Assembly: GCA_019058315.1 (NCBI GenBank)
Contig: JAHPZH010000002.1
Coordinates: 32,001-96,000, forward strand
DNA from: Candidatus Helarchaeota archaeon
GTDB lineage: Archaea > Asgardarchaeota > Lokiarchaeia > Helarchaeales > RDOG01
Length of the DNA stretch: 64,000 bases
Reading direction: 5' to 3'
In this document: piece after piece, positions 1-64,000 of the stretch
How positions within the stretch are numbered: position 1 is the stretch's first letter
How the letters are laid out: each line of letters opens with the position of its first letter
The notes under the pieces: model-generated
Told to the model about the DNA's origin: nothing
The model's database searches: none
Seen by the model: the letters and a program-made list of their open reading frames with translations, nothing else
Made by a program: the position numbers and the translations under genes

Positions 1-793
1 TTAAAAAGTCCACATAAGATCCGGAAATTAGAAATAATCCAGCAGTATGAATAGGAACATAACCTTTTATGTAATATTGATAAAGCTCTCGCAGATAACT
101 CCTGATTTCATTGTTTATTATAGCAACTTTTCGCAATCTTGAATCTGTTATAGTAGATCCGGATAAATTCTCTAATGTTGTTATGAAACGATTAAGTTCA
201 GAAATAACTAAATCTAATAAATGAGGGTTAGAAGAATCTCCATAAGGTTTCTCCAGATAAAAAATTGGTTTATTTTTACTAATTCGTTCATAAAATTTTG
301 CAAAATGCACACAGTAATTCCCCTCAAATCCCCCCATAATTAAATCAATGATTGGTAAATTCCTCATAAACGCCCCATAACAGATACGTGTCTGAACACA
401 AGTGTCCATGTAAAATTCTGCTTTCTCAGCTACGTTTATTAGATTAATAAATATCCTTGAGAATTCGTCTCTGTTGAAACTATCTATAAATGCATTTGAC
501 ATTCGATCTTCATTTTGAATATAATATCGTATGAAATGTCTAAGGATATGGAGACGATTAAATACATGTGCAACACCATAATATTGCTCGTAAGGAAACC
601 TCGCTAAGCGTGGTAGGAAGACTGGAAGCGTGTTTTTTGCAGCAAATACTAATTGCATGGGTGGTAAAAACCCCCCAACTATCTTTTTTCCGCGTTTATG
701 GGCATTTGCAATTTTAGAAGGACCAAGTATATATTTAATACCAAGATCAAGCATGCTTTGCATCGAAAAATCTTCAATTTGGTGATTAATCAA
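1..793 (-). CDS. 2-hydroxyacyl-CoA dehydratase family subunit (HgdA/FldB/BcrB-like), partial, runs off the window start
   Basis: Not in the ORF track; translated manually: ...KRGKKIVGGFLPPMQLVFAAKNTLPVFLPRL...DTCVQTRICYG...GNYC..., clearly paralogous to 5800..7035 (KKIVGICLPPCDLIYAFQNTLPIFPLRL; DQCVQIRTIYG). Start is TTG at 793 (overlapping the upstream stop) or ATG at 763. Confidence 0.8.
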   Translation of the reverse strand, partial: MINHQIEDFSMQSMLDLGIKYILGPSKIANAHKRGKKIVGGFLPPMQLVFAAKNTLPVFLPRLARFPYEQYYGVAHVFNRLHILRHFIRYYIQNEDRMSNAFIDSFNRDEFSRIFINLINVAEKAEFYMDTCVQTRICYGAFMRNLPIIDLIMGGFEGNYCVHFAKFYERISKNKPIFYLEKPYGDSSNPHLLDLVISELNRFITTLENLSGSTITDSRLRKVAIINNEIRSYLRELYQYYIKGYVPIHTAGLFLISGSYVDFL

Positions 794-1896
794 ATAATCA
801 TCTCCAAAAATGCCTCTATTCTGGTTTGAATTTGTCCAACAGTCGATTCAGCATAATCTCTGTCTAAGTCCAGAACTGGTATATTTTTTTCAGTCATTTC
901 TTTCCGGAAATCCGTCTTTAAATTTGAATATGAGTCACAGAATTTTAAGGTATGATTGATTATGCCAGAAGCTCGAAATTTTTGATATAACTCTAGAATT
1001 ATCGGAATTCGGGAGTCAGGAATCATTCGACCACATAGATTTCTACAAAGATATCGTGTAGCGAGGGCTCTAAATGGATCTGAATCTGTTATATTCACAT
1101 CTTCAAGAAAATAATCCGAAGAAAAGCAGAGATCATCTGCTACTACCAAACCCCCACAAAGTTCTTCAATAGTCTCTATTAGAGGATCTCCAAGAGTTAT
1201 TACGCTCCCTGTTAAAAAAATTCGGGTTCCCGAATGATTTGGAGGGTTTTTCCTTATTTGCTGTAAAAAATCTTGTAATTTTGGTATCATAAATTTAGGA
1301 CCTAATAATAGAGCTTGACAGACTAATTTGTGAATAGTTTGTCCACAAACTGGAGGATTGGGCTTCTTGCGAAAATCATTTATTTCTCTAAAAAGTGAGC
1401 GAAGTTGATTATATTCTTTGATTGCGACTAAAAGATTTTTGGTAGTAATTTTATTTCCTGTTAATTTTTCAAGATAATTTGTTAGTTTATGTAATTCATT
1501 CAAGTAATAATCAAAAACTAAACCGGTACTACGATGTGGGATAATTATTGGCATAGAAGGTATTTTAAAATATTCTAAATAGTTCGAAACATTCTGAACT
1601 CCATTACAGAATGTTCCAACAATCATTGTATCTATTAATGAATAAAGTGGATGTTGTTTCTCTAAAAAACCAAGAGTTGCTCGACCAAATGGACAAGTTG
1701 TAGCTGATAAATATTGATCTCCAATCTCTTGTTCATCTTCTCCTCCTAAAATAAGTCTTAATGGAATTGCACCTGCAGCTAACACCAATTCATCGGGGAA
1801 AATTCCATGTTGAACAACACCAACGATTTTCGAGCCCTCATCTTTATAATTTTTTAGGACTTCGATTGTCTCCTTTATTATTATTTCTATACTCAT
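790..1896 (-). CDS. 2-hydroxyacyl-CoA dehydratase family subunit (HgdB/FldC/BcrC-like)
   Basis: PDELVLAAGAIPLRL, CPFGRA, GGLVVADDLC, LKFCD and the C-terminal GQIQTRIEAFLE signature. Confidence 0.88.
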   Translation of the reverse strand: MSIEIIIKETIEVLKNYKDEGSKIVGVVQHGIFPDELVLAAGAIPLRLILGGEDEQEIGDQYLSATTCPFGRATLGFLEKQHPLYSLIDTMIVGTFCNGVQNVSNYLEYFKIPSMPIIIPHRSTGLVFDYYLNELHKLTNYLEKLTGNKITTKNLLVAIKEYNQLRSLFREINDFRKKPNPPVCGQTIHKLVCQALLLGPKFMIPKLQDFLQQIRKNPPNHSGTRIFLTGSVITLGDPLIETIEELCGGLVVADDLCFSSDYFLEDVNITDSDPFRALATRYLCRNLCGRMIPDSRIPIILELYQKFRASGIINHTLKFCDSYSNLKTDFRKEMTEKNIPVLDLDRDYAESTVGQIQTRIEAFLEMII

Positions 1897-1963
1897 GATT
1901 TATTTCTAAACCTTCTATAAATTTTCAAAATTATGTAAATATGAATATTTTAAGGTTATATAA

Positions 1964-2017
1964 TTATATATGTTCTAAAAATATTTCTATTTTTGTCCGA
2001 ATTTGGTCTAAATCGCT
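1964..2017 (-). pseudogene. 3'-end remnant of a 2-hydroxyacyl-CoA dehydratase subunit gene
   Basis: Minus strand reads SDLDQIRTKIEIFLEHI*, versus SDLEQIRTRIEAFLETI* at the end of 4683..5792. The codon just upstream is TAA where the intact gene has CAA. Confidence 0.75.
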
Positions 2018-2145
2018 TTATCGCTAGATCTGTTGTTAATCGTCAATTTTTTTAATTTCTTTAGTAATTCTATTTAGACTACAAGTTTGAAAGAATTTGT
2101 CAAGAATCATCTTTTTATTCAGCAAAGACTATTTAAATTACTAAT

Positions 2146-3468
2146 TTGTTTAGAGAAATTATTTACTTCCTATTAGATACCTCAGATTTATTTCAATTAG
2201 ATAGGATGTCATTTAATATGCATGAAAAAAACCTACCTTATATAGTTAATGCGGAATTAATTAGTTCGGATGAAGCGAAACAGGTTAGACGTGAAGCATT
2301 AAATGAATTAAAAATACTTTTGAAAAAAATGACTGCAGATTTAACAAAATTAACAGTTGCTGGTAAAAAAAGCAGTCAAATGAATCTTAATGCATTAAAA
2401 TCGATACAAAACAAATTGGAGGTTCTTAGAGAAGACACAGAGAAAGCTGAAGAGGATAGTTTAAACACCAAAAAGTGGATAGGACAGATCAAAATAATAA
2501 TGAATCTTTTTAATCAAATCAACGATGAGGAATTAAAACCTTCTTTAATTGAACCTGAGACCAATGTATTATTGGTCCAATTTAAGATTGCCTTAATTGC
2601 TGATGCGAATATCATTATTAATAATCCAGATAAGGCTCTAATTGATTATAAGGATTTCACCTTCTCAGGTGAATATGAACGTCTCGGAAAGGAGTTCCAA
2701 ACGTTATTCCCTAAATTTTTTGGGTATCGAGTGGAAATAGATTCCAGATTCCATGGCTTTTCAGTTGATTTGGAGGGAAGTCCTCCAACTATCAATGCTA
2801 TAATAGAATCACCCGTAAAGGCAATCGAACCACTAATAATAGAATTTCTTAATTGGCAACTACGTAAGATTGGGTTTACAATGATATTTGAGTTCACTAT
2901 AATAGACCAAAATGGGATGATTTGTGATATTGATTTTATCGATTCTGAGGATCCTCTTCAAACAATCATAGAATATCAGCAAGAACAAGTCGAACCATCG
3001 AAGATCGATGCAAAGAATCTGAATAAATTCTTAATAGGTCAGTTGAAAACGGAAGTAGATAATAGTTGGAAAAAAACGTCTTATGAAAGAGCAGAGTTTT
3101 ATCCCCCCGCTGGTAAGATTACCATAAAGTCTGTAGGTCAATGGTTGTGGATCAAATCTCAGGTCATATATGGCGGGGTGCGCTGGGATCCTTCAACGGA
3201 TAGGTCTGGTGGGGATTTTGAATCGACAGAAAGATGGTATGATTGGGTCGGGTTCGCAAAATCCGCACCTAAAAAAGTCTCCCACTCTGAAGAATTGGAT
3301 AAATGGGCAGAAATCAAAACCAGTTATTATATTCACAATCTTCTCCATGAAGGACGTAAGATTATCGAAATTACAGAAGGAGGAGAGGTGAAAATTCAGG
3401 TTGATATATTTCGATATCCAAATGTCGAATCTAGTTATGAACAAATAACGTTGAAAAAATCCGAATGA
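2146..3468 (+). CDS. hypothetical protein with N-terminal coiled-coil
   Basis: 440-aa ORF with no recognised family; true start may be ATG 2206 or 2218. Confidence 0.6.
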   Translation: MFREIIYFLLDTSDLFQLDRMSFNMHEKNLPYIVNAELISSDEAKQVRREALNELKILLKKMTADLTKLTVAGKKSSQMNLNALKSIQNKLEVLREDTEKAEEDSLNTKKWIGQIKIIMNLFNQINDEELKPSLIEPETNVLLVQFKIALIADANIIINNPDKALIDYKDFTFSGEYERLGKEFQTLFPKFFGYRVEIDSRFHGFSVDLEGSPPTINAIIESPVKAIEPLIIEFLNWQLRKIGFTMIFEFTIIDQNGMICDIDFIDSEDPLQTIIEYQQEQVEPSKIDAKNLNKFLIGQLKTEVDNSWKKTSYERAEFYPPAGKITIKSVGQWLWIKSQVIYGGVRWDPSTDRSGGDFESTERWYDWVGFAKSAPKKVSHSEELDKWAEIKTSYYIHNLLHEGRKIIEITEGGEVKIQVDIFRYPNVESSYEQITLKKSE

Positions 3469-3528
3469 TTTTTTTTGTAATTACCAGATTCTAGATTAGA
3501 AACAATGGTTAAAATCAAAAAAGATATA

Positions 3529-4644
3529 TTATTCTATTATCTTTTTATGTTTTTTCATTCTTTTACCTGCTAGATATAGTATACAGCAACCTGGGCAGAT
3601 AGACATTAATTTGTGTTGATTCATATAAGAACGGAATATTCGATATTTTTCCCCGTTCCAAATCTCTTCGAAACTATGCTCGTGTAAATTACCCATCACC
3701 AAATCATAAAAAATATGACATGGAGCCAAATCTCCTGAGGCTGTAATATCGAGTCCTACCCAAGGAACTGGGCAAGAACGGTATTTATCGGTCATTTCGT
3801 CCCAATTAGCCCCGAGATAAGCTTTAAGATTTTCAGGAGAGAAGGTGGGTGGTAAAAATAATGTAAATTTTCCGAGTTTTTTTAATTGTTTATTTACTTT
3901 ATTTGCTTGCCGAGCTAGCTCTTTTGTGTCCATTTTATTAAAATATTCAGGAGAACGAACAAATCCTCGCCAATATTCTTCGCTTGTAATCCCTAATTCG
4001 GATCTAAGCATCTCTGCATAAGCAATTCCCATCTTTTTAGTAATAAAATTCTCCATCTGAATTGTTATCCAATTGATAGCTGAAAGATCAAGATCTTTAA
4101 GGAAAAATTGCTCTATATATCGGTAATTTTCAGGAGTCACTGTATAAATGATGCTAATTAAGGGACTTTGTTTTCCAGAATCTTGTTTTTCTTGCTGAAG
4201 GGCTTCAATACCTTCAATAGCCTTACTATAGCTACCATTCCCACGTTGCGAGTCATTTACTTCACGAGGACCGTCAATGGAAACTCTTATAGAATCGAAT
4301 CCAGTTTGAACAAGCATAGCTGCGTGTTTTTTCAAGAGTGTACCATTTGTTGGAGTATCTAAAAATGATCCTGCATCCTTCATTTCTCGAATTATTTCTT
4401 CCAAATGGGGATGCATAAGAGGTTCACCACCAAAAAAACTATAAGAGGGTTTGGCTGGGGCTAAATCGTGAACAACTTGTTTAATTAAATCAAATTCTAG
4501 AATTAATGGTTTTTTATTAGATTCGGGATTAGAATAACAACCTTTTTCACCCCAAAAATAACACATTTTACAACGAAGATTACAAGTCTCCGTAAGTTGG
4601 ATTGCAAGATTTTTAGGTAATTTGACTTTTTTATTTTCTGTCAT
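3529..4644 (-). CDS. radical SAM protein with C-terminal SPASM/Twitch domain
   Basis: CNLRCKMC (CxxxCxxC), GGEP, TNGTLL, VSIDG; C-terminal CPVPW...PCH...GNL...CPGCC. Confidence 0.9.
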   Translation of the reverse strand: MTENKKVKLPKNLAIQLTETCNLRCKMCYFWGEKGCYSNPESNKKPLILEFDLIKQVVHDLAPAKPSYSFFGGEPLMHPHLEEIIREMKDAGSFLDTPTNGTLLKKHAAMLVQTGFDSIRVSIDGPREVNDSQRGNGSYSKAIEGIEALQQEKQDSGKQSPLISIIYTVTPENYRYIEQFFLKDLDLSAINWITIQMENFITKKMGIAYAEMLRSELGITSEEYWRGFVRSPEYFNKMDTKELARQANKVNKQLKKLGKFTLFLPPTFSPENLKAYLGANWDEMTDKYRSCPVPWVGLDITASGDLAPCHIFYDLVMGNLHEHSFEEIWNGEKYRIFRSYMNQHKLMSICPGCCILYLAGKRMKKHKKIIE

Positions 4645-4682
4645 ATTATTTCCGTAAAATTAAATTTTAACAAATTAATATG

Positions 4683-5792
4683 TTATATAGTTTCTAAAAA
4701 TGCTTCTATTCTTGTTCTAATTTGTTCTAAATCGCTTTGGGCATATTCTCTAACAACGGTTAGAACGGGGAATTCTAATTTTTCTTGAAAATACTCTTTA
4801 AATGGATAATTTTTCAGTTGATAAGGATCACAAAATTTCAAGTTGTAATTAATAATACCTAGAGCATTATAAGCTTCGTAAATACCTTTAATAAACTCAA
4901 ATCTTGATGAATCTGGATACATTCTTGCACAAGGTATTTTGGTTAAATATCTTTCAGTTAGGGATTGAATTGGATCGCTATTCATTACGACATTATCCCA
5001 ATAATATCTCATTCCACTGCAAATATCATCTCCAACAACTAAACCATCTAAACTTTCAATAAATTCTACTATATGATCCCCAAATGCAATATTACTTCCA
5101 GAAATAATGACTCTTTTACCATTTAAATTTCGTCTTTTATTTACTAATTGAGGAAAAATCTGACGTAACTTTTGAAGCATCTCTTGTTTTTCATTAAGAA
5201 AAGTCTCTTGGATCAGATATTGACTCTCAGTTCCAGAAATTGGTGGATTATTATTCATTCTTAACTCGTTTATTTTTTTTAACTCCGTCCTCAACTCATT
5301 ATACAATCTTATCGAATTTAAAATATCATCATTTGATATTTTTGAACCAGTAAAAATTTCAATATTTTTCTTAAAAAGTAAAATTTCTTTATAGAAATAT
5401 TTCATTGATGGAGCATCTGTTTTTCTGGGAGTGTCTAAATTAATAACTGGAATTTTTAGATATTTTGAATAATCTTGAATTGACTCCATGCCGTTACAAT
5501 AATTTCCGGTTATCAACAAATCACATTGCGAATAAAGTGGGTGATTATCCAATAAAAATCCCAATGTTGATCGGGCATAGGGACAAGTCCCGACCGACAT
5601 ATATTCTCCACCTTTTAAAACCATATCTTCAACCCCCCCTAAATTTAATCTTAAAGGAAATGCTTTTGAGGCATATATGATTTCCTCAGGGACAAATGAG
5701 CATGTAAAGCCTATAATTTTAATTCCTTCCTTTTTCAAGGTTCGGATTTTTCCAACATATTCATTTAATGATGGCTTTTCAATTATAGGCAA
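4683..5792 (-). CDS. 2-hydroxyacyl-CoA dehydratase family subunit (HgdB/FldC/BcrC-like)
   Basis: CSFVPEEIIYA, CPYARS, GDDICSGMRY, LKFCDPY, QIRTRIEAFLE. Confidence 0.9.
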   Translation of the reverse strand: MPIIEKPSLNEYVGKIRTLKKEGIKIIGFTCSFVPEEIIYASKAFPLRLNLGGVEDMVLKGGEYMSVGTCPYARSTLGFLLDNHPLYSQCDLLITGNYCNGMESIQDYSKYLKIPVINLDTPRKTDAPSMKYFYKEILLFKKNIEIFTGSKISNDDILNSIRLYNELRTELKKINELRMNNNPPISGTESQYLIQETFLNEKQEMLQKLRQIFPQLVNKRRNLNGKRVIISGSNIAFGDHIVEFIESLDGLVVGDDICSGMRYYWDNVVMNSDPIQSLTERYLTKIPCARMYPDSSRFEFIKGIYEAYNALGIINYNLKFCDPYQLKNYPFKEYFQEKLEFPVLTVVREYAQSDLEQIRTRIEAFLETI

Positions 5793-5799
5793 ATTTTAT

Positions 5800-7035
5800 T
5801 TACCCCGTTAACAATTCAATAAATGCTCCAACTCGAGTCTTTAATTGGTCTAAATGCTCTCCAAACATATAAAAATCATTTAAAAGCACGGGAATTCCTA
5901 ATTCTTCCTGAAGCTCATCCTTATATAATCTTGCAGCAGGTGAGAATCGTCTACAACCCCAACATGAATTGTAAATTACCCCATCTATTTTAAAATCTTT
6001 AATAAGCTTTTTAGCAAAACGTAATCTGGGCTGTGTTCTCCAACTATGATAAATTTCTAATTGATGCTTAGCAATATTATTTCTAATATCACCTCGGATA
6101 TTAAGATCTACTTGTGGATATACCCATTCATACCTCATTGTTACAGCTATAATTATACCCCCCAAAGTTTCAACTATGTCTGGTAATTGAGGTTCCATGG
6201 TTCCATTTCCTGCGATTAAAATTCTAGGAGCTTTATCATCAACAATACTATCTCCTCTATCTATTTTTTCAGCCATCTCATCATAAAGGTCATTTAATAA
6301 CCGTTTTAAGAATTGAGGGTCGGAAAACCAATCAAATATTCCATAATTTAAAATATTTATAATTGTGCTAGCATGAATTGGAATAACTTTATTTTTTAGC
6401 AATTCATAGACTTTCCACCATTTGCTTCTAATTTCATTTGACATTAAAACAGAATCTCTTAAATCATCATCAGATGGGCGAAATCCGGTCAAATTTACGA
6501 GTCTTTCAAATAATAAGTCAAATTCATCCCTCATTTTTTCAAAATCATGTTCTCTAGTTTTATGAGGTGCATCAACAAGCTGGACTGGAAGAAAATTTTC
6601 GTTAATTATTTCCCAAATTTTGGTTTGTTTATCACATGTTTGGGGTCCAATCCAAAAATCCATTAGATCCTTTGTAAGTAATATACAACCGTAAATAGTC
6701 CTTATCTGAACACATTGATCAGTCTCACATCCAAATGCTTCCCCTTCATTGACTGCATTTTTAAGACTAATATCAGCATTACTCAAAGCATCAAAGGTTC
6801 CCAAATGTAATCTAAGTGGAAAAATCGGTAATGTATTTTGAAAAGCATAGATTAAATCACAAGGAGGTAAACATATACCTACAATTTTTTTACCTTTACG
6901 CCTATTTTTCTTAATAAAAGATCGTGTATTTATCCAATGACTGATTAGATCCCTAACAGCTTTAAAATTATTAATATCCTTCATTATCCCTAATTCTGTT
7001 TCTATATCTTTAAACAAATCAGTCAAATGTAACAT
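5800..7035 (-). CDS. 2-hydroxyacyl-CoA dehydratase family subunit (HgdA/FldB/BcrB-like)
   Basis: TCD, IDGVIYNSCWGCR, LGIPVL, QLKTRVGAFIELL. Confidence 0.85.
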   Translation of the reverse strand: MLHLTDLFKDIETELGIMKDINNFKAVRDLISHWINTRSFIKKNRRKGKKIVGICLPPCDLIYAFQNTLPIFPLRLHLGTFDALSNADISLKNAVNEGEAFGCETDQCVQIRTIYGCILLTKDLMDFWIGPQTCDKQTKIWEIINENFLPVQLVDAPHKTREHDFEKMRDEFDLLFERLVNLTGFRPSDDDLRDSVLMSNEIRSKWWKVYELLKNKVIPIHASTIINILNYGIFDWFSDPQFLKRLLNDLYDEMAEKIDRGDSIVDDKAPRILIAGNGTMEPQLPDIVETLGGIIIAVTMRYEWVYPQVDLNIRGDIRNNIAKHQLEIYHSWRTQPRLRFAKKLIKDFKIDGVIYNSCWGCRRFSPAARLYKDELQEELGIPVLLNDFYMFGEHLDQLKTRVGAFIELLTG

Positions 7036-7180
7036 AAGAATTACCTAATTGTTAACAATTTTTTCAGTTTTTTAGAATATTGTTTTATAATCGTAAATTT
7101 TCTTAGTATATAACATAAGTAAAATCAATTTTACCTCTTTCATCAAAAATTTTTATATAATGCGCATTACAATAAAAATA

Positions 7181-7294
7181 ATGATGAGTTATAACAATCA
7201 TTTATCAGAAAAAGAATTTGAAGATTTCTTCGAGAAGGGGTTAGAAGATTTAAAGAAAGATCTATCTAAAGGAAAAAATAACGTTAAAAAATGA
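7181..7294 (+). CDS. putative 37-aa small protein
   Basis: MMSYNNHLSEKEFEDFFEKGLEDLKKDLSKGKNNVKK*; amphipathic-helix-like, with TATA-like TTTTATATAA at 7151-7160. Confidence 0.4.
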   Translation: MMSYNNHLSEKEFEDFFEKGLEDLKKDLSKGKNNVKK

Positions 7295-7324
7295 TTAAAT
7301 AAAGATTCATATATGATTTACCTA

Positions 7325-8308
7325 TTATTTAGGATATTTATGCTTTTTTTCTTTAGATTTGTATATTATTCTTGCTAATTCTTTAAAAGCTTTTTCAACA
7401 TTCTCCCCAGTCTTTGCTGACGTTTCTATATAAAGATAACCTTTTTCTTTTGAAAAGTTTTCTGCTATTTCTTGTGAGACTTTACGTTCAAGATCAATTT
7501 TATTACCAACAAGTAGAACTGGAATTTCACCGAGATTCTCATAAAGTTCATTTATCCATTTAGGAATATGTTCGAAACTTTTAGGATCTGTAACATCATA
7601 AACCACAAGACATCCTGAGGCTTCTTGATAATACATTTTTCGCAAAGTTCCATATTTCTCCTGCCCTCCAGTATCCCATACATTCATTTTTGCTGTAATT
7701 TTTTCAACACCTGGCATAGGTTCAGTTCTATAATAGTGAAATTGAAGTTCCTTTACACCAAAATCTACGCCAAGTGTACTTTTTAAATCCTTTTTAAAAT
7801 AATCGTCAGTAAATCTAACTTTAATAGCTGTTTTTCCAACACCCGAATCCCCTGTTTCAATAATCTTGAAATTGAATACACTTCGGGCAACTATCATCGC
7901 TTCTCTTTCTGCCCATTCTTTGATTTTATCACCTTTTATAAGGTCATTTAAATCTTTTTCTAAATTTGATGGTTGTATTATTAAAAAATATCCTTTTTCA
8001 TAGGTATTTTCACTCAAATATTTTAAAGCGTCTAAATTTAAATCCTTGATATCTCCTGTTACAGGGCTATTGAATGTCACCATTCCATGTTCTGACTCAA
8101 TTGCAGCAAAAGGTTTTCCTTTTTCAACTCGATCTTTTTTAATAAAATCAATATCTCTTGCGTTTCCAATAAAATCAATTCCTAACTCATTTAACCCAAT
8201 TTTGCCATTTTCTGGATTAATATAAACGTGTTGAATTGTATAGGCTAAATCATCAGGAATTTCGTAACGTCCATCACCAACAATAACCATTTCTTTCTTT
8301 TCTCCCAT
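7325..8308 (-). CDS. fusion of a glycine-cleavage-H (lipoyl-carrier)-like domain and a Rab-like small GTPase
   Basis: N-terminus IPDDLAYTIQH...IGL...GKPFAAIESEHG...SPVTG...YEKGY matches the GcvH pattern. C-terminus has G1 GDSGVGKT, LGVDF, G3 WDTGGQE, G4 NKID, G5 ETSAK. Confidence 0.85.
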   Translation of the reverse strand: MGEKKEMVIVGDGRYEIPDDLAYTIQHVYINPENGKIGLNELGIDFIGNARDIDFIKKDRVEKGKPFAAIESEHGMVTFNSPVTGDIKDLNLDALKYLSENTYEKGYFLIIQPSNLEKDLNDLIKGDKIKEWAEREAMIVARSVFNFKIIETGDSGVGKTAIKVRFTDDYFKKDLKSTLGVDFGVKELQFHYYRTEPMPGVEKITAKMNVWDTGGQEKYGTLRKMYYQEASGCLVVYDVTDPKSFEHIPKWINELYENLGEIPVLLVGNKIDLERKVSQEIAENFSKEKGYLYIETSAKTGENVEKAFKELARIIYKSKEKKHKYPK

Positions 8309-8498
8309 TATTTTTATGGTTCATTTTATTTATATCATTAAAATAGATTAGCATAACAATTTTGACATTCTTTACAATATTTCAATTATATTGCAATGTT
8401 ATAATGTTTTAAATATTAAGTTTTTTGATTACTAATAAGATTTATTTTATAGAATTTAGGTTAAATTTATATCAAATGATGTAAAAGAGGCATGAAAT

Positions 8499-9341
8499 AT
8501 GTTTGGTTACATAATTTTACGAGACATTCCAAAAGAACAAGCTCAATTAGATTTATCTATTTATGAAATTAAGGGAGGTTTTCGTGGCTTTGCAGAAGTT
8601 TCACCAGGAATTCATTATGTTAGCGTTGATGTGGGTGGAAAGATGCATAAGGGGTTCTGGTGCTATTTAGAACCTTCCAGTGTAGTTGTAAAAGTTTATG
8701 ATTACGAAAACGATGAATTTAAAGATGATACTTCTGAAAATGAGGAGCAGTTTTCCAACATGGCTTTAAGTGGAGCTATGAATCGAGCTCTTATTCCGGT
8801 CATGCAACGTAATGCAAAGATGTCAACTGAATGGTTAAAATTAGTATCTCACATTAAAAAAAATAATTTTCCGATATCTCTGAATAAAGAAACACCCATG
8901 GAACCTCCTGAAAATCTCTCACCAGAAGAAATGTCAGAATACTATCTTAAAACACACAAATCTCGTTTTGAACAAGCTTTTTATGAAACTCATGGTGGAA
9001 ATAAAGAGAAATTTTTAGCCGAAATCCAATTTGCATTTGTACGTTCACTTGTTCATAAACCAGATGATGAGGCATTAGAGCGATGGTTGCATCTCTTACA
9101 GTCCATTTATAATGCAGGAGAGAGAAGTATTGATGCTGAACCTGAATTATTCCCTTTAATTATTGATATAATAATAACACAATTCAAAATTCTACCAGAT
9201 GATATGTTTTCATCTAATAGCAAAGTTATAAATCGTGTTCAATATTTAATCGAAGATATGATTGATACGGGAATTAAAGATGTTAAAGAAAAAGCTAAAG
9301 AGTTTGCTGAATATCTAAAATCAAGGGGTGTTTCAATTTAA
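8499..9341 (+). CDS. AAR2-like protein (A1 cistron-splicing factor / U5 snRNP assembly factor family)
   Basis: LDL..YEI.GGFRGFAEVSPGIHYV...GFW resembles the AAR2 N-domain (F.G.K.IPPG.HF). FLAEIQFAFV...ALERWLHLLQ resembles the AAR2 C-domain (LLGELQFAFV...W..LL). Confidence 0.7.
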   Translation: MFGYIILRDIPKEQAQLDLSIYEIKGGFRGFAEVSPGIHYVSVDVGGKMHKGFWCYLEPSSVVVKVYDYENDEFKDDTSENEEQFSNMALSGAMNRALIPVMQRNAKMSTEWLKLVSHIKKNNFPISLNKETPMEPPENLSPEEMSEYYLKTHKSRFEQAFYETHGGNKEKFLAEIQFAFVRSLVHKPDDEALERWLHLLQSIYNAGERSIDAEPELFPLIIDIIITQFKILPDDMFSSNSKVINRVQYLIEDMIDTGIKDVKEKAKEFAEYLKSRGVSI

Positions 9342-9376
9342 AAAAAAATGATAGGAAATAAGATGGTGAAAAAAGT

Positions 9377-9643
9377 ATGAGTGAAGATAAACCACGATTT
9401 TTTGTTATCAAAACAGTAAAGGGTAGAGAAAATGCAGTTTTGGATAACATAATGGAAAGCAGATTGAGAGATAGCATAATTGCGGTCTTAATTCCAGCGA
9501 CGTTACATGGATATATTTTTATTGAAACTGAAGATCCCGCTACTATCGTATCAGAATTTCCAAAATTCTCTATTAAGACTCGTCTTATTTCTCAAGTGCA
9601 ATTTAAGGATATAGAAGAGTTCATAATAAAATATAATTTTTAA
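9377..9643 (+). CDS. stand-alone Spt5/NusG N-terminal (NGN) domain protein
   Basis: FFVIKTVKGRENAV...IIAVLIP..LHGYIFIE...V.F.DIEEFI; ends before any KOW domain. Confidence 0.75.
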   Translation: MSEDKPRFFVIKTVKGRENAVLDNIMESRLRDSIIAVLIPATLHGYIFIETEDPATIVSEFPKFSIKTRLISQVQFKDIEEFIIKYNF

Positions 9644-10405
9644 TTAATGAAAAACTACTCCACCATCTATGTTAATTATTTGTCCTGTCATATAATTGGA
9701 ATCTTCAGAAACCAAAAAAGAAACCAAACCTGTAATATCTTCAGCGGTTCCTATTCTTTTTAATAATATCTTTTTATTTGATATATCTAGAAATTCCTTA
9801 ATTAAGTTAGGATCATTTTTATAAATTCCTGTCACATGAAAGCCAGGACAAACAGCGTTGACAGTAATTCTTGGGGCTAATTCTTTAGCCAATACTTTTG
9901 TTAAAGCGATTACTGCTGCTTTACTACAACTATACATCCCAATTAGAGGAGTTGGGTCTTTGCCAGCAATTGAAGCGATATTAATTATTTTTCCTCTTAT
10001 TGGTTTTAGTTCTCTTTGTGTTTTCATTTTTTTTGCTGCATATTTTGTAACTAACCAAGGACCCTTAAAATTTACATTCATAATTCTTTCCATTACTGCA
10101 TCGGGTAGATCAATTATATTTGTTGGATCTCCGCCTATTCCCGCGTTATTAATTAAAACATGAAGTAGCTTGAATTTGTAAAAAGTATCTGATATCATTG
10201 ATTGAACAAATTTAGAGTCTGAAATATCTCCTACTTGTAATAATGTTTCGATATTATATGAATTCAGCAAATTATTGGTTTCTTTTAAGCCTTCGCTATT
10301 AAGATCATTTAATATTAAATTATTACCTTCTTTAGCCAGCCTTATTGCCATTGCTCTTCCAAAACCAGAACCCGCACCGGTTATTAAAATATTTTTTGAA
10401 TTCAA
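9644..10405 (-). CDS. short-chain dehydrogenase/reductase (FabG-like)
   Basis: TGAGSGFG, NNAG, YSCSK (YxxxK), VNAVCPG, TGQIINIDGG. Confidence 0.93.
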   Translation of the reverse strand: MNSKNILITGAGSGFGRAMAIRLAKEGNNLILNDLNSEGLKETNNLLNSYNIETLLQVGDISDSKFVQSMISDTFYKFKLLHVLINNAGIGGDPTNIIDLPDAVMERIMNVNFKGPWLVTKYAAKKMKTQRELKPIRGKIINIASIAGKDPTPLIGMYSCSKAAVIALTKVLAKELAPRITVNAVCPGFHVTGIYKNDPNLIKEFLDISNKKILLKRIGTAEDITGLVSFLVSEDSNYMTGQIINIDGGVVFH

Positions 10406-10511
10406 TTTATAATTTCACCATTATTATTATTGATTAATTATTTACAACTACCAATTTCTTAAATTTATTTTAAATATGAAATCTATCCATTAGAAAATTG
10501 AGGTAAAAAGA

Positions 10512-10904
10512 ATGGTTAAATATTTGACAAAGGAGTGGTTAGAAGCTGGTATGAATGCTATTAACGCAGATCCAGAAATTAGGGAGGCAGCTAAAAATCT
10601 AACAGCAATTTTTCAACATGTAGTAACAGATGTTCCTAATAGTAATGAAAATATTTATTTTACTTCTGGATATAAAGACGGGATAGTTACAGAAATGAAA
10701 ATGGAAAATGTTAAAAATCCTACTTATAAATTAACAGCAAAATATGAAGATTGGAAACAATTCCATTCAGGAAAATTGAATTTTTTAGATTTTGTATTGA
10801 AAGGAAAACTTAAAGTAGAAGGTAAATTTCCGCAAGATATCAATATCCCAAAATTAATTGAAAAATTGAGTCAAATCATAGCAAATATTCCAACAGAATT
10901 TTAA
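10512..10904 (+). CDS. SCP2 sterol/lipid-binding domain protein
   Basis: YLTKEW...IN.DP...W.....GKL....VLKGKLKVEG pattern. Confidence 0.8.
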   Translation: MVKYLTKEWLEAGMNAINADPEIREAAKNLTAIFQHVVTDVPNSNENIYFTSGYKDGIVTEMKMENVKNPTYKLTAKYEDWKQFHSGKLNFLDFVLKGKLKVEGKFPQDINIPKLIEKLSQIIANIPTEF

Positions 10905-10929
10905 ATTTAAAATATTAATTTTTTAAGAT

Positions 10930-12219
10930 TTACTTAAGAATATAAAGATTTTCAGAATCATCCGAACAAATTATGGTTTTTTTAGGACCGATTATACAAT
11001 AATTTATTCGAGAAGGAAGTTCGAATGAATGAATTAAATCACAAGTAGGTGATAATATAAGAATTCCATTCATTCCTCCTCCACATAGATTTCCTACTTT
11101 GTCTATCGCTAGATCTGTTGTTAATCTTAATGGTGTTCTATACTTCATCTTATTTTTAAGGTCTAAATCACTAAAAATTATATATATGCTTCCGGTATCT
11201 ATTGGAGGAGGGTATGTATTTGGTTTTGTGCTTGAAACGCTAGAAAAACCATCTAATCGACAATAGAAAATCTTTGATTCTGTATTGTAGCTTGGATAAC
11301 CTGCAAAATTGAAAAAAGAAATTTTTCTTGATTCAATTTCTTTTCCCAAAATTTTATAATATGAGTCCTCAAGTTCCTCAAAATAATTTAATGTCCACTT
11401 AGGAATTTTGTTACCTTCTTTTATTGGTAAAATTTGGCTACAAAATGTAGCTAGTACCAATTTCTTATCGGTGATTATTGGAAAATATGGTCTCCAAAGG
11501 GAAAGCTGACTTGATTTAAATGTCCATATTTTTTTCCCATCAGGATTTACACAATAACAGTTGTAATGGTGTTCAGGTTCTGGTCCTTCTTCAGGATCCC
11601 AAATATAGGTACTAAAAAACCTAAATGCTAAGAAAATTGACTCATCATGGCTTAAAATAGGGGCAGAAAAGCCTGCACCTAATCCATGAGCTCCAATATT
11701 GAAAGGTTTCATTAAAGCTATATCAAAAACTCTTTCTCCTTTAGCAGTATATGCATACAAACCAGCCCAATCAAAACTATGAGCTGCAAAATAAATAATA
11801 CCTTTGGAATTTATTGTTACGCTTGTAGGAACTCCATCTATAAAATCTTCCCATAAAATCTCACCATTAGAACTATAATGTTGAACTTTAGCGAGGGAGG
11901 TAAGGTAAAATGTACCATCAGAAAGAAAGATTGGACATTGAGGATGCTTGGGAACCTCCAATTCCTCAATAATTTTTCCATTTAAATCAATAATAAAAAG
12001 TTTATTCTCTTCATTGATAACATAAGTATTTTGATTAGAACCAATTACTGGTTCTTGAATAATTTTTCCGATTGAGACCCTAATGACATCTGAAATAGTT
12101 TTTGGTATTTCTCCAGATATGCTATGTCCAGAATTTTGTAAATTAGCACGAAATTTTGGCCATGTCGAATCTAATAATTGATAAATTTTTGAATTTTTAT
12201 CTTTACTTAACATTTTCAT
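10930..12219 (-). CDS. PQQ-like beta-propeller repeat protein
   Basis: WPKFRANLQNSG start and repeated 'dG..lW' blade motifs (SNGEILW, PDGKKIW). Confidence 0.65.
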   Translation of the reverse strand: MKMLSKDKNSKIYQLLDSTWPKFRANLQNSGHSISGEIPKTISDVIRVSIGKIIQEPVIGSNQNTYVINEENKLFIIDLNGKIIEELEVPKHPQCPIFLSDGTFYLTSLAKVQHYSSNGEILWEDFIDGVPTSVTINSKGIIYFAAHSFDWAGLYAYTAKGERVFDIALMKPFNIGAHGLGAGFSAPILSHDESIFLAFRFFSTYIWDPEEGPEPEHHYNCYCVNPDGKKIWTFKSSQLSLWRPYFPIITDKKLVLATFCSQILPIKEGNKIPKWTLNYFEELEDSYYKILGKEIESRKISFFNFAGYPSYNTESKIFYCRLDGFSSVSSTKPNTYPPPIDTGSIYIIFSDLDLKNKMKYRTPLRLTTDLAIDKVGNLCGGGMNGILILSPTCDLIHSFELPSRINYCIIGPKKTIICSDDSENLYILK

Positions 12220-12375
12220 TTCTTCTTTAAATTAATTAATTAAATCCGACTATAATCTCTATTAAGAAATTAAATGAATAATTTCTATAAATATATAAAC
12301 TTTTATAAGTAATGCTAAAAAGAAATAATACTAACCTATGTAATTGGGAAAATTATAAAAAAAAGAGTTGATTTT

Positions 12376-12489
12376 ATGGCAAAATGTTCATATTGCGGTC
12401 ACACCCAGTGCGACAGATGCAGAAGTGAAACTAGCTCATCGAAACCCGGCTATTGTTGCCAATGCCACAGAACAAATGTGATGAAATAA
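12376..12489 (+). CDS. Cys-rich 37-aa zinc-binding microprotein
   Basis: MAKCSYCGHTQCDRCRSETSSSKPGYCCQCHRTNVMK*, with three CxxC motifs; a GC-richer island inside AT-rich intergenic DNA; below the ORF-track cutoff. Confidence 0.7.
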   Translation: MAKCSYCGHTQCDRCRSETSSSKPGYCCQCHRTNVMK

Positions 12490-12539
12490 ACTAGAATTAT
12501 TCATCTAATTTACTTTTTTTTATAATAAGGAAAAAAGGA

Positions 12540-15143
12540 TTACATTGTTTTAGCTTGCTCGATCCAATTTACTACTTCTTCTGAGCTGGGTATTCGCCTC
12601 AAATCATTTTGAATCGCATTATATGTTTCAATTTTATCAATTAATTTTATGGGTTCTTCATCATATTTTTTAAGAGAATTCAAGTCTTCACCAATTTCGA
12701 CTAATAATTCACTATATTGCCTTCCAATACCTTCAATCTGGTATAATTCCGCCATTTTTCGCCATCGTGGTAAATTTTCCTTCAGATATCTTGTTTCTTT
12801 TTCGTTGAATTCTGTTAGTTCGATTCTTTTTAGAATATCCTCAGTATTTGATTTGATTAAGTCTTTTAATTTAATGATTCCAATTCTTGCTAAATATAGT
12901 GCTATTTTTTGGTTTAGCCCTTCTAGGTCAGTTACACTAACAACATTAGTCTTATCAAGCCCTTTCTCATACTCTACAACACGAGTTATACGTTGTAGTG
13001 CTAATGGCTTAATAACAGTCGAAGAACACCAATCAACTGAAGTAGTCCCATCTTCTGGAGTAGGCACATGGCAATTTTGTCTTTTTAGAGAAAGCGGTTG
13101 TCCTCCACCTTCAACGGCTTCTTCGTCAGATTCTTCTGCAAGGGCATCATCTAATATATCTTCCTTTAGATTCTTTTTAAATTTGGATGTGTCTTCAAAA
13201 AGGAACATGTATTGCAATTTCTCTTCTTTGGTAATCATTTTTTCACACAAAGGACATATTATATCTGACATTTCTTCAATGATTCTTCTGTTTCTTTCAC
13301 TTGATGCTTCTTCACTTAAATCCTCAATTAGATCCCTTAATTTAGGAATATTTGATGGCATTTTTGTTCGAGTTCCACATTTAACACAAAAGAATGGTTT
13401 TGAGTCCCCTATCCATGAAAATAATTCATATATGACTTTCGGAAGTGGATGATAGATAATTCCAACATGATGAGAAAAGAAAGCTACAAGTTGTTTCCAA
13501 TTAATCATATCCACTCCAATTGGTGTAAATCTAACTTTGACAGTTCCCTTTACCTCTCTTGTATCCAACCAAAACTCTTTCCAGTGAACATCAGTAGCTA
13601 TAAGAGGAATCATTTGAACATCCTTATATGGATTACGCAAATCAATAAGTAAATCTATTCTCTCAAAATCAGGCATTTCGTGCCTCAAACGAAATCTCTT
13701 CTCATTCATTCTTTGGTCTATCCACCATAAGTAAATCCTTAAAACTACAAATTCATCACTATAGAATCGAAATAGTTCTACAGTAGTCATTATTAGAGGA
13801 TCATGGAAAACAGTAGGTGTTAAACGACCCCGTAGTGTAGCAATTTCTTTTAATTTATCACCAAATTTATAAAAAACTCGCGTAAAACCCAGAGGAGTGG
13901 TTCTGACAACCAAGTTTGAAATCTTTTCTGGATTTTTAACTTTCTGATATTTAATCTTTTGAGGAGGCCACCATCTTGGATAATATTCTGGAATCATATT
14001 ACCTTTAAACGTGATTTTCCTGAATTTTTCTTTACGAACAATCTTCTTTTTATATTCGTATTTATAAATAGCATGAACTGGACAGAGAGGATCTTTATAA
14101 TCAGGGATTTCTTTTTCAGTTTTTGGTCGAATAACTTCGGGATATTTTAATTGAATAGTAATTGAAGAAACTAATGATTGTTCATTTTCAGAAATTTCCT
14201 CAATTGCTTCAAATGTTATTGAAAAATCGAGTTCTTGTTTTAATTTTTTATCATGGTGTCTAAGAAAGAAAAATGCATAAGATTCCGCTGGAGGATTAAA
14301 CATTACGAATCCTTCTGTTTTTCCTCCTCCAAATAATGCAATGAATCCTTTAGTTATATCATGGTCCGCGTTTTCATTGTTTATTCCACAAATATAATTA
14401 CTCCATTCGATATTTTCAGCATAATTTTTAGTGAATATTTTCGGTCTTATAATGAGCTTTTTAACAGGTTGATTTACTAAAATCCGGAGACGTACCGATG
14501 TTATACCTAAAAAAGGAAGATATTCAATATATTTTTCATCATCTTCTGGTTTATGCATTTCCAATAGAAGTTCCACTTTGGGTTTACTTATATCAATTTC
14601 TACTTCCTCTCCTTTATCCCTCCTTTCTTGTATTTTTTGTCTAATTTTCCGGTATAATGTCCCAATCTTTCTCTTTTTTTGTTCGGATTCGAGTTTCTGC
14701 TTAGTTTCTTCAACTATTCTTTCATAATTTTCTCTATAATCTTCTAATTTTTCTTTTACAGATGATTCGTACTTATTGTATTTGTCCTGAAGCTTTTTAA
14801 AAGGATTAATATCAAGTCTGAATTTACGGCTTATTTTTTCGGGAGGTATTTCATAAATAATACTTTTCAGAAATTCTAGATTCTTATGAAGTAACTCTAA
14901 CTCTAGTTTTAAAAGCCGAAAATTTTTCTTTTTCACATATTCTTTTAAAAGTTTTATTCTTTCATCAATAAAATTTTTGGTCTCTTCAAAGAATCCTTCA
15001 TAGATATCCTTTTTGATCATTAAGTTCTTTTCCGATTCCTGATCTTTTAATTGTGAAAATAGATCTAATGCATAAGAATAATATTTTCCATCAATTACAT
15101 CTTTGAGTTCTTCTATTATTGCTTTATCTTGACTTTCAGCCAT
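12540..15143 (-). CDS. large multidomain protein: N-terminal coiled coil, split Zn ribbon, C-terminal DUF4332-like helix-hairpin-helix domain
   Basis: CVKC...CPLC; C-terminus DLEGL...L...GI...W...AELYQIEGIGRQYSELL...RRIPS.EEVVNWIEQAK is typical of DUF4332. Confidence 0.7.
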   Translation of the reverse strand: MAESQDKAIIEELKDVIDGKYYSYALDLFSQLKDQESEKNLMIKKDIYEGFFEETKNFIDERIKLLKEYVKKKNFRLLKLELELLHKNLEFLKSIIYEIPPEKISRKFRLDINPFKKLQDKYNKYESSVKEKLEDYRENYERIVEETKQKLESEQKKRKIGTLYRKIRQKIQERRDKGEEVEIDISKPKVELLLEMHKPEDDEKYIEYLPFLGITSVRLRILVNQPVKKLIIRPKIFTKNYAENIEWSNYICGINNENADHDITKGFIALFGGGKTEGFVMFNPPAESYAFFFLRHHDKKLKQELDFSITFEAIEEISENEQSLVSSITIQLKYPEVIRPKTEKEIPDYKDPLCPVHAIYKYEYKKKIVRKEKFRKITFKGNMIPEYYPRWWPPQKIKYQKVKNPEKISNLVVRTTPLGFTRVFYKFGDKLKEIATLRGRLTPTVFHDPLIMTTVELFRFYSDEFVVLRIYLWWIDQRMNEKRFRLRHEMPDFERIDLLIDLRNPYKDVQMIPLIATDVHWKEFWLDTREVKGTVKVRFTPIGVDMINWKQLVAFFSHHVGIIYHPLPKVIYELFSWIGDSKPFFCVKCGTRTKMPSNIPKLRDLIEDLSEEASSERNRRIIEEMSDIICPLCEKMITKEEKLQYMFLFEDTSKFKKNLKEDILDDALAEESDEEAVEGGGQPLSLKRQNCHVPTPEDGTTSVDWCSSTVIKPLALQRITRVVEYEKGLDKTNVVSVTDLEGLNQKIALYLARIGIIKLKDLIKSNTEDILKRIELTEFNEKETRYLKENLPRWRKMAELYQIEGIGRQYSELLVEIGEDLNSLKKYDEEPIKLIDKIETYNAIQNDLRRIPSSEEVVNWIEQAKTM

Positions 15144-15235
15144 TTTATTTTACCTCTGAATGATAATTAATAGATGGTAAGTACATTAATTAGTATAGTA
15201 AAATTTAAGGTTAGTCAATTATGATATAATAAAAA

Positions 15236-15814
15236 GTGAATTTTGAAATGGTTAATATGAAAATAAATCAGTATTCAGATAATAAAAAGCAATTATGGGA
15301 ATTAATTAATGATAAAGGGTTGCTAAGGGAAGGTGATTTTACTTTAGCCTCTAAAATAGAAAGTACTTTCTACTTTGACATAAAAAAGGTTTCTATGCTT
15401 AAAATTGGTAAGGAATTAATTGGTAAATGTATAGAAGAAATTATAAAAGATGAGAAATTTGATTCTGTAGGTGGAATGGAATCGGGAGCGATTCCTATCA
15501 TAGATGCTGTAGTTGAACATACAAATATTGAACGAGGTTTCTATGTAAAAAAGGCAGTTAAAAATCATGGTACCCAAAAAGCGATTGAAGGTTTTTTCTT
15601 TCCAAAGGATACAGTCTTAATGGTTGAAGATGTTATAACTTCTGGAAATTCTGTAATTAGAGCTTGTAAAATACTTGAAAATATTAGTAAAAATGCAGGT
15701 AAAATAAAGAAAATTATTGTAATTGTGGATAGATTGCAAGGGGGAAGAGAAAATATAGAAAATGAGGGATATCAACTTATATCAATTTTTAATAAAGATG
15801 ATTTTAAAATTTAA
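15236..15814 (+). CDS. pyrE: orotate phosphoribosyltransferase
   Basis: GDFTLAS...YFD, GGMESGAIP, KNHGT, PRPP-binding VEDVITSGNS, IVDRLQGG. Start may be a downstream ATG. Confidence 0.92.
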   Translation: MNFEMVNMKINQYSDNKKQLWELINDKGLLREGDFTLASKIESTFYFDIKKVSMLKIGKELIGKCIEEIIKDEKFDSVGGMESGAIPIIDAVVEHTNIERGFYVKKAVKNHGTQKAIEGFFFPKDTVLMVEDVITSGNSVIRACKILENISKNAGKIKKIIVIVDRLQGGRENIENEGYQLISIFNKDDFKI

Positions 15815-15889
15815 AGACAATTAATTGTAATAGATTAATTAAACGTAAATAAAAAGAAAGAAAAATAGTAAAAAATAAAAAAAATTGGT

Positions 15890-16228
15890 TTATTTCTTCT
15901 TCTTCTTTGGTTTTTTCTTTGGAACTGGTTTTGGGGCCATGGCTTTTTCTGCTGTTTTTACTAATTTAGTATGGGCAGTTTTGGCTTTTCTGACATCTCC
16001 AGCCTTGATTGTCTTTCGAATTAATTCTCCTTCGTGCTCGCCTTTAGATTTTCGAGGCATAGCTTTAATTATTTCATCTAAAGCTTCCATTATTCGTTCT
16101 TCTAAATAACCGATTATTGGATCTACTGCTGCACCAGCTACATTTAATTTGGTTTCAGCGCCTTCATAAATTCCTTTAAATAGAGGTTTTACACGTGTCC
16201 AGTAAATTAAACTTTTCTTTTCTTCCAT
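15890..16228 (-). CDS. histone-fold protein with loop insertion and Lys-rich C-terminal tail
   Basis: Helix 1 TRVKPLFK, L1 NVAGAAV, long helix 2, L2/helix 3 RKTIKAGDV (cf. archaeal histone RKTVKAEDI), then the tail ...PKPVPKKKPKKKKK. Confidence 0.72.
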   Translation of the reverse strand: MEEKKSLIYWTRVKPLFKGIYEGAETKLNVAGAAVDPIIGYLEERIMEALDEIIKAMPRKSKGEHEGELIRKTIKAGDVRKAKTAHTKLVKTAEKAMAPKPVPKKKPKKKKK

Positions 16229-16600
16229 AAGAATCCCTCAATTTTTATTTAACATACCATTTTTTGAAAATTTTAATTTAAAAATTCCTTATTAAAATGA
16301 TTTATAATTATTCTTAATTTTTAACTAATACCTTATTTAAATTTTTTCAGTTATTACCAATTTTGTCGATTATCTTTAATCAAAAATGAAATTGGATTAA
16401 GAAAAGAAATTAAAATTTAAGGAAAAAAAATTTTAAAAAGTGATAAGATTTTATCATTTTTTTCTCATAGAAATGGGTTATGATAATTTATATGTAAAGA
16501 AGAATTAGAAAATTTAAAAAAAATTAATATTATTAGAAATTTCTTTAAAATGTTCAAAGAATATATTAAAATCAGTAAAATTGTATGTGATTTTAAAAAA

Positions 16601-17740
16601 TTATTTCTTTTTTTTCTTTAAAAGACTTTTTTTCGCTAAATCTATCAGTAATATTATTCTATCTAATCCAATTTTCGTTATTTTTGAGATTTCTTCTTGA
16701 TCTTCTTCACTTGCTAAATCACCGACAGTAAATATATCAATATCTTCTAAGATTTCTAATTCATCTTTTGAAATTTCATTCAATTTCTTAAGAGGGTCAT
16801 CATTGTTTAAAGGTTTGATTATATATTGTATTTCAAAGACTTTTTCATTAATAAATATTAAAAAGAAGGAATACATTCCAGAGAAGATTAAACTAATAAT
16901 AATATATGTTGGTGATTCTGGAGTATACAGTAAATTAATTGCATTTATTAAAACAAAATCAAGAACAAAAGTTACCGTTCCGAATATTGAAAATAAAAGT
17001 ACCCCCATAATTGATGCAAATAATAAGATTATATTTGGATTTCTCAATTTAAATCCCAAATTTATAGTTAGAATCAGTATTATTCCTAAATTTACTAAAA
17101 TTCCAGAAACTATAAAAAAAATGCCTAAAAATATATCTGGAGTGGAAGGACCCCCGAATAGAGCTGTTCTTGAATAAGAAGATTCATAAATTATGAATCC
17201 AAAAAGAAGAGTAATTGTACTGATTATTATAGATAAATTAATTGACATAATTTTCCAAAGTCTATCCCATTCCTCCTTCATTCCCCAAATTAGACTTAAT
17301 GATCCAATAATAATTAAGATTATACTCACAGGAAAAATATCAAGAATTAGAAGGATTAAATTTGGCCCACTATATTTTTCTGGAACATATATTTTAGAAA
17401 TGTAAAGAAAAAATAAAGTAAAACCAAAAATTTGACCCAATATAAATGAAGAATATCTCCAATTATTAGAAATTTTGATTTTTAAGCCATAAATTATCGT
17501 TAAAATGGAGAAAAATAATGATAAATATCCTAATATTAAAAAGTATATATCTACGAAATCAAATAGACTACCAAGAAAAGGAAGTGGGAATTGAAATATT
17601 TGCCAAAATAATAAAATTATAATTTTTAACTCATCTAGAGTCTTAAAAGAACTCAATAATCCAAAAACTGTTAAAATAATACCTATTATTAAAAATCCTA
17701 GGGATATTGTCTTAAATTTATTCCAATAAATTTTTTTAAT
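16601..17740 (-). CDS. multi-pass membrane protein with C-terminal HhH-like domain
   Basis: About 8-9 hydrophobic segments, then L..L..I....LEIL...DI.TVGDLA...ISKITKIG. The frame stays open upstream of the track start (17656) to an ATT at 17740, adding another TM helix. Confidence 0.65.
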   Translation of the reverse strand: MKKIYWNKFKTISLGFLIIGIILTVFGLLSSFKTLDELKIIILLFWQIFQFPLPFLGSLFDFVDIYFLILGYLSLFFSILTIIYGLKIKISNNWRYSSFILGQIFGFTLFFLYISKIYVPEKYSGPNLILLILDIFPVSIILIIIGSLSLIWGMKEEWDRLWKIMSINLSIIISTITLLFGFIIYESSYSRTALFGGPSTPDIFLGIFFIVSGILVNLGIILILTINLGFKLRNPNIILLFASIMGVLLFSIFGTVTFVLDFVLINAINLLYTPESPTYIIISLIFSGMYSFFLIFINEKVFEIQYIIKPLNNDDPLKKLNEISKDELEILEDIDIFTVGDLASEEDQEEISKITKIGLDRIILLIDLAKKSLLKKKKK

Positions 17741-17757
17741 TCATTTCACCTCAAAAA

Positions 17758-19194
17758 TTATTTTGATTTTTTTAGAAAATTACTGTAGTTAACTAAATCC
17801 ATTAAAACTTTTGCAGCTTCTTGTTCACTTGAATGAACAGAAATTCCTGCATTAAAAAGTTGTTTCATGAATTGGGGAATTTTTTTTGGCTTAATTGGAT
17901 TATGGAGATCTTTTAAAGAACCAAAACCCGCTACTGCACCAGAGCTTACTGCCTGAACTATAGTGATTGGTTTTTTTATTTTATTCTGAATTTTTATAAG
18001 TCCTCGAATTAGTGCTTTATTCAAAGTGCCTACAAATAATAGAATTAAATCGACATTTTCATCTTGTCCAATAATTTCAACTGTTTTATCGTGAAGAGAC
18101 TGATCAAAAGCGATCTGAAGACTCAAATCGATAGGATTTTGAACACTTGTTCCAAATTCGGGTAGAAGTTTTGCAATCTTATTTTTAGTTTCATCAGATA
18201 ATGATGCTAGTTCAAGCCCTGCTTTCTCACAAGCATCGGCTGCAGATACTGCTGGACCACCTGGTCCTGATAAAATTGCTATATTATTACCATTTGGAAG
18301 GTGTGGGTTTATAAATGCAAATATATGACCTAAAAGATCTGGAAAATTTTCGATTTTTATAATTCCCGTTTGTTCATAAATTCCTTTCCAAATATCTTTA
18401 GAACCACATATAGAACCGGTATGAGATTTTGCAGCCCTAGCTCCACCTCTTGTTTCACCTACTTTCCACATCAATATCGGTTTTTTCATCGAGATCTGTT
18501 TAGAAAGATTAAGAAATCGCTCACCATCTTCTATTCCCTCAATATAACTACAAATTATTTTAGTTTCTGGATCATTTCCTAAATATTCTAAGAAATCGTT
18601 AAAATTTAAATCAGCGGCATTTCCATAGCTCACTATTTTACTAAAACCAATACCATTTATAGTTCCAATTAGAGTTAATATGTTTGCAATTGATCCACTT
18701 TGGCTAATAAATCCAACCTCTCCAATTTCTGGAGATAAATTTGGAAAAAATGATAATTTTGTCGATGGACTATATATTCCCATACAATTAGGACCAATAA
18801 TTCGTGTATTTGTATTTTTAATTAATTCTAAAATTTCTTGCTCTAATTTCTTCCCCTCAGAATTTTTTTCTCGAAATCCAGCACTAAAAACAATTATTCC
18901 TTTAACTCCTCTTTCAACACATTCTTTAACTATTTGCGGAACTTTACTTGGATGAAGGGAAATAATTACTAAATCTATAGGTGAAGCTATTTCTTTCATT
19001 GATTTATAAGCTTTCAATCCCAAAATTTCTTCAGAATGAGGATTTATTGGATATAAATCTCCTTCAAATCCAATATCTTTAAAAGCTTGTAATAATAAAT
19101 TCCCTAATTTTCCACTTCTTGCACTTACTCCAAAAAATGCTACAGATTTTGAATGCATAATGGAGTCAATATCGGATACTACTTTACTAGGCAA
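17758..19194 (-). CDS. acyl-CoA synthetase (NDP-forming), alpha-type subunit
   Basis: CoA-binding YPINP, IIGPNCMG, ISQSG, catalytic-His motif AAKSHTGS, GGP, NPIDL. Confidence 0.9.
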   Translation of the reverse strand: MPSKVVSDIDSIMHSKSVAFFGVSARSGKLGNLLLQAFKDIGFEGDLYPINPHSEEILGLKAYKSMKEIASPIDLVIISLHPSKVPQIVKECVERGVKGIIVFSAGFREKNSEGKKLEQEILELIKNTNTRIIGPNCMGIYSPSTKLSFFPNLSPEIGEVGFISQSGSIANILTLIGTINGIGFSKIVSYGNAADLNFNDFLEYLGNDPETKIICSYIEGIEDGERFLNLSKQISMKKPILMWKVGETRGGARAAKSHTGSICGSKDIWKGIYEQTGIIKIENFPDLLGHIFAFINPHLPNGNNIAILSGPGGPAVSAADACEKAGLELASLSDETKNKIAKLLPEFGTSVQNPIDLSLQIAFDQSLHDKTVEIIGQDENVDLILLFVGTLNKALIRGLIKIQNKIKKPITIVQAVSSGAVAGFGSLKDLHNPIKPKKIPQFMKQLFNAGISVHSSEQEAAKVLMDLVNYSNFLKKSK

Positions 19195-19241
19195 TTAAAT
19201 TTCAACTTCCAAATTGAATAAAAATTAATATTACAACAAAT

Positions 19242-19406
19242 TTACAATCCCAATAAGAATCTGTATTTAATAATGAATGATATTATGCTATCATTATTTG
19301 GATAAACGTATAAGGTCATTGCGATAATCATAAATAACGGGAAAATAATTCCTAAAATAATAATAATTAAAATTATGTTCAAATTATGTTTAAAAGATGA
19401 ATTCAT
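19242..19406 (-). CDS. putative 54-aa small membrane protein
   Basis: MNSSFKHNLNIILIIIILGIIFPLFMIIAMTLYVYPNNDSIISFIIKYRFLLGL*; fills the gap upstream of the acyl-CoA synthetase gene on the same strand. Confidence 0.45.
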   Translation of the reverse strand: MNSSFKHNLNIILIIIILGIIFPLFMIIAMTLYVYPNNDSIISFIIKYRFLLGL

Positions 19407-19456
19407 AATAAACCATAATTTCTAATATTAATATTCTTTTTGAAATATAATTAGGA

Positions 19457-19996
19457 ATGAATATGAAAAGGTTGCTATTACACGTTTGCTGCGGACCCTG
19501 TTCAATAATTGCTATAGAGCGAACAAAACCAAAATATGACGTTGTTCTTTTTTTTTCCAATTCTAATATTTATCCAAAGGAAGAATATGAAAAAAGATTA
19601 AATACAGCTATGAAAGTGGCTGACATTTTTAAAACTAAATTTAATAAGGATCGCTATAATCCTCAAGATTGGCTCAATCAAGTTAAAGGATATGAAAATG
19701 AACCAGAACATGGTAAAAGATGCGATATTTGTATTAAGTTTCGATTAGAAAGGACTGCAACATATGCAAAGGCTAATGGTTTTAATATTTTTGCTACCAC
19801 TTTAACTACAGGCCCCCAAAAGAATGCTGAGCGCGTAAATTCAATTGGGATGGCCATAGGGAAAAAATATGGAATTGAATATTATGAATCTAATTTTAAA
19901 AAGAAAGATGGTTTTAAAAAGAGCGTAGATTTAAGTAAAAAACATAAACTTTACCGTCAAAATTATTGTGGGTGCAAATTCTCGATTAGGAAGTAA
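19457..19996 (+). CDS. queH: epoxyqueuosine reductase QueH (DUF208)
   Basis: LLLHVCCGPCS, N.NIYP.EEY.KR, EPE.G.RC..C...RL, FATTL, LYRQNYCGC.FS. Confidence 0.93.
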   Translation: MNMKRLLLHVCCGPCSIIAIERTKPKYDVVLFFSNSNIYPKEEYEKRLNTAMKVADIFKTKFNKDRYNPQDWLNQVKGYENEPEHGKRCDICIKFRLERTATYAKANGFNIFATTLTTGPQKNAERVNSIGMAIGKKYGIEYYESNFKKKDGFKKSVDLSKKHKLYRQNYCGCKFSIRK

Positions 19997-21014
19997 TGAA
20001 CATTGCATCTCCAAAACTATAAAAACGATATTTATTCTTAATTGCCACTTGATAAGCATTCAATAATTCACTAGTTCCTACATAAGCTGCAGCCATTAGT
20101 AGTGGTGGCGATTTTGGTAAATGAAAATTTGTTAGGAAGCCGTCTGGTTTGAACTTAAAATTATACCCGGGAAAAATAAATAAGTCACTATAACCTTTTA
20201 TTTGTTCAATTTTTCCTTTATTATTACTCGCAGCTTCTAAAGATTTTAAAGTAGTTGTGCCAACAGCAATAATTCTATTTCCAGCCTCTCTTGCATTATT
20301 AATTGAATCCGCAACATCTCTTTCAATTTCAAGATATTCTGGTTCCATTGGATAATCTTTAGGATTATTAACATGTATTTTTAGAATTAAGCCCACACCC
20401 ACATGAAGTGTTATATATTCAACCTTAACACCTTTTTTGGATATTTTCGAGAGTAATTTATTAGTGAAATGTAAACCGGCTGTAGGCGCAGCAATAGACC
20501 CCTCATATTTTGCAAAGACAGTCTGATATTTATTATAATTAAATTTTTTATCAAGTTTTTTTATATAATTAGGGATAGGAATTTTCCCAAAGTTGTTAAT
20601 TAAATCTTTCATGGAAACTTTACTGAAAATCTGAGTAAGAAAGATTCCTTCTCTAATTTGCTTTAAGATTTCAACTTCAAACAGTCCATTTTCAACAATT
20701 ATTTTTATTTTTGGTCGAAGTTTTTTTCCTTTTATTAAACATTGCCACTTAAAAGGTTCAATTTCTTTTAAGAATAATAAGCTAACCATTCCACCTGTTT
20801 CTTTTATCCCATTAAATCTTGCTGCAATTACTTTGGAATCATTTAAAATAAGAATATCTCCTTCATTCATTTCATGAATAATTTCATGGAATAATTTATG
20901 TTGAATTTTTTTTCCTTTTAGGATTAAAAGTTTAGAGGTATCCCTTTGTTCTAATGGTGTTTGTGCAATATATTTTTCCGGTAAGATAAAATTATATTGT
21001 TCTAAATTTATCAT
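19986..21014 (-). CDS. queA: S-adenosylmethionine:tRNA ribosyltransferase-isomerase
   Basis: IAQTP, NDSKVIAAR, YQTVFA, GSIAAPTAGLHFT, TLHVG, AVGTT, TNFHLPKS, YRFYSFGDAM. Confidence 0.96.
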   Translation of the reverse strand: MINLEQYNFILPEKYIAQTPLEQRDTSKLLILKGKKIQHKLFHEIIHEMNEGDILILNDSKVIAARFNGIKETGGMVSLLFLKEIEPFKWQCLIKGKKLRPKIKIIVENGLFEVEILKQIREGIFLTQIFSKVSMKDLINNFGKIPIPNYIKKLDKKFNYNKYQTVFAKYEGSIAAPTAGLHFTNKLLSKISKKGVKVEYITLHVGVGLILKIHVNNPKDYPMEPEYLEIERDVADSINNAREAGNRIIAVGTTTLKSLEAASNNKGKIEQIKGYSDLFIFPGYNFKFKPDGFLTNFHLPKSPPLLMAAAYVGTSELLNAYQVAIKNKYRFYSFGDAMFITS

Positions 21015-21120
21015 CTTTAGAAGTCATCAAATAATTGGTTTAAAATATGTAATTTAAGAACTAAAGTTCCATTTTGCTAAAATTATTTAAGTAATTTTTA
21101 TTTAATACTTATTAATAATA

Positions 21121-21726
21121 ATGGGTTGGCAGAATTTGTCTGAAGAAGAAAAAGAAGATAAAGAAAAGATGCCTTTCAAAGTCATTTCATCTGACACATC
21201 TATTAAGGTCCCTGATGAATTAAAGGAAGAAAAGGAGGCAGTTAAGGAATTATTAGATATTTTGAAACCAAAAGTCACAGCACCAAAACCTATCTCCTCT
21301 AGACCTATATCTCTTGGTCCTAAAAAAGTTAAACCTATATTTCCAGCTACTCAAAAAATTAAACCAGCTCAAATTACAACACCACAAAAACCATCAACTT
21401 TAGATAAAGAATCTGATATAGTAACAGAAGAACTCGTAGGAGAAGATGTTTCTGAAGATTTATTAAAAATGAGTTCTATACTAAAGGAAATTAAGGAAGA
21501 AGAAATTGCTAACAGAGTTGAGGAACAAAAAGCTTTAGAGATTCCCGATGAAAGACAAATTATTGGAATTCAAATTGAATGCCCAAATTGTGGTAGAAAT
21601 ATATTATTAGACAGAACTGAATTCCTCAAATATGGTTATTCGGATTATTGTCCCCATTGTAATCTTATGGTTCTCCCAAATGTCCTCCCTGAAGATTATG
21701 AGCCACCCGAAGCTCCTCCAGAGTAA
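21121..21726 (+). CDS. hypothetical protein: Pro/Lys/Glu-rich disordered region plus C-terminal Zn ribbon
   Basis: CPNCG...CPHC near the C-terminus. Confidence 0.7.
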   Translation: MGWQNLSEEEKEDKEKMPFKVISSDTSIKVPDELKEEKEAVKELLDILKPKVTAPKPISSRPISLGPKKVKPIFPATQKIKPAQITTPQKPSTLDKESDIVTEELVGEDVSEDLLKMSSILKEIKEEEIANRVEEQKALEIPDERQIIGIQIECPNCGRNILLDRTEFLKYGYSDYCPHCNLMVLPNVLPEDYEPPEAPPE

Positions 21727-21828
21727 GATATTGTTAAAGATTCTTTATTTTTTGAATTCTTTTATTTATTTTCATATCTATTAACTGTTGAATATTGTTC
21801 TACTTATTGTTATTAAAAGGAGATTGAA

Positions 21829-22794
21829 TTGTTAGAGAAAAAGAAAAAATTTATAGGTTGTATAGTTGGTACTGGAGTAGGAGATGCCTTGGGAGAGCCT
21901 GTAGAAGGATGTACTAGAATATATCTTGAAAATTACAATGTCAATATACCTAAACTTTATCTTGGAAGATATACTGATGATACTCAATTAACTATTGCGA
22001 TTGCTGAATCGTTAATTCGTGCGAAGGGGTATGATCCGGATGTTTTATCAAAAAGATTTATTGAATGGTTAGATGAGCCTCCAATTGGACCTGGAAGGGG
22101 ATGCTTAACATCTATTTATGGATTAAAAAATGGAGTTCATTGGTCTGAATCAGGTTCTGATTCTGGGGCAAATGGTTGTGCGATGAGGGTCTCCCCAATA
22201 GGATTATTTTATCATAATGATATTGAAATGCTAATTAAAGCCGCAAAAGAATCTAGCCTTATAACTCATCGCCATTGGGCAGCTATTTGCTCAGGTATTG
22301 TTGTGGCTAGGGCTGTGGCTTATTTAGTAAGCAATGATGTTCTTGATATAGATGATATGATTAATACTGTAGCTGATTCGATTAATCAGGACGAATATAA
22401 AGAATTTCATAAAAATTTATTAAAATTAAAAGATTATTTAGAACTACCATATAAGGAAGCTTTAATGGAATTAGGCCTAATAGGTGTTCAACCTCCATTT
22501 TTTGATCAAAGAATGGTCGGAATTGGTATTATTCATCCTTATGCTATGTCAACTGTTTTATCTGCATTGTTTTGTTTTCTCAAAACTCCTGATGATTTTA
22601 AAAAATCAGTTTTAGAAGCTGTTACTGGTGGCGGAGATACGGATACGGTGGGAGCTATTTGTGGAGCGTTTAGTGGAACATGGAATGGAATTGATAATAT
22701 TCCTCAAATTTGGGTAGATGGGTTAATCGATATCAAAAAAATTGTTTCCGTAGGAGAAAAAATTTGGGAAACTTTCCTTGAATGTCAAATATAA
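21829..22794 (+). CDS. ADP-ribosylglycohydrolase (DraG/ARH family)
   Basis: GDALG.PVE, YTDDTQ, NGCAMRVSP, S.ITH, GGDTDTVGAI.GA..G. Confidence 0.93.
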   Translation: MLEKKKKFIGCIVGTGVGDALGEPVEGCTRIYLENYNVNIPKLYLGRYTDDTQLTIAIAESLIRAKGYDPDVLSKRFIEWLDEPPIGPGRGCLTSIYGLKNGVHWSESGSDSGANGCAMRVSPIGLFYHNDIEMLIKAAKESSLITHRHWAAICSGIVVARAVAYLVSNDVLDIDDMINTVADSINQDEYKEFHKNLLKLKDYLELPYKEALMELGLIGVQPPFFDQRMVGIGIIHPYAMSTVLSALFCFLKTPDDFKKSVLEAVTGGGDTDTVGAICGAFSGTWNGIDNIPQIWVDGLIDIKKIVSVGEKIWETFLECQI

Positions 22795-22808
22795 ATTTTA
22801 TTAATCTT

Positions 22809-23351
22809 TTATAGCTTTTCTATTTTTAACTTTGAAGTATCTTCTAGAATTATCGCACTATTCCCTGTAGGATCTTCCAAAATCAAAGTAAAAGCTAATT
22901 TCCCATCTTTAGCTTTTTCTAATTCCCTTTTTAATTCCTCTATTTTACTTAAAGTCTCATCATCTTGCGGATTTTTTTCTAGTCCTAATAATATATCATT
23001 TATTCGTAATAGTATACCTTCAATATTCGTTATATATCCTTCTGATTCCACACCTGGTTCAATAACTGTACCGAATTCAGGAATTTTTATCGTACATGCT
23101 CCACTCCTAACTACCTTAATTTTTAAATCCTTTTCCTCATTAACCTTTAAAATATATTTCTTTGGTTCCTTTTCATAAACGCTAAACAAGTCATTTTTTT
23201 TATAACCACAATTTTGACAAATTAGAGTTAAAATAATAACCTCACCAAAATATGGAATATCTTGGGTTTTATAATGGGTTTGGATTTGTGATTTACAAAT
23301 TGGACAATCTATTTTATTAAAAAAAACGTCGATATTTTTGTTTATATCCAT
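22809..23351 (-). CDS. ZPR1 zinc-finger domain protein
   Basis: CPIC...IPYFGEV...CQNCGYK, IPE.G..IEPG..SEGYITNIEG.L, FTLILEDPTGNS. Confidence 0.93.
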   Translation of the reverse strand: MDINKNIDVFFNKIDCPICKSQIQTHYKTQDIPYFGEVIILTLICQNCGYKKNDLFSVYEKEPKKYILKVNEEKDLKIKVVRSGACTIKIPEFGTVIEPGVESEGYITNIEGILLRINDILLGLEKNPQDDETLSKIEELKRELEKAKDGKLAFTLILEDPTGNSAIILEDTSKLKIEKL

Positions 23352-23413
23352 AAGAATTTATCTCTCTCATTACTTAAAAACTATTATTTATAAATTAAGA
23401 TTTAAGAAAATAA

Positions 23414-23459
23414 TTGCATATTTGCAATATTTTTGCTGAAATATTTGCATATTTGCAAT
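23414..23459. promoter_or_regulatory. tandem near-palindromic operator-like sites TTGCATATTTGCAAT (x2)
   Basis: Identical 15-mers at 23414-23428 and 23445-23459, 31 bp apart, upstream of the ZPR1 gene. Confidence 0.5.
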
Positions 23460-23698
23460 TTTACACAAATATAATTTCTCTCTATTAAATAACAACTTAA
23501 ATAAAACTCTATATCATTAGAATTTAATAAAATCTTTTCTGAAGATGATTATATTGGCTGATAAAATAAAAAATCCATATATTGAAAAAGGGATAATACA
23601 GCTTTTTCAGAACTTAGTCAAAATTGTTACCCAACTTTACAAAAAATAAACTTCTTTTTAATTTTTAAATAACAAATAAAAAAAAATAAGAAATAGAT

Positions 23699-24073
23699 TT
23701 ATTCTTCAGCAGCAGCAACAAAAGCCAAAATGCCTCCAACGACCAAAAGACCAACAGCACCGTACATTAAGTACATTGCATCAATACCTAAAAATTTCGG
23801 AGAAGTAATTGCCTCTAATGCAGTAAGCCATAGGAATTCTGTATACATTTGACTAATAAATTGATATACTTCGGGATCAGTTATTGGATTTATAATTATT
23901 TCTTTAGTTACGGCGGGTATACCAACTAATAACTGAAAACCAAGGTTTGCTATAAAACCAAAATCATATAATACTGTTGTATGTGGTCCGAGTATAAACA
24001 TCCAAAGTGAAATAACTCCTGCCGCTCCTAAAAGAGTAAATATACCTCCAACAATACCAGCAGACTTAGCCAT
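23699..24073 (-). CDS. small membrane protein (paralog A)
   Basis: N-terminal TM AGIVGGIFTLLGA and C-terminal TM VGGILAFVAAAEE. Confidence 0.7.
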   Translation of the reverse strand: MAKSAGIVGGIFTLLGAAGVISLWMFILGPHTTVLYDFGFIANLGFQLLVGIPAVTKEIIINPITDPEVYQFISQMYTEFLWLTALEAITSPKFLGIDAMYLMYGAVGLLVVGGILAFVAAAEE

Positions 24074-24225
24074 TATAGTATCCTCCTATTTTATCCAATA
24101 TTATTTAATTTTTTTTTTAAATATAAAAATAATTACGTTAAATAATTAATATAAATGTTATTTCAATTCACTAAAATTTTATAGAGAATTTTAAAAAAAA
24201 AATTTGGAAAATTGAGGATAGAGAA

Positions 24226-24615
24226 TTAATCTTCTCCAGCGCCAGCAATTGCCAGAATTCCACCAAATGCGCCCATGCCCACTAAGATAAATACACAAAT
24301 CATTATTGGAAGAGATAATACTCCCCAAAAATTGACATTTACAACAGGAGCGGTTTTCAAAATAGCATCTATTAAAAGAAAATCTCCTAGGGTAACATTA
24401 CCTGGTTCGAGGATAACTTCACCCCATGGTAACAGAGTTTCCGAGCTTTGAGTTATATTTAATTGCGTATCCAAATACCATAATGAAAGAGTTCCGTTTG
24501 CAGAGGCATAATTTTGATTAGCAGGCATAATAACGAACCATTGAAGAGCAAAAAATCCAGAAGCACATAATAGAACTAAAATACCACCAAATATGCCCGC
24601 AGCTTTTTTACCCAT
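24226..24615 (-). CDS. small membrane protein (paralog B)
   Basis: N-terminal TM AGIFGGILVLLCA and C-terminal TM FGGILAIAGAGED; three N-x-S/T sequons in the loop. Confidence 0.7.
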   Translation of the reverse strand: MGKKAAGIFGGILVLLCASGFFALQWFVIMPANQNYASANGTLSLWYLDTQLNITQSSETLLPWGEVILEPGNVTLGDFLLIDAILKTAPVVNVNFWGVLSLPIMICVFILVGMGAFGGILAIAGAGED

Positions 24616-25009
24616 CGGTATAACTCCATAATTTATACATCATTATAGAAATTTTGATAAAATTTTTTTTTCATTAATTTATCTAATAAAAGTAAAGTTG
24701 TTTATCGAATAAAAACCTTTTTTTATTATTTTGGCTAATTCTGAATATATTTTTTAATTAACAAAGAAATTAAAGGGATCTTTAACAAATTAGACTAAAA
24801 ATTTTTATTAATAGGTGGACTCAGACAAATGCCTTATCTTCATCTTAATAATCAGAAGCAAAAATCTTCATTGTCCAATAATTAAAATTGATTTCGAATT
24901 TAAAATTATTTTCCAATATCTTTCTTTTTTAAACTGAGTTTTTTAATTATACCTGTAACTATTTTGGTAATAAAAGAAAATTGAATGATGTAAAAAAGGA
25001 TAGAATTTA

Positions 25010-25669
25010 ATGAAATATGAAACAATTATTTTAGATTTTGATGGCACTATTGTTGATACAAGAGATAGTATTGTATATACAGTCAAAGAAACATTAAATA
25101 AATTTGGAATCTCATCATTTAATGAAACCAAAGTTCAAAATTTGATAGGGCTTCCATTAAAAACGACTTTTAAAGAATTAGCAAGATTAAACGATAAACA
25201 AGTAGATAATGCAATTAGAGAATATCGGTTATTATATAATAGAATTTCATTTAATAAGATACATTTATTTCCTAATGTTAAAAGCACATTGATAAGATTA
25301 TTTAAAATTGGCATTAAATTAGCAATTGCTTCAAATAGAGGAAAAAAAGTTTTAACTAAACTTTTAAATCATTTAGGTATAACTGATTTATTTTTATTTA
25401 TAGTAGGAGAACAAGATGTTGATAATAAAAAACCTGCTCCAGATGCTGTTAATCTTATAATTAAAAAATTAAAATCTACTAGTGAAAAAACTTTAGTCGT
25501 AGGAGATACCGTTTTTGATATTGAAATGGGAAATAGAGCTGAATGTGACACATGTGCAGTAACTTACGGTTATCATGGAATTGAAAAATTAAAATCTGCA
25601 TCTCCAAAATACATAATTGATAATTTCTCTCAATTATTGAATATAATATTAAAGAAAGACAAAAAATAG
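25010..25669 (+). CDS. HAD-superfamily phosphatase (phosphoglycolate phosphatase-like)
   Basis: DFDGTIVD, ASN, KPAPD, VGDT.FDI. Confidence 0.92.
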   Translation: MKYETIILDFDGTIVDTRDSIVYTVKETLNKFGISSFNETKVQNLIGLPLKTTFKELARLNDKQVDNAIREYRLLYNRISFNKIHLFPNVKSTLIRLFKIGIKLAIASNRGKKVLTKLLNHLGITDLFLFIVGEQDVDNKKPAPDAVNLIIKKLKSTSEKTLVVGDTVFDIEMGNRAECDTCAVTYGYHGIEKLKSASPKYIIDNFSQLLNIILKKDKK

Positions 25670-25723
25670 TAATTTATTGGTTATAAAATAAAAAGCAGTA
25701 AAAAACAATTTAAATTTTTAAAT

Positions 25724-26626
25724 TTAAGTTAATCTAATCAAAGTTGTTGAACATTTAGGACACATATAGTTTCCATCGGTAGCTATGGTGTAATATTTAT
25801 TACAAGTTTGACATAAGAATACAAAACCCTGTACTTCAGATGGCGCAGTTACATGTAGTTGTTTGGATATATATGCAATTTGATCTTCGCACCAACGAGC
25901 TCCATCTTGAAAATTGGCTTTTTTAGCATAATCTAGTGCTTGTTTAAGACAATCTAATGCTTCTTTTTTGTTATCTGCTTGGAAAAATGCGGTAGCTTGA
26001 TTTGCTAAAGTGTTATACTTTTTATATGCATCTTCATTATTTGTCTGAGGTTGTGCAACTTCAACTTCAGTTTCCTTGATAGAATTAACGTAATTTGGGT
26101 CTAATACCATACGAACAAGGTTTTCAAAGATATTATTTACCATTTTTCCCGATTTTGCGCTCGATTCAAAATAGAAAGTATTATATTTTTTAGCGAGTTC
26201 TCTGCCCTCTTCTGCCGTAACTTGAATATCTGGTAGGTCAACCTTGTTTCCAACAAGAATCAATGGAATTGTTCCGCGATTATCGTAGACTTCTTTGAAC
26301 CATTTTCCAATACCAGTAAAAGTTTGACGGTTTGTCTTATCAAAAACAATAAGACCACAAACACTGCCTTTATAATAAAGTGGACGAACATAACTGAATT
26401 GTTCTTGCCCTCCAGTATCCCAGATCTGAAGTTTTATGGAAGTATTGTCTATATGCATCATTTTTACGCTGAAATCCACCCCAATTGTCATTTTATAATC
26501 ATCCTTAAACTTTCCTTCTGTAAAGCGTACGGATAATGCTGTTTTCCCTACACCTCCGTCTCCGACCACTATACATTTTAAGAGATAATCGTATTTATCT
26601 TGACTCAAGGCAGTTAACCGTCCCAA
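25724..26626 (-). CDS. Rab-like small GTPase with C-terminal helical hairpin and Zn ribbon
   Basis: YDYLLK, GDGGVGKT, TIGVDF, KLQIWDTGGQE, YYKGS, GNKVD, ESSAK; C-terminal CQTC...CPKC. Confidence 0.92.
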   Translation of the reverse strand: MGRLTALSQDKYDYLLKCIVVGDGGVGKTALSVRFTEGKFKDDYKMTIGVDFSVKMMHIDNTSIKLQIWDTGGQEQFSYVRPLYYKGSVCGLIVFDKTNRQTFTGIGKWFKEVYDNRGTIPLILVGNKVDLPDIQVTAEEGRELAKKYNTFYFESSAKSGKMVNNIFENLVRMVLDPNYVNSIKETEVEVAQPQTNNEDAYKKYNTLANQATAFFQADNKKEALDCLKQALDYAKKANFQDGARWCEDQIAYISKQLHVTAPSEVQGFVFLCQTCNKYYTIATDGNYMCPKCSTTLIRLT

Positions 26627-26883
26627 TTAACTCTATTGTGTTAATTAAAAGACTTAAAAACTGAATAGACTTAGTTTAAATGTCTATATTAAATTTATCT
26701 TACCATTAATTTATAATAATACTTTCGCAAACTTTAATCTAAAATATAAGATTATTTCGCAATTTTTTAATTATAGGATAATAAAACAACATTTCATTGA
26801 ATATAAATTATTGCTTACACCTTAAAAAAAAACCAAACAGATTAAAACTATCCCAAAAAAAAGTTTAAGGAAAGTGTATTTAA

Positions 26884-28506
26884 TTGGAGAATCTATTAAT
26901 AAAAAATGGTCATATTATTGATGGAACGGGGAATCCATGGTTTAAGGCAGATATTTTAATTGAAAACCAAAAAATTAGCCAAATTTCAACCGAAATATCA
27001 GAACATGCTGATAAAATAATCGATGCAAAAGGATTAATTGTATGTCCGGGATTCATTGATATTCACACACACTCTGATGCATCTCTCATGGTCTCAAATG
27101 GAGAAAATGTTTTAACACAAGGAGTTACAACCCATGTAATAGGTAATTGTGGGTTTTCTTTAACTCCAGCTGATATAAAAAAAGTAAAAGAGTTTAAATT
27201 AGAAGAAAGACTTAGCGCTCTAACTGGTGTTAGGGGTGAGCTCAGGTTTGAGAGACTTGATCAATATCTCGACGAATTTCAAGAAATAGGTATTGCTATT
27301 AATGCAGTTCCCTTAACAGGTCATTCAACAATTCGATTAAGCGTTTTAGGACTGGAAACTCGAGCTCCAAGTGATTCTGAATTAAGAAATATGAAAAATC
27401 TATTAGTATCTGAATTAAAACTGGGATCATTTGGAATGAGCACGGGTTTAGATTATCCTCCGGGATCTTTTGCAAAAACTGATGAGATAATTGAGCTATG
27501 TAAGGTAGTTGCAAAATATAATGGGCTTTACTCAACTCATTTTAGGGGTTTATTTGGAGGATTATTGGGTGCTACGAGGGAGACAATTAAAATAGGGGAA
27601 GAGGCAAATTGTAAAGTTGAAATTTCCCATTATAAACCTTTTGGATTTTATCGAGGTAATATTCGTAAAGCAGTTAAAAAAGTAGAGCAAGCTCGGCTCA
27701 GAGGTCTCGATATAACATTCGATGTGTTCCCTCAAGCTTCAAATTCGACCTTTCTTTATGCAATGGCTCCACCATGGATATATATGGGTAAAGGTGAATT
27801 AGATCCTGATGGTGCCCGTGAAAGGTTTAAGAAAACAAAGACTGATGAAGAATTTAGAAAACAAGTATTATTAGAAATGGGGCAGTTGGGATCGAGCTTC
27901 TTAAAGATAAAAAAGCCAGAAGATTGGAATAAGGTAATTATTAGTACACCAGGAGACCCAAGATTCCATGGAAAATCTGCGTATGAAATAGCCCAAGAAC
28001 AAAATTATGATCCTAGGGAAGCAATTATTGATGCCCTTATAAACCATGGAATGAAAGCTTCTGGTGTATTTTTATCCATGACTGAGGAAGATAATCGAGT
28101 GACACTTACTCACCCCCTTGGAATGTATGGTTCAGATGGAATGGTGTTTCCTTTGCAAGATAAAGAACAACGATTTCCTAATCCGTACTGTTTTGGGACT
28201 TTCACTCAAGTGTTAGGCAAATATGTACGGGAAGAAAAATTATTGACATTACAAGAAGCAATTCGTAAAATGACTTCTTTCCCTGCTCAGAAGCTTGGAT
28301 TAAAAGATCGCGGACTTTTACGAGAAGGATTTTGGGCAGATATTACTATATTTGATAAAGATCGAGTTATAGATAAAGCAACGTATAAGAACCCAACCAT
28401 ATTATCTGAAGGCATAGAATATGTATTAATAAATGGAACAATTGCTCTAGAAAAAGGTAAATTTACATATTCTAAATCTGGTATCCCCATAAGAAAACAA
28501 GTTTAA
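26884..28506 (+). CDS. N-acyl-D-amino-acid deacylase (D-aminoacylase family amidohydrolase)
   Basis: PGFIDIHTHSD, QGVTT...GNCG, GMSTGL.YPPG, GSDG, KMTS.PA. Confidence 0.9.
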   Translation: MENLLIKNGHIIDGTGNPWFKADILIENQKISQISTEISEHADKIIDAKGLIVCPGFIDIHTHSDASLMVSNGENVLTQGVTTHVIGNCGFSLTPADIKKVKEFKLEERLSALTGVRGELRFERLDQYLDEFQEIGIAINAVPLTGHSTIRLSVLGLETRAPSDSELRNMKNLLVSELKLGSFGMSTGLDYPPGSFAKTDEIIELCKVVAKYNGLYSTHFRGLFGGLLGATRETIKIGEEANCKVEISHYKPFGFYRGNIRKAVKKVEQARLRGLDITFDVFPQASNSTFLYAMAPPWIYMGKGELDPDGARERFKKTKTDEEFRKQVLLEMGQLGSSFLKIKKPEDWNKVIISTPGDPRFHGKSAYEIAQEQNYDPREAIIDALINHGMKASGVFLSMTEEDNRVTLTHPLGMYGSDGMVFPLQDKEQRFPNPYCFGTFTQVLGKYVREEKLLTLQEAIRKMTSFPAQKLGLKDRGLLREGFWADITIFDKDRVIDKATYKNPTILSEGIEYVLINGTIALEKGKFTYSKSGIPIRKQV

Positions 28507-28633
28507 ACACTTTTCTTTCTATTTTTTTAACTAATAAAAAATTACGATTATTTTAATGTTTAAAAAATATTTGTTATTTAATTAAGATAATTGATTAAAA
28601 TTTTAAAAAATTGAAAAATAAAAGTGATTAATT

Positions 28634-29758
28634 ATGTCTGAATCTGATTATTATGAAATTGTTAGACAGAAACTGGATATTGGACATATAAAACATCCTA
28701 AACATGAAAATTTTTATGAATTAATGAAAGTTTTTTGGGATAAAAATGATATAAAACTTCTCTCCCATTTCCCAAATGCAGGAGAAGTTATTTCTTTAAA
28801 CGAACTGGTTGAAAAGTCAGGAATGCCAAAAGACGAAGTGAAAAAAATATTAAAAAAGGTAGTAAATAAAAGAACTGTTGCAAAAATTGGCCCTAAATAC
28901 GGTTTAGCACCACTTCTACCTGGTGTGTTCGAAGCTTATTATATTGCACAACAAGATACCGAAGAAAATCTAAAAAAAGCGGCTAAATTATATAGATTTT
29001 TCTTTACAAACCCGACTACTGAAACAACCGAGAGAGATTATCAACTTTTTAGTCCTATACTTCCATATGAAGCAAAAGAAAAATTGATTGAAATTGACAA
29101 AAAAGTCAATACAGAATCACGTGTTCTTCCCTTTGAATTAGTTGAAGAAATGATTAATAAAAATGAACATTTTGCAGTAATACCATGCCAATGTCGTTTA
29201 ATAGCCGAATTAAATGATGAACCTTGTGAAGTTGCCCCTTCTGAAATGGGTTGTTTTCTCACCGGAATGTCTGCACAAGGAGTTGTCGCTCTTGGTTTTG
29301 GAAGAGCATTGACTAAGGAAGAAGCCATCGAATATATTAAAGAAACTGAGAAAAGAGGGCTTGTTCACAACGCCCCGAATGATTCTTCGGATCATTCATT
29401 TATTTGCAATTGTTGTGGTTGCCATTGTGGAGCTCTTATGCCGTTGAAGGAATTTCAGATACAAAACGTAAGACCAAGCAATTTTCGACCTAAGATTGAC
29501 CGCGAAATATGTGTATTATGTCAGACATGTTTAAGGAAGTGTCCAATGAGTGCAATTACTCATGAAGGGGAAAAAGGTGCACCTGATGAAAAAATGATAA
29601 TAAATATTGATATTTGTATCGGTTGTGGGATCTGTGCTGCTAATTGTGCAAAGAATTCAATCACAATGGAAAAGATAGATAATGTGATCCCACCAAAGGA
29701 AAATAAAATTGGCAATACAAGTTTTGATGAAATTTTAGGAAATCTTATAATCCCTTAA
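28634..29758 (+). CDS. 4Fe-4S dicluster protein with N-terminal HTH-like region
   Basis: PCQCR, ICNCCGCHC, CVLCQTCLRKCP, CIGCGICAANC. Confidence 0.85.
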   Translation: MSESDYYEIVRQKLDIGHIKHPKHENFYELMKVFWDKNDIKLLSHFPNAGEVISLNELVEKSGMPKDEVKKILKKVVNKRTVAKIGPKYGLAPLLPGVFEAYYIAQQDTEENLKKAAKLYRFFFTNPTTETTERDYQLFSPILPYEAKEKLIEIDKKVNTESRVLPFELVEEMINKNEHFAVIPCQCRLIAELNDEPCEVAPSEMGCFLTGMSAQGVVALGFGRALTKEEAIEYIKETEKRGLVHNAPNDSSDHSFICNCCGCHCGALMPLKEFQIQNVRPSNFRPKIDREICVLCQTCLRKCPMSAITHEGEKGAPDEKMIINIDICIGCGICAANCAKNSITMEKIDNVIPPKENKIGNTSFDEILGNLIIP

Positions 29759-29894
29759 TATTAATTCTTTTTTTTAAGTAAATAGATTAGTGTTATTCTT
29801 CAGATATTATTCTTTTTAATAACTGTAAATCTAAATATTTCTAATATCAAACCAGAGAATAAGAAGAAAGACATTTTTAAAGGAGATAAAGTAA

Positions 29895-30677
29895 TTGAGA
29901 CCACATCATAAAAAAGCAATAGAGAAATTGACTGAACATTTAAAGAAAAAAGATGAATTCTTAGCTCTAATTATTACTGGTTCAGTCGCTAAAGGAGTTG
30001 AAAAAGAAAATTCTGATATTGATATCATCCTCGTAGTTACTGATGAAGAATTTGAACGAAGAAAAGAAAAAAATAAACTTATCTATTTTTCAACTAGATT
30101 TTGTAAATATCCTAATGGATATTTTGATGGGAAAATTGTTAATCTGCAATTTATAAAGATGCTTGCTGAAAGAGGACCAGAGCCCGCTCGTGATGCTCTT
30201 AATGGTGCATTTATTGCCTTTTCTAAAATACTTGAACTTGAAGAAATTGTAAAAAAAATACCAGTTTATCAAAAAGATGAACAATCTGAGAAAATTAAAA
30301 CCTTTTATACACAATTTGAATGTGCAAAATGGTATTTAGAAGAGGCAGAAAAAAGAAATGACATGTATCTATTGACTCATGCAGTAGCTGATCTGATATT
30401 GTATGGTGGAAGATTAATACTTGCTTATAATGAAATTCTATACCCATACCATAAATTGTTTATGATTGAATTGAGAAAAGCTCCTAAAAAACCAGAAAAT
30501 CTAATGGCTTTAATAGATAAATTATTAGAGGAACCAAATTCTAAAAACGCTCAAGCCTTCTTTGATGCCATAAAAAATTTTACAGATTGGAATTTTAGAG
30601 AACTTTGGCCTGTTCGTTTTATGCTGGATACCGAATGGGCTTGGATTGATGGGAAAACATATATTGGCGATATTTAA
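29895..30677 (+). CDS. Pol-beta-superfamily nucleotidyltransferase domain protein
   Basis: TGSVAKG...SDIDI motif followed by a helical C-terminal domain. Confidence 0.8.
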   Translation: MRPHHKKAIEKLTEHLKKKDEFLALIITGSVAKGVEKENSDIDIILVVTDEEFERRKEKNKLIYFSTRFCKYPNGYFDGKIVNLQFIKMLAERGPEPARDALNGAFIAFSKILELEEIVKKIPVYQKDEQSEKIKTFYTQFECAKWYLEEAEKRNDMYLLTHAVADLILYGGRLILAYNEILYPYHKLFMIELRKAPKKPENLMALIDKLLEEPNSKNAQAFFDAIKNFTDWNFRELWPVRFMLDTEWAWIDGKTYIGDI

Positions 30678-30759
30678 AAATCCAATTCTAATTACATTTA
30701 TTATCATAAAAAATAAAATACAAGATTAAAGAACAAAAAATAAATGAGGGTTTATATAA

Positions 30760-32271
30760 ATGACGACAATTACTAAAACTAAATCAAATATTGTTGAAAC
30801 TAAATCTGGAAAGGTTCAAGGTTATTCAGAAAATGGAGTACAAATATTTAAAGGCATTCCTTATGCCGCTCCGCCTATAGAAGAATTGCGTTTTTGTCCT
30901 CCCGAACCGAGAGAACCTTGGAAAGATGTGTTTGATGCTACTGAGTATGGAAATTATGCTATGCAAGGCTTTAACGCACTTGAAATACTTTTTGGGAAAA
31001 TTCCATATAAAGAAAGTGAAGATTGTTTAAACCTTAATATCTGGACACCAGATACAGATGGAAAAAAACCTGTAATGGTTTGGATTCATGGTGGTGCCTT
31101 TACAATGGGAAGTGGAGCTGATCCAATATATGAGGGCTCAGCTTTAGCCCGTCGTGGTAATATTGTAGTTGTAACAATAAATTATCGCCTTGGAGCTTTA
31201 GGTTTTCTCTATATTCCTGACTTAACTGTCAATATGGGAATGCAGGATCAAATTGCGGCCTTGAAATGGGTTAAAGATAACATTGAGGGTTTCGGAGGTG
31301 ACCCTAAAAATGTCACTATTTTCGGTGAATCTGCAGGTGGAGCATCAGTTTACTGCTTGCTTGCTATGCCAGCTGCAAAGGGGCTTTTTCATCACGCTAT
31401 TCCACAAAGTGGAGTATTCGGTTTTGATCCAACAGCTGGTAAGAAAAGTTCAGAGTATTTAATGAAGAAGTTAAAAGTCGAACCCGGTGATATTGACGCA
31501 TTACGCAAAGTTCCTGCGAAAAAAATCATGAAAGTTCAAGATAGAATTACTCTAAGACCAGGATTTTCAGATATTCTCGCATTTTCTCCAAGAATTGATC
31601 CTAAAACACTACCAAAACATCCAGTAGAAGCGATACGAGATGGATCTGCGAGCAAAGTAGATTTATTAATAGGAACGAATGAACATGAGATGAAACTTTT
31701 CGTAGCCATTGACCCTAGCGTTAGAAATATGGATTTAGATAAATTATATGAATTCATACAAGGAATGGGATTTGATGAAAGCAAAACCAAACAATTAATT
31801 AAGGTATATCAAGAAGCTAGAAAAGGTGTATCTTCAACAGACCCCGATGAATTATTTGCTGCTATTGGAACTGATTATACCTTTCGTATTCCTGCACTTC
31901 GTATAGCTGAATCACACAATAAGAATAATAAAAATACCTATAATTATTTATTTAAATGGCCTTCACCGGCGTTAAAAGGTGTTTTGGGCTGTTGTCATGC
32001 AATTGAAATACCTTTTGTATTTGGCACCCATAAGCTTCCAAAAATTGACGAATTTGTGGGTAAAGATGCTGCTGTTGAAGCTATCAGCGAAAAGATGATG
32101 GATGCTTGGATTGCATTTGCTCGAACTGGAAATCCAAACAATGATAATATCCCAGAATGGCCCCCATATGATGAAAAAAAGAGATCTACTATGGTCATTG
32201 GTAAAGAAATCAAAGTTGTTAACAATATTTTTGAAAAAGAGCGTAAGGGTTGGGATGATATAACTTTATAA
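30760..32271 (+). CDS. type-B carboxylesterase (PnbA-like), copy 1
   Basis: FKGIPYA, SEDCLNLN, WIHGG, GESAG, CHAIE. Confidence 0.95.
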   Translation: MTTITKTKSNIVETKSGKVQGYSENGVQIFKGIPYAAPPIEELRFCPPEPREPWKDVFDATEYGNYAMQGFNALEILFGKIPYKESEDCLNLNIWTPDTDGKKPVMVWIHGGAFTMGSGADPIYEGSALARRGNIVVVTINYRLGALGFLYIPDLTVNMGMQDQIAALKWVKDNIEGFGGDPKNVTIFGESAGGASVYCLLAMPAAKGLFHHAIPQSGVFGFDPTAGKKSSEYLMKKLKVEPGDIDALRKVPAKKIMKVQDRITLRPGFSDILAFSPRIDPKTLPKHPVEAIRDGSASKVDLLIGTNEHEMKLFVAIDPSVRNMDLDKLYEFIQGMGFDESKTKQLIKVYQEARKGVSSTDPDELFAAIGTDYTFRIPALRIAESHNKNNKNTYNYLFKWPSPALKGVLGCCHAIEIPFVFGTHKLPKIDEFVGKDAAVEAISEKMMDAWIAFARTGNPNNDNIPEWPPYDEKKRSTMVIGKEIKVVNNIFEKERKGWDDITL

Positions 32272-32318
32272 ATTCTTCAAAAAAGATTTAGAAACTAAAT
32301 AAAAATAAGAGGTTAAAA

Positions 32319-33851
32319 ATGACAACCATAACTAAAACTGAAAAAAATATAGTTGAAACTGAATTAGGAAAAATCCAGGGCTACAGCCATGAAGGCCTAC
32401 AAATATTTAAAGGAATACCTTATGCTGCTTCACCCGTAGGAGAACTGCGTTTCAGTCCACCTGCTCCAAGAGAAGTATGGAGTGATGTATTAGATTGTAC
32501 AACGTTCGGTCCATACGTCATACAAAGCCCTAGTGTTCTTGATATGTTTCTAGGAAAACCAAAACCTCAAAGTGAAGAGGATTGTTTAACACTTAATATT
32601 TGGACACCAAAAACTGACGATGCTAATCGACCAGTGATGTTTTGGATACATGGTGGAGGTTTTATGAATGGAGGAGGTCCACTCCCGCTCTATCGTGGTT
32701 CAAGTCTAGCTCGCCGAGGTAACGTAGTAGTTGTAAATATAAATTATCGGCTTGGTGTTTTGGGATATTCATATATTCCGGGCGTAACTGCTAATATAGG
32801 AATGCTCGATCAGATAGCTGCTCTTGAATGGGTTAATAAAAATATTGAATCATTTGGTGGTGATCCAAATAATATCACCATTTTTGGAGAATCTGCTGGT
32901 GCTATGTCCGTGAGTACCCTAATTGCCATGCCTGCTGCTAAAGGACTTTTTAATCGTGTTATTGCTCAAAGTGGGGCTGCTCATCCTTTAATTTACAATC
33001 CAGAATTAGCTAAAAAGAGCACAGACCGCCTAATGTCAGAACTTGGTCTTGAAGCGGATGATATAGAAAAATTGCGTAAATTACCTGTGAAAGAAATTAT
33101 AAAGGCCCAAAACAAAATTACTATGTCACCGAATCTTGCCGAATTTCTTCCATTTTCCCCTAGAATTGATAAGGAAACTTTACCGAAACATCCCTTAGAG
33201 GCAGTAAGTGAAGGTTCTGCAAAGGACTACGAGTTATTAATAGGTACAAATGCGGATGAAATTAAATTATTTAGTGCATTAGATCCGAATTTAAGCAACA
33301 TGGATGAAAAAGGGCTCTATAAATTTATAAAGAATATAATGGATATGTTTGGAGAAAACGGTACCAAAGTAAAACATTTATTAGAGACTTACAAAGAAGC
33401 TAGAAAGGGTAAATTATCTATAAAACCTTCTGAAATATTGGCTGCTATCGGTACAGATTTTACATTTCGCATTCCAACAATTCGTATGCTTGAAATATAT
33501 AGTAAACACCAAGAAAAAGTTTATAATTATTTGTTTAATTGGCCTTCTCCTGCATTAAATGGTAGATTCGGTTCTTGCCATGCTGTAGAAATCGCTTTTG
33601 TTTTGGGAACTATAGATCTTCCTAAAATGGATATATTCTTTGGAAAGGGAGCTGATGCTAAAACTCTGTGTGAAAGAACGATGGATGCATGGTTAAATTT
33701 CGCTAAATCAGGAGATCCAAATCATAAAAATATCCCAAAATGGCCTGTATATGATCAGGATAAGAGAGCAACAATGATAATTGATAAAGAGTTTAAAGTA
33801 GTCAATGGATATCGCGATAAAGAACGTTCCGCTTGGGACGATATTTTTTAA
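32319..33851 (+). CDS. type-B carboxylesterase (PnbA-like), copy 2
   Basis: FKGIPYA, EDCLTLN, WIHGGG, GESAG, CHAVE. Confidence 0.95.
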   Translation: MTTITKTEKNIVETELGKIQGYSHEGLQIFKGIPYAASPVGELRFSPPAPREVWSDVLDCTTFGPYVIQSPSVLDMFLGKPKPQSEEDCLTLNIWTPKTDDANRPVMFWIHGGGFMNGGGPLPLYRGSSLARRGNVVVVNINYRLGVLGYSYIPGVTANIGMLDQIAALEWVNKNIESFGGDPNNITIFGESAGAMSVSTLIAMPAAKGLFNRVIAQSGAAHPLIYNPELAKKSTDRLMSELGLEADDIEKLRKLPVKEIIKAQNKITMSPNLAEFLPFSPRIDKETLPKHPLEAVSEGSAKDYELLIGTNADEIKLFSALDPNLSNMDEKGLYKFIKNIMDMFGENGTKVKHLLETYKEARKGKLSIKPSEILAAIGTDFTFRIPTIRMLEIYSKHQEKVYNYLFNWPSPALNGRFGSCHAVEIAFVLGTIDLPKMDIFFGKGADAKTLCERTMDAWLNFAKSGDPNHKNIPKWPVYDQDKRATMIIDKEFKVVNGYRDKERSAWDDIF

Positions 33852-33902
33852 TTTATAGAAATTATAACTTAATAAATCAAATCTAAATGAGAGGTTAAAT
33901 AT

Positions 33903-35429
33903 ATGAAAACTATTGCAAAATCTAAATCGGCAATTGTTGAAACGAATTCTGGAAAAATCCAAGGTTATACAGATAATGGGTTACAAATATTCAAGGGAAT
34001 CCCTTATGCCTCCCCACCGATAGATGAACTGCGATTCTCCCCTCCCCAACCGGTAGAACCGTGGAATGACGTGCTGGATGCTACCACATATGGTCCCTTT
34101 CCGCTACAAGGAGCTTCTGCCCTAGAGATGTTTCTAGGCAAAGCTAGCCCACAAAGCGAACCTGATTGTTTAACACTTAATATTTGGACACCTGAAACCG
34201 ATGATAAAGATCGTCCAGTTATGTTTTGGATACATGGAGGAGGTTTCATTAATGGTGGAGCAGCAGTTCAAGTCTATGATGGGTCATACTTAGCTCAACG
34301 GGGCAATACGGTGATAGTTACTATAAATTATAGATTAGGTGCCTTCGGTTATCTATATATTCCAGATGTTACCGCAAATGTAGGACAGCTTGACCAGATC
34401 CAAGCACTAAAGTGGGTTAAGGAAAATATAGCAAAATTTGGCGGAGATCCTAATAATATTACCATTTTTGGTGAGTCTGCAGGAGGTGAAGCGGTAGTAA
34501 CTTTACTTGCAATGCCAGCTGCCAAAGATCTTTTCCAACATGTAATTGCACAAAGTGCACCGATGGTTTATAATGCATCAGCAGGTAAGAAAAGTTCAGA
34601 ACAATTAATGTCATTGTTAGATATTGAAGCAGGCGATATTGATGCATTGCAGAAAGTACCTGCAAAAAAAATTATAAGGGCACAAAATAAAATAACTAAT
34701 CGTGGTGTTATTACAGATCTTCTTCCATTTTCCCCTAGAATTGATAAAAAGACATTACCCAAACACCCTTTAGAGGCATTACGCTCTGGTTCTGCAAATA
34801 ATGCTGATTTAATTATTGGAAGTAATGAAACGGAATTAACGCTTTTTACTCGTTTGGATCCCAGAATGAATAAGATGGACGCTGAAGGGATGCGGAAAAA
34901 TATAAATTCTATAGCAAATCTTTTAGGTCAAGATGAAAAGAAAGCTAATGAATTAATTAATTTATATAAGGAAAATCGAAAAGATTTACGTACCCCTCTA
35001 GATATAATGGAGGTTATTGGAACTGATTTTGTATTTCGTATTCCTGCAATTCGTATCTCTGAAGCACATCACACCCACCAGTCTAATACATACAATTACA
35101 TATTCACATGGCAATCACCAGCTTTCAATGGTCAATTTGGTGCCCCTCATGCGGTAGAAATTCCTTTCGTTTTTGGAACTCTTAATGCTCCAATGATAGA
35201 TCAATTAGTAGGTAAGGGTCCGGCAGCTGATACCCTAAAGGAAAAGACTATGGCTACTTGGATATCCTTTGCTAAGAATGGGAATCCAAATCATGATGGT
35301 ATTCCAAAATGGCCATCATATGATGCCGAAAAAAGAGCGACAATGTTAATGGGCAAAAAGTTTGAAGTGGTTAATGCGCTTTTTGATGCTGAGCGTGCAG
35401 CTTGGGAAAACGTAACATTCAATATTTGA
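33903..35429 (+). CDS. type-B carboxylesterase (PnbA-like), copy 3
   Basis: FKGIPYA, DCLTLN, WIHGGG, GESAG, PHAVE. Confidence 0.95.
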   Translation: MKTIAKSKSAIVETNSGKIQGYTDNGLQIFKGIPYASPPIDELRFSPPQPVEPWNDVLDATTYGPFPLQGASALEMFLGKASPQSEPDCLTLNIWTPETDDKDRPVMFWIHGGGFINGGAAVQVYDGSYLAQRGNTVIVTINYRLGAFGYLYIPDVTANVGQLDQIQALKWVKENIAKFGGDPNNITIFGESAGGEAVVTLLAMPAAKDLFQHVIAQSAPMVYNASAGKKSSEQLMSLLDIEAGDIDALQKVPAKKIIRAQNKITNRGVITDLLPFSPRIDKKTLPKHPLEALRSGSANNADLIIGSNETELTLFTRLDPRMNKMDAEGMRKNINSIANLLGQDEKKANELINLYKENRKDLRTPLDIMEVIGTDFVFRIPAIRISEAHHTHQSNTYNYIFTWQSPAFNGQFGAPHAVEIPFVFGTLNAPMIDQLVGKGPAADTLKEKTMATWISFAKNGNPNHDGIPKWPSYDAEKRATMLMGKKFEVVNALFDAERAAWENVTFNI

Positions 35430-35492
35430 AAATCATATTATCTCTTTTTTTTTTGAAAATAAATTCTTAATAATTTAAGGTTCTAAAGAGAA

Positions 35493-36668
35493 ATGGATGC
35501 ACCAGAAAGAGTTTTAGCTGCAATAAATCATGAAGAACCAGACCGAGTGCCTGCATTCGAGTCGGCTTTTACTAATAATGCAATTATGAAACATTATGGG
35601 ATTTCTGTTGGAAAAGGAAGGACACCACCACCTAGTGATGATAGTGATGAAATTTCGGTACCTCCAGATGTTGTTAAAAAAATTGCTAAAGATAAATCCG
35701 TAATCAAATCGCAGCTCAAAAACTTGTATAAATTGTATCAGAAAGCTGGCATTGACCTTGTACCAAGTATAGCTAGTCTGTTCCCTAGAATGTTTTTGAA
35801 AAGTGGAAAAATGATTGATGAATACGGCAGAATTATGAAAACTGAATATTATAAAGATGGAACACCAATTTTAGGGTATGTTGGAGGATATTTTAAAAGT
35901 TTTGAGGATTATGAAAGTTGGGAACCACCTGATCCGCACTGGGAAGCAAGAATTAGTGGTTTTTTAGCAGGAAGAGAAATGCAAGAGAAATTAAATAATG
36001 AAATTTTCTCAATTCCATCAACGGGGTGTTTAATGGAAGTTTCATGGGAAAGTTTCGGATTAGAGTTATTTTCAAGGTTATTAGCAAGAAAAAAACAAGC
36101 AAAAAAGATTTTTGACGATCGTGGAAAATTCACTCTTGAATTAGTCAAGATTTTAGCAGAAAAGGATGCAAAAATTGTTCTTTTATGGGATGATTATGGG
36201 TATAAAAATGGTTTGTTCATGTCCCCAAAGAATTACAGAACTTACGTCTTTCCATGGCTGAAACAAATTTGCGATGCCGCACACAAGAGGGATTGTAAAA
36301 TTTTACTACATTCCGATGGAGATCTAATGAAAATATTCGAAGATATCGTTAAGTGCGGTGTAGACATTTTAAACCCAATAGAATCTACTACAGCTAATCC
36401 CGAATATGATATTTTTAAATTACATAAAACATATGGAGAAAAAATAACATTTGCTGGAAATCTAAGCCCAATTATGTTAACTATGGGGGAAATTTCTGAA
36501 ATTGAAGCATATGCGAAAAAATTAATTCGTGAATTAGCACCTGGTGGAGGATATATATTCAGTTCAGGACATAGTATAAACCCAGCCGTTACAGTAGATC
36601 GATTTCTTGCTATGCAAAATATTAAGAAAAAATACGGAAATTATCCAATTGGATTTATTCCTGATTAA
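35493..36668 (+). CDS. URO-D/MtaA-CmuA family protein
   Basis: ERVLAAINHEEPDRVP, DEYGR, WDDYG, HSDG, PGGGYIFSSGHSI. Confidence 0.85.
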   Translation: MDAPERVLAAINHEEPDRVPAFESAFTNNAIMKHYGISVGKGRTPPPSDDSDEISVPPDVVKKIAKDKSVIKSQLKNLYKLYQKAGIDLVPSIASLFPRMFLKSGKMIDEYGRIMKTEYYKDGTPILGYVGGYFKSFEDYESWEPPDPHWEARISGFLAGREMQEKLNNEIFSIPSTGCLMEVSWESFGLELFSRLLARKKQAKKIFDDRGKFTLELVKILAEKDAKIVLLWDDYGYKNGLFMSPKNYRTYVFPWLKQICDAAHKRDCKILLHSDGDLMKIFEDIVKCGVDILNPIESTTANPEYDIFKLHKTYGEKITFAGNLSPIMLTMGEISEIEAYAKKLIRELAPGGGYIFSSGHSINPAVTVDRFLAMQNIKKKYGNYPIGFIPD

Positions 36669-37333
36669 GAAACTTTTATTTTAGGCATGGATTTCTCCAT
36701 TAAATTCTTTATATGTTTAACTCCTTCAACTGCATCATCAGCAAAATCGTCTGCTCCCATTTTTTTTGCAAGTTCCATATTTAATGGAGCACCGCCAACA
36801 ATGATTTTAACTTGATCTCTAAGACCTTCATCTTTTAGAGCCTTATCAACAACCGAAATTTCTTCGACTGTCATAGTGAGAAGTGCACTTAAAGCAAGTA
36901 CTTTAGCACCTGATTCTTTTACCGTTTTAACAATTTTATCCGGAGGACAATCCATTCCCAAATCAATTATATTGAAGCCACTTGACATTAACATACTAAT
37001 GAGAATATTTTTACCAATATCATGATTATCACCCCTAACAGTCGCAATAACCACAGTTTGCTCTGTTCCTTTAACATCCGATTTTAGATATGGTTCTATT
37101 ACTTTAATAGCTTCTTTCATCGTTTCGCCTGCTAATACAAGATCTGTTAAAAAATATTCATTTTTCTCATATAGTTTTCCGACTTCATCTAATCCGTCGG
37201 TAAGAGCTTTCATAACATTTTTGGGATCGGTTCCAGCTTCTAATTCGGATTTGACTACATTAGGAATTTCGTCAATATCTAAATCGATTAATGTATCTTT
37301 TACTTCTTTCAAAGTCACTTTTACCATCTTCAT
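36665..37333 (-). CDS. corrinoid (cobalamin-binding) methyl-acceptor protein, MtaC/MttC-like
   Basis: N-terminal cap domain; B12 motif GDNHDIGKN (DxHxxG), DLG, SALLT, VGGAP. Confidence 0.93.
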   Translation of the reverse strand: MKMVKVTLKEVKDTLIDLDIDEIPNVVKSELEAGTDPKNVMKALTDGLDEVGKLYEKNEYFLTDLVLAGETMKEAIKVIEPYLKSDVKGTEQTVVIATVRGDNHDIGKNILISMLMSSGFNIIDLGMDCPPDKIVKTVKESGAKVLALSALLTMTVEEISVVDKALKDEGLRDQVKIIVGGAPLNMELAKKMGADDFADDAVEGVKHIKNLMEKSMPKIKVS

Positions 37334-37440
37334 TTTAAAATGTTTTATCTATAAAATAATGTATGTTTTTTAATTAATTTTTTATAAATTAATCTATCGA
37401 TTCATTCTATTTATGATGAATATGTTTAAAAGTGATTCTC

Positions 37441-37633
37441 ATGAATTTAAATTCATTATCAAACCATTATTCATTAATTAATAAAAATAGCCTTTGTATT
37501 TCCAGTTCGGACAAAAAAGGAAGCAAATTCAGAATATAAATATTCAGAAGATTTAGACATATTATATCAAGACGTAGTAAATGATTTTATGTATGGAAGA
37601 TCTTAAATTGCATATGAGAATCTGCGAAAATAA
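37441..37633 (+). pseudogene. internally deleted remnant of a DUF2961-family gene
   Basis: MNLNSLSNHYSLINKNSLCISSSDKKG matches the N-terminus of 42754..44022 (MYLNSFSNLFKLTNRSNHRISSWDKKG). It is joined directly to KYSEDLDILYQDVVNDFMYGRS*IAYENLRK, which matches that gene's C-terminus (KYSTVIDRSYQDTLHDFMQGKYQIAYENLKK). Confidence 0.8.
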
Positions 37634-37753
37634 GTCCAATGCTTTCTGCTGAACCTACTGGAAAATAAAAAAAAATAGATAGTAATAATTGAAAAATCAT
37701 AAAATTATTATATAGCTTATTTATTCAAAAAATAAAATACTAGTGTATTTATT

Positions 37754-38911
37754 ATGAAGTGTAAAGAAAGAGTAATAAAAGCGATTCACTTTGATAAGCC
37801 TGATAAGGTTCCAAGACATATAATGATGGATCCAAAAACTGATATGTTTCTATTTAGTACATATGAACCTTTAAGTTTTCAACCCACCAATTATCCCCCT
37901 CATATATTTGGAGGTCCTGCTGTTTATGGTGATTCAATATATCGTACAATGATTTATAAATGGAATGACGAAAACCGAATAAAATTAGGTTTACCAAAAG
38001 ATTGGTGGAATCATGAAATAAATAACGAATTACTAACAATTGATGAATGGGGTATTATTTGGAAAAGTGGAGCTGCAAGTAGAGATAAAAGCATGGGCCA
38101 TCCTTTTAGAGGTCCATTTCAAGATTCATGGGATAATCTTGATGATTATCAACCTCCTGATGCTACTGATAGAAATAGATTTAGATTCTGGAATAAACTT
38201 ACACAGGACTTTAGTAAAGATCAATATATCATGGGATGTCCTGCTCAAGCTTTTTTATATGATAAATCATCGTTTCTCAGAGGATTTACCAATATTATGG
38301 TTGATTTTGTAAGAAATCCAAAACAAGTTCATAAATTAATAAGCTATGTTACCGATTTTTTTTATGATCAAATCCCCCTTATTAAAGAAGTTTGTCCAGA
38401 GCTCGATGCTATTTTTGTTCTTGATGATCTTGGGACTCAAAAAAGCCCATTTGTATCTCCAAGGCTTTTCAAAAAATTTTATTATGAGCCTTACAAAAAA
38501 ATAATTGATTTAACTCATGATCTTGGTTTAGATTTTCTTTTACACTGTTGCGGACAAGTAAAAGAATTATTTCCTATTTTTCTAGATCTCGGAATAGATG
38601 TAATGCAATTTGATCAACCCAATTTAACTGGTGTTGAAAATTATAAAATATATGCTGAACAGCATAAAATGGCTTTTTGGTTAAGTTCTGATTTACAGAC
38701 AACTTTTACCCAAGGTACACCTGAAGATGTGGAAGAAGAAGTAAAATATTTTGTAAAAGAAATTGGAAATAACTATGGGGGGTTAATTTTTTCTATGTAT
38801 AACGATAATAGAGCAATGAAAACTCCAAAAGAAAATATAAAAGCTTTTAGGAAAGCTATGGACAAATGGGGAAAATATAACGAAAAAGGAATTATTGATT
38901 GGTTAGCTTAA
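37754..38911 (+). CDS. URO-D/MtaA-CmuA family protein, type A copy 1
   Basis: KERVIKAIHFDKPDKVP, DEWG, LRGF, DDLGTQ, LHCCG, DLQ...GTPEDV. Confidence 0.85.
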   Translation: MKCKERVIKAIHFDKPDKVPRHIMMDPKTDMFLFSTYEPLSFQPTNYPPHIFGGPAVYGDSIYRTMIYKWNDENRIKLGLPKDWWNHEINNELLTIDEWGIIWKSGAASRDKSMGHPFRGPFQDSWDNLDDYQPPDATDRNRFRFWNKLTQDFSKDQYIMGCPAQAFLYDKSSFLRGFTNIMVDFVRNPKQVHKLISYVTDFFYDQIPLIKEVCPELDAIFVLDDLGTQKSPFVSPRLFKKFYYEPYKKIIDLTHDLGLDFLLHCCGQVKELFPIFLDLGIDVMQFDQPNLTGVENYKIYAEQHKMAFWLSSDLQTTFTQGTPEDVEEEVKYFVKEIGNNYGGLIFSMYNDNRAMKTPKENIKAFRKAMDKWGKYNEKGIIDWLA

Positions 38912-38957
38912 TTACTTAAATAATTGTTAAAATTACTATAAAAAGGCGATAATAAGT

Positions 38958-40148
38958 TTGAATGCACAAGAACGGATATTAAAGGCAATTAATCACGAAG
39001 AACCCGATCGTGTCCCTTGGTTTGAATTAGGAATTGATAATTTAAAAATTATTGAGCATTATGGTGCCAGATACGAACTTCAAGGTTTTGGAAAAGTACT
39101 TAAAGATCTGTACAGCTCATTTAAAGGTGATAAAAAACAATTTTCTGAAAATTTTAACAAAATAGTTTATAGTAAAGCAGCTCTAAAAACGTTTATGAAA
39201 CCGATTGTTAAATTATATAAAAGTATAGGAATTGACGCAGCTGTTGTGCCTCTAGCCTTATACCCCCTTGAATATAATGAGGCTAGTTTCGTAGATGAAT
39301 ATGCTAGAAAATTTGATGTTATAAAAACTAGTGATGGTATGGATATTTTTTATTATAGAGGGGGTGCACTTAAAGATATTGACGATTATGAAGCATTTCC
39401 TCGCTTAAATCCTGATCTACCTTTGAGGAAAGACTCTTTTGAAGTAGCAAAAAAGTTAGAAAAACAATCTAATGGAAATATATGTATATTTCCCGCTTTC
39501 ACAGGTATAATGGAAGCGACATGGGAAGCATTTGGAATAGAAAATTTTAGTAGGTTATTAGCCAAACCAAAGATGATTAAAAAAATTTTTGATGATATGG
39601 GCAAGTTTGCGGTTGAATTAACAAAAAGGATTGTTGAATGGGGAGAAACTGGACCAATTTTAGTTTTTGACGATTATGGTTATAAAAAAGGATTATTTAT
39701 GAGTCCAAGGAATTATAGAAAATACGTTTTTCCTTGGTTAGAACAGATTTGTAAAACAGCTCATAAAGGCGGATTAAAAGTAATTTTACATAGTTGTGGA
39801 GATATTTCTGCCATCTTAGATGATCTCATTAAATCAGGTGTGGACGCCCTCCATCCAATTGAACCAACAACAGCAAATCCGGAATATAGTATTTTTAAAC
39901 TGAAAGAGAAAATTGGTAAAGATATAACTTTTGTTGGTAATGTATCTCCTCAAGATCTTTCAGATAAAGATCCGGATTTTATAAAAAATTATACAAAAGA
40001 ATTAATTAGAGATGTTGCTCCTGGAGGAGGTTTTATATTAAGTTCTGGACACAGTATTAATCCTGCAGTTAAATTAGAAAATTTTCTAGCAATGAAAGAA
40101 ATATTTGAAAAATATAGAAATTATCCAATAGGATTTATTCCCGATTAA
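38958..40148 (+). CDS. URO-D/MtaA-CmuA family protein, type B copy 1
   Basis: ERILKAINHEEPDRVP, FDDYG, LHSCG, PGGGFILSSGHSI. Confidence 0.85.
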   Translation: MNAQERILKAINHEEPDRVPWFELGIDNLKIIEHYGARYELQGFGKVLKDLYSSFKGDKKQFSENFNKIVYSKAALKTFMKPIVKLYKSIGIDAAVVPLALYPLEYNEASFVDEYARKFDVIKTSDGMDIFYYRGGALKDIDDYEAFPRLNPDLPLRKDSFEVAKKLEKQSNGNICIFPAFTGIMEATWEAFGIENFSRLLAKPKMIKKIFDDMGKFAVELTKRIVEWGETGPILVFDDYGYKKGLFMSPRNYRKYVFPWLEQICKTAHKGGLKVILHSCGDISAILDDLIKSGVDALHPIEPTTANPEYSIFKLKEKIGKDITFVGNVSPQDLSDKDPDFIKNYTKELIRDVAPGGGFILSSGHSINPAVKLENFLAMKEIFEKYRNYPIGFIPD

Positions 40149-40295
40149 AAATTAACAACTTAAACTCAGTATAATCCTTTTTGATTAACCTAATGGAAAA
40201 TTATAAAGAGAAAGTAAGTTTTACGATAGTTAATAAATGAAAAAATTATTAAATAAATTTCTTTATTTAAAAATAATAATTCTGGTGTATTTATT

Positions 40296-41453
40296 ATGAA
40301 TTGTAAAGAAAGAGTAATAAAAGCATTTCATTTTGATAAACCTGACAAGATCCCAAAACATATAATACTTGATCCAAGGACTGATATGTTCATATTATAT
40401 ACTTATGAACCTTTAAGTTTTCAACCCACCAATTATCCTCCTCATATATTTGGAGGTCCTGCTCTTTATGGTGATAAACAATATCGTACAATGATTTATA
40501 AATGGAATGACGAAAACCGAATAAAATTAGGATTACCAGAAGATTGGTGGAATCATGAAATAAATAACGAATTACTAACAATTGATGAATGGGGTATTAT
40601 TTGGAAAAGTGGAGCTGCAAGTAGAGATAAAAGCATGGGCCATCCTTTTAGAGGTCCATTTCAAGATTCATGGGATAATCTTGATGAGTATCAACCTCCT
40701 GATGCTACTGATAGAAATAGATTTAGATACTGGAATAAACTTACGCAAAGCTTGAATAAAGATAATTATATCTTAGGATGTCCAATGCTATGTTTCATAC
40801 ATAATAAATCATCATTTCTTAGAGGATTTACAAATATTATGGTTGATTTTGTAAGAAATCCAAAACAAGTTCATAAATTAATAAAATACGTTACTGATTT
40901 TTTTTATGATCAAATACCACTTATTAAAGAGGTTTGTCCAGAGCTCGATGCTATTTTTGTTCTTGATGATCTCGGGTCTCAACAAAGTCCGATTATATCT
41001 CCAAGACTTTTTAAAAAATTTTATTATGAGCCTTACAAAAAAATAATTGATTTAACTCACGATCTTGGTTTGGATTTTGTTTTACATTGTTGTGGACAAG
41101 TAAAAGAATTATTTCCTATTTTTCTAGATCTTGGAATAGATGTAATGGAATTTGATCAGCCCAATGTTACAGGTGTTGAAAATTATAAAATATACGCTGA
41201 ACAGCATAAAATGGCTTTTTGGTTAAGTTCTGATCTGCAAACAACTTTTACCCAAGGTACACCTGAAGATGTGGAAAAAGAAGTAAAATATTTTGTAAAA
41301 GAAATTGGAAATAACTATGGGGGTTTGGCGTTTTCTATGTATAATGATAATAGAGCAATGCAAACTCCAAAAGAAAATATAAAAGCTTTTAGGAAAGCTA
41401 TGGACAAATGGGGAAAATATAACGAACAAGGAATTATTGATTGGTTAGCTTAA
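40296..41453 (+). CDS. URO-D/MtaA-CmuA family protein, type A copy 2
   Basis: Same length (385 aa) as, and highly similar to, 37754..38911. Confidence 0.85.
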   Translation: MNCKERVIKAFHFDKPDKIPKHIILDPRTDMFILYTYEPLSFQPTNYPPHIFGGPALYGDKQYRTMIYKWNDENRIKLGLPEDWWNHEINNELLTIDEWGIIWKSGAASRDKSMGHPFRGPFQDSWDNLDEYQPPDATDRNRFRYWNKLTQSLNKDNYILGCPMLCFIHNKSSFLRGFTNIMVDFVRNPKQVHKLIKYVTDFFYDQIPLIKEVCPELDAIFVLDDLGSQQSPIISPRLFKKFYYEPYKKIIDLTHDLGLDFVLHCCGQVKELFPIFLDLGIDVMEFDQPNVTGVENYKIYAEQHKMAFWLSSDLQTTFTQGTPEDVEKEVKYFVKEIGNNYGGLAFSMYNDNRAMQTPKENIKAFRKAMDKWGKYNEQGIIDWLA

Positions 41454-41505
41454 TTAATAATTAAATAATATTATTAAAAATATCATAAAAAATGAGATAA
41501 TAAAT

Positions 41506-42696
41506 ATGAATGCTCAAGAACGGATATTAAAAGCAATTAATCACGAAGAACCTGATCGTGTCCCTTGGTTTGAATTAGGAATTGATAATTTAAAAATTGT
41601 GGAGCATTATGGCTCCAGATATGAACTACAAGGTTTTGGAAAAGTACTTAAAGATCTTTTTAGCTCATTTAAAGGCGATAAAAAAGTATTAAATGAAAAT
41701 ATAAAGAAATTAGTTTATAGTAAAGCAACTCAAAAAATGGCAATGAAACCAGTTGTTAAATTATATAAAGATATCGGCATAGACGCTGCTATTGTGCCTA
41801 TAGCCTTATACCATCTTGAATACGAAGAAAGTGGTTTCGTAGATGAATATGCTAGAAAATTTGATGTTATAAAAACTAGTGATGGTATGGATTTTTTTTA
41901 TTATAGAGGTGGTGTACTTAAAGATTTTGATGATTATGAAGCATTTCCTCCCTTAGATCCTGATCTCCCTCTTAGGAAATACTCTTTTGAAGTTGCAAAA
42001 GAATTAGAAAAAAAAGCAAATGGTGATATATACATAATTCCCGCTTATGCTGGAATGATGGAAGCAACATGGGAAGCATTTGGGATAGAAAATTTTAGTA
42101 GATTATTAGCTAAACCTAAGATTGTTAAAAAAATTTTTGATGATATGGGCAAATTTGCGGTTGAATTAACAAAAAGAATTATTGAATGGGGGGAAACTGG
42201 AGCATGTTTAATCTTTGACGATTATGGCTATAAAAAAGGATTATTTATGAGTCCTAGAAATTATAGAAAATATGTTTTCCCTTGGTTAGAACAAATTTGT
42301 AAAACAGCTCATAAAGGTGGAATAAAAGTAATTTTACATAGCTGTGGGGATATTTATACTATTTTAGACGATATTATTAAAGCAGGGGTTGATGCCCTCC
42401 ATCCTATTGAACCAACAACAGCAAATTCTGAATATAGTATTTTTAAATTGAAAGAAAAAATTGGAAAAGAAATGACTTTTGTTGGTAACGTATCTCCCCA
42501 AGATCTTTCAGATAAAGATCCTAAATTTATAAAAAATTATACAGAAGAATTAATTAGAGAAGTCGCTCCTGGAGGAGGATTTATTTTAAGTTCGGGTCAT
42601 TCTATTAATCCTGCGGTTAAACTAGAAAATTTTCTAGCGATGAAAGAAACATTAGAAAAATATGGAAAATATCCAATAGGACACAGTTCTAGTTAA
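41506..42696 (+). CDS. URO-D/MtaA-CmuA family protein, type B copy 2
   Basis: Same length (396 aa) as, and highly similar to, 38958..40148. Confidence 0.85.
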   Translation: MNAQERILKAINHEEPDRVPWFELGIDNLKIVEHYGSRYELQGFGKVLKDLFSSFKGDKKVLNENIKKLVYSKATQKMAMKPVVKLYKDIGIDAAIVPIALYHLEYEESGFVDEYARKFDVIKTSDGMDFFYYRGGVLKDFDDYEAFPPLDPDLPLRKYSFEVAKELEKKANGDIYIIPAYAGMMEATWEAFGIENFSRLLAKPKIVKKIFDDMGKFAVELTKRIIEWGETGACLIFDDYGYKKGLFMSPRNYRKYVFPWLEQICKTAHKGGIKVILHSCGDIYTILDDIIKAGVDALHPIEPTTANSEYSIFKLKEKIGKEMTFVGNVSPQDLSDKDPKFIKNYTEELIREVAPGGGFILSSGHSINPAVKLENFLAMKETLEKYGKYPIGHSSS

Positions 42697-42753
42697 AAAT
42701 CAGTATTTTTAATTATTATCTTATTTAAATCTTTTTAGGTTTAATTTCTTTGA

Positions 42754-44022
42754 GTGATTAATATGTATTTAAATTCTTTTTCGAATCTTTTTAAGTTAAC
42801 AAATAGATCTAACCATCGTATTTCCAGTTGGGATAAAAAAGGAAGGAATAATGATTTTATTCATGTTGAGAGCAAAAAGACTGCGACTTTAGCCGAAATA
42901 CAAGGTCCTGGAATTATTAAACACATTTATTTTACTACAATTCTTCAAAATCCTCTTGATTTTAGGTACGGAATAATAAGAATGTATTGGGATCACGAAG
43001 AAAATCCTAGTGTTGAAGTACCTTTAGGGGATTTCTTTGGAGTAAGTAATTGTAAGGTACGTCTGATTAATTCATTAATCATTACTATTAATAGAGGAGC
43101 CTTAGGGAGTTATGGTTTTAATATGTATTTTCCAATGCCATTTTCTAAACATGCTAAAATTGAATTAGAAAATCAAGGACCATCAACATTAGGTGGTATT
43201 ATCTCCGCTTTTTGGTATCATATAGATTATGATAAATTAAATGAACCGTTACCTAAGGATACAGGTTATTTTCACGCCTTTTGGAATAAAGAAAAACTTA
43301 CAAAAATTTCAGAAAGAATTCCAGTAAAAAAGAAAAATGTTCAACTATGGAGCGGAAAAAATTTAACAGGTGAAGATAATTACGTAATTTTAGATACTGA
43401 GGGAAACGGACAGCTAGCAGGATTACTGCTGAATATAGATAATATAGCTGGAAGTTGGTATGGAGAAGGTGATGATATGATTTTTATTGATAATGATACA
43501 TGGCCTCCTTCTATTCACGGAACAGGTACCGAAGAGATTTTTGGAGGCGGTGCAAGCCCAAAACATGAATATTCGGGTCCATATACAGGATTCCATCTCA
43601 TTGAAAACTTTGATTATTCAGGAAATAATGGCATGTATCGATGGTATATTCATGATCCTATAAGGTTTAAAAAAAGAATTAGATGGACAATTGAACATGG
43701 TCATGCTAATAATTTTGAAAATGATTATTCCAGTGTGGCTTATTGGTATCAAAATGAGCCACATAAAAAATTCCCACCATTACTTCCAATAGACGAAAGA
43801 ATACCAAGATTACCAGATAATTTTGAACAGATTTGGTCAGAATGTAAATTAACCACAACTGAAGTATTTCTAAGGTTAAGTAGTTCAAAATCTAAATATT
43901 CAACAGTTATTGATAGATCATATCAAGACACTTTACACGATTTTATGCAAGGAAAATATCAAATAGCTTATGAAAATTTGAAAAAAATAAGAAAAAAGCT
44001 AAAAGAAAAATCTGAAGCATAA
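42754..44022 (+). CDS. DUF2961 / GH172-like glycoside hydrolase
   Basis: SSWD..G.N.D, GPG.I.HI, PSVEVPLGDFFG, WYGEGDDMIFID, GTGTEE, YRWYI.DPI.F, IEHGHAN, SVAYWYQ. Start probably ATG 42763. Confidence 0.88.
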   Translation: MINMYLNSFSNLFKLTNRSNHRISSWDKKGRNNDFIHVESKKTATLAEIQGPGIIKHIYFTTILQNPLDFRYGIIRMYWDHEENPSVEVPLGDFFGVSNCKVRLINSLIITINRGALGSYGFNMYFPMPFSKHAKIELENQGPSTLGGIISAFWYHIDYDKLNEPLPKDTGYFHAFWNKEKLTKISERIPVKKKNVQLWSGKNLTGEDNYVILDTEGNGQLAGLLLNIDNIAGSWYGEGDDMIFIDNDTWPPSIHGTGTEEIFGGGASPKHEYSGPYTGFHLIENFDYSGNNGMYRWYIHDPIRFKKRIRWTIEHGHANNFENDYSSVAYWYQNEPHKKFPPLLPIDERIPRLPDNFEQIWSECKLTTTEVFLRLSSSKSKYSTVIDRSYQDTLHDFMQGKYQIAYENLKKIRKKLKEKSEA

Positions 44023-44032
44023 AATAGGTCTT

Positions 44033-44134
44033 TTAAAGAATAAAAAAGATAAACAAAATCCAACTAATTGAAATAACTACTAAAATCAAAAAAATATTTA
44101 ATGTAAATTTCCCTAAACCAGATTTTTTTTCCAA
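44033..44134 (-). CDS. putative 33-aa single-TM peptide
   Basis: TTG-started (M)EKKSGLGKFTLNIFLILVVISISWILFIFFIL*; could also arise by chance in T-rich DNA. Confidence 0.3.
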   Translation of the reverse strand: MEKKSGLGKFTLNIFLILVVISISWILFIFFIL

Positions 44135-44351
44135 GAACTAATCCATCCTACTCATAATAATTAATTTTAATTTAAGATTCAGAAGTGAGATTTTTTGAAA
44201 GATACTAATTAAAATTATTAAAATAATTCTTATTATGAGTTATTGGACATTTTTTTAACATTTGAAAACTAGAATAAACTATTCCAAGGTCTTATTATAA
44301 AATAATGTTAAATCAAAGGTACTGAAAGAAAAAGAATAAATTCATAATTTA

Positions 44352-44738
44352 TTAGGATTTAAAAAAAGAGTTTTTAGTGTCTTCTCCATCTAAAATCCAA
44401 AGTAATATAATTCCAATAATGAAAATCATCAAAATAAGAGATATTATTGCTGATATAACCCAACCCCATTCCTTAAATGTAATAAGACCAAAAACAGTCA
44501 CTACTAATAAGATTCCTAAAAATAAAGATATTAATCCGATAATCGGTAACATTTCCAACAAAGGTTGACCAGTTATTACATTAGTATCAAAAAATCCCGC
44601 CCAACCCAATTGTATACCAAGATTTATTACTCTAAATGGTTCGATAAAAGAAAATATTCCAACATATAAGGAATATAATCCCCAGATTAAGAATAGGATA
44701 ATAATTACCCAATATCCGAATGTTCTTTTATTACTCAA
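44352..44738 (-). CDS. small integral membrane protein (DUF2127-like topology)
   Basis: Three hydrophobic segments; GL...KEWGW motif. Confidence 0.7.
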   Translation of the reverse strand: MSNKRTFGYWVIIILFLIWGLYSLYVGIFSFIEPFRVINLGIQLGWAGFFDTNVITGQPLLEMLPIIGLISLFLGILLVVTVFGLITFKEWGWVISAIISLILMIFIIGIILLWILDGEDTKNSFFKS

Positions 44739-44850
44739 TTTTTTTCAATCCTTGAAGTATTAAATTAATAAACATAAAAAAAATTTATCCAGCCATTTGA
44801 TTATAGTTTTCCTAAATTCATTCAAGTCAAATTGTTAAGTGAAATAAACG

Positions 44851-45462
44851 ATGAATAAAAAAATTGAAGATTATTCAAGCAAAAAGAAGTCAATTAAACC
44901 AATTCGACTTTCCAAACCGCGGATCCATCCATTAGACAAATCAAAATGGAACGAGGATGTGATATCACAATTAAAGAATTTGCAACAAGGTCCTAGAGGG
45001 CAGGTTCCTAATATTTTCACAACTCTGGCAAATCACCCAAAATTACTTAAACGATTTTTAGTGTTTGGACGTCACATCACCCTTAAATCGTCTCTTCCTC
45101 GACGAGACCGAGAAATGCTAATGCTTCGAATTGGATGGCTTTGCTACAGCGAATATGAATTTGGACAGCATGCTAAAATCGGAAAAAGTTGTGGTCTCAG
45201 CGATGAAGAAATCAAAATGATAATGGAAGGTCCTGATGCTAAGGGATGGGAGCCATTTGAAGCTGCTTTGCTTCGTGCGGTGGATGAACTCCATGCGGAT
45301 GCATTCATAACTGACTCTACTTGGAATGAAATTGCAGAACGTTACAATACCCACCAAATAATGGATCTTATTTTCACAGTTGGTCAATATAATCTGATAA
45401 GTATGGCTCTAAATTCTTTAGGAGTCCAACTGGATTCTTGGATTGATGGTTTTCCGAAATGA
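44851..45462 (+). CDS. carboxymuconolactone decarboxylase/AhpD-like family protein
   Basis: NIFTTLANHP, LP.RDRE...LR......SEYEFGQH, AVDEL. Confidence 0.85.
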   Translation: MNKKIEDYSSKKKSIKPIRLSKPRIHPLDKSKWNEDVISQLKNLQQGPRGQVPNIFTTLANHPKLLKRFLVFGRHITLKSSLPRRDREMLMLRIGWLCYSEYEFGQHAKIGKSCGLSDEEIKMIMEGPDAKGWEPFEAALLRAVDELHADAFITDSTWNEIAERYNTHQIMDLIFTVGQYNLISMALNSLGVQLDSWIDGFPK

Positions 45463-45480
45463 TATTTAGAGGCACGCTTT

Positions 45481-45804
45481 ATGAATTTATTACAAACCTA
45501 TACTGATTGCTTAAAAAATGGAGATGCTGAAAAGCTTGCTTCGATTTTCACAGAAGATGCAATTTTTAATGATAATGGACCTAGTAAATTTGGACAAAGA
45601 CCCATTAATTTAAAAGGTAGAAATAAAATTGAAGCATTTTTTAAGAGAGCTCTAGCCAGAGGCGGATTTAAAATTTCAAATATAAATATAAATAAAAATG
45701 CTATGAGATATGATATCCAAATTGGGGAAACTTTATTTCTCGCTCTTGGTGTAATGAAAGAAGAAAAAAATCTGATTAAGGAATATAATGTTACTGTTGT
45801 ATAA
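45481..45804 (+). CDS. NTF2/SnoaL-like protein
   Basis: GDAEKLASIFTEDA.F.D...GR..IEAFF. Confidence 0.75.
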   Translation: MNLLQTYTDCLKNGDAEKLASIFTEDAIFNDNGPSKFGQRPINLKGRNKIEAFFKRALARGGFKISNININKNAMRYDIQIGETLFLALGVMKEEKNLIKEYNVTVV

Positions 45805-45823
45805 AATCATGAGGGAATATTAA

Positions 45824-46543
45824 ATGTCGGACAAATTTAAAGAACATTTCGATTCGATAGCTGAAGAATATGATGATGAAAGGGAAGATTTTTCTAAAAT
45901 GGAAGCTATGGTCCTCATATACTCTTGTGGAAAAATTAAAGGTTGTAAGATTCTTGATATAGGCACTGGTACTGGTATAATAGCTCTTGAATTTGCAAAA
46001 CGAGTGGGAAATGAAGATGAGGTAATTGGTATTGACATATCCGAATCTATGCTTAAGATAGCAAAGAAAAAAGCAAAAGAAATAGGTGTAAATAATATCA
46101 AATTTAAGGTTGGCAGTTTTACCAATATACCACTTACAAACGAGAGTGTAGATATTATTGTATCAAGTGCAGCTCTCCACCATGTAAAACCACAAGAAAA
46201 GCTAAACGCTTTCAAAGAGATGTGGAGAGTATTGAAAATTGGTGGTAGAATTGTAATTAATGATGCAATGTACGAAAATGAAGAATGGAGAAGTATTTTT
46301 ATAGATATGGATTTATTAAAAAGACACCTTGAAAAAATCGGTTTTCCAAAAGAAAGAATGGATATGACTTTGGGATTGACAAAAACTAGCGTTGGACTCA
46401 TCGGTACATTCAGAGATGAATATGTTGAAAGTGTAGGTGCTATAAAAAAATATGCGGAAGAAGCTGGGTTTAAAGGAATAAAAATAAAGGTAACATTTAA
46501 GCCATTACCCGCCCATTGGGTTCTAAAAGCAAAAAAATTATGA
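45824..46543 (+). CDS. class I SAM-dependent methyltransferase (UbiE-like)
   Basis: ILDIGTGTG, GIDIS..ML, RVLK.GG. Confidence 0.9.
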   Translation: MSDKFKEHFDSIAEEYDDEREDFSKMEAMVLIYSCGKIKGCKILDIGTGTGIIALEFAKRVGNEDEVIGIDISESMLKIAKKKAKEIGVNNIKFKVGSFTNIPLTNESVDIIVSSAALHHVKPQEKLNAFKEMWRVLKIGGRIVINDAMYENEEWRSIFIDMDLLKRHLEKIGFPKERMDMTLGLTKTSVGLIGTFRDEYVESVGAIKKYAEEAGFKGIKIKVTFKPLPAHWVLKAKKL

Positions 46544-46607
46544 TTTTCGAATTAAAGAAACAAATTAAATTTATAAATTATGCTTAATTATACTCCTCTG
46601 AATTCAA

Positions 46608-47924
46608 ATGGATTCCACTGAAACATCAAATAACACTGAGGAGCAATATTTACTCTCAGGAATGAATTTTTTAAAGGATGGAAAATTTGATGATGCTATA
46701 AAAGCATTTGATGATGCCCTAAAGATAAATCCAAATTCTTCATCAATTCACGCATATTTAGGTGATGCTTTAAGGAAAAAAGGATTATTTAATGAAGCGA
46801 TTAAAGAGAATAACGAGGCTATAAGACTCGAGCCTGATAATTTTGAGGCATATAATAATCTTGGACTAACTTTTTCGGATATGGGACAATATAATAGAGC
46901 TATCATGGAGTTTAGACAGGCTATACAACTAAATCCAATTTTTATAAATGCTTTTTTAAACCTCGGAGTTGCTCTTCTAGAAGTAGAGCTTTATGAAGAG
47001 GGGTTTCAAGCATTTAAAGAAGCTGTGCGAATAGCACCTAATGAATATTTGACTCATTATCAATTAGCAATAGCATTTTATAAAACTGGTATGATTAAAG
47101 ATGCAATTAATGAGTGTAAAGAAGCTTTAAAAATAGCTCCCGAATATTTAGATGCCCATGATCTTCTTGGTTTTCTTTTTTACATTAATGGAGAGCTTGA
47201 AGATGCAATAGAAGAATATAAAAAAGTACTAAGATCAAAACCAGAATATGCAGAAGCGCATTTTAATTTAGGAAATGTGCTTATAAGTAAAGAAAGTATC
47301 GATGAGGGAATTAGGGAATATAAAAAAGCATTAATATTAAAGCCTTCATTATATCAAGATTTCAAAAATCAAGCTTCAATGCAACATAAGACTTACATAA
47401 TAAAAGCATATGAAGAAATCAGAGATACTGAAAGTAAGGTTAAACCAACAGAAGATGAGCTAAATAAAGTAATTCAAAAATATGAAAAAAAATTGAAAAA
47501 AATAAATAGTAAAAAAAATCCTGTAGAATTTGCTGAGGTTTTAAAGGATTTAGGAGATTCCTACTTTACACTTGCAAATTCAAGTTCTGATGAAAAATAT
47601 CTAGAAGAGGGATTGTCTGGGTTTTTCCGAGTTGGAGATAAAGCAAAAAACTTAAAAAATGCTATAAACGCCTATAAGCAAGCCCTAGAAATATTTAATG
47701 TTCGAAATTTTCCAATTGAATTTGCAATGACTCAAATGAACCTTGGAAACGCATACTATTCTCTTTGTGAATTAGAAGAAACAAGAAAAAATCTTTCTAA
47801 TGCACTCCGAGTATATACCATAGCCTTTCCTACTCTAAAAGCTGATAAATATCCTCAATATCATCAAAAGATAAAAAATAATATAAAAGAAATACAACAA
47901 AGGTTGAGTTCTAATTCTATTTAA
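46608..47924 (+). CDS. tetratricopeptide repeat protein
   Basis: About 7 canonical TPRs (AYNNLG, AHFNLG) plus C-terminal longer TPR-type repeats (FAMTQMNLGNAY). Confidence 0.9.
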   Translation: MDSTETSNNTEEQYLLSGMNFLKDGKFDDAIKAFDDALKINPNSSSIHAYLGDALRKKGLFNEAIKENNEAIRLEPDNFEAYNNLGLTFSDMGQYNRAIMEFRQAIQLNPIFINAFLNLGVALLEVELYEEGFQAFKEAVRIAPNEYLTHYQLAIAFYKTGMIKDAINECKEALKIAPEYLDAHDLLGFLFYINGELEDAIEEYKKVLRSKPEYAEAHFNLGNVLISKESIDEGIREYKKALILKPSLYQDFKNQASMQHKTYIIKAYEEIRDTESKVKPTEDELNKVIQKYEKKLKKINSKKNPVEFAEVLKDLGDSYFTLANSSSDEKYLEEGLSGFFRVGDKAKNLKNAINAYKQALEIFNVRNFPIEFAMTQMNLGNAYYSLCELEETRKNLSNALRVYTIAFPTLKADKYPQYHQKIKNNIKEIQQRLSSNSI

Positions 47925-47962
47925 ACTAATTCTCCGATTTTTAGATTAAGAAAAAATACGTT

Positions 47963-49084
47963 TCAGTCAATAAATTGAAGACAAAATCTTATAGCAGGAA
48001 TGATTTTGTATCCAATTCCAAACATATGTGGGCTTAAAGCTGCTTTTGGGTCAGAGAAAAAATCAAATGTATGATCAATTCCTAGACTTTTTAAGGTCTT
48101 ATGTATAGTTTCTGATCCAGCGCTCAATCCAAATTCATCTGTTTTTTCACAAGAAAGGAATAGGTGTAGTTGTTTCAAAGCTTCTGGATTATTTTTAATC
48201 ACATAATTGAGATCATATTTCTGCCAATTATTTAGTGCCTCTTGATTCATATCCACTATTTTTCCGTTTTCATCTCTCTTAATCGTTGGAAGTAGAGGTT
48301 TATCCTTAGAAAATATTAAGTCAACAGTATCTAGAATATCTGCCCAAGTCCTATCTCCGAACATTTCTGCTACCTTTTTGTTAAATATTCTTTCAACAAT
48401 TGGGACTCTAAGTTTCCAACTTAATAAATCAAAATTCCCCAAATTACCTGGACTTAAAGAAGCTACCGAGATGAATTTTTCGGGATTATAAACGGCTACA
48501 TATAGTGCTCCAAAGCCTCCCATAGATCCACCCATTAAAACCCTATGTTGCTTGTCAGGAATAGTACGGTAATTATTATCTATGTAATTTATAACGTCTT
48601 GGATAATATAATCCATATAATTCCCGCTGTGGGGGGAATTAACATAAAAACTTCCTTTCATAACAAAATCTCCTTTGAGATCCCTAAGTCCATCTTTATG
48701 TGGCGTGTGAAGACTCCCATCTGGTTGAACAAATATAAAAGGTGCTAATTCTCCATTTTCAATCAGATTATCAATGTTCTCATAGGTTGGCATTCGATCC
48801 AAATCAAGTTCTTTCCGAAGCCGTTTAGGAATTAAATCTAAAGGGATGGCCCGTGATTTGTCCTCAAGTGAGGTTACAGTCCAACTAGTGTTATTTCCAG
48901 CATAACCATGTAAATAATAAATTACGGGATATCTTTTTTCTTCATTTTCATAATATCCGGGAGGGAAATAAATACGAATATCACGTTCTACCGGGCTATT
49001 AAGGGGATTTCCCTCTAAACATTTCGAATGAAAAGTATCAGTCCTATATCTCTTTTCTAAAGCGGTTTTCGACAATTTTATCAC
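47963..49084 (-). CDS. alpha/beta-hydrolase esterase (Fes/Esterase family)
   Basis: YFPPGY, YPVIYYLHG, nucleophile motif GGSMGG. Confidence 0.88.
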   Translation of the reverse strand: MIKLSKTALEKRYRTDTFHSKCLEGNPLNSPVERDIRIYFPPGYYENEEKRYPVIYYLHGYAGNNTSWTVTSLEDKSRAIPLDLIPKRLRKELDLDRMPTYENIDNLIENGELAPFIFVQPDGSLHTPHKDGLRDLKGDFVMKGSFYVNSPHSGNYMDYIIQDVINYIDNNYRTIPDKQHRVLMGGSMGGFGALYVAVYNPEKFISVASLSPGNLGNFDLLSWKLRVPIVERIFNKKVAEMFGDRTWADILDTVDLIFSKDKPLLPTIKRDENGKIVDMNQEALNNWQKYDLNYVIKNNPEALKQLHLFLSCEKTDEFGLSAGSETIHKTLKSLGIDHTFDFFSDPKAALSPHMFGIGYKIIPAIRFCLQFID

Positions 49085-49140
49085 TTTTTTAAATTAATTA
49101 GGTTATTTTTGTAGATTTTTTTTATTAAACTAATTAAATA

Positions 49141-49503
49141 TTACCAAAAATCTTTAGATAATTCTAGTAGTTTGTTAAATGTATCCTCAATGACTTTTCG
49201 TCTGCCAATTTTAAATTTTTTGTCTGGACCAAGACTATCAATTTGAGAATCATAAATTTTAAGATAATCTCTCTTCCATCGATTCACAGTGTCTTCCTTG
49301 GGTGGAACAGCATTACATTTCTCAGACAATATTGAAATTATTTCAACACCTGGCATTAATTCTGATTCTCCGCATTGTTCAAGATCTGCAGCATCTCCAG
49401 ATTTAAATATATCTTCAATATTTTTTGTTATTTGGTTAATAATATCTCCTAAATAATCAAGAGCACCATCATTATCAAAATTGCCTACAGACCATGTTCC
49501 CAT
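49141..49503 (-). CDS. DUF4259-like protein
   Basis: N-terminal MGTWSVGNFDNDGALD signature. Confidence 0.75.
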   Translation of the reverse strand: MGTWSVGNFDNDGALDYLGDIINQITKNIEDIFKSGDAADLEQCGESELMPGVEIISILSEKCNAVPPKEDTVNRWKRDYLKIYDSQIDSLGPDKKFKIGRRKVIEDTFNKLLELSKDFW

Positions 49504-49629
49504 AATATCTACTCTTTATAATTAATAATATTAAATATAATTAGTTTTATTAAATGGTAAATTTAAAACGAATAATATTATTTATATAATTTATTAAAAA
49601 TTTTGATATTTTCAATTCTATTGAAAAGG

Positions 49630-50376
49630 TCAAGTTTCAATATATGTTGGTTTGAATTCTAATTTATTTTGATAACTTCTGCTAATCTCTTCATATTTTT
49701 TTAATTTTTGTTCAGAAACTTTTAAAGTCCTTAATATTGGCAATAAATCATTTAAATTAGTGAAATACTTGATTTGTCCAGTGTTTGTATCTTTATTTAT
49801 TAGATTTAATTCATGAAATCTCTGAATATAATACTTTAATTTCTTTGAACTTAACCCCGTCTTTTTTATTAATTCTATGAAAATGATACCAGGATTTAGT
49901 AATATGTATTCCAAAATTTTAAAGATTTCAGGAGTTTTAAGGGTAATAATCCTATTAAAATCGTTTAAATTTATATTGGAACTAAAATAGACAACTTTAT
50001 TCATAAATCTACTTTTTTTAATGAAATTAAAATCTTCTAACATTTTTAAATGCCAAGCAGCTAAACGAGGTGAAACATTTAAGTTTCTACGAATTGCTCT
50101 TAAATGAGAACCAGGGTTTTGACAAATATGTTGAAATATTCGATATCGTCTATCATTTTCAAAAATTGTTTCTTTTGTAATCTTAGTTCCTTCAATAATA
50201 TAATTTTTTAAGATAAGATTATAAATTGCTTGGCTAATTTCATTCTTAGGATATATTAATTCGCTAATTGAGGTTGAAAATAAATCTTCTATGTTTAATG
50301 GCTTTTCTTTAATTAAATTTTTTGCAATTTCTAAGATTAATTTCTCAATTCGTGTAAGTTTTAATGTCATTGTCAA
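49630..50376 (-). CDS. tandem winged-HTH transcriptional regulator
   Basis: R..IF..I..NPG.H...I.R.L.......WHL..L, followed by a second IL..I..NPG wHTH. Confidence 0.8.
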   Translation of the reverse strand: MTMTLKLTRIEKLILEIAKNLIKEKPLNIEDLFSTSISELIYPKNEISQAIYNLILKNYIIEGTKITKETIFENDRRYRIFQHICQNPGSHLRAIRRNLNVSPRLAAWHLKMLEDFNFIKKSRFMNKVVYFSSNINLNDFNRIITLKTPEIFKILEYILLNPGIIFIELIKKTGLSSKKLKYYIQRFHELNLINKDTNTGQIKYFTNLNDLLPILRTLKVSEQKLKKYEEISRSYQNKLEFKPTYIET

Positions 50377-50527
50377 CCCTCTTTTTTGGAAATGTCGAAT
50401 TTATTAAATATTTTAAAATTTTTCACTGATTGACTATTTTTATTATTATGTAGTAGGAACATCATAATTCAAATCTCTATATTTAGTGGAAATTGGAGCA
50501 GATAGAGTAAATTGAGGATTTATTTAT

Positions 50528-53500
50528 TCACTCATTATCTTTTATCCTTTTGAGCATTTCTATAAATTCGTTTCTTTTATTCGTTGATAAGCTGGCTAAT
50601 TCCTTTAATAACTCTATTTTTTCAGATTTTGGAATATCAATTTTTATAATTGTATTTATCTCATCAATTGACAAGATATTAAACTCTCGTTTGAAATAAT
50701 TTTTAATTCTTTCATCTTTTATAGTATCTAAAGGATTTTTTATTTTAGCGAGCTTCTTAAGCTTAGTATTTAAATTTTTATCGGTTAAACCTAATTCTTC
50801 AGGTTCTTTTCTAAATTTTACAACAATTGAAATGGTAGATACCGCTGCTATTGCACCTATAATTATTATAATACTCATAGGTGAAGATAGAAAAATAATA
50901 ATATTGTCTTCTGAAGAAAATGCTAATACTATAATTATTGAAGGTTCGATAGGCTCCTCTGTTTCTATAATTACATAACCATAAATTGTTGAGCTGACAT
51001 TATTATTGTTAGAATCATTCGTCCAAATGGAGTAATTAATTGTTATTCCCTTACCATATCTAGGTACAGTATAACTCCAATATCCATTTTGAAGTGTGCC
51101 ATTAAAAAAGGTCATTTCAATGTATTGATATGTTCCAGTGTGGTTAATATTGATTAAAACCGTTTCTACTCCCACATTATCTTGAATATGAACATAAATA
51201 GTTACATTATCCTGATTTGTTGGTTGCATAGGAACTCTAGAAACCGAGATGATATTAGGATTCTCGCCGTCCCTCACGTTATATTGATATGGTCCATCAA
51301 TATTCGGAATATTTGAGGTGTCGTTTACCCAGACTGAATAAGATATCGTAGTTCCCACAGATAACGCTGGAATTGTATAGTTCCAATACCCATTTTGTAG
51401 AGTCCCGGATAAGTGATTCATAGAATAATTATAAGGAGTGCCAGAGTGGTTTGAAGTAAGAAATACTACATGGATACCGATATTATCAGTTATATGGGCT
51501 GTTATATTTACTAAGTTTAAATTGTTAGGGTTAGTTGGGTCTCTTGAGACAGAAATTATATCTGGACTTTCACCATCAACTATGATATATTGATATGATC
51601 CATTGGTATCATAGTTACCATATGTATCATTTCCCCAGATCGAATAAGAGACCGAAGTTCCCACAGCAACTGGTGGAATTGTGTAGTTCCAATATCCATC
51701 TTGAAGAGTCCCTGATAGGTGATTCATAGAATAATTATAAGGGGTACCAGAGTGGTTTGAGGTTAGAAATACTACATGAACACCAATATTATCGGTTATA
51801 TGAGCAGTAATATTTACTGAATCTAAATTATTAGGGTTAGTTGGCTCTCTTAAGACAGAGACTATATTAGGACCTTCACTGTCTCCCACAGTATATTGAT
51901 ATGGACCTTCGGTATTAGGAATATTGGATGTATCATTTGCCCAAATCGAATAAGAAATTATAGTTCCCGTAGGAACTGCTGGTATTGTGTAATTCCAATA
52001 CCCATCCTGAAGAGTCCCCGATAGGTGATTCATAGAATAATTATAAGGGATGCCAGAGTGGTTTGAAGTTAATAATACTACACCAATACCAACATTTTCT
52101 GTAATATGAACAGTAATATTTACTGAGTCTAGATTGTTGGGATTAATCGGTTCTCTGGAAACAGAAACTATATCGGGACTCTCACCATCTATCACTGTAT
52201 ATTGATATGGTCCATTTATATCAGAGTTATTAGATGAATCATTAACCCATATAGTATATGTAATAGTAGCTCCTGCTGGAAGAGTAGGAATTATGTAATC
52301 CCAATATCCATCATTTTTATATCCTGAAACAAAATCCATCACATAATCTGCTGAAGTTCCTGTGTGATTTGAATTGATTATTACAGTATCTATTTTTAAG
52401 TTGTCAGCACTATGTACAGTAATATTAACGGTATTCAAATTATTGGGGACCATCGGATATCTTGAAACAGACAATAAATTTGGATTATAAATATCATTGT
52501 TAACTGAATACATTGATACTTCAGATGTTCCCCATTCTCCATCTGTTTCATCTTGCCAGATCACATGTAATACTGAATTATTATCCATGGCGATGCTAGG
52601 ATTCCAACTAGCACCATCATTCCATCCAGTATAATCATCCGAAATTATGGTTGCATTGGACCAGCCCGCTGCGGTATAATTTGTATACATTATTTCTGAA
52701 TCTGGAAATTCAGGGCTTCCAATACCATACTGCCAATCTTCCCAAATTACATGCACTATTCCATTATTATCCACGGCAATACTGGGTCGCCAACTGTAAT
52801 TTTTATTCCAACCTGTATAATCATCTGAAATGACAGTTGCATTAGACCAACCTGTCGCAGTGTAATTTGCATACATTATCTCTGTATCATATATACTATT
52901 GGTCCACTCACCGACTGTGTAATCTTGCCAAGCAACATGTACATAACCATTAAGATCTGTGGCGATGCAAGGATTCAAACTGTCACCATCGTTCCATCCA
53001 AAAACGTCTGAAATAACTGTAGCATTAGACCAACCCGCGGTGGTACAATTAGTATACATTATTTCTTCATCTGTTCCCCATTCTCCATTTGTATCATCCC
53101 GCCAAACCACATGTATATTTCCATTCTCGTCCGTGGTGATGCTAGGACTAAAACTATTACCATCATTCCAGCCAGTACTATCATCAGAAATCACAGTTGC
53201 ATTGGACCAAACTCCAGCACTATAATTTGCATACATTATTTCATTATCTGTTCCCCACTCACCAAACGTACAATCCCGCCAGACTACGTGTATATCTCCA
53301 TTCTTGTCCGTGGCGATGCTAGGACCAAAACTATTACCATCATTCCAACCAGTACTATCATCAGAAATCACAGTTGCATTTGACCAGCCCGAACCGGAAT
53401 AGTTAGCGTACATTATTTCTCTATCGGAAATACCACCACCCCATTCACCAACAGTTTCATCAGACCAGACCACATGTATATTTCCATTATTATCTGTGGT

Positions 53501-53887
53501 GATGCTAGGATTCCAGCTATCGCCATCGTTCCATCCATAATTATCTGATACCATGATTGGATCAGACCAACCTGAATCATTATAACAAAGATAAAAAATG
53601 TCAAAATCATAGTCAGGATAACCAGTATCCTTCCGCCAAACTATATGAATATTTTCATCATTATCTGTTGCGATACTAAAACTTTCACCTATATATTCTG
53701 GAATTATTGTTACATTAGGCCAACCAGACCAATTAGAAATACCGACATTAAAATTTTCATGCCTTTTATTCAATGGAAGGTTTACATTAATAGGGTTATT
53801 TGGCACATATAAAAGTATAAAAATAACTGGAATCAATAGAATTAGAATAAGGATGTAAAAATTTATACGATTATTTTTATTTTTCAT
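50528..53887 (-). CDS. membrane-anchored cell-surface glycoprotein: ~7 beta-propeller blade repeats, 5 Ig-like repeats, TM, cytoplasmic tail
   Basis: N-terminal signal/TM; ~59-aa repeats WSNATVISD...WNDG.S..PSI.TD.NG.IHVVW.D; ~102-aa repeats P.I.SVSR.P..P.N...V.IT.HI.DN; many N-x-S/T sequons; C-terminal TM IIIIIGAIAAVSTISIVV. Confidence 0.85.
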   Translation of the reverse strand: MKNKNNRINFYILILILLIPVIFILLYVPNNPINVNLPLNKRHENFNVGISNWSGWPNVTIIPEYIGESFSIATDNDENIHIVWRKDTGYPDYDFDIFYLCYNDSGWSDPIMVSDNYGWNDGDSWNPSITTDNNGNIHVVWSDETVGEWGGGISDREIMYANYSGSGWSNATVISDDSTGWNDGNSFGPSIATDKNGDIHVVWRDCTFGEWGTDNEIMYANYSAGVWSNATVISDDSTGWNDGNSFSPSITTDENGNIHVVWRDDTNGEWGTDEEIMYTNCTTAGWSNATVISDVFGWNDGDSLNPCIATDLNGYVHVAWQDYTVGEWTNSIYDTEIMYANYTATGWSNATVISDDYTGWNKNYSWRPSIAVDNNGIVHVIWEDWQYGIGSPEFPDSEIMYTNYTAAGWSNATIISDDYTGWNDGASWNPSIAMDNNSVLHVIWQDETDGEWGTSEVSMYSVNNDIYNPNLLSVSRYPMVPNNLNTVNITVHSADNLKIDTVIINSNHTGTSADYVMDFVSGYKNDGYWDYIIPTLPAGATITYTIWVNDSSNNSDINGPYQYTVIDGESPDIVSVSREPINPNNLDSVNITVHITENVGIGVVLLTSNHSGIPYNYSMNHLSGTLQDGYWNYTIPAVPTGTIISYSIWANDTSNIPNTEGPYQYTVGDSEGPNIVSVLREPTNPNNLDSVNITAHITDNIGVHVVFLTSNHSGTPYNYSMNHLSGTLQDGYWNYTIPPVAVGTSVSYSIWGNDTYGNYDTNGSYQYIIVDGESPDIISVSRDPTNPNNLNLVNITAHITDNIGIHVVFLTSNHSGTPYNYSMNHLSGTLQNGYWNYTIPALSVGTTISYSVWVNDTSNIPNIDGPYQYNVRDGENPNIISVSRVPMQPTNQDNVTIYVHIQDNVGVETVLININHTGTYQYIEMTFFNGTLQNGYWSYTVPRYGKGITINYSIWTNDSNNNNVSSTIYGYVIIETEEPIEPSIIIVLAFSSEDNIIIFLSSPMSIIIIIGAIAAVSTISIVVKFRKEPEELGLTDKNLNTKLKKLAKIKNPLDTIKDERIKNYFKREFNILSIDEINTIIKIDIPKSEKIELLKELASLSTNKRNEFIEMLKRIKDNE
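50970..52490 (-). repeat. intragenic 306-bp repeats (Ig-like domains)
   Basis: GTGATTCATAGAATAATTATAAGG recurs at 51413, 51719 and 52025 (period 306). Confidence 0.85.
52510..53700 (-). repeat. intragenic ~177-190-bp repeats (propeller blades)
   Basis: CCAGTACTATCATCAGAAATCACAGTTGCATT recurs near 53172 and 53349. Confidence 0.85.
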
Positions 53888-53968
53888 ATTTTTCCCTTGT
53901 TATTATTTTTCTAAACTACATGCATATCAAGATATTAGTTCAACAGTTGTTGGAATATTTAAATGAAA

Positions 53969-54043
53969 TACGTCCAATCTTTTTCGCTCTACGTCCATTT
54001 TTCTTTGCATTACGTCCATTTTTTTTTGCATTACGTCCATTTT
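53969..54043. repeat. 3.5 tandem copies of a 21-bp unit (core TACGTCCA plus T-tract) in a divergent intergenic region
   Basis: Units start at 53969, 53990, 54011 and 54032. Confidence 0.9.
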
Positions 54044-54148
54044 GTATATACAAGAAAAATTTAAACAGATTATCTAATCATTTTAATTTAATTAACAAAT
54101 TGAAATTACTATTAAAGAATAAAATTAATTGTAAATAGGATATAAAGG

Positions 54149-55684
54149 TTGATTAAAATTAGCGAAAAGTTAAACGTTCTATTTTTTATAACTGACCAGA
54201 TGCGAGCTGATCATTTAGGATGTGCTGGAAATCCTATGATTAAGACACCCAATCTTGATGCACTTGCAAAAGATGGGGTGAGATTTTCACGCTTTTATTG
54301 TTCAAACCCCGTGTGTATGCCTAATAGAGCAACGTTTTTTACGGGACTTTACCCAAGTCTCCATGGTGTTAGGTGCAATGGAATCAACTTAGATCCTGAA
54401 ATACCTACAATTACTCAAACTTTACATAATGCGGGATACCATACGGCATCAATGGGTAAGATTCACTTAAATTGGCTAGCCCAAGGATACTCCCGAAAAT
54501 TTAAATCGTATGAAGCTTGGTTTGATTGGCTTTATAAACCGAGGGAAAAGGTTCTACAAATTCCGATACCATATTATGGATTGGATGAAGTGGAAATCAC
54601 AATTGGACATGGTGATACTATGGGTGGACATTATATAGACTGGCTTGAAAAAAAAGCTCCAGGTATGTTTGATTCATTAAAACAAAGAAATATCAGATTT
54701 TTGGAGGAATTATATTATGATACTCCTCTTCCAGCAGATTTATATCAAACAAATTATGTAACAGAAAGAACTATCGCATTTCTTGAACGGTTCTCACAAG
54801 GAGATTATAAAGAAAAGCCATTTTTTTTACATTGCTCTTATCCAGATCCCCACCATCCTGTCTGTCCTCCTCTACCATACAGAGACATGTATAAACCAGA
54901 AGAAATAAACCTATCTCCTGCATTTGTTGAATCATTAGAGGATCATGAAATGCTTGGGGCAGCACTTCAGAATCCTGTCATAGCAAGAATGGTTTTACGA
55001 GTAAGCACCGAAGAAGAAATACGCAAATTTTTAGCGTATACCTATGGTTCGATTAGTTGTATTGACCATGGCATAGGTCAGATCTTGGCATCTTTGAAAT
55101 CACTAGGACTCGAAAAAAATACTTTAATAATTTTTACAAGCGATCATGGAGATTTAGGTGGCGATTACAAGCTTCTACTGAAAGGACCCGCTCATTACAG
55201 AGGACTTTTAACTGTTCCTTCACTATGGAAAGTACCAGGAATTACAAAAAAAGGGACAGTTACAGACTCGCTTGCTAGTACGATCGATATACCAACCACA
55301 ATATTGTCCTTATTAAATATCGATAAGGAACTTTATCCACCCGAAATGCAAGGAGTTGATTTAACACCAATTTTAAAAGATCCTAAAACAAAAGTACAAG
55401 ACCATGTTATAATAGAAGAGGATGAAGAGCTTCCTAAGATGAAAAAAGCTATCGATACTAATGTTAGATTGCGAACAATGATTACAGAAACCCACAGGAT
55501 TACAATCCGACAAGGATACGAACAATGGGGCGAGATTATCAACCTCAAAAATGATCTGGTTGAAATGAATAATCTATGGTTTGATGATAATTCTAAAGAG
55601 CTTAGATTTAAATTGCTCAATAAATTCACCCATGAATTATTGAATATACAAAGTAGATTACCAAAAAAACAAGCTCTTACATAA
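54149..55684 (+). CDS. sulfatase (Cys-type, formylglycine-dependent), copy 1
   Basis: TDQMRAD, CMPNRA (CxPxR), GKIH, PDPHHP, TSDHGD. Confidence 0.93.
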   Translation: MIKISEKLNVLFFITDQMRADHLGCAGNPMIKTPNLDALAKDGVRFSRFYCSNPVCMPNRATFFTGLYPSLHGVRCNGINLDPEIPTITQTLHNAGYHTASMGKIHLNWLAQGYSRKFKSYEAWFDWLYKPREKVLQIPIPYYGLDEVEITIGHGDTMGGHYIDWLEKKAPGMFDSLKQRNIRFLEELYYDTPLPADLYQTNYVTERTIAFLERFSQGDYKEKPFFLHCSYPDPHHPVCPPLPYRDMYKPEEINLSPAFVESLEDHEMLGAALQNPVIARMVLRVSTEEEIRKFLAYTYGSISCIDHGIGQILASLKSLGLEKNTLIIFTSDHGDLGGDYKLLLKGPAHYRGLLTVPSLWKVPGITKKGTVTDSLASTIDIPTTILSLLNIDKELYPPEMQGVDLTPILKDPKTKVQDHVIIEEDEELPKMKKAIDTNVRLRTMITETHRITIRQGYEQWGEIINLKNDLVEMNNLWFDDNSKELRFKLLNKFTHELLNIQSRLPKKQALT

Positions 55685-55692
55685 TTTTTATA

Positions 55693-55740
55693 GCTGATCA
55701 TTTAGGTTACGCAAGAATTTTTTTGTTAAAGACTCCAAAT
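55693..55740 (+). pseudogene. short remnant of a sulfatase 5' region
   Basis: Reads ADHLGYARIFLLKTPN, versus ADHLGCAGNPMIKTPN in 54149..55684; GCTGATCATTTAGG is shared exactly. Confidence 0.65.
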
Positions 55741-55830
55741 AGCCATTTTATAAGCCCTAATTTTTATTATGTTGTACGACTAACATAAATAAATATTAAA
55801 AAAAAATAATTAGATACCCTAAAAAAGCAG

Positions 55831-57372
55831 TTGATTAAAATTAGTGAAAAAAAAAACGTTCTTTTTATAATAACCGACCAATTACGTGCCGATCATTTAG
55901 AATGTGCTGGAAATCCTGTTATTAAGACGCCTAATCTTGATAAACTTGCAAAAGATGGGCTAAGATTCACACGTTTTTATTGTTCAAACCCGATGTGCAT
56001 GCCTAATAGGGCAACATTCTTTACAGGACTGTACCCTAGTCTCCATGGAGTTAGATGTAATGGTATTAATCTAAATACTAAAATTCCTACAATTACCCAG
56101 ACTTTGCATGATGCAGGATATCACACGGCATCAATGGGTAAGATTCACTTGAATTGGTCTGCTCCCGGATACTCTAGAAAATATAAATCAGTTGAATGTT
56201 CAACTGATTGGCTTTTTAAGCCTAAAAATAAGCGTCCAAAGATTCCAATACCATATTATGGATTGGATGAAGTAGAAATTGTAATCGGTCATGGAGATGC
56301 TGTTAGTGGACATTATTTGGATTGGCTTGAAGAAAAAACTAAAGGCACGGGCATTCTTGAGGATTTAAAAGCAAGATCTGCTAGAGCTTTTGAGAAGATT
56401 TATTATGACACTCCCCTCACAAAGGATCTTTATCAAACCACTTATGTAACGGAAAGAACAATTGCATTTCTTAAAAGATTTTCTGAAGGAAAATATGAAG
56501 GTAAACCATTCTTCATGCATTGTTCTTATCCAGATCCTCATCATCCTGTTTGTCCTCCTGCACCATATAGAGACATGTATAAGCCGGAAGAGATAAACCT
56601 ACCTCCTGCTTACATTGAATCACTAGAGGATCATGAATTAATAGGACCCGCTTTAAGAAATCCAATCATCGCAGCCATGGTTTTACGAAAAAGTACTGAA
56701 GAAGAAATACGCAAATTCTTGGCGTATACTTATAGTGCCATTACAATGATTGACCACGGAGTTGGTCAAATCTTAGAAGCATTAAAAACACTAGGACTCG
56801 AAAATAATACTATGGTAATATTTACGAGCGACCATGGAGATTTAGGCGGAGATTACAAACTCTTATTAAAAGGTCCAGCTCCTTATAAAGGAGTTCTAAA
56901 TATTCCATTAATTTGGAAAATACCCGGATTTACTAAAGAAGGGACGATCACGGATTCGCTTGCCTCTACTATTGATTTACCAACTACAATATTATCTTTA
57001 TTAAATATCGATAAAAAATTATATCCACCTGAGATGCTAGGATATGATTTAACACCAGTTTTAAAGGATCCGAAAGTTAAGGTACGAGATCATGTTATTA
57101 TTGAAGAGGATGAAGAATTGCCAATGATGAAAAAAGAAAGACAAGCCAATGTAAGACTACGAACAATGATTACAGAAACACATAGAATTAGTATCAGTTA
57201 TGGCTATGAACATTTTGGTGAAATTATAGATCTTAAGAATGATCCTCTCGAAATTAATAATTTATGGTTTTATGAAAACTCTAAAGAGCTAAGATTTAAA
57301 TTACTCAATAAGTTAACTCATGAATTATTAAATCTTCAAAGTAGACTGCCTCGCAAACAAGCCTTGACATGA
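55831..57372 (+). CDS. sulfatase (Cys-type), copy 2
   Basis: TDQLRAD, CMPNRA, GKIH, PDPHHP, TSDHGD. Confidence 0.93.
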   Translation: MIKISEKKNVLFIITDQLRADHLECAGNPVIKTPNLDKLAKDGLRFTRFYCSNPMCMPNRATFFTGLYPSLHGVRCNGINLNTKIPTITQTLHDAGYHTASMGKIHLNWSAPGYSRKYKSVECSTDWLFKPKNKRPKIPIPYYGLDEVEIVIGHGDAVSGHYLDWLEEKTKGTGILEDLKARSARAFEKIYYDTPLTKDLYQTTYVTERTIAFLKRFSEGKYEGKPFFMHCSYPDPHHPVCPPAPYRDMYKPEEINLPPAYIESLEDHELIGPALRNPIIAAMVLRKSTEEEIRKFLAYTYSAITMIDHGVGQILEALKTLGLENNTMVIFTSDHGDLGGDYKLLLKGPAPYKGVLNIPLIWKIPGFTKEGTITDSLASTIDLPTTILSLLNIDKKLYPPEMLGYDLTPVLKDPKVKVRDHVIIEEDEELPMMKKERQANVRLRTMITETHRISISYGYEHFGEIIDLKNDPLEINNLWFYENSKELRFKLLNKLTHELLNLQSRLPRKQALT

Positions 57373-57398
57373 TTTTTTTATTAAAAATTCCTTTAATT

Positions 57399-57875
57399 TC
57401 ATCTTTTAGCACGTTTACGCCAAAAAGGAAGCGATTTAACTAAATCTCCACGCCAGGATTCACCAATATCTTCATTTTTTATCCACCAATTTATAATGTC
57501 TAATATGACATCTGCTTGTGCTGTGGATAATATCTTTAACCTTTTATCTCGATATTTTTTGAAATCACGTTCGCCTGGATAATGGAATAAATTCTGAACT
57601 AAAAGATCAAAACTGACAGAATCTATATCTTCGAGGGCAGCTTCTAAAATTACTGGTAAAAAGTAGTGAAATGCATTTTCATTTAATAACGTAAATTCTG
57701 CGGACATAAATAAAATATCATCTTTATTTAGTTTTTCTCGAGTCTTATTTCCAAATCTCCTCTCAATCTCTCTACATATCTTTCGGGGACATCCATCAGA
57801 AGCTGTTTTTGGCTGTTTTACGGATGAAAAAACTGCTCTTAATCGATTAATTAGACTCTGTTTATTAATTTCCAT
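57399..57875 (-). CDS. hypothetical helical protein (DUF6714-like)
   Basis: I...F..V..P, L...AFHYFLP and LS..Q...I..W patterns recalled for this family. Confidence 0.5.
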   Translation of the reverse strand: MEINKQSLINRLRAVFSSVKQPKTASDGCPRKICREIERRFGNKTREKLNKDDILFMSAEFTLLNENAFHYFLPVILEAALEDIDSVSFDLLVQNLFHYPGERDFKKYRDKRLKILSTAQADVILDIINWWIKNEDIGESWRGDLVKSLPFWRKRAKR

Positions 57876-58236
57876 AATTATCCAAGATTTTATTTAATAA
57901 TACTAAATCAAAAAGAAATATTATATTATTAATGTTTATGTGTAATGCCTTTGATTTAGAATTTATAGGAAAAGCTCAATATGTAAATGATAATTTTTAT
58001 TCTTTATCTTAAACTTGAAACGACTTTTTTCAAAAGACGTTTCCAATTCCTTTCCCTTTCTTCTTTCCAATCTCCGAAATTATTAATTTCTATTTTTGGG
58101 GAACTATGATAATTCCAAACAAGATCAAAAATTCTCATAAATAAATGAATAAATTTTCTATTTTAAAAAGAGTTAGGTAAAATGAATTTGAGATGATTTC
58201 ATTTATAAAAACTCGAATTGAGTTAGAAGAAGAAAA

Positions 58237-58809
58237 TTAAGTTTCTTTTATTGGTTTATAATCTTCTTTTGTCAAACCAAATGTCCAAGCTATTGCTTCT
58301 TTACAAGTATGGACTGTATGAGGCACTGCTAAAACATAAATTTCCTTTGTTGTTGCATCTTCGACCTTTACTAATTTCATAGGTGTCATACTTTTACCTA
58401 AATCAACTACAATTAATTGGGAGCTTCCATCTTGATGTTCAACAAAACCTCCTAATTCACGAAACAATCTATCAATACCAAAACGTCTCATTAAAAGGCT
58501 TCTAATTTCAATATTTTTACAATTTAATATTTCACGTGCGGTTATTGTGTCGAGCTTAAAAAATAACTGATAATCTTTAAGTCTCTCTAAGATTTGATAT
58601 TCTTTCCAACGTCCCTTGTTTTTTCGGAAAAAATTTTGTAAATTACCTTCATGTTTCCCGTTTTTATCAATCCAAAAGAAACGACTGTCCCTTGTTATGC
58701 CTAATTTCCTATCATCTTGAAGCCAAAGTATTCCACGCCACAATCTTGAAGGTATTAAATGTTCTTTATTCAAAAAATCCTTTAAGATTTCTTTAGTCTT
58801 TTGATGCAT
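58237..58809 (-). CDS. DUF6745-like protein
   Basis: I....N.E.R......G, V.V.D.T....Y.L.VP......EAIAWTFGL....Y.P..ET. Confidence 0.7.
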   Translation of the reverse strand: MHQKTKEILKDFLNKEHLIPSRLWRGILWLQDDRKLGITRDSRFFWIDKNGKHEGNLQNFFRKNKGRWKEYQILERLKDYQLFFKLDTITAREILNCKNIEIRSLLMRRFGIDRLFRELGGFVEHQDGSSQLIVVDLGKSMTPMKLVKVEDATTKEIYVLAVPHTVHTCKEAIAWTFGLTKEDYKPIKET

Positions 58810-59108
58810 TAATCAGTTACCCAAGGATCTCTCTTTGTTATTGGATCAAACTCTCTCTGTCTTGTAACTTCATAAATTCCAGGTTCTAATTCAATAGGTG
58901 CGTGTTCTTCGTGAACTAATGCTCCACCACTATATACTTCTAAATACATTTGACTACCCCAACTGTAAATTGAACCATTTTGTATTCGATGTGCATGTCC
59001 TGTTGCTTCACCCATAACAATAATATCTGTTTCTAATTTTTTTACTTTTTTTGGAAGTTTTTCAATCTTTTTAACTAAAACATCACCTTGTCTATATATT
59101 TTACTCAA
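58809..59108 (-). CDS. conserved His-rich beta-protein, usual partner of DUF6745 genes
   Basis: YRQGDV, GEATGHAH, HEEH..I.L.PG.YEV.RQREF; TAATG stop/start overlap with the downstream gene. Confidence 0.75.
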   Translation of the reverse strand: MSKIYRQGDVLVKKIEKLPKKVKKLETDIIVMGEATGHAHRIQNGSIYSWGSQMYLEVYSGGALVHEEHAPIELEPGIYEVTRQREFDPITKRDPWVTD

Positions 59109-59288
59109 AAAAACACCTCTAATTTTTCTTAATGTTCCTAATATCGAAAATTTCGATCCTTATTTTTTAGTTTTTCTAGCTACTGATTGTTTTCTCGAAA
59201 AACTTAAAGGAAAACTTTTCTTATTTTTGTTGTTTAATACAGATTTATAAATTTATGTAATTTGAATAGAATGATTTGGGCCTAAAAT

Positions 59289-60311
59289 TTGAAGGATTTT
59301 AAATCTGAACTTAGTAATATTGAGGGTGTATATCGATTCAAAATCGAAGTTCCTTATGATGTTAAATTTGTTTGTGTATATCTATTTCAACTCGATAATA
59401 AAAACATCCTATTTGATGCAGGTTTAGATTTTGGCGAATGGAGCAAATCTTTTTTTTCATTACTTCAAGAGACAGGCATTTCAATAAAGGAAATTGATTA
59501 TTGCATTGTTTCACATCATCATGTAGATCACATTGGACTTCTTAAAAAATTTAAACGCAAAAATCCCAATATGCAAATATTAATGAATGAAATTACTAAT
59601 AACATATTAAAATGGGAAAATGATGTTAGAAAGACCAAAGATATTGAATCCGAGACGAATGAACTCATTAAAAAAATGAAAAGTTTTGGTCTTAGTGAAA
59701 TAAATGGAAGAAAGATGGTTCGTTGGTTTAAGATGTGGCCAAATTTAAGAAAATACCATGAACCAGATAAATTATTACACGATGGAGATGAGATTTCTTT
59801 CGGAAAAAGTAAATTAAAAATAATTTGGACCCCAGGTCACTCTTTAGGGCATATATGCGTTTTTGATTATACTAATAAACATCTTTTTTCGGGGGATCAT
59901 ATTCTTTCTGGAATTACACCACACATTGGGTTATTTGTTGTTAATCCATTACTTGATGAAAATTATAATTTTGAAAATATATTAGAGCATTACTTAAAAT
60001 CTCTAGATAGAATTGATAAATTGAATCCAAAAATAATTTTCCCTGCGCACCAAGAAATCATTTATCATCCCCATGAACGTATCTTAGCAATTAAAGAACA
60101 TCATAATAATAGACTAAAGGAAATTTCAAGTATAATTAAAAATAATCCAATGAGTCCTGTTAAAATTTCTCGAATTCACTTTGGATCTGATTTGGATCCA
60201 ATTAACTCATTCCTTGCACTGAGTGAGGTTGTAGCTCATCTAACGTTTTTAGAAAACCAAGATAAAGTGAAACGAATTGAAAAAGATGGAAAATATTTAT
60301 TCAAATGCTGA
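59289..60311 (+). CDS. MBL-fold metallo-hydrolase with C-terminal wHTH
   Basis: SHHHVDHIG (HxHxDH), TPGHSLGH, SGDH, PAH, E..AHL..L. Confidence 0.9.
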   Translation: MKDFKSELSNIEGVYRFKIEVPYDVKFVCVYLFQLDNKNILFDAGLDFGEWSKSFFSLLQETGISIKEIDYCIVSHHHVDHIGLLKKFKRKNPNMQILMNEITNNILKWENDVRKTKDIESETNELIKKMKSFGLSEINGRKMVRWFKMWPNLRKYHEPDKLLHDGDEISFGKSKLKIIWTPGHSLGHICVFDYTNKHLFSGDHILSGITPHIGLFVVNPLLDENYNFENILEHYLKSLDRIDKLNPKIIFPAHQEIIYHPHERILAIKEHHNNRLKEISSIIKNNPMSPVKISRIHFGSDLDPINSFLALSEVVAHLTFLENQDKVKRIEKDGKYLFKC

Positions 60312-60326
60312 TATGAATGGGGAATT

Positions 60327-61118
60327 ATGGAATCATTAAATTATGATAAAATGTCTAAATACTATGATGAAACAAGAATTTTTAATCAAAATTGTTTTAA
60401 TAAAGCAATTGATTATATTGTAAAACGGTTTCCTCCAAATATTTATAAGAAATTGTTTGAACCAGGAATAGGGACTGGTAGAATTTCAATTCCATTAGCT
60501 CTAAGGGGATATAATATATATGGTATTGATATTTCAACCGAAATGTTAAAAATATTACAGAAACGACTAGATCAGATCAAAAATATAAATTTTGTTTATA
60601 AAAAGGCTGATGCAACAAAAATCCCTTATAATACAAATGAATTTAATTTGGCTATAATTGTTTATCTTTTTTATTTTATTAAAGAATGGAAAAAAGCAGT
60701 CAATGAAATTATAAGAGTAGTAGATGGGCCAATAATTTTAATGCATACTGGTTATGGGGAAGAAGTACCATTTTTAAACGAAAGATATAAGCAATTATCG
60801 GAAAAATTTGGTTTTTCTATTAAAAATATTGGAGTTAAAAGTACAAAGGAAGTAGTAACTTATTTAGAAAATTTAGGATATCAAACCGAATGGATAAAAG
60901 ATAAATGGAAATGGAAATCACACATTCAACTTAATGAAGCAATTGATTATTTAGAAAAAAGAGCATATTCATTTTCTACTTTTCCTCCTGAAGATATACA
61001 CGTCAAGGTAATAAGAAATTTAAGAAATGAAATTAAAGCGAAATATGGAAAAATAGAGGAGTCAATAGAGGTTACTAATCAAGTTTATTTTGGAATAGTC
61101 CAAAAAAAGCCTTCTTGA
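60327..61118 (+). CDS. class I SAM-dependent methyltransferase
   Basis: YDETR, EPGIGTGR, GIDIS.EML. Confidence 0.88.
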   Translation: MESLNYDKMSKYYDETRIFNQNCFNKAIDYIVKRFPPNIYKKLFEPGIGTGRISIPLALRGYNIYGIDISTEMLKILQKRLDQIKNINFVYKKADATKIPYNTNEFNLAIIVYLFYFIKEWKKAVNEIIRVVDGPIILMHTGYGEEVPFLNERYKQLSEKFGFSIKNIGVKSTKEVVTYLENLGYQTEWIKDKWKWKSHIQLNEAIDYLEKRAYSFSTFPPEDIHVKVIRNLRNEIKAKYGKIEESIEVTNQVYFGIVQKKPS

Positions 61119-61158
61119 ACCAAATAAGAGAATAATCCAGTTTAACTCGAATAAGGTT

Positions 61159-62190
61159 TTATAATTTTTCAATTGATTCTTTTTTTTCGGTTTCTGATGA
61201 TTTATATAGTGCCTTAATCAATCTCAACACTTTAGAACTTTCTTCTATGGTGTTTAAATAAGGTTTATCATGTAATATCCACTCTGTAAATGCTTTAATT
61301 GAATTTACTAAATGTGGTAGTTCTTTTTTTTGTGGGTCCATCTCAAGAGAGTAATTTTCTACACCCTTCCATTTCAAGGAACTAGGCCATGGACCATTAT
61401 AAAAGCAATGTCCCTTCTCACCAAATATTTTTAATTCCACTTTGTCTTGTAAAACACTTATTGGAGGAGTAATCAAGGAAGCACAATTGATTTGTGCATG
61501 AACTTTGTTTTCAAATTCTACAATTCCGAAGCCAACATCTTCAACTTCGATTAAATCCGGAAATTTTAATGTATCTATTTTTCCCATAATTGAAATTGGC
61601 TCGCCTAATGCCCATATCATTATATCAATGATGTGAGAACCATGAATTAATAGGGTTCCACCCCCAGAAGTATCCCATTTTGTTCTCCACATCCCTTGTT
61701 TAAAATAAGCCTCATCTCGACTGAAAAAAATATTACAATTTGTATAGTAAATTTTACCCAAATGCCCATTTTGAACGGCAGAAGCTAATTCATGACAAAC
61801 AGGGTCATAGCGATAATTATAATTAAAACCAAGTTTTAAATTGCGATATTTTTTATCTAATTTGTTTATTATACGAGCATCCTCTACTGAACAAGCGACA
61901 GGTTTTTCGCATAAAATATGTTTTTCTGCTTTAAAAGCTTGCTTAATCTGGGGCATATGGAGATGATGGGGAGTGGCAATATAGACCGTATCAATTTCTT
62001 CTTTATTATACATCTGATCGATATCTGTATAAGCATGGCTTTTTCCCCCAATTGATTTAGCTTTTTTTAAATCGACATCTGTAGCCGCAACAATCTTTAG
62101 ATTTTCAACTTTTCTTCCCATATACTTAAAAAGGTTTGAAAACATCCCGCAACCAATAACACCTACTTTTATCAATTCTTTTTCTCCCAA
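61159..62190 (-). CDS. Gfo/Idh/MocA family oxidoreductase
   Basis: GVIGCG, IATP...H, CEKP, GGG.L..HGSH.ID. Confidence 0.9.
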   Translation of the reverse strand: MGEKELIKVGVIGCGMFSNLFKYMGRKVENLKIVAATDVDLKKAKSIGGKSHAYTDIDQMYNKEEIDTVYIATPHHLHMPQIKQAFKAEKHILCEKPVACSVEDARIINKLDKKYRNLKLGFNYNYRYDPVCHELASAVQNGHLGKIYYTNCNIFFSRDEAYFKQGMWRTKWDTSGGGTLLIHGSHIIDIMIWALGEPISIMGKIDTLKFPDLIEVEDVGFGIVEFENKVHAQINCASLITPPISVLQDKVELKIFGEKGHCFYNGPWPSSLKWKGVENYSLEMDPQKKELPHLVNSIKAFTEWILHDKPYLNTIEESSKVLRLIKALYKSSETEKKESIEKL

Positions 62191-62204
62191 TTACTCACCC
62201 TATC

Positions 62205-62846
62205 TTATTTTTGCCCCTCTAAAACCCATTCTACAGCTCTTTGTATAATTGATCTGAAAACTTCTTTTTTTAGGGATAGCACCCCATGTCCTAACGAACA
62301 AAAAAAAACTCTACCTTTTCCATAATTTTTGATCCACATTAATGGTTCAGGTTTAGGATCATCAGGATCATGATAATCTGCTTCAGCTAAGACATGAATA
62401 TCATTACCCATAGAAAAATCATGTCGATAGGGTTCATCTTTAAAGGAAAAATCATCCAATCCTTTAATAATTTGATGATTTCTATCCAGAATTTTAATAT
62501 CGAAAGTTTGTATTCCTTTATGGCTAATAAATCGCCCACCTAGCATTTCAAAATATTTAGGATGCTCTTTAAATGAAGCAGATGCACCATGTAATCCAAT
62601 AAACCCTTTCCCAATTCTAACAAAATCTAGAATGTTTTTTTCTTGTGTTTCGGTTAATTCTCCCATTTGACTGAAAAAAATTGTTGTATCATAGGAGAAA
62701 AAATCTTTTCCGCTAAAAATATCTGTATTATCATACATACCTATTAAACAATTTGGTAAAATCTCTTTAAAACGTTTATAAATGGTTTTAAACGACGAAT
62801 ATCTCCCACCAAGATATAACAAGATCTTATTTTTTTTATTACTCAT
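62205..62846 (-). CDS. ThuA-like (class I GATase-like) domain protein
   Basis: GKGFIGLH, LGGRF..H, DEPY, YGKGRVF..SLGH. Confidence 0.85.
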   Translation of the reverse strand: MSNKKNKILLYLGGRYSSFKTIYKRFKEILPNCLIGMYDNTDIFSGKDFFSYDTTIFFSQMGELTETQEKNILDFVRIGKGFIGLHGASASFKEHPKYFEMLGGRFISHKGIQTFDIKILDRNHQIIKGLDDFSFKDEPYRHDFSMGNDIHVLAEADYHDPDDPKPEPLMWIKNYGKGRVFFCSLGHGVLSLKKEVFRSIIQRAVEWVLEGQK

Positions 62847-62876
62847 TTTTCAAATCCTATTTTGATTGTACAAAAA

Positions 62877-63530
62877 TCATTGCCATATAGCAGTTTCCCA
62901 CTCAGTTTGAGGAATTAAAAAACTTATCAATTCTGGATTGATTACCTTAAAAATAAATTCCGCTTGGGGGACGTTCTCCAATGCATAGTATTCATCGTAA
63001 AATTTATCCTTTTCCTCTTCTGGTAAATCTTTAGGCCATTCTCTCCAGGGAAAATTCTTTTCATTAATTATTTTCGTTGATTTTATATATTTATTGACTT
63101 CTTTTTTAAATTCTTCATCATTTTCTTCCATGATAATATGATATTTCTTGTTTTCTCCAACACCTTCAGTTCCATATCCAGCGACTTTAAGTCCTTTATA
63201 TGTATAATTTTCTAAATCAATCTGTTCATATTCCTCTTTGGTTATATATTTTATATAACCCATAGATAGTTTCTCCATAAATTTAAGAGTTCCATAAGAT
63301 TTAGTATTTTTAGCAAGTTCTCTAGCTTCGTTTTTTGAAATTGGTAAATTACTTTCGCGAGGAAAAAAATAATTTTCTAACATATTTCTCCAGCACTCTA
63401 CGATGATACTCATAGCAAATGTTTTCGTATTCGGAATATAATCTACATCAGGATGAATAACAAAAATTGTACATTTTACCACTGTTTGATCAATCTTATC
63501 AATTCTAATCCTGTAAAGTGCAGATCCCAT
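62877..63530 (-). CDS. hypothetical protein
   Basis: 217-aa ORF (IHPD...FA; PQAEF...V..P...L....WETA); no family confidently recognised. Confidence 0.6.
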   Translation of the reverse strand: MGSALYRIRIDKIDQTVVKCTIFVIHPDVDYIPNTKTFAMSIIVECWRNMLENYFFPRESNLPISKNEARELAKNTKSYGTLKFMEKLSMGYIKYITKEEYEQIDLENYTYKGLKVAGYGTEGVGENKKYHIIMEENDEEFKKEVNKYIKSTKIINEKNFPWREWPKDLPEEEKDKFYDEYYALENVPQAEFIFKVINPELISFLIPQTEWETAIWQ

Positions 63531-63704
63531 TTTTATTCATCGGGAATTTTTTCATATAATTTATCAAAAAATTCGTTGATAGAATTCATAACATTCATTT
63601 TATTCATTAAATTCAACATGTTTAATATTTTAAAACTATTTTAATCAATTATATACAATCATTTGATTAATAATTTAAAAATATTTAATGGATAAATTGT
63701 AAAA

Positions 63705-64000
63705 ATGGATTCCCGTGATCGTGTATTAACTGCACTGGATGGAGATCAACCCGATCAAGTTCCTCTATTTGAGTTAGCAATAGATAATTCTCAAAATAAT
63801 CTAAAAACTCTTTACAATTTCATTCCAGGTATACAAAAATTAATGCAAAATAAATTTAATAATACTCTCATTCGATTTCTAGGTAAAGCAGCTGGAAAAA
63901 GGATAACTAATACACTTATAAGAAAAATAGGGATGAAAGGAGGAAAATTTGCTACACTTACATTAGTAAAAGCTGCTCGGCATTTTGGAATTGATGCAAC
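63705..64000 (+). CDS. URO-D/MtaA-CmuA family protein, partial, runs off the window end
   Basis: Manual translation MDSRDRVLTALDGDQPDQVPLFELAIDN..., which parallels ERILKAINHEEPDRVPWFELGIDN. Confidence 0.8.
   Translation, partial: MDSRDRVLTALDGDQPDQVPLFELAIDNSQNNLKTLYNFIPGIQKLMQNKFNNTLIRFLGKAAGKRITNTLIRKIGMKGGKFATLTLVKAARHFGIDA

Follow-up and report, generated by a model that had tools for sequence, protein, structure and literature searches.

GcvH, the H-protein, is the lipoate carrier of glycine cleavage; Abitram, a relative of the same fold, is not known to have the lipoyl-lysine. Abitram (Simiate, FAM206A) is a GcvH derivative confined to eukaryotes (Derlig et al. 2013, PMC3859600); like the domain described here it places the fold outside glycine cleavage, a likeness of use, and it carries no GTPase. 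LbpA is the lipoate-binding protein associated with sHdr, and in sulfur oxidisers the LbpA-sHdr dependence is established (Cao et al. 2018, PMC6067878). As to the GTPases, Asgard archaea possess dozens of eukaryote-like small GTPases, and of the few clues to their wiring some come from the accessory domains with which they are fused. The closest described proteins are two GTPases of Promethearchaeum syntrophicum MK-D1 (WP_147662223.1 and WP_147661646.1), labelled 'GCVHG' in Supplementary Fig. 5 of Tran et al. 2024 (Commun Biol 7:273; PMC10933270), where the architecture is labelled only, with no discussion and no function given; in the literature library searched, no main text combining Asgard archaea, small GTPases and glycine cleavage or GcvH was found, and this supplement label was the sole mention.

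The window (the whole stretch of DNA analysed, 64,000 nucleotides) contains a gene of this kind, put forward in the initial annotation as the best candidate for an undescribed signalling system; that adjective has to be withdrawn, given the MK-D1 label. By exact look-up, the two MK-D1 proteins are L025 and L026 of the family analysed here, and are 48% (WP_147662223.1) and 44% (WP_147661646.1) identical to the window protein, full-length collinear and of the same length; the domain order, the long interswitch hairpin, the conserved switch-I face and the lack of the lysine are common to all three. The differences are in the residue at the lipoyl site (Q and R in the MK-D1 pair, His in the window protein), in the tail (basic rather than acidic), in the separate clade to which the window protein belongs, and in the gene surroundings, the MK-D1 genes having longin, Hdr or SIS neighbours that are missing beside the window gene. 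More generally, the combination of a cofactor-less lipoyl-carrier fold, a hyper-conserved switch-I face and, in sister lineages, a longin-like neighbour constitutes a testable GTPase-regulator-adaptor module; the gain from the window itself is more modest, and consists of a Hel-type paralogue pair added to a family that is catalogued but functionally unstudied, and of the removal of the phospho-histidine idea discussed below.

The Fusion Gene and Its Features

The longest open reading frame (7325..8308, minus strand) encodes 327 amino acids. The true start of the protein is probably Met7, the ATG at 8290: this second Met is where all the homologues begin (the equivalent of Met7 is the start residue in 35/35, in the pattern MV-I/V-V-G-D-G-R-Y), and a GGGAG motif is found 11 nt upstream of it, so that the shorter coding sequence is taken as the probable one. 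The features of the gene are as follows:

7325..8290, minus strand: fusion coding sequence, 321 aa plus stop, probable; the longest frame begins 18 nt further upstream, at 8308
7883..8290, minus strand: N-terminal H-protein domain (GcvH/LbpA-type barrel-sandwich), residues 7-142; Pfam, phmmer, VIA superposition, pLDDT 82-97
8087..8089, minus strand: codon of His74, motif I-E-S-E-H-G, aligned with the lipoyl-lysine of solved H-proteins
7889..7927, minus strand: the H-fold domain's own C-terminal helix, which forms the linker; inside the N-domain
7361..7870, minus strand: Rab-like small GTPase domain, residues 147-316; Pfam Ras, solved Rab relatives, VIA
7829..7852, minus strand: G1 / P-loop GDSGVGKT; G..GK(T/S) invariant across the family
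7754..7834, minus strand: end of the P-loop, helix alpha1, switch I and start of beta2 (K-T-A-I-K-V-R-F-T-D-D-Y-F-K-K-D-L-K-S-T-L-G-V-D-F-G-V), the best-conserved segment of the protein
7709..7738, minus strand: extension of the beta2-beta3 (interswitch) hairpin, HYYRTEPMPG, 10 residues; a 9-10-residue gap against Rab11 and Thor-Rab
7661..7675, minus strand: G3 / switch II DTGGQ with the catalytic Gln; motif present
7493..7504, minus strand: G4 NKID; motif present
7412..7420, minus strand: G5 SAK; motif present
7328..7360, minus strand: basic C-terminal tail KSKEKKHKYPK, no prenylation Cys; read from the sequence

The fusion is not an assembly artefact, since independent metagenome contigs of two other studies run across the domain junction near 7880 (X2 over 7160-8159 and X7 over 7733-8121); the possibility of a chimera, raised in the initial annotation together with that of a singleton, is thereby set aside, and an architecture search across Asgard genomes disposed of the latter by retrieving a second fusion paralogue in the same genome (72% identical) and more than 30 full-length relatives.

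The H-Protein Domain and the Site of the Lipoyl-Lysine

The N-terminal part had been described as a complete H-protein-like domain with His in place of the lipoylated Lys, a description borne out by both sequence and predicted structure. In Pfam, GCV_H matches residues 21-134 with 38.7 bits (cut-off 22.2), phmmer aligns the domain with the solved H-protein 1onl_A (E 6e-07), and profile searches of the Atlas and the PDB with the N-domain returned GcvH and lipoyl/biotinyl domains only. Residues 9-135 of the AlphaFold2 model superpose on the pea H-protein 1dxm_A with a VIA Z score of 18.1 and an rmsd of 2.1 Å (125/131 residues); the model was computed from a 36-sequence alignment (pLDDT 89, pTM 0.64), an earlier-depth alignment of 9 sequences having given a pLDDT of 42 and been discarded. 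The domain has in common with GcvH and LbpA the complete fold and the core motifs P-D-x-L-x-Y..H, G..G, S-P-x-x-G, N and Y..G, and differs from them in lacking the lipoyl-Lys, in the loss of three residues following the conserved Asn and in the fusion to a GTPase.

His74 is assigned to the lipoyl-lysine position on the basis of the phmmer alignments, in which E-S-E-H of the query falls on E-S-V-K of the solved H-proteins 1onl and 1dxm. Judged from its sequence, the domain is not lipoylatable in this protein and, the lysine being absent, would have no swinging-arm carrier role. Over the 36 aligned rows of the family the site reads N (12), S (5), Q (5), K (5), H (3), R (3), T (2) and A (1), followed by Gly in 32/36; majority identity in the N-domain, in 10-residue blocks over 26 core members, is 0.37-0.77. 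Since the positions that determine the fold vary little or not at all and the site takes any of these eight residues, the alignment indicates that the domain is under selection, with the lipoyl site free to vary. It had been asked whether homologues keep the lysine and are ordinarily lipoylated: most are without it, whereas the five rows that have it may represent members that are modified still; L. ossiferum has a Lys-bearing member (UYP45712.1 cluster).

According to the initial annotation, the H-fold would sense or dock GcvT, GcvP, GcvL or lipoate ligases, with His74 possibly a phospho-acceptor in the manner of the PTS EIIA proteins. His74 does lie at the hairpin tip, exactly where the Lys would sit, and the four LplA-like ligase genes of the genome could in principle recognise the fold. 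His is, however, confined to the tip pair P0001+P0002 of a subclade that otherwise has Asn, the in-genome paralogue included, and by this alignment is a recent tip substitution; a phospho-His relay was rejected on these grounds. Nor was a kinase or PTS gene found adjoining the window gene, and GcvT (PF01571) and GcvP (PF02347) gave no match in this genome (G000, 94.3% complete) while control genomes were positive, although an incomplete genome cannot prove their absence. The proposal is hardly tenable, and a coupling to one-carbon or glycine-cleavage enzymes is likewise unsupported, the nearest stand-alone relatives being Hdr-adjacent and LbpA-like.

Other H-Folds of the Genome and of Larger Proteins

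The four stand-alone GcvH-like proteins of the genome all retain the Lys; the closest of them to the fusion adjoin HdrC/HdrB and are LbpA-like, and those at C5:641 kb resemble LbpA both in the lipoylatable Lys and in their location in an hdr/sulfur-transferase cluster, two properties that the window protein lacks. In related genomes some stand-alone relatives likewise have Hdr neighbours (L043; also L045, where TusA/DsrE-like genes are present as well).

When the 150 best relatives of the domain are divided by size, the Lys is kept in 68/83 proteins of stand-alone size and in 6/67 longer ones, from which it would follow that H-folds embedded in larger proteins are typically non-carrier modules. 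The longer GCV_H relatives include fusions to CCG/Fe-S/FAD or receiver domains; Lys-less cases, combined with CCG/Fe-S/FAD or with receiver plus HdrC-like modules, are P0025 (3xGCV_H+FAD oxidase+Fer4+CCG), P0049 (receiver+GCV_H+HdrC-like), P0053 and P0063. In these, as in the window protein, the Lys was lost within a larger protein, but the partner is a redox or receiver module and not a small GTPase, and the proteins are mostly non-Asgard.

The Rab-Like GTPase Domain

The Pfam Ras match covers residues 148-316 (169.8 bits). The nearest solved relatives are Rab11, Thor-Rab 7ezb, Rab8A and Ypt31 (E 1e-36 to 1e-35), the top rows are Rabs in both Foldseek and VIA, and VIA superposition on Rab3C, Rab27a and Rab9A gives Z of about 27. 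The motifs G1-G5 had been reported as intact, and GDSGVGKT, the switch I Thr, DTGGQ, NKID and SAK are indeed all present. These motifs, an L-G-V-D-F of RabF1 type and 30-40% identity are common to the window protein, to eukaryotic Rabs (Rab11, Rab8, Rab1, Rab27) and to the Thorarchaeota Rab PDB 7EZB; the window protein departs from them in its extra N-terminal domain, in the lack of a C-terminal Cys or hypervariable tail and in a partial match only to RabF2-F5. By eye, L-G-V-D-F (F1), Y-Y-Q-E-A (F4) and V-V-Y-D-V-T (F5) are like the RabF consensus, whereas F2 and F3 have diverged.

The interswitch insertion also stands, amounting to about 10 residues against Rab11 and Thor-Rab; its length is constant within 2 residues in 27/28 core full-length members, and the model shows it as two 14-residue strands (pLDDT 71-85). 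The top Foldseek matches are Rab27B/A; an extended beta2-beta3 hairpin is a property of Rab27 as well. The P-loop/alpha1/switch-I segment has a majority identity of 0.92-0.97 per 10-residue block over the 26 core members; such conservation of the switch-I face, 92-97% throughout the class, points to a conserved binding partner.

The C-terminus is basic and without a prenylation Cys, as first noted; the basic character belongs to the Hel-type subclades only, the tail of the Loki-family members being acidic (K-K-E-E-N-L-E). An ordinary Rab-type regulator of membranes or cytoskeleton, in which the H-fold stands in for the prenyl tail as an adaptor for localisation or cargo, would suit a G domain closest to Rab11/8/1/27 and devoid of that Cys, and a weak affinity for membranes could come in addition from the basic tail of the Hel-type subclades. 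This is nevertheless very improbable: the basic tail is not family-wide, and no lipid- or membrane-binding role of the H-fold is known. Asgard GTPases tested in HeLa cells showed no membrane targeting, the 'GCVHG' proteins being outside that set (PMC10933270). Having no prenylatable C-terminal Cys motif, the G domain is called 'Rab-like' only, a designation that it shares with other Asgard Rabs (PMC10933270).

Family, Distribution, and Proposed Function

The fusion protein has eight close homologues. Fusion-sized frames occur in 14/400 genomes of the phylum, all within the window's own class, and the family, with 1-3 full-length copies per genome, is restricted to this one Asgard class (Lokiarchaeia-type). 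In the tree the window protein falls in a separate Hel-type clade with a duplication of its own, giving paralogues A and B. Being class-wide and present in the cultured P. syntrophicum and L. ossiferum, the latter with three paralogues, the family is testable at the bench.

The most likely reading, held with moderate confidence, is that of a GTP/GDP switch carrying an apo H-fold as a docking module. The apo domain would act in protein-protein contacts and be neither a cofactor carrier nor a phospho-relay; it may anchor the switch on a partner whose normal targets are lipoyl-carrier-like domains, the best candidates being Hdr/CCG-type redox modules or lipoate-handling enzymes, and nucleotide cycling would probably be under factors acting in trans. 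The conserved fusion is in keeping with the suggestion that a carrier fold was put to non-catalytic use as a module of a GTPase switch. Against docking to an external partner speaks the window's own paralogue, which has no conserved neighbour.

Alternatively, the apo H-fold may pack in cis on the G domain, as an autoregulatory lid or dimerisation element on the switch-I/interswitch face that needs no external partner. The family alignment, in which the H-fold is always N-terminal and the short helical linker is of fixed length, agrees with such an intramolecular role, as do the high pLDDT through the linker and the family-wide co-occurrence of the long hairpin and hyper-conserved switch-I face with the H-fold. 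With a pTM of only 0.64, however, the relative placement of H-fold and G domain is not fixed by the model, and divergent paralogues without the G3 Gln or the DxxG retain the N-domain, which argues against its being merely a regulator of hydrolysis; a role in cis is accordingly rather unlikely.

Gene Neighbourhoods

Nine sister-lineage genomes (G135-G143) have a longin-like gene 16-205 bp downstream of the fusion gene and on its strand; this gene might encode one of the trans factors that the docking-module reading supposes. The longin is a fold used by eukaryotic Rab GEFs, and GTPases paired with longin/roadblock regulators include MglA-MglB and the Rabs with their longin GEFs Mon1-Ccz1, TRAPP and Fuzzy-Inturned. 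The likeness consists in the arrangement, fusion gene followed by longin-like gene; the fold call comes from the ESM Atlas only (TM 0.63-0.78 to Fuz_longin_1/Sybindin clusters), the protein (c11) matching nothing in Pfam up to E 5 and no sequence in the PDB, so that the assignment is a structural lead only and the pairing one of gene order plus that lead. At neither fusion locus of this genome, the window locus included, is a longin-like neighbour present; the best homologue of the longin-like protein in the genome (37.7 bits) is on another contig.

The Hdr genes raise a different reading, namely a redox-coupled switch whose H-fold docks Hdr-type complexes (HdrB/CCG, HdrC) as LbpA does, the GTPase then reading or controlling a complex of energy metabolism and not membrane traffic. 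The LbpA-sHdr dependence of sulfur oxidisers (PMC6067878), the Hdr-adjacent stand-alone relatives and the Lys-less redox and receiver fusions described above are in its favour, and in L. ossiferum, MK-D1 and G129 relatives have HdrCBA-MvhD next to them. In this genome, by contrast, no Hdr gene is near either fusion copy, the nearest CCG/HdrB-like gene being more than 300 kb off. A genome of 5.8 Mb has roughly 45 CCG genes, and at this density chance adjacency is expected at some 8% of loci, that is about 1.2 against the 3-4/15 observed. Two of the Hdr-adjacent loci (L021 and L025) are moreover orthologous and not independent, and the lineage with SIS-pair neighbours shows no Hdr neighbour. The adjacency is not significant in this sample and not clearly above chance, and a redox-coupled switch is unlikely.

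A bolder version, decidedly speculative, would make the apo H-fold a decoy of LbpA/GcvH-type carriers that docks the Rab-like switch on Hdr-type (CCG/Fe-S) complexes or their lipoate-handling enzymes. With a longin-fold exchange factor added, there would be an Asgard-specific pathway by which a eukaryote-like small GTPase gates or reads the redox and energy state of the cell; if true, this would foreshadow, in a prokaryote, Rag/Rheb-type GTPase signalling of metabolic state and not vesicle traffic.

Other neighbours vary among lineages. Paralogue A, in the window, adjoins HGD-D and AAR2, its L007 orthologue a methyltransferase and DUF1616, and no neighbour shared between these two loci was found. 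The SIS pair, found in one Loki-family lineage, is convergent with the fusion gene and was rejected as a co-transcribed partner for this orientation. Downstream of paralogue B (L030, L008) there is a Flavin_Reduct gene, discounted as functional evidence since close relatives share a long stretch of synteny that includes it.

Architecture of the fusion protein

The best-supported reading of the ORF at 7325..8308 is that of a Rab-like GTP switch fused to an apo H-fold, the latter being a putative non-carrier interaction module. The initial annotation had described a GcvH-like domain devoid of its lipoyl-lysine joined to a Rab-like GTPase with G1-G5 motifs, and this description is borne out by the domain assignments.

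Features of the fusion gene
7325..8308, minus strand: H-fold/Rab-like GTPase fusion ORF, 327 aa
residues 21-134, minus strand: GCV_H domain (Pfam, 38.7 bits; curated cut-off 22.2)
residues 148-316, minus strand: Ras domain (Pfam, 169.8 bits)
8087..8089, minus strand: codon of His74, at the lipoyl-lysine position (E-S-E-H of the fusion aligned on E-S-V-K of solved H-proteins)

The first 146 residues align with solved H-proteins along their full extent (1onl_A, E 6e-07; fusion residues 16-136 on chain residues 2-127) and, as the E-S-E-H of the fusion falls on E-S-V-K at the lipoyl hairpin, His74 takes the place of the lipoyl-lysine. Among solved structures, the C-terminal half matches Rab11, the Thorarchaeota Rab (7ezb), Rab8A and Ypt31, with E between 1e-36 and 1e-35; the motifs G1 (GDSGVGKT), G3 (DTGGQ), G4 (NKID) and G5 (SAK) are found at the expected coordinates, and the C-terminal tail is indeed basic and without the Cys needed for prenylation. 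The interswitch insertion, put at about ten residues, corresponds to a surplus of 9-10 residues between β2 and β3 with respect to solved Rabs. Since the fusion homologues all begin at the second Met, which a GGGAG motif precedes by 11 nt, the true CDS is probably 7325..8290.

The AF2 model of the fusion, for which the input was a 36-row family alignment (A4), has a pLDDT of 89 and a pTM of 0.64, a value that leaves the relative placement of the two domains unfixed. By exhaustive structural comparison, model residues 9-135 superpose on the pea H-protein (1dxm_A; Z 18.1, rmsd 2.1 Å, 125/131 residues), confirming the GcvH fold of the N-domain, while residues 136-317 resemble Rab3C, Rab27a and Rab9A (Z ~27); the best Foldseek matches to the model are Rab27B and Rab27A. 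In the model the interswitch surplus takes the form of a long β-hairpin with two strands of 14 residues each.

Distribution of the family

The fusion is neither a singleton nor an assembly chimera: relatives occur in other genomes of the class, and the domain junction near 7880 is spanned by contigs from two other sediment-metagenome studies. A word-indexed search retrieved eight proteins with the fusion architecture (N-domain identity 63-79%) from MAGs labelled Helarchaeota, Promethearchaeota or Hodarchaeota, and the window's genome (5.79 Mb, 12 contigs, completeness 94.3%, contamination 6.6%) harbours on another contig a second copy, P0005, which is 72% identical. A scan of 400 genomes of the phylum with the N-domain profile yielded frames of fusion size (293-364 aa, 88-127 bits) in the window's own class alone, with one to three copies in each of G129, G132, G134-G143 and G229; the remaining matches are stand-alone GcvH-like proteins of ~145 aa scoring <85 bits. 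Among the fusion-bearing genomes are those of Ca. Harpocratesius repetitus, of Ca. Lokiarchaeum ossiferum B-35, with three paralogues, and of Promethearchaeum syntrophicum MK-D1, whose two fusion proteins, WP_147662223.1 and WP_147661646.1, are collinear with the window protein at 48% and 44% identity, respectively. At one locus (L011, G138:C500), two different fusion paralogues are arranged head to head with 176 bp between them, at 356-1324(-) and 1501-2451(+).

The architecture had been considered undescribed, a claim which has to be withdrawn. In a study modelling 74 small GTPases of MK-D1, some with "various domains of unknown function", the Rab-clade alignment of the supplement tags exactly WP_147661646.1 and WP_147662223.1 as "GCVHG", with nothing further (Tran et al. 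2024, PMC10933270); beyond this label, no other paper found by literature search treats the architecture.

The lipoyl site and the origin of the H-fold

In the 36-row alignment the lipoyl site is occupied by N (12 rows), S (5), Q (5), K (5, representing four distinct sequences), H (3), R (3), T (2) and A (1), and is directly followed by Gly in 32 rows. The maximum-likelihood tree of the family divides the Hel-type clade (support 100/99), to which the window protein belongs, into paralogue A (P0008, P0003, P0001, P0002) and paralogue B (P0009, P0004, P0005, P0007). His is confined to the tip pair P0001 and P0002, the other six members of the clade carrying Asn, so that the substitution is, judging from the tree and the alignment, recent and unconstrained; the proposal that this His is a phospho-acceptor was rejected on the same grounds. 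Thirteen fold-determining positions of the N-domain show little or no variation (P12, L15, Y17, H21, G32, G37, P60, P76, G79, N85, Y97, G100 and W126, domain numbering), a sequence pattern of a domain held by selection with its cofactor site left free.

Loss of the Lys extends to other H-folds. Among the best 150 relatives of the N-domain profile (P0010-P0159), tabulated from a library of 1.84 billion proteins, the Lys is present in 68 of the 83 stand-alone-sized proteins versus 6 of the 67 longer ones; the latter, multidomain or membrane-anchored, include the combinations 3xGCV_H+FAD oxidase+Fer4+CCG, receiver+GCV_H+HdrC-like and Fer2+Fer4+GCV_H. At the sequence level, Lys loss is thus the rule once an H-fold joins a larger protein, which speaks for the embedded domain having a structural or docking function and makes this half of the finding less rare; H-folds without the Lys seem to serve widely as accessory modules of redox proteins.

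A tie to one-carbon enzymes had also been proposed, and it is not sustained: neither GcvT nor GcvP was found in the window's genome, an absence that is provisional at 94% completeness. What survives is the broader notion that a carrier fold was repurposed, shorn of the one-carbon tie, the phospho-His and the novelty. The same genome encodes four LplA-like ligases and four stand-alone GcvH-like proteins, all with Lys; the two nearest to the fusion N-domain share with the fusion family a Gly right after the Lys position (A-G-K-G) and form a divergent pair directly adjoining HdrC- and HdrB-like genes. The locus of this pair (L040, G000:C5:634000-650000) also contains a gene for the acetyl-CoA synthase beta subunit, along with an ORF of 1804 aa. 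E-A-G-K-G is kept in close stand-alone relatives from elsewhere in the order and phylum, and Hdr-like neighbours occur at two of the five such relatives examined (L043 and L045, the latter also adjoining TusA/DsrE-like genes). As this arrangement is known for the LbpA carriers of sHdr systems (PMC6067878), the N-domain seems to descend from an LbpA-like carrier and not from a glycine-cleavage H protein. GcvH-like and LplA-like genes without GcvT/GcvP, many CCG genes and the pair beside HdrC/HdrB together suggest LbpA/Hdr-type lipoate use in this Asgard archaeon.

The conserved face of the G domain

Over 26 core family members, majority identity reaches 92-97% in the segment that runs from the P-loop over α1 and switch I into β2, with 82-88% in the G3 and G4 blocks and 37-77% in the N-domain. 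The class-wide conservation of the P-loop/α1/switch-I face through several duplications suggests, from sequence, that a single shared partner binds it, whether a regulator, an effector or the H-fold in cis. The divergent, long-branch paralogues P0016, P0023 and P0024 lack the catalytic Gln of G3 and/or the DxxG of switch II but retain the N-domain and the P-loop; possibly they are pseudo-GTPases fixed in a single state.

Gene neighbourhoods

Comparison of 15 loci of 12-17 kb each revealed no conserved neighbour of paralogue A, which is flanked in the window by an HGD-D dehydratase-component gene and a divergent AAR2 homologue, and at L007 by genes for a methyltransferase and a DUF1616 protein. 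Next to paralogue B, on its downstream side, the two genomes compared share a Flavin_Reduct gene, though as part of a long syntenic block. In one Loki-type lineage, to which MK-D1 WP_147661646.1 belongs, the fusion gene invariably converges on two tandem SIS-domain genes, each of ~360-380 aa (L026:8992-11198(-), L027, L028, L031, L032); the side opposite the SIS genes is often taken by RtcB, upstream, and a gene for an M18 aminopeptidase. In a second Loki-type lineage, a gene for a 160-170-aa protein follows in the same orientation after a gap of 16-205 bp in nine genomes (G135-G143), among them MK-D1 and L. ossiferum.

Genes for the 160-170-aa protein downstream of the fusion gene
L021:9305-9802, plus strand
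L025:7629-8144, minus strand
L011, L013, L014, L016-L019, same strand as the fusion gene

This protein has no match in Pfam and no sequence match in the PDB; its ESM Atlas model resembles longins of Fuz/Mon1/HPS1 type and eukaryotic Sybindin (TRAPP) clusters (TM 0.63-0.78). The predicted longin-like fold is a lead, not a proof, and the protein is a candidate GEF/GAP partner of the fusion GTPase; MK-D1 GTPase genes generally lie outside operons with longin or roadblock genes (Tran et al., PMC10933270).

The second lineage adjoins HdrC-HdrB-HdrA-MvhD in L021 and L025, and the apo H-fold might be pictured as a decoy carrier that, together with a regulator of longin type, links the GTPase to redox complexes of Hdr type. 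We regard this as unlikely. Hdr adjacency, seen at 3-4 of the 15 loci, is not convincing on such a sample, and none of the ~45 CCG-domain (HdrB/D-like) genes of the window's genome lies within 300 kb of either fusion copy. A GTP switch with a non-carrier interaction module remains the preferred reading.

As to the window itself, the AAR2 homologue (8499-9341(+)), divergent from the GTPase gene, has both Pfam AAR2 domains; AAR2 is a eukaryotic U5 snRNP assembly factor. It is followed after 35 bp by an 88-aa Spt5 protein consisting of NGN only, with no KOW domain (9377-9643(+)). Downstream of the GTPase gene (790-7035(-)) lie, with unrelated ORFs between them, three paralogous 2-hydroxyglutaryl-CoA-dehydratase D-component-like genes, whose products are of 368, 369 and 411 aa, the last matching HGD-D with 180 bits.

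Follow-up and report, generated by a model that had tools for sequence, protein, structure and literature searches.

Which task can a homologue of AAR2, a factor for assembly of the eukaryotic spliceosome, perform in an archaeon? Archaea have no spliceosome. The question is raised by a gene at 8499..9341 (+ strand) in a 64,000-nt stretch of DNA from a Candidatus Helarchaeota archaeon (contig JAHPZH010000002.1), hereafter the window. An earlier note, made from the sequence alone, had taken the gene product for an archaeal AAR2 homologue and had offered two readings of it: a chaperone that ancestrally served a group II intron/RT- or RNase H-like partner and was later recruited to Prp8, or a member of a scattered prokaryotic AAR2-like family.

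Family assignment and predicted fold

The gene is an ATG-to-stop open reading frame of 280 aa and is single-copy, with one PF05282 match in the whole assembly (5.79 Mb, 12 contigs, 94% complete). Both Pfam AAR2 domains are present in the right order and score more than twice the curated cut-off of 23.6 bits. The N-terminal beta domain AAR2_1st (PF20981, residues 5-122, 8511..8864, + strand; strands E3-E76 in the model) was detected with E 6.4e-14 and 52.7 bits, and the C-terminal helical ARM/HEAT-like domain AAR2 (PF05282, residues 137-276, 8907..9326, + strand; helices H142-H275) with E 6e-13 and 49.5 bits. The AAR2-like motifs on which the earlier note had relied, GGFRGFAEVSPGIHYV, GFW, VVVKVYDY, FLAEIQFAFV and EALERWLHLLQ, are all found in the translation of 8499..9341 in the order given there. 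A phmmer search of solved structures with the single sequence detected human AAR2 (7pjh_A) at 8.4e-5. When a profile built from 67 homologues was used instead, human AAR2 was matched at 4.4e-15 across its two domains, and yeast Aar2p was reached as well (about 3e-4). The organism names of the closest homologues, and of same-phylum genomes with the gene, point to an Asgard host.

The AAR2 signature (D..P, FRG, PGxH, GFW/F, ExQFAF, W, Q) is present. Residues in common with eukaryotes are D9, P11, D18, F28, R29, G30, P36, G37, H39, G52, F53, W54, L98 and W112 in the N-terminal domain, and E175, Q177, A179, F180, W196, L199, F218 and Q228 in the C-terminal domain. The alignment has 47 positions with a majority residue of at least 60% in prokaryotes and eukaryotes alike, and the residue is the same at about 30 of these; the share of sequences that keep D18, R29, G30, G37, H39, E175, Q177 and W196 is at least 60-100% in prokaryotes as well as in eukaryotes.

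A single-sequence AlphaFold2 run was poor (pLDDT 48) and was replaced by a model built with a 67-row homologue alignment, for which pLDDT was 94.6 and pTM 0.90. Foldseek against the PDB gave 11 significant matches, every one Aar2, with 7pjh_A as the best (E 6.6e-12, TM 0.78/0.70) and the next unrelated match at E 0.04. An exhaustive VIA-align search placed human 7pjh_A at Z 24.0 (rmsd 2.5 A, 263 of 280 residues aligned) and yeast Aar2p (4ilg_A) at Z 16.5 (249 residues aligned), and all other matches were generic HEAT/ARM helical repeats covering residues 120-280 only. Since the significant matches of both programs are Aar2 only, and the rest lie at Z <=8.1, the fold assignment is secure. Pfam, profile search, Foldseek and VIA-align all agree on the homology proposed in the earlier note, and judged by sequence and model it is certain that the product of 8499..9341 is an AAR2-family protein.

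Our protein search returned 110 homologues, several of which bear the NCBI name "AAR2 pre-mRNA splicing protein"; the MAGs of origin carry the labels Hodarchaeota (86% identical), Promethearchaeota (83%), Helarchaeota, Heimdallarchaeota and Lokiarchaeum GC14_75. In their passages on AAR2, Vosseberg et al. 2023 report archaeal and bacterial orthologues; the taxa in their supplement are Lokiarchaeota, Gerdarchaeota, one Helarchaeote and, among bacteria, cyanobacteria together with one planctomycete and one member of the Chloroflexi (PMC9887622). The same passages describe the prokaryotic AAR2 proteins as uncharacterised and AAR2 as the sole spliceosomal protein family with one-to-one prokaryotic orthologues (PMC9887622). 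Because of the named NCBI records and this report, the Asgard AAR2 relative is real but already known; the gene in the window, of the same family and from the same kind of host as the orthologues of Vosseberg et al. 2023, is one further AAR2 member and leaves the existing picture unchanged. The AAR2 passages of that paper are without a structure model, an analysis of the tail and gene contexts, all of which are given here. Because AAR2 is the only spliceosomal family for which those passages report one-to-one prokaryotic orthologues, its pre-spliceosomal function bears on how the spliceosome was assembled in eukaryogenesis.

The VIA-align superposition sets model residues 1-280 against residues 17-363 of human AAR2 and 1-317 of yeast Aar2p. 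The Asgard protein stops 4 residues past the PF05282 domain, at the position of human residue 363, and since this is the end of the human helical domain it has no C-terminal tail. Three elements of the alignment are confined to eukaryotes: an N-terminal extension, an internal loop of 60-90 residues and a C-terminal "WDF...APVV" tail. Compared with human AAR2 (PDB 7PJH), the Asgard protein has the two-domain fold and the signature residues of both domains in common at an identity of only 19%, whereas the N-terminal extension, the internal loop (159-201) and the tail (365-384, interface II) are found in the human protein only. Yeast Aar2p (PDB 3SBT, 4ILG, 4I43) likewise has the fold in common, but its tail beyond 317 is missing in the Asgard protein. 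By alignment and model, the Asgard protein is a minimal two-domain, tail-less AAR2 core.

The missing tail matters for binding. In human AAR2 the tail (365-384) follows an N-terminal domain (10-158) and a C-terminal one (202-364), and in the crystal the N-terminal domain stays clear of PRPF8's RNase H-like domain (Preussner et al. 2022, PMC9629490). Interface I is the edge of the C-terminal domain, at helix alpha5 with I225 and M230, and interface II is the tail, so that AAR2(1-364), cut off before it, fails to bind PRPF8's RNase H-like domain stably; the yeast Aar2p tail links the RNase H-like and Jab1/MPN domains of Prp8 and blocks Brr2 binding (PMC9629490). As a tail-less core, the prokaryotic form would be incapable of Prp8 binding in the human style. 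Helix 142-151 (8922..8951, + strand) is the counterpart of human helix alpha5 in the phmmer alignment to 7pjh_A, which is a positional equivalence only; M145 and L150 align with I225 and M230, and their hydrophobic character is kept across Asgard homologues.

Distribution and phylogeny

Of 400 species genomes of the same phylum (Asgard), 12 gave a match to the Pfam model and 14 to a family-specific profile, one of the latter being a weak 58-residue match; we count 13-14 carriers. Seven carriers belong to one genus (7/12 genomes in family f18), and the numbers elsewhere are 3/135, 1/31 and 1/3. The gene was not found in the sister genus of the window's own family (94% complete), nor in several single-contig genomes. 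An exhaustive HMMER search gave 222 clusters at 50% identity, eukaryotes included. Bacterial members 42-47% identical to the Asgard protein come from Nostoc (46%), Spirulina, Chloroflexi, a Leptospira-labelled MAG and others, which bears out the mention of AAR2-annotated proteins of bacteria in the earlier note. A metagenome scan gave 0 relatives with the single protein as query and 31 loci with the alignment as query, and a scan of viral contigs found no relatives. With sparse Asgard carriers and bacterial homologues, the description as a scattered prokaryotic AAR2-like family holds: the gene is accessory, patchy in Asgard archaea, and has close relatives in bacteria.

Some individual records deserve mention. 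In a Heimdall-labelled genome the AAR2-like gene is split by TAG and TGA stops (G085:C107:30934-31765, L011), and this broken copy probably reflects either a pseudogene or a fault in the assembly. Contig DATKTP010000259.1 (L020/L052) is titled Candidatus Deferrimicrobium sp., a bacterial name, in conflict with the placement of the genome in the order of this Asgard archaeon and with its archaeal-type neighbours (CDC48). One AAR2-like protein, P0085, is labelled Spirochaetales bacterium.

Maximum-likelihood trees were computed under LG+C20+F+G4, and a clade of Asgard and eukaryotic sequences was evaluated by AU tests. Eukaryotic AAR2 forms a single long-branched clade (support 100/100), and the Asgard sequences group in one cluster whose backbone is weakly supported (81-86). 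A split of the eukaryotes together with P0138 and P0156 from all other prokaryotes has support 96/88-93, with both of these rows long-branched; P0156 belongs to a tandem pair of copies that lies behind a giant toxin-type gene. With the unlabelled rows left free, the Asgard and eukaryote clade had p 0.82 in the AU test and the constrained tree had the higher likelihood; with all other rows excluded it had p 0.24. The clade was rejected in neither case. From trees of these sequences one cannot tell whether eukaryotic AAR2 is linked to the Asgard or to the bacterial proteins. The earlier note had held that a nesting within a bacterial clade with patchy Asgard distribution would speak against an ancestral role. 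The patchy distribution is what we observe, and the nesting is neither shown nor excluded by the trees.

Gene neighbourhoods in archaea and bacteria

Gene contexts were compared across 59 related loci. In the window, an AT-rich divergent intergenic region of 190 nt (8309..8498) separates the AAR2 gene from a gene of 327 aa on the minus strand (7325-8308), which encodes a GcvH-like domain (PF01597, 1.1e-09) fused to a Ras-family GTPase. We infer a promoter within 8309..8498, and a purine-rich AAGAGG, read directly from the sequence, lies about 8 nt 5' of the AAR2 ATG. Downstream, an NGN-only Spt5 paralogue of 88 aa without a KOW domain (9377..9643, + strand; Pfam Spt5-NGN 2.3e-10) follows the AAR2 stop on the same strand after a gap of 35 nt in which a T-run is absent, and it is possible that the two genes are co-transcribed. 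A convergent SDR gene also neighbours the AAR2 gene. A Helarchaeota-labelled locus (L049) is syntenic with the window, with two HGD-D genes upstream and an SDR gene downstream. Among the 59 loci, L049 included, the NGN gene was found beside no other AAR2-like gene, and it was rejected as a conserved partner since its adjacency is confined to the window locus.

Ras-family genes adjoin AAR2-like genes in three arrangements (the window, L022 and L070/L081/L082/L089). Such GTPase genes are abundant in Asgard archaea and the neighbours have only a generic 42% GTPase-domain identity among them, hence we claim no Ras-family link. In 18 Loki-type loci, including L021, L022, L026, L050, L051, L063, L068-L072, L074 and L077-L081, an HFX_2341_N + winged-helix (DUF6293) gene lies next to the AAR2-like gene in divergent orientation, with varying outer flanks. 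Haloferax cas genes are repressed by the founding member of the HFX_2341 type (PMC11434293). The HFX_2341_N family is widespread among archaea, and in the present genome its single gene lies on a contig other than that of AAR2, so that the AAR2 gene of the window is without the divergent upstream regulator. Across the 59 loci no neighbour was found that is conserved in all Asgard lineages.

In bacteria, a different neighbour recurs. The AAR2-like gene starts 22-76 nt after a giant gene in L015, L030 (Nostoc), L047, L055 and L084/L085, where the giant proteins reach up to 1,903-1,993 aa; in the Nostoc pair the giant gene is at 202-5913 and the AAR2-like gene at 5989-6828 of L030. L090 has one gene between the two, and in L047 two tandem AAR2-like copies lie downstream of the giant gene. 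The giant proteins have a hitherto undescribed C-terminal domain of about 400 residues in common, which ends 57 long proteins with varying N-terminal parts (eCIS_core/DUF4157, PG_binding_1, annexin). It carries an invariant GS..SDxD plus a later D, a motif that makes it nucleotidyltransferase-like and is reminiscent of the Pol-beta type. This reading is motif-based only, because the domain matched no Pfam family, no solved-structure relative by sequence and no convincing Atlas neighbour. Over five independent pair lineages (L015/L030, L085, L055, L047 and L090) the domain and the AAR2-like protein lose identity in parallel (65/69, 43/56, 26/46, 28/30 and 28/23%).

The pairing is not general, as most bacterial AAR2-like loci are without a giant gene. 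Searched from the side of the domain, L055 has the pair and L054, L058 and L060 carry other genes, and about half of the giants examined in this way precede other genes, encoding WD40 proteins or an unrelated 316-aa protein. Complex prediction for the Nostoc giant C-terminal domain and the adjoining AAR2-like protein gave scores of 0.00, 0.36 and 0.00, to which we give no weight on either side. The domain was not found in the present genome or in four other AAR2-carrying Asgard genomes. As a separate observation, a weak match at chance level (L048, G000:C5:1034504-1037758) fell on the contig of the window, inside an open frame listed with 14,439 aa and without stops; this Asgard genome would thus hold a giant gene of its own.

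A second bacterial arrangement is a fusion. Bacterial proteins of 500-1,080 aa carry one to three TerB (PF05099/DUF533) domains fused to a complete AAR2 module (L037:3901-7134; P0139, P0154, P0170, P0188, P0194, P0159, P0160, P0165, P0185 and P0186), and these TerB-AAR2 fusions form a well-supported clade (100/99). Associations of AAR2-like genes with eCIS-core proteins, TerB and HFX_2341 were not found in the searchable literature, and we regard the giant eCIS-core pairing, the TerB fusions and the pairing with an HFX_2341-type regulator as new contextual leads. None of the three adjoins the AAR2 gene of the window; together, the bacterial and archaeal gene contexts yield concrete, testable partner candidates.

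Splicing link and proposed function

Searching the 5.79-Mb assembly gave no match to PRP8 domain IV (PF12134) at E<=0.1. As the assembly is 94% complete, the absence of the Prp8 RNase H-like domain IV from this genome is probable only. The group II intron maturase domain GIIM was likewise unmatched in the genome, by which a group II intron link is rejected here. Partners of interest in the genome are one RVT_1 gene and seven JAB/MPN genes, none of them near the AAR2 gene, and no conserved RT, RNase H or JAB neighbour was found in the 59 related loci; only L051 has an RNase H gene, which lies some 360 nt downstream. The supplement of Vosseberg et al. 2023 states that the PRPF8 parts bound by AAR2 are missing from intron-encoded proteins (PMC9887622). 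The first reading of the earlier note, in which the ancestral chaperone served a group II intron RT or an RNase H-like partner, finds no backing in these searches, and its extension to RT, RNase H or JAB partners fares no better, with unconserved neighbours and the human-type PRPF8-binding tail missing. Both a C-terminal tail laid across Prp8's RNase H-like domain and a Prp8 partner in the genome, features of a functional AAR2, are lacking here. This context excludes a splicing role: as judged from the genome sequence, the protein cannot take part in U5 snRNP assembly in this Asgard archaeon.

We suggest instead, with a probability of roughly 0.55, that the protein is a non-enzymatic, stoichiometric protein binder which acts as chaperone or inhibitor of a partner. 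The AAR2 core would hold or mask a domain of the partner protein, as eukaryotic AAR2 does, and binding would probably be via the helical domain. We base this on the binding of Prp8 domains, which is the only known activity of the family (PMC9629490), on the helical-repeat C-terminal domain and on the co-diverging neighbour domain in bacteria. The suggestion is weakened by the lack of a neighbour common to all Asgard lineages, and of the giant C-terminal domain in the five carrier genomes searched. Polar residues conserved between bacteria and eukaryotes (D18, R29, H39, E175, Q177), several of them in the N-terminal domain, also count against it.

The bacterial pairs also allow a more specific account, which we find unlikely but worth stating: the protein may be an orphan immunity-like protein, derived from bacterial genes that would neutralise or chaperone the C-terminal domain of the giants, and would protect its host against proteins delivered by neighbours. 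Here we argue only by analogy with the immunity proteins of polymorphic toxins: bacterial AAR2-like genes follow the C-terminal domain of a variable giant, once in tandem, and co-diverge with it through five pair lineages. The terminal position of that domain in 57 long proteins with varied N-termini, its invariant GS..SDxD and D, and the 46% identity between the Asgard protein and the Nostoc copy agree with the account, as does the scattered occurrence of the gene. A patchy distribution is typical of immunity-like genes. Unlike the immunity genes of polymorphic toxins, however, the window gene has no adjacent toxin-type gene, and a position immediately downstream of one is seen in bacterial relatives only. 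Against the account stand also the lack of the domain in this and four other carrier Asgard genomes, the half or so of the giants that precede other genes, the many bacterial AAR2-like loci without a giant, and the putative nature of the domain's toxicity and of its nucleotidyltransferase identity, the latter read from a motif only. Conservation of D18, R29, G30, G37, H39, E175, Q177 and W196 in prokaryotes and eukaryotes could in turn mark a functional site apart from Prp8 binding, in a small-molecule-binding or catalytic protein, and half of the conserved residues do lie in the N-terminal domain, which makes no PRPF8 RNase H-like contact. We judge this to be very unlikely, as only Aar2 structures matched the whole fold and the conserved residues may be purely structural. 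We know of no AAR2 with enzymatic activity.

More doubtful still is an ancestral Prp8-type chaperone binding an archaeal RNase H-like, RT/maturase or MPN-domain protein. The interface-I helix with its hydrophobic residues at equivalent positions, the seven JAB/MPN genes and the RVT_1 gene in the genome, the RNase H gene downstream in L051 and the unrejected clade of Asgard and eukaryotic sequences are all compatible with such a chaperone. It would, however, be without the tail that provides stable RNase H-like binding in human and Jab1/MPN capture in yeast; PRP8 domain IV and GIIM are unmatched in the genome, genes for RT, RNase H or JAB do not recur beside AAR2-like genes in the 59 loci, and bacteria have this protein too, in settings of an unrelated kind. 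A transcription-linked pair with the NGN-only Spt5 paralogue is hardly credible: the confirmed NGN domain, the common strand and the 35-nt gap without a T-run would fit a pair, but the NGN gene is missing at every other related locus, the syntenic L049 too.

Further, alongside the protein binder that we prefer, we tentatively put forward a scenario for the family, which we hold to be rather improbable. Prokaryotic AAR2-like proteins may be cognate immunity or loading partners of the nucleotidyltransferase-like C-terminal domain of giant proteins of the eCIS-core/polymorphic-toxin type. Eukaryotic AAR2, holder of the C-terminal domains of the giant Prp8, would have been recruited from these, and the Asgard copies would be stand-alone intermediates or parallel acquisitions.

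Two minor observations were made downstream of the giants. In L059, an AAR2 N-terminal-domain-only gene (hhalign probability 99.4) lies three genes downstream, beside a gene for Pvc16_N, an eCIS component. In L059 (8732-11437) and L060 (7538-11029), arrays of WD40 genes of about 300 aa, in alternation with small unknown genes, are found downstream of the giants.
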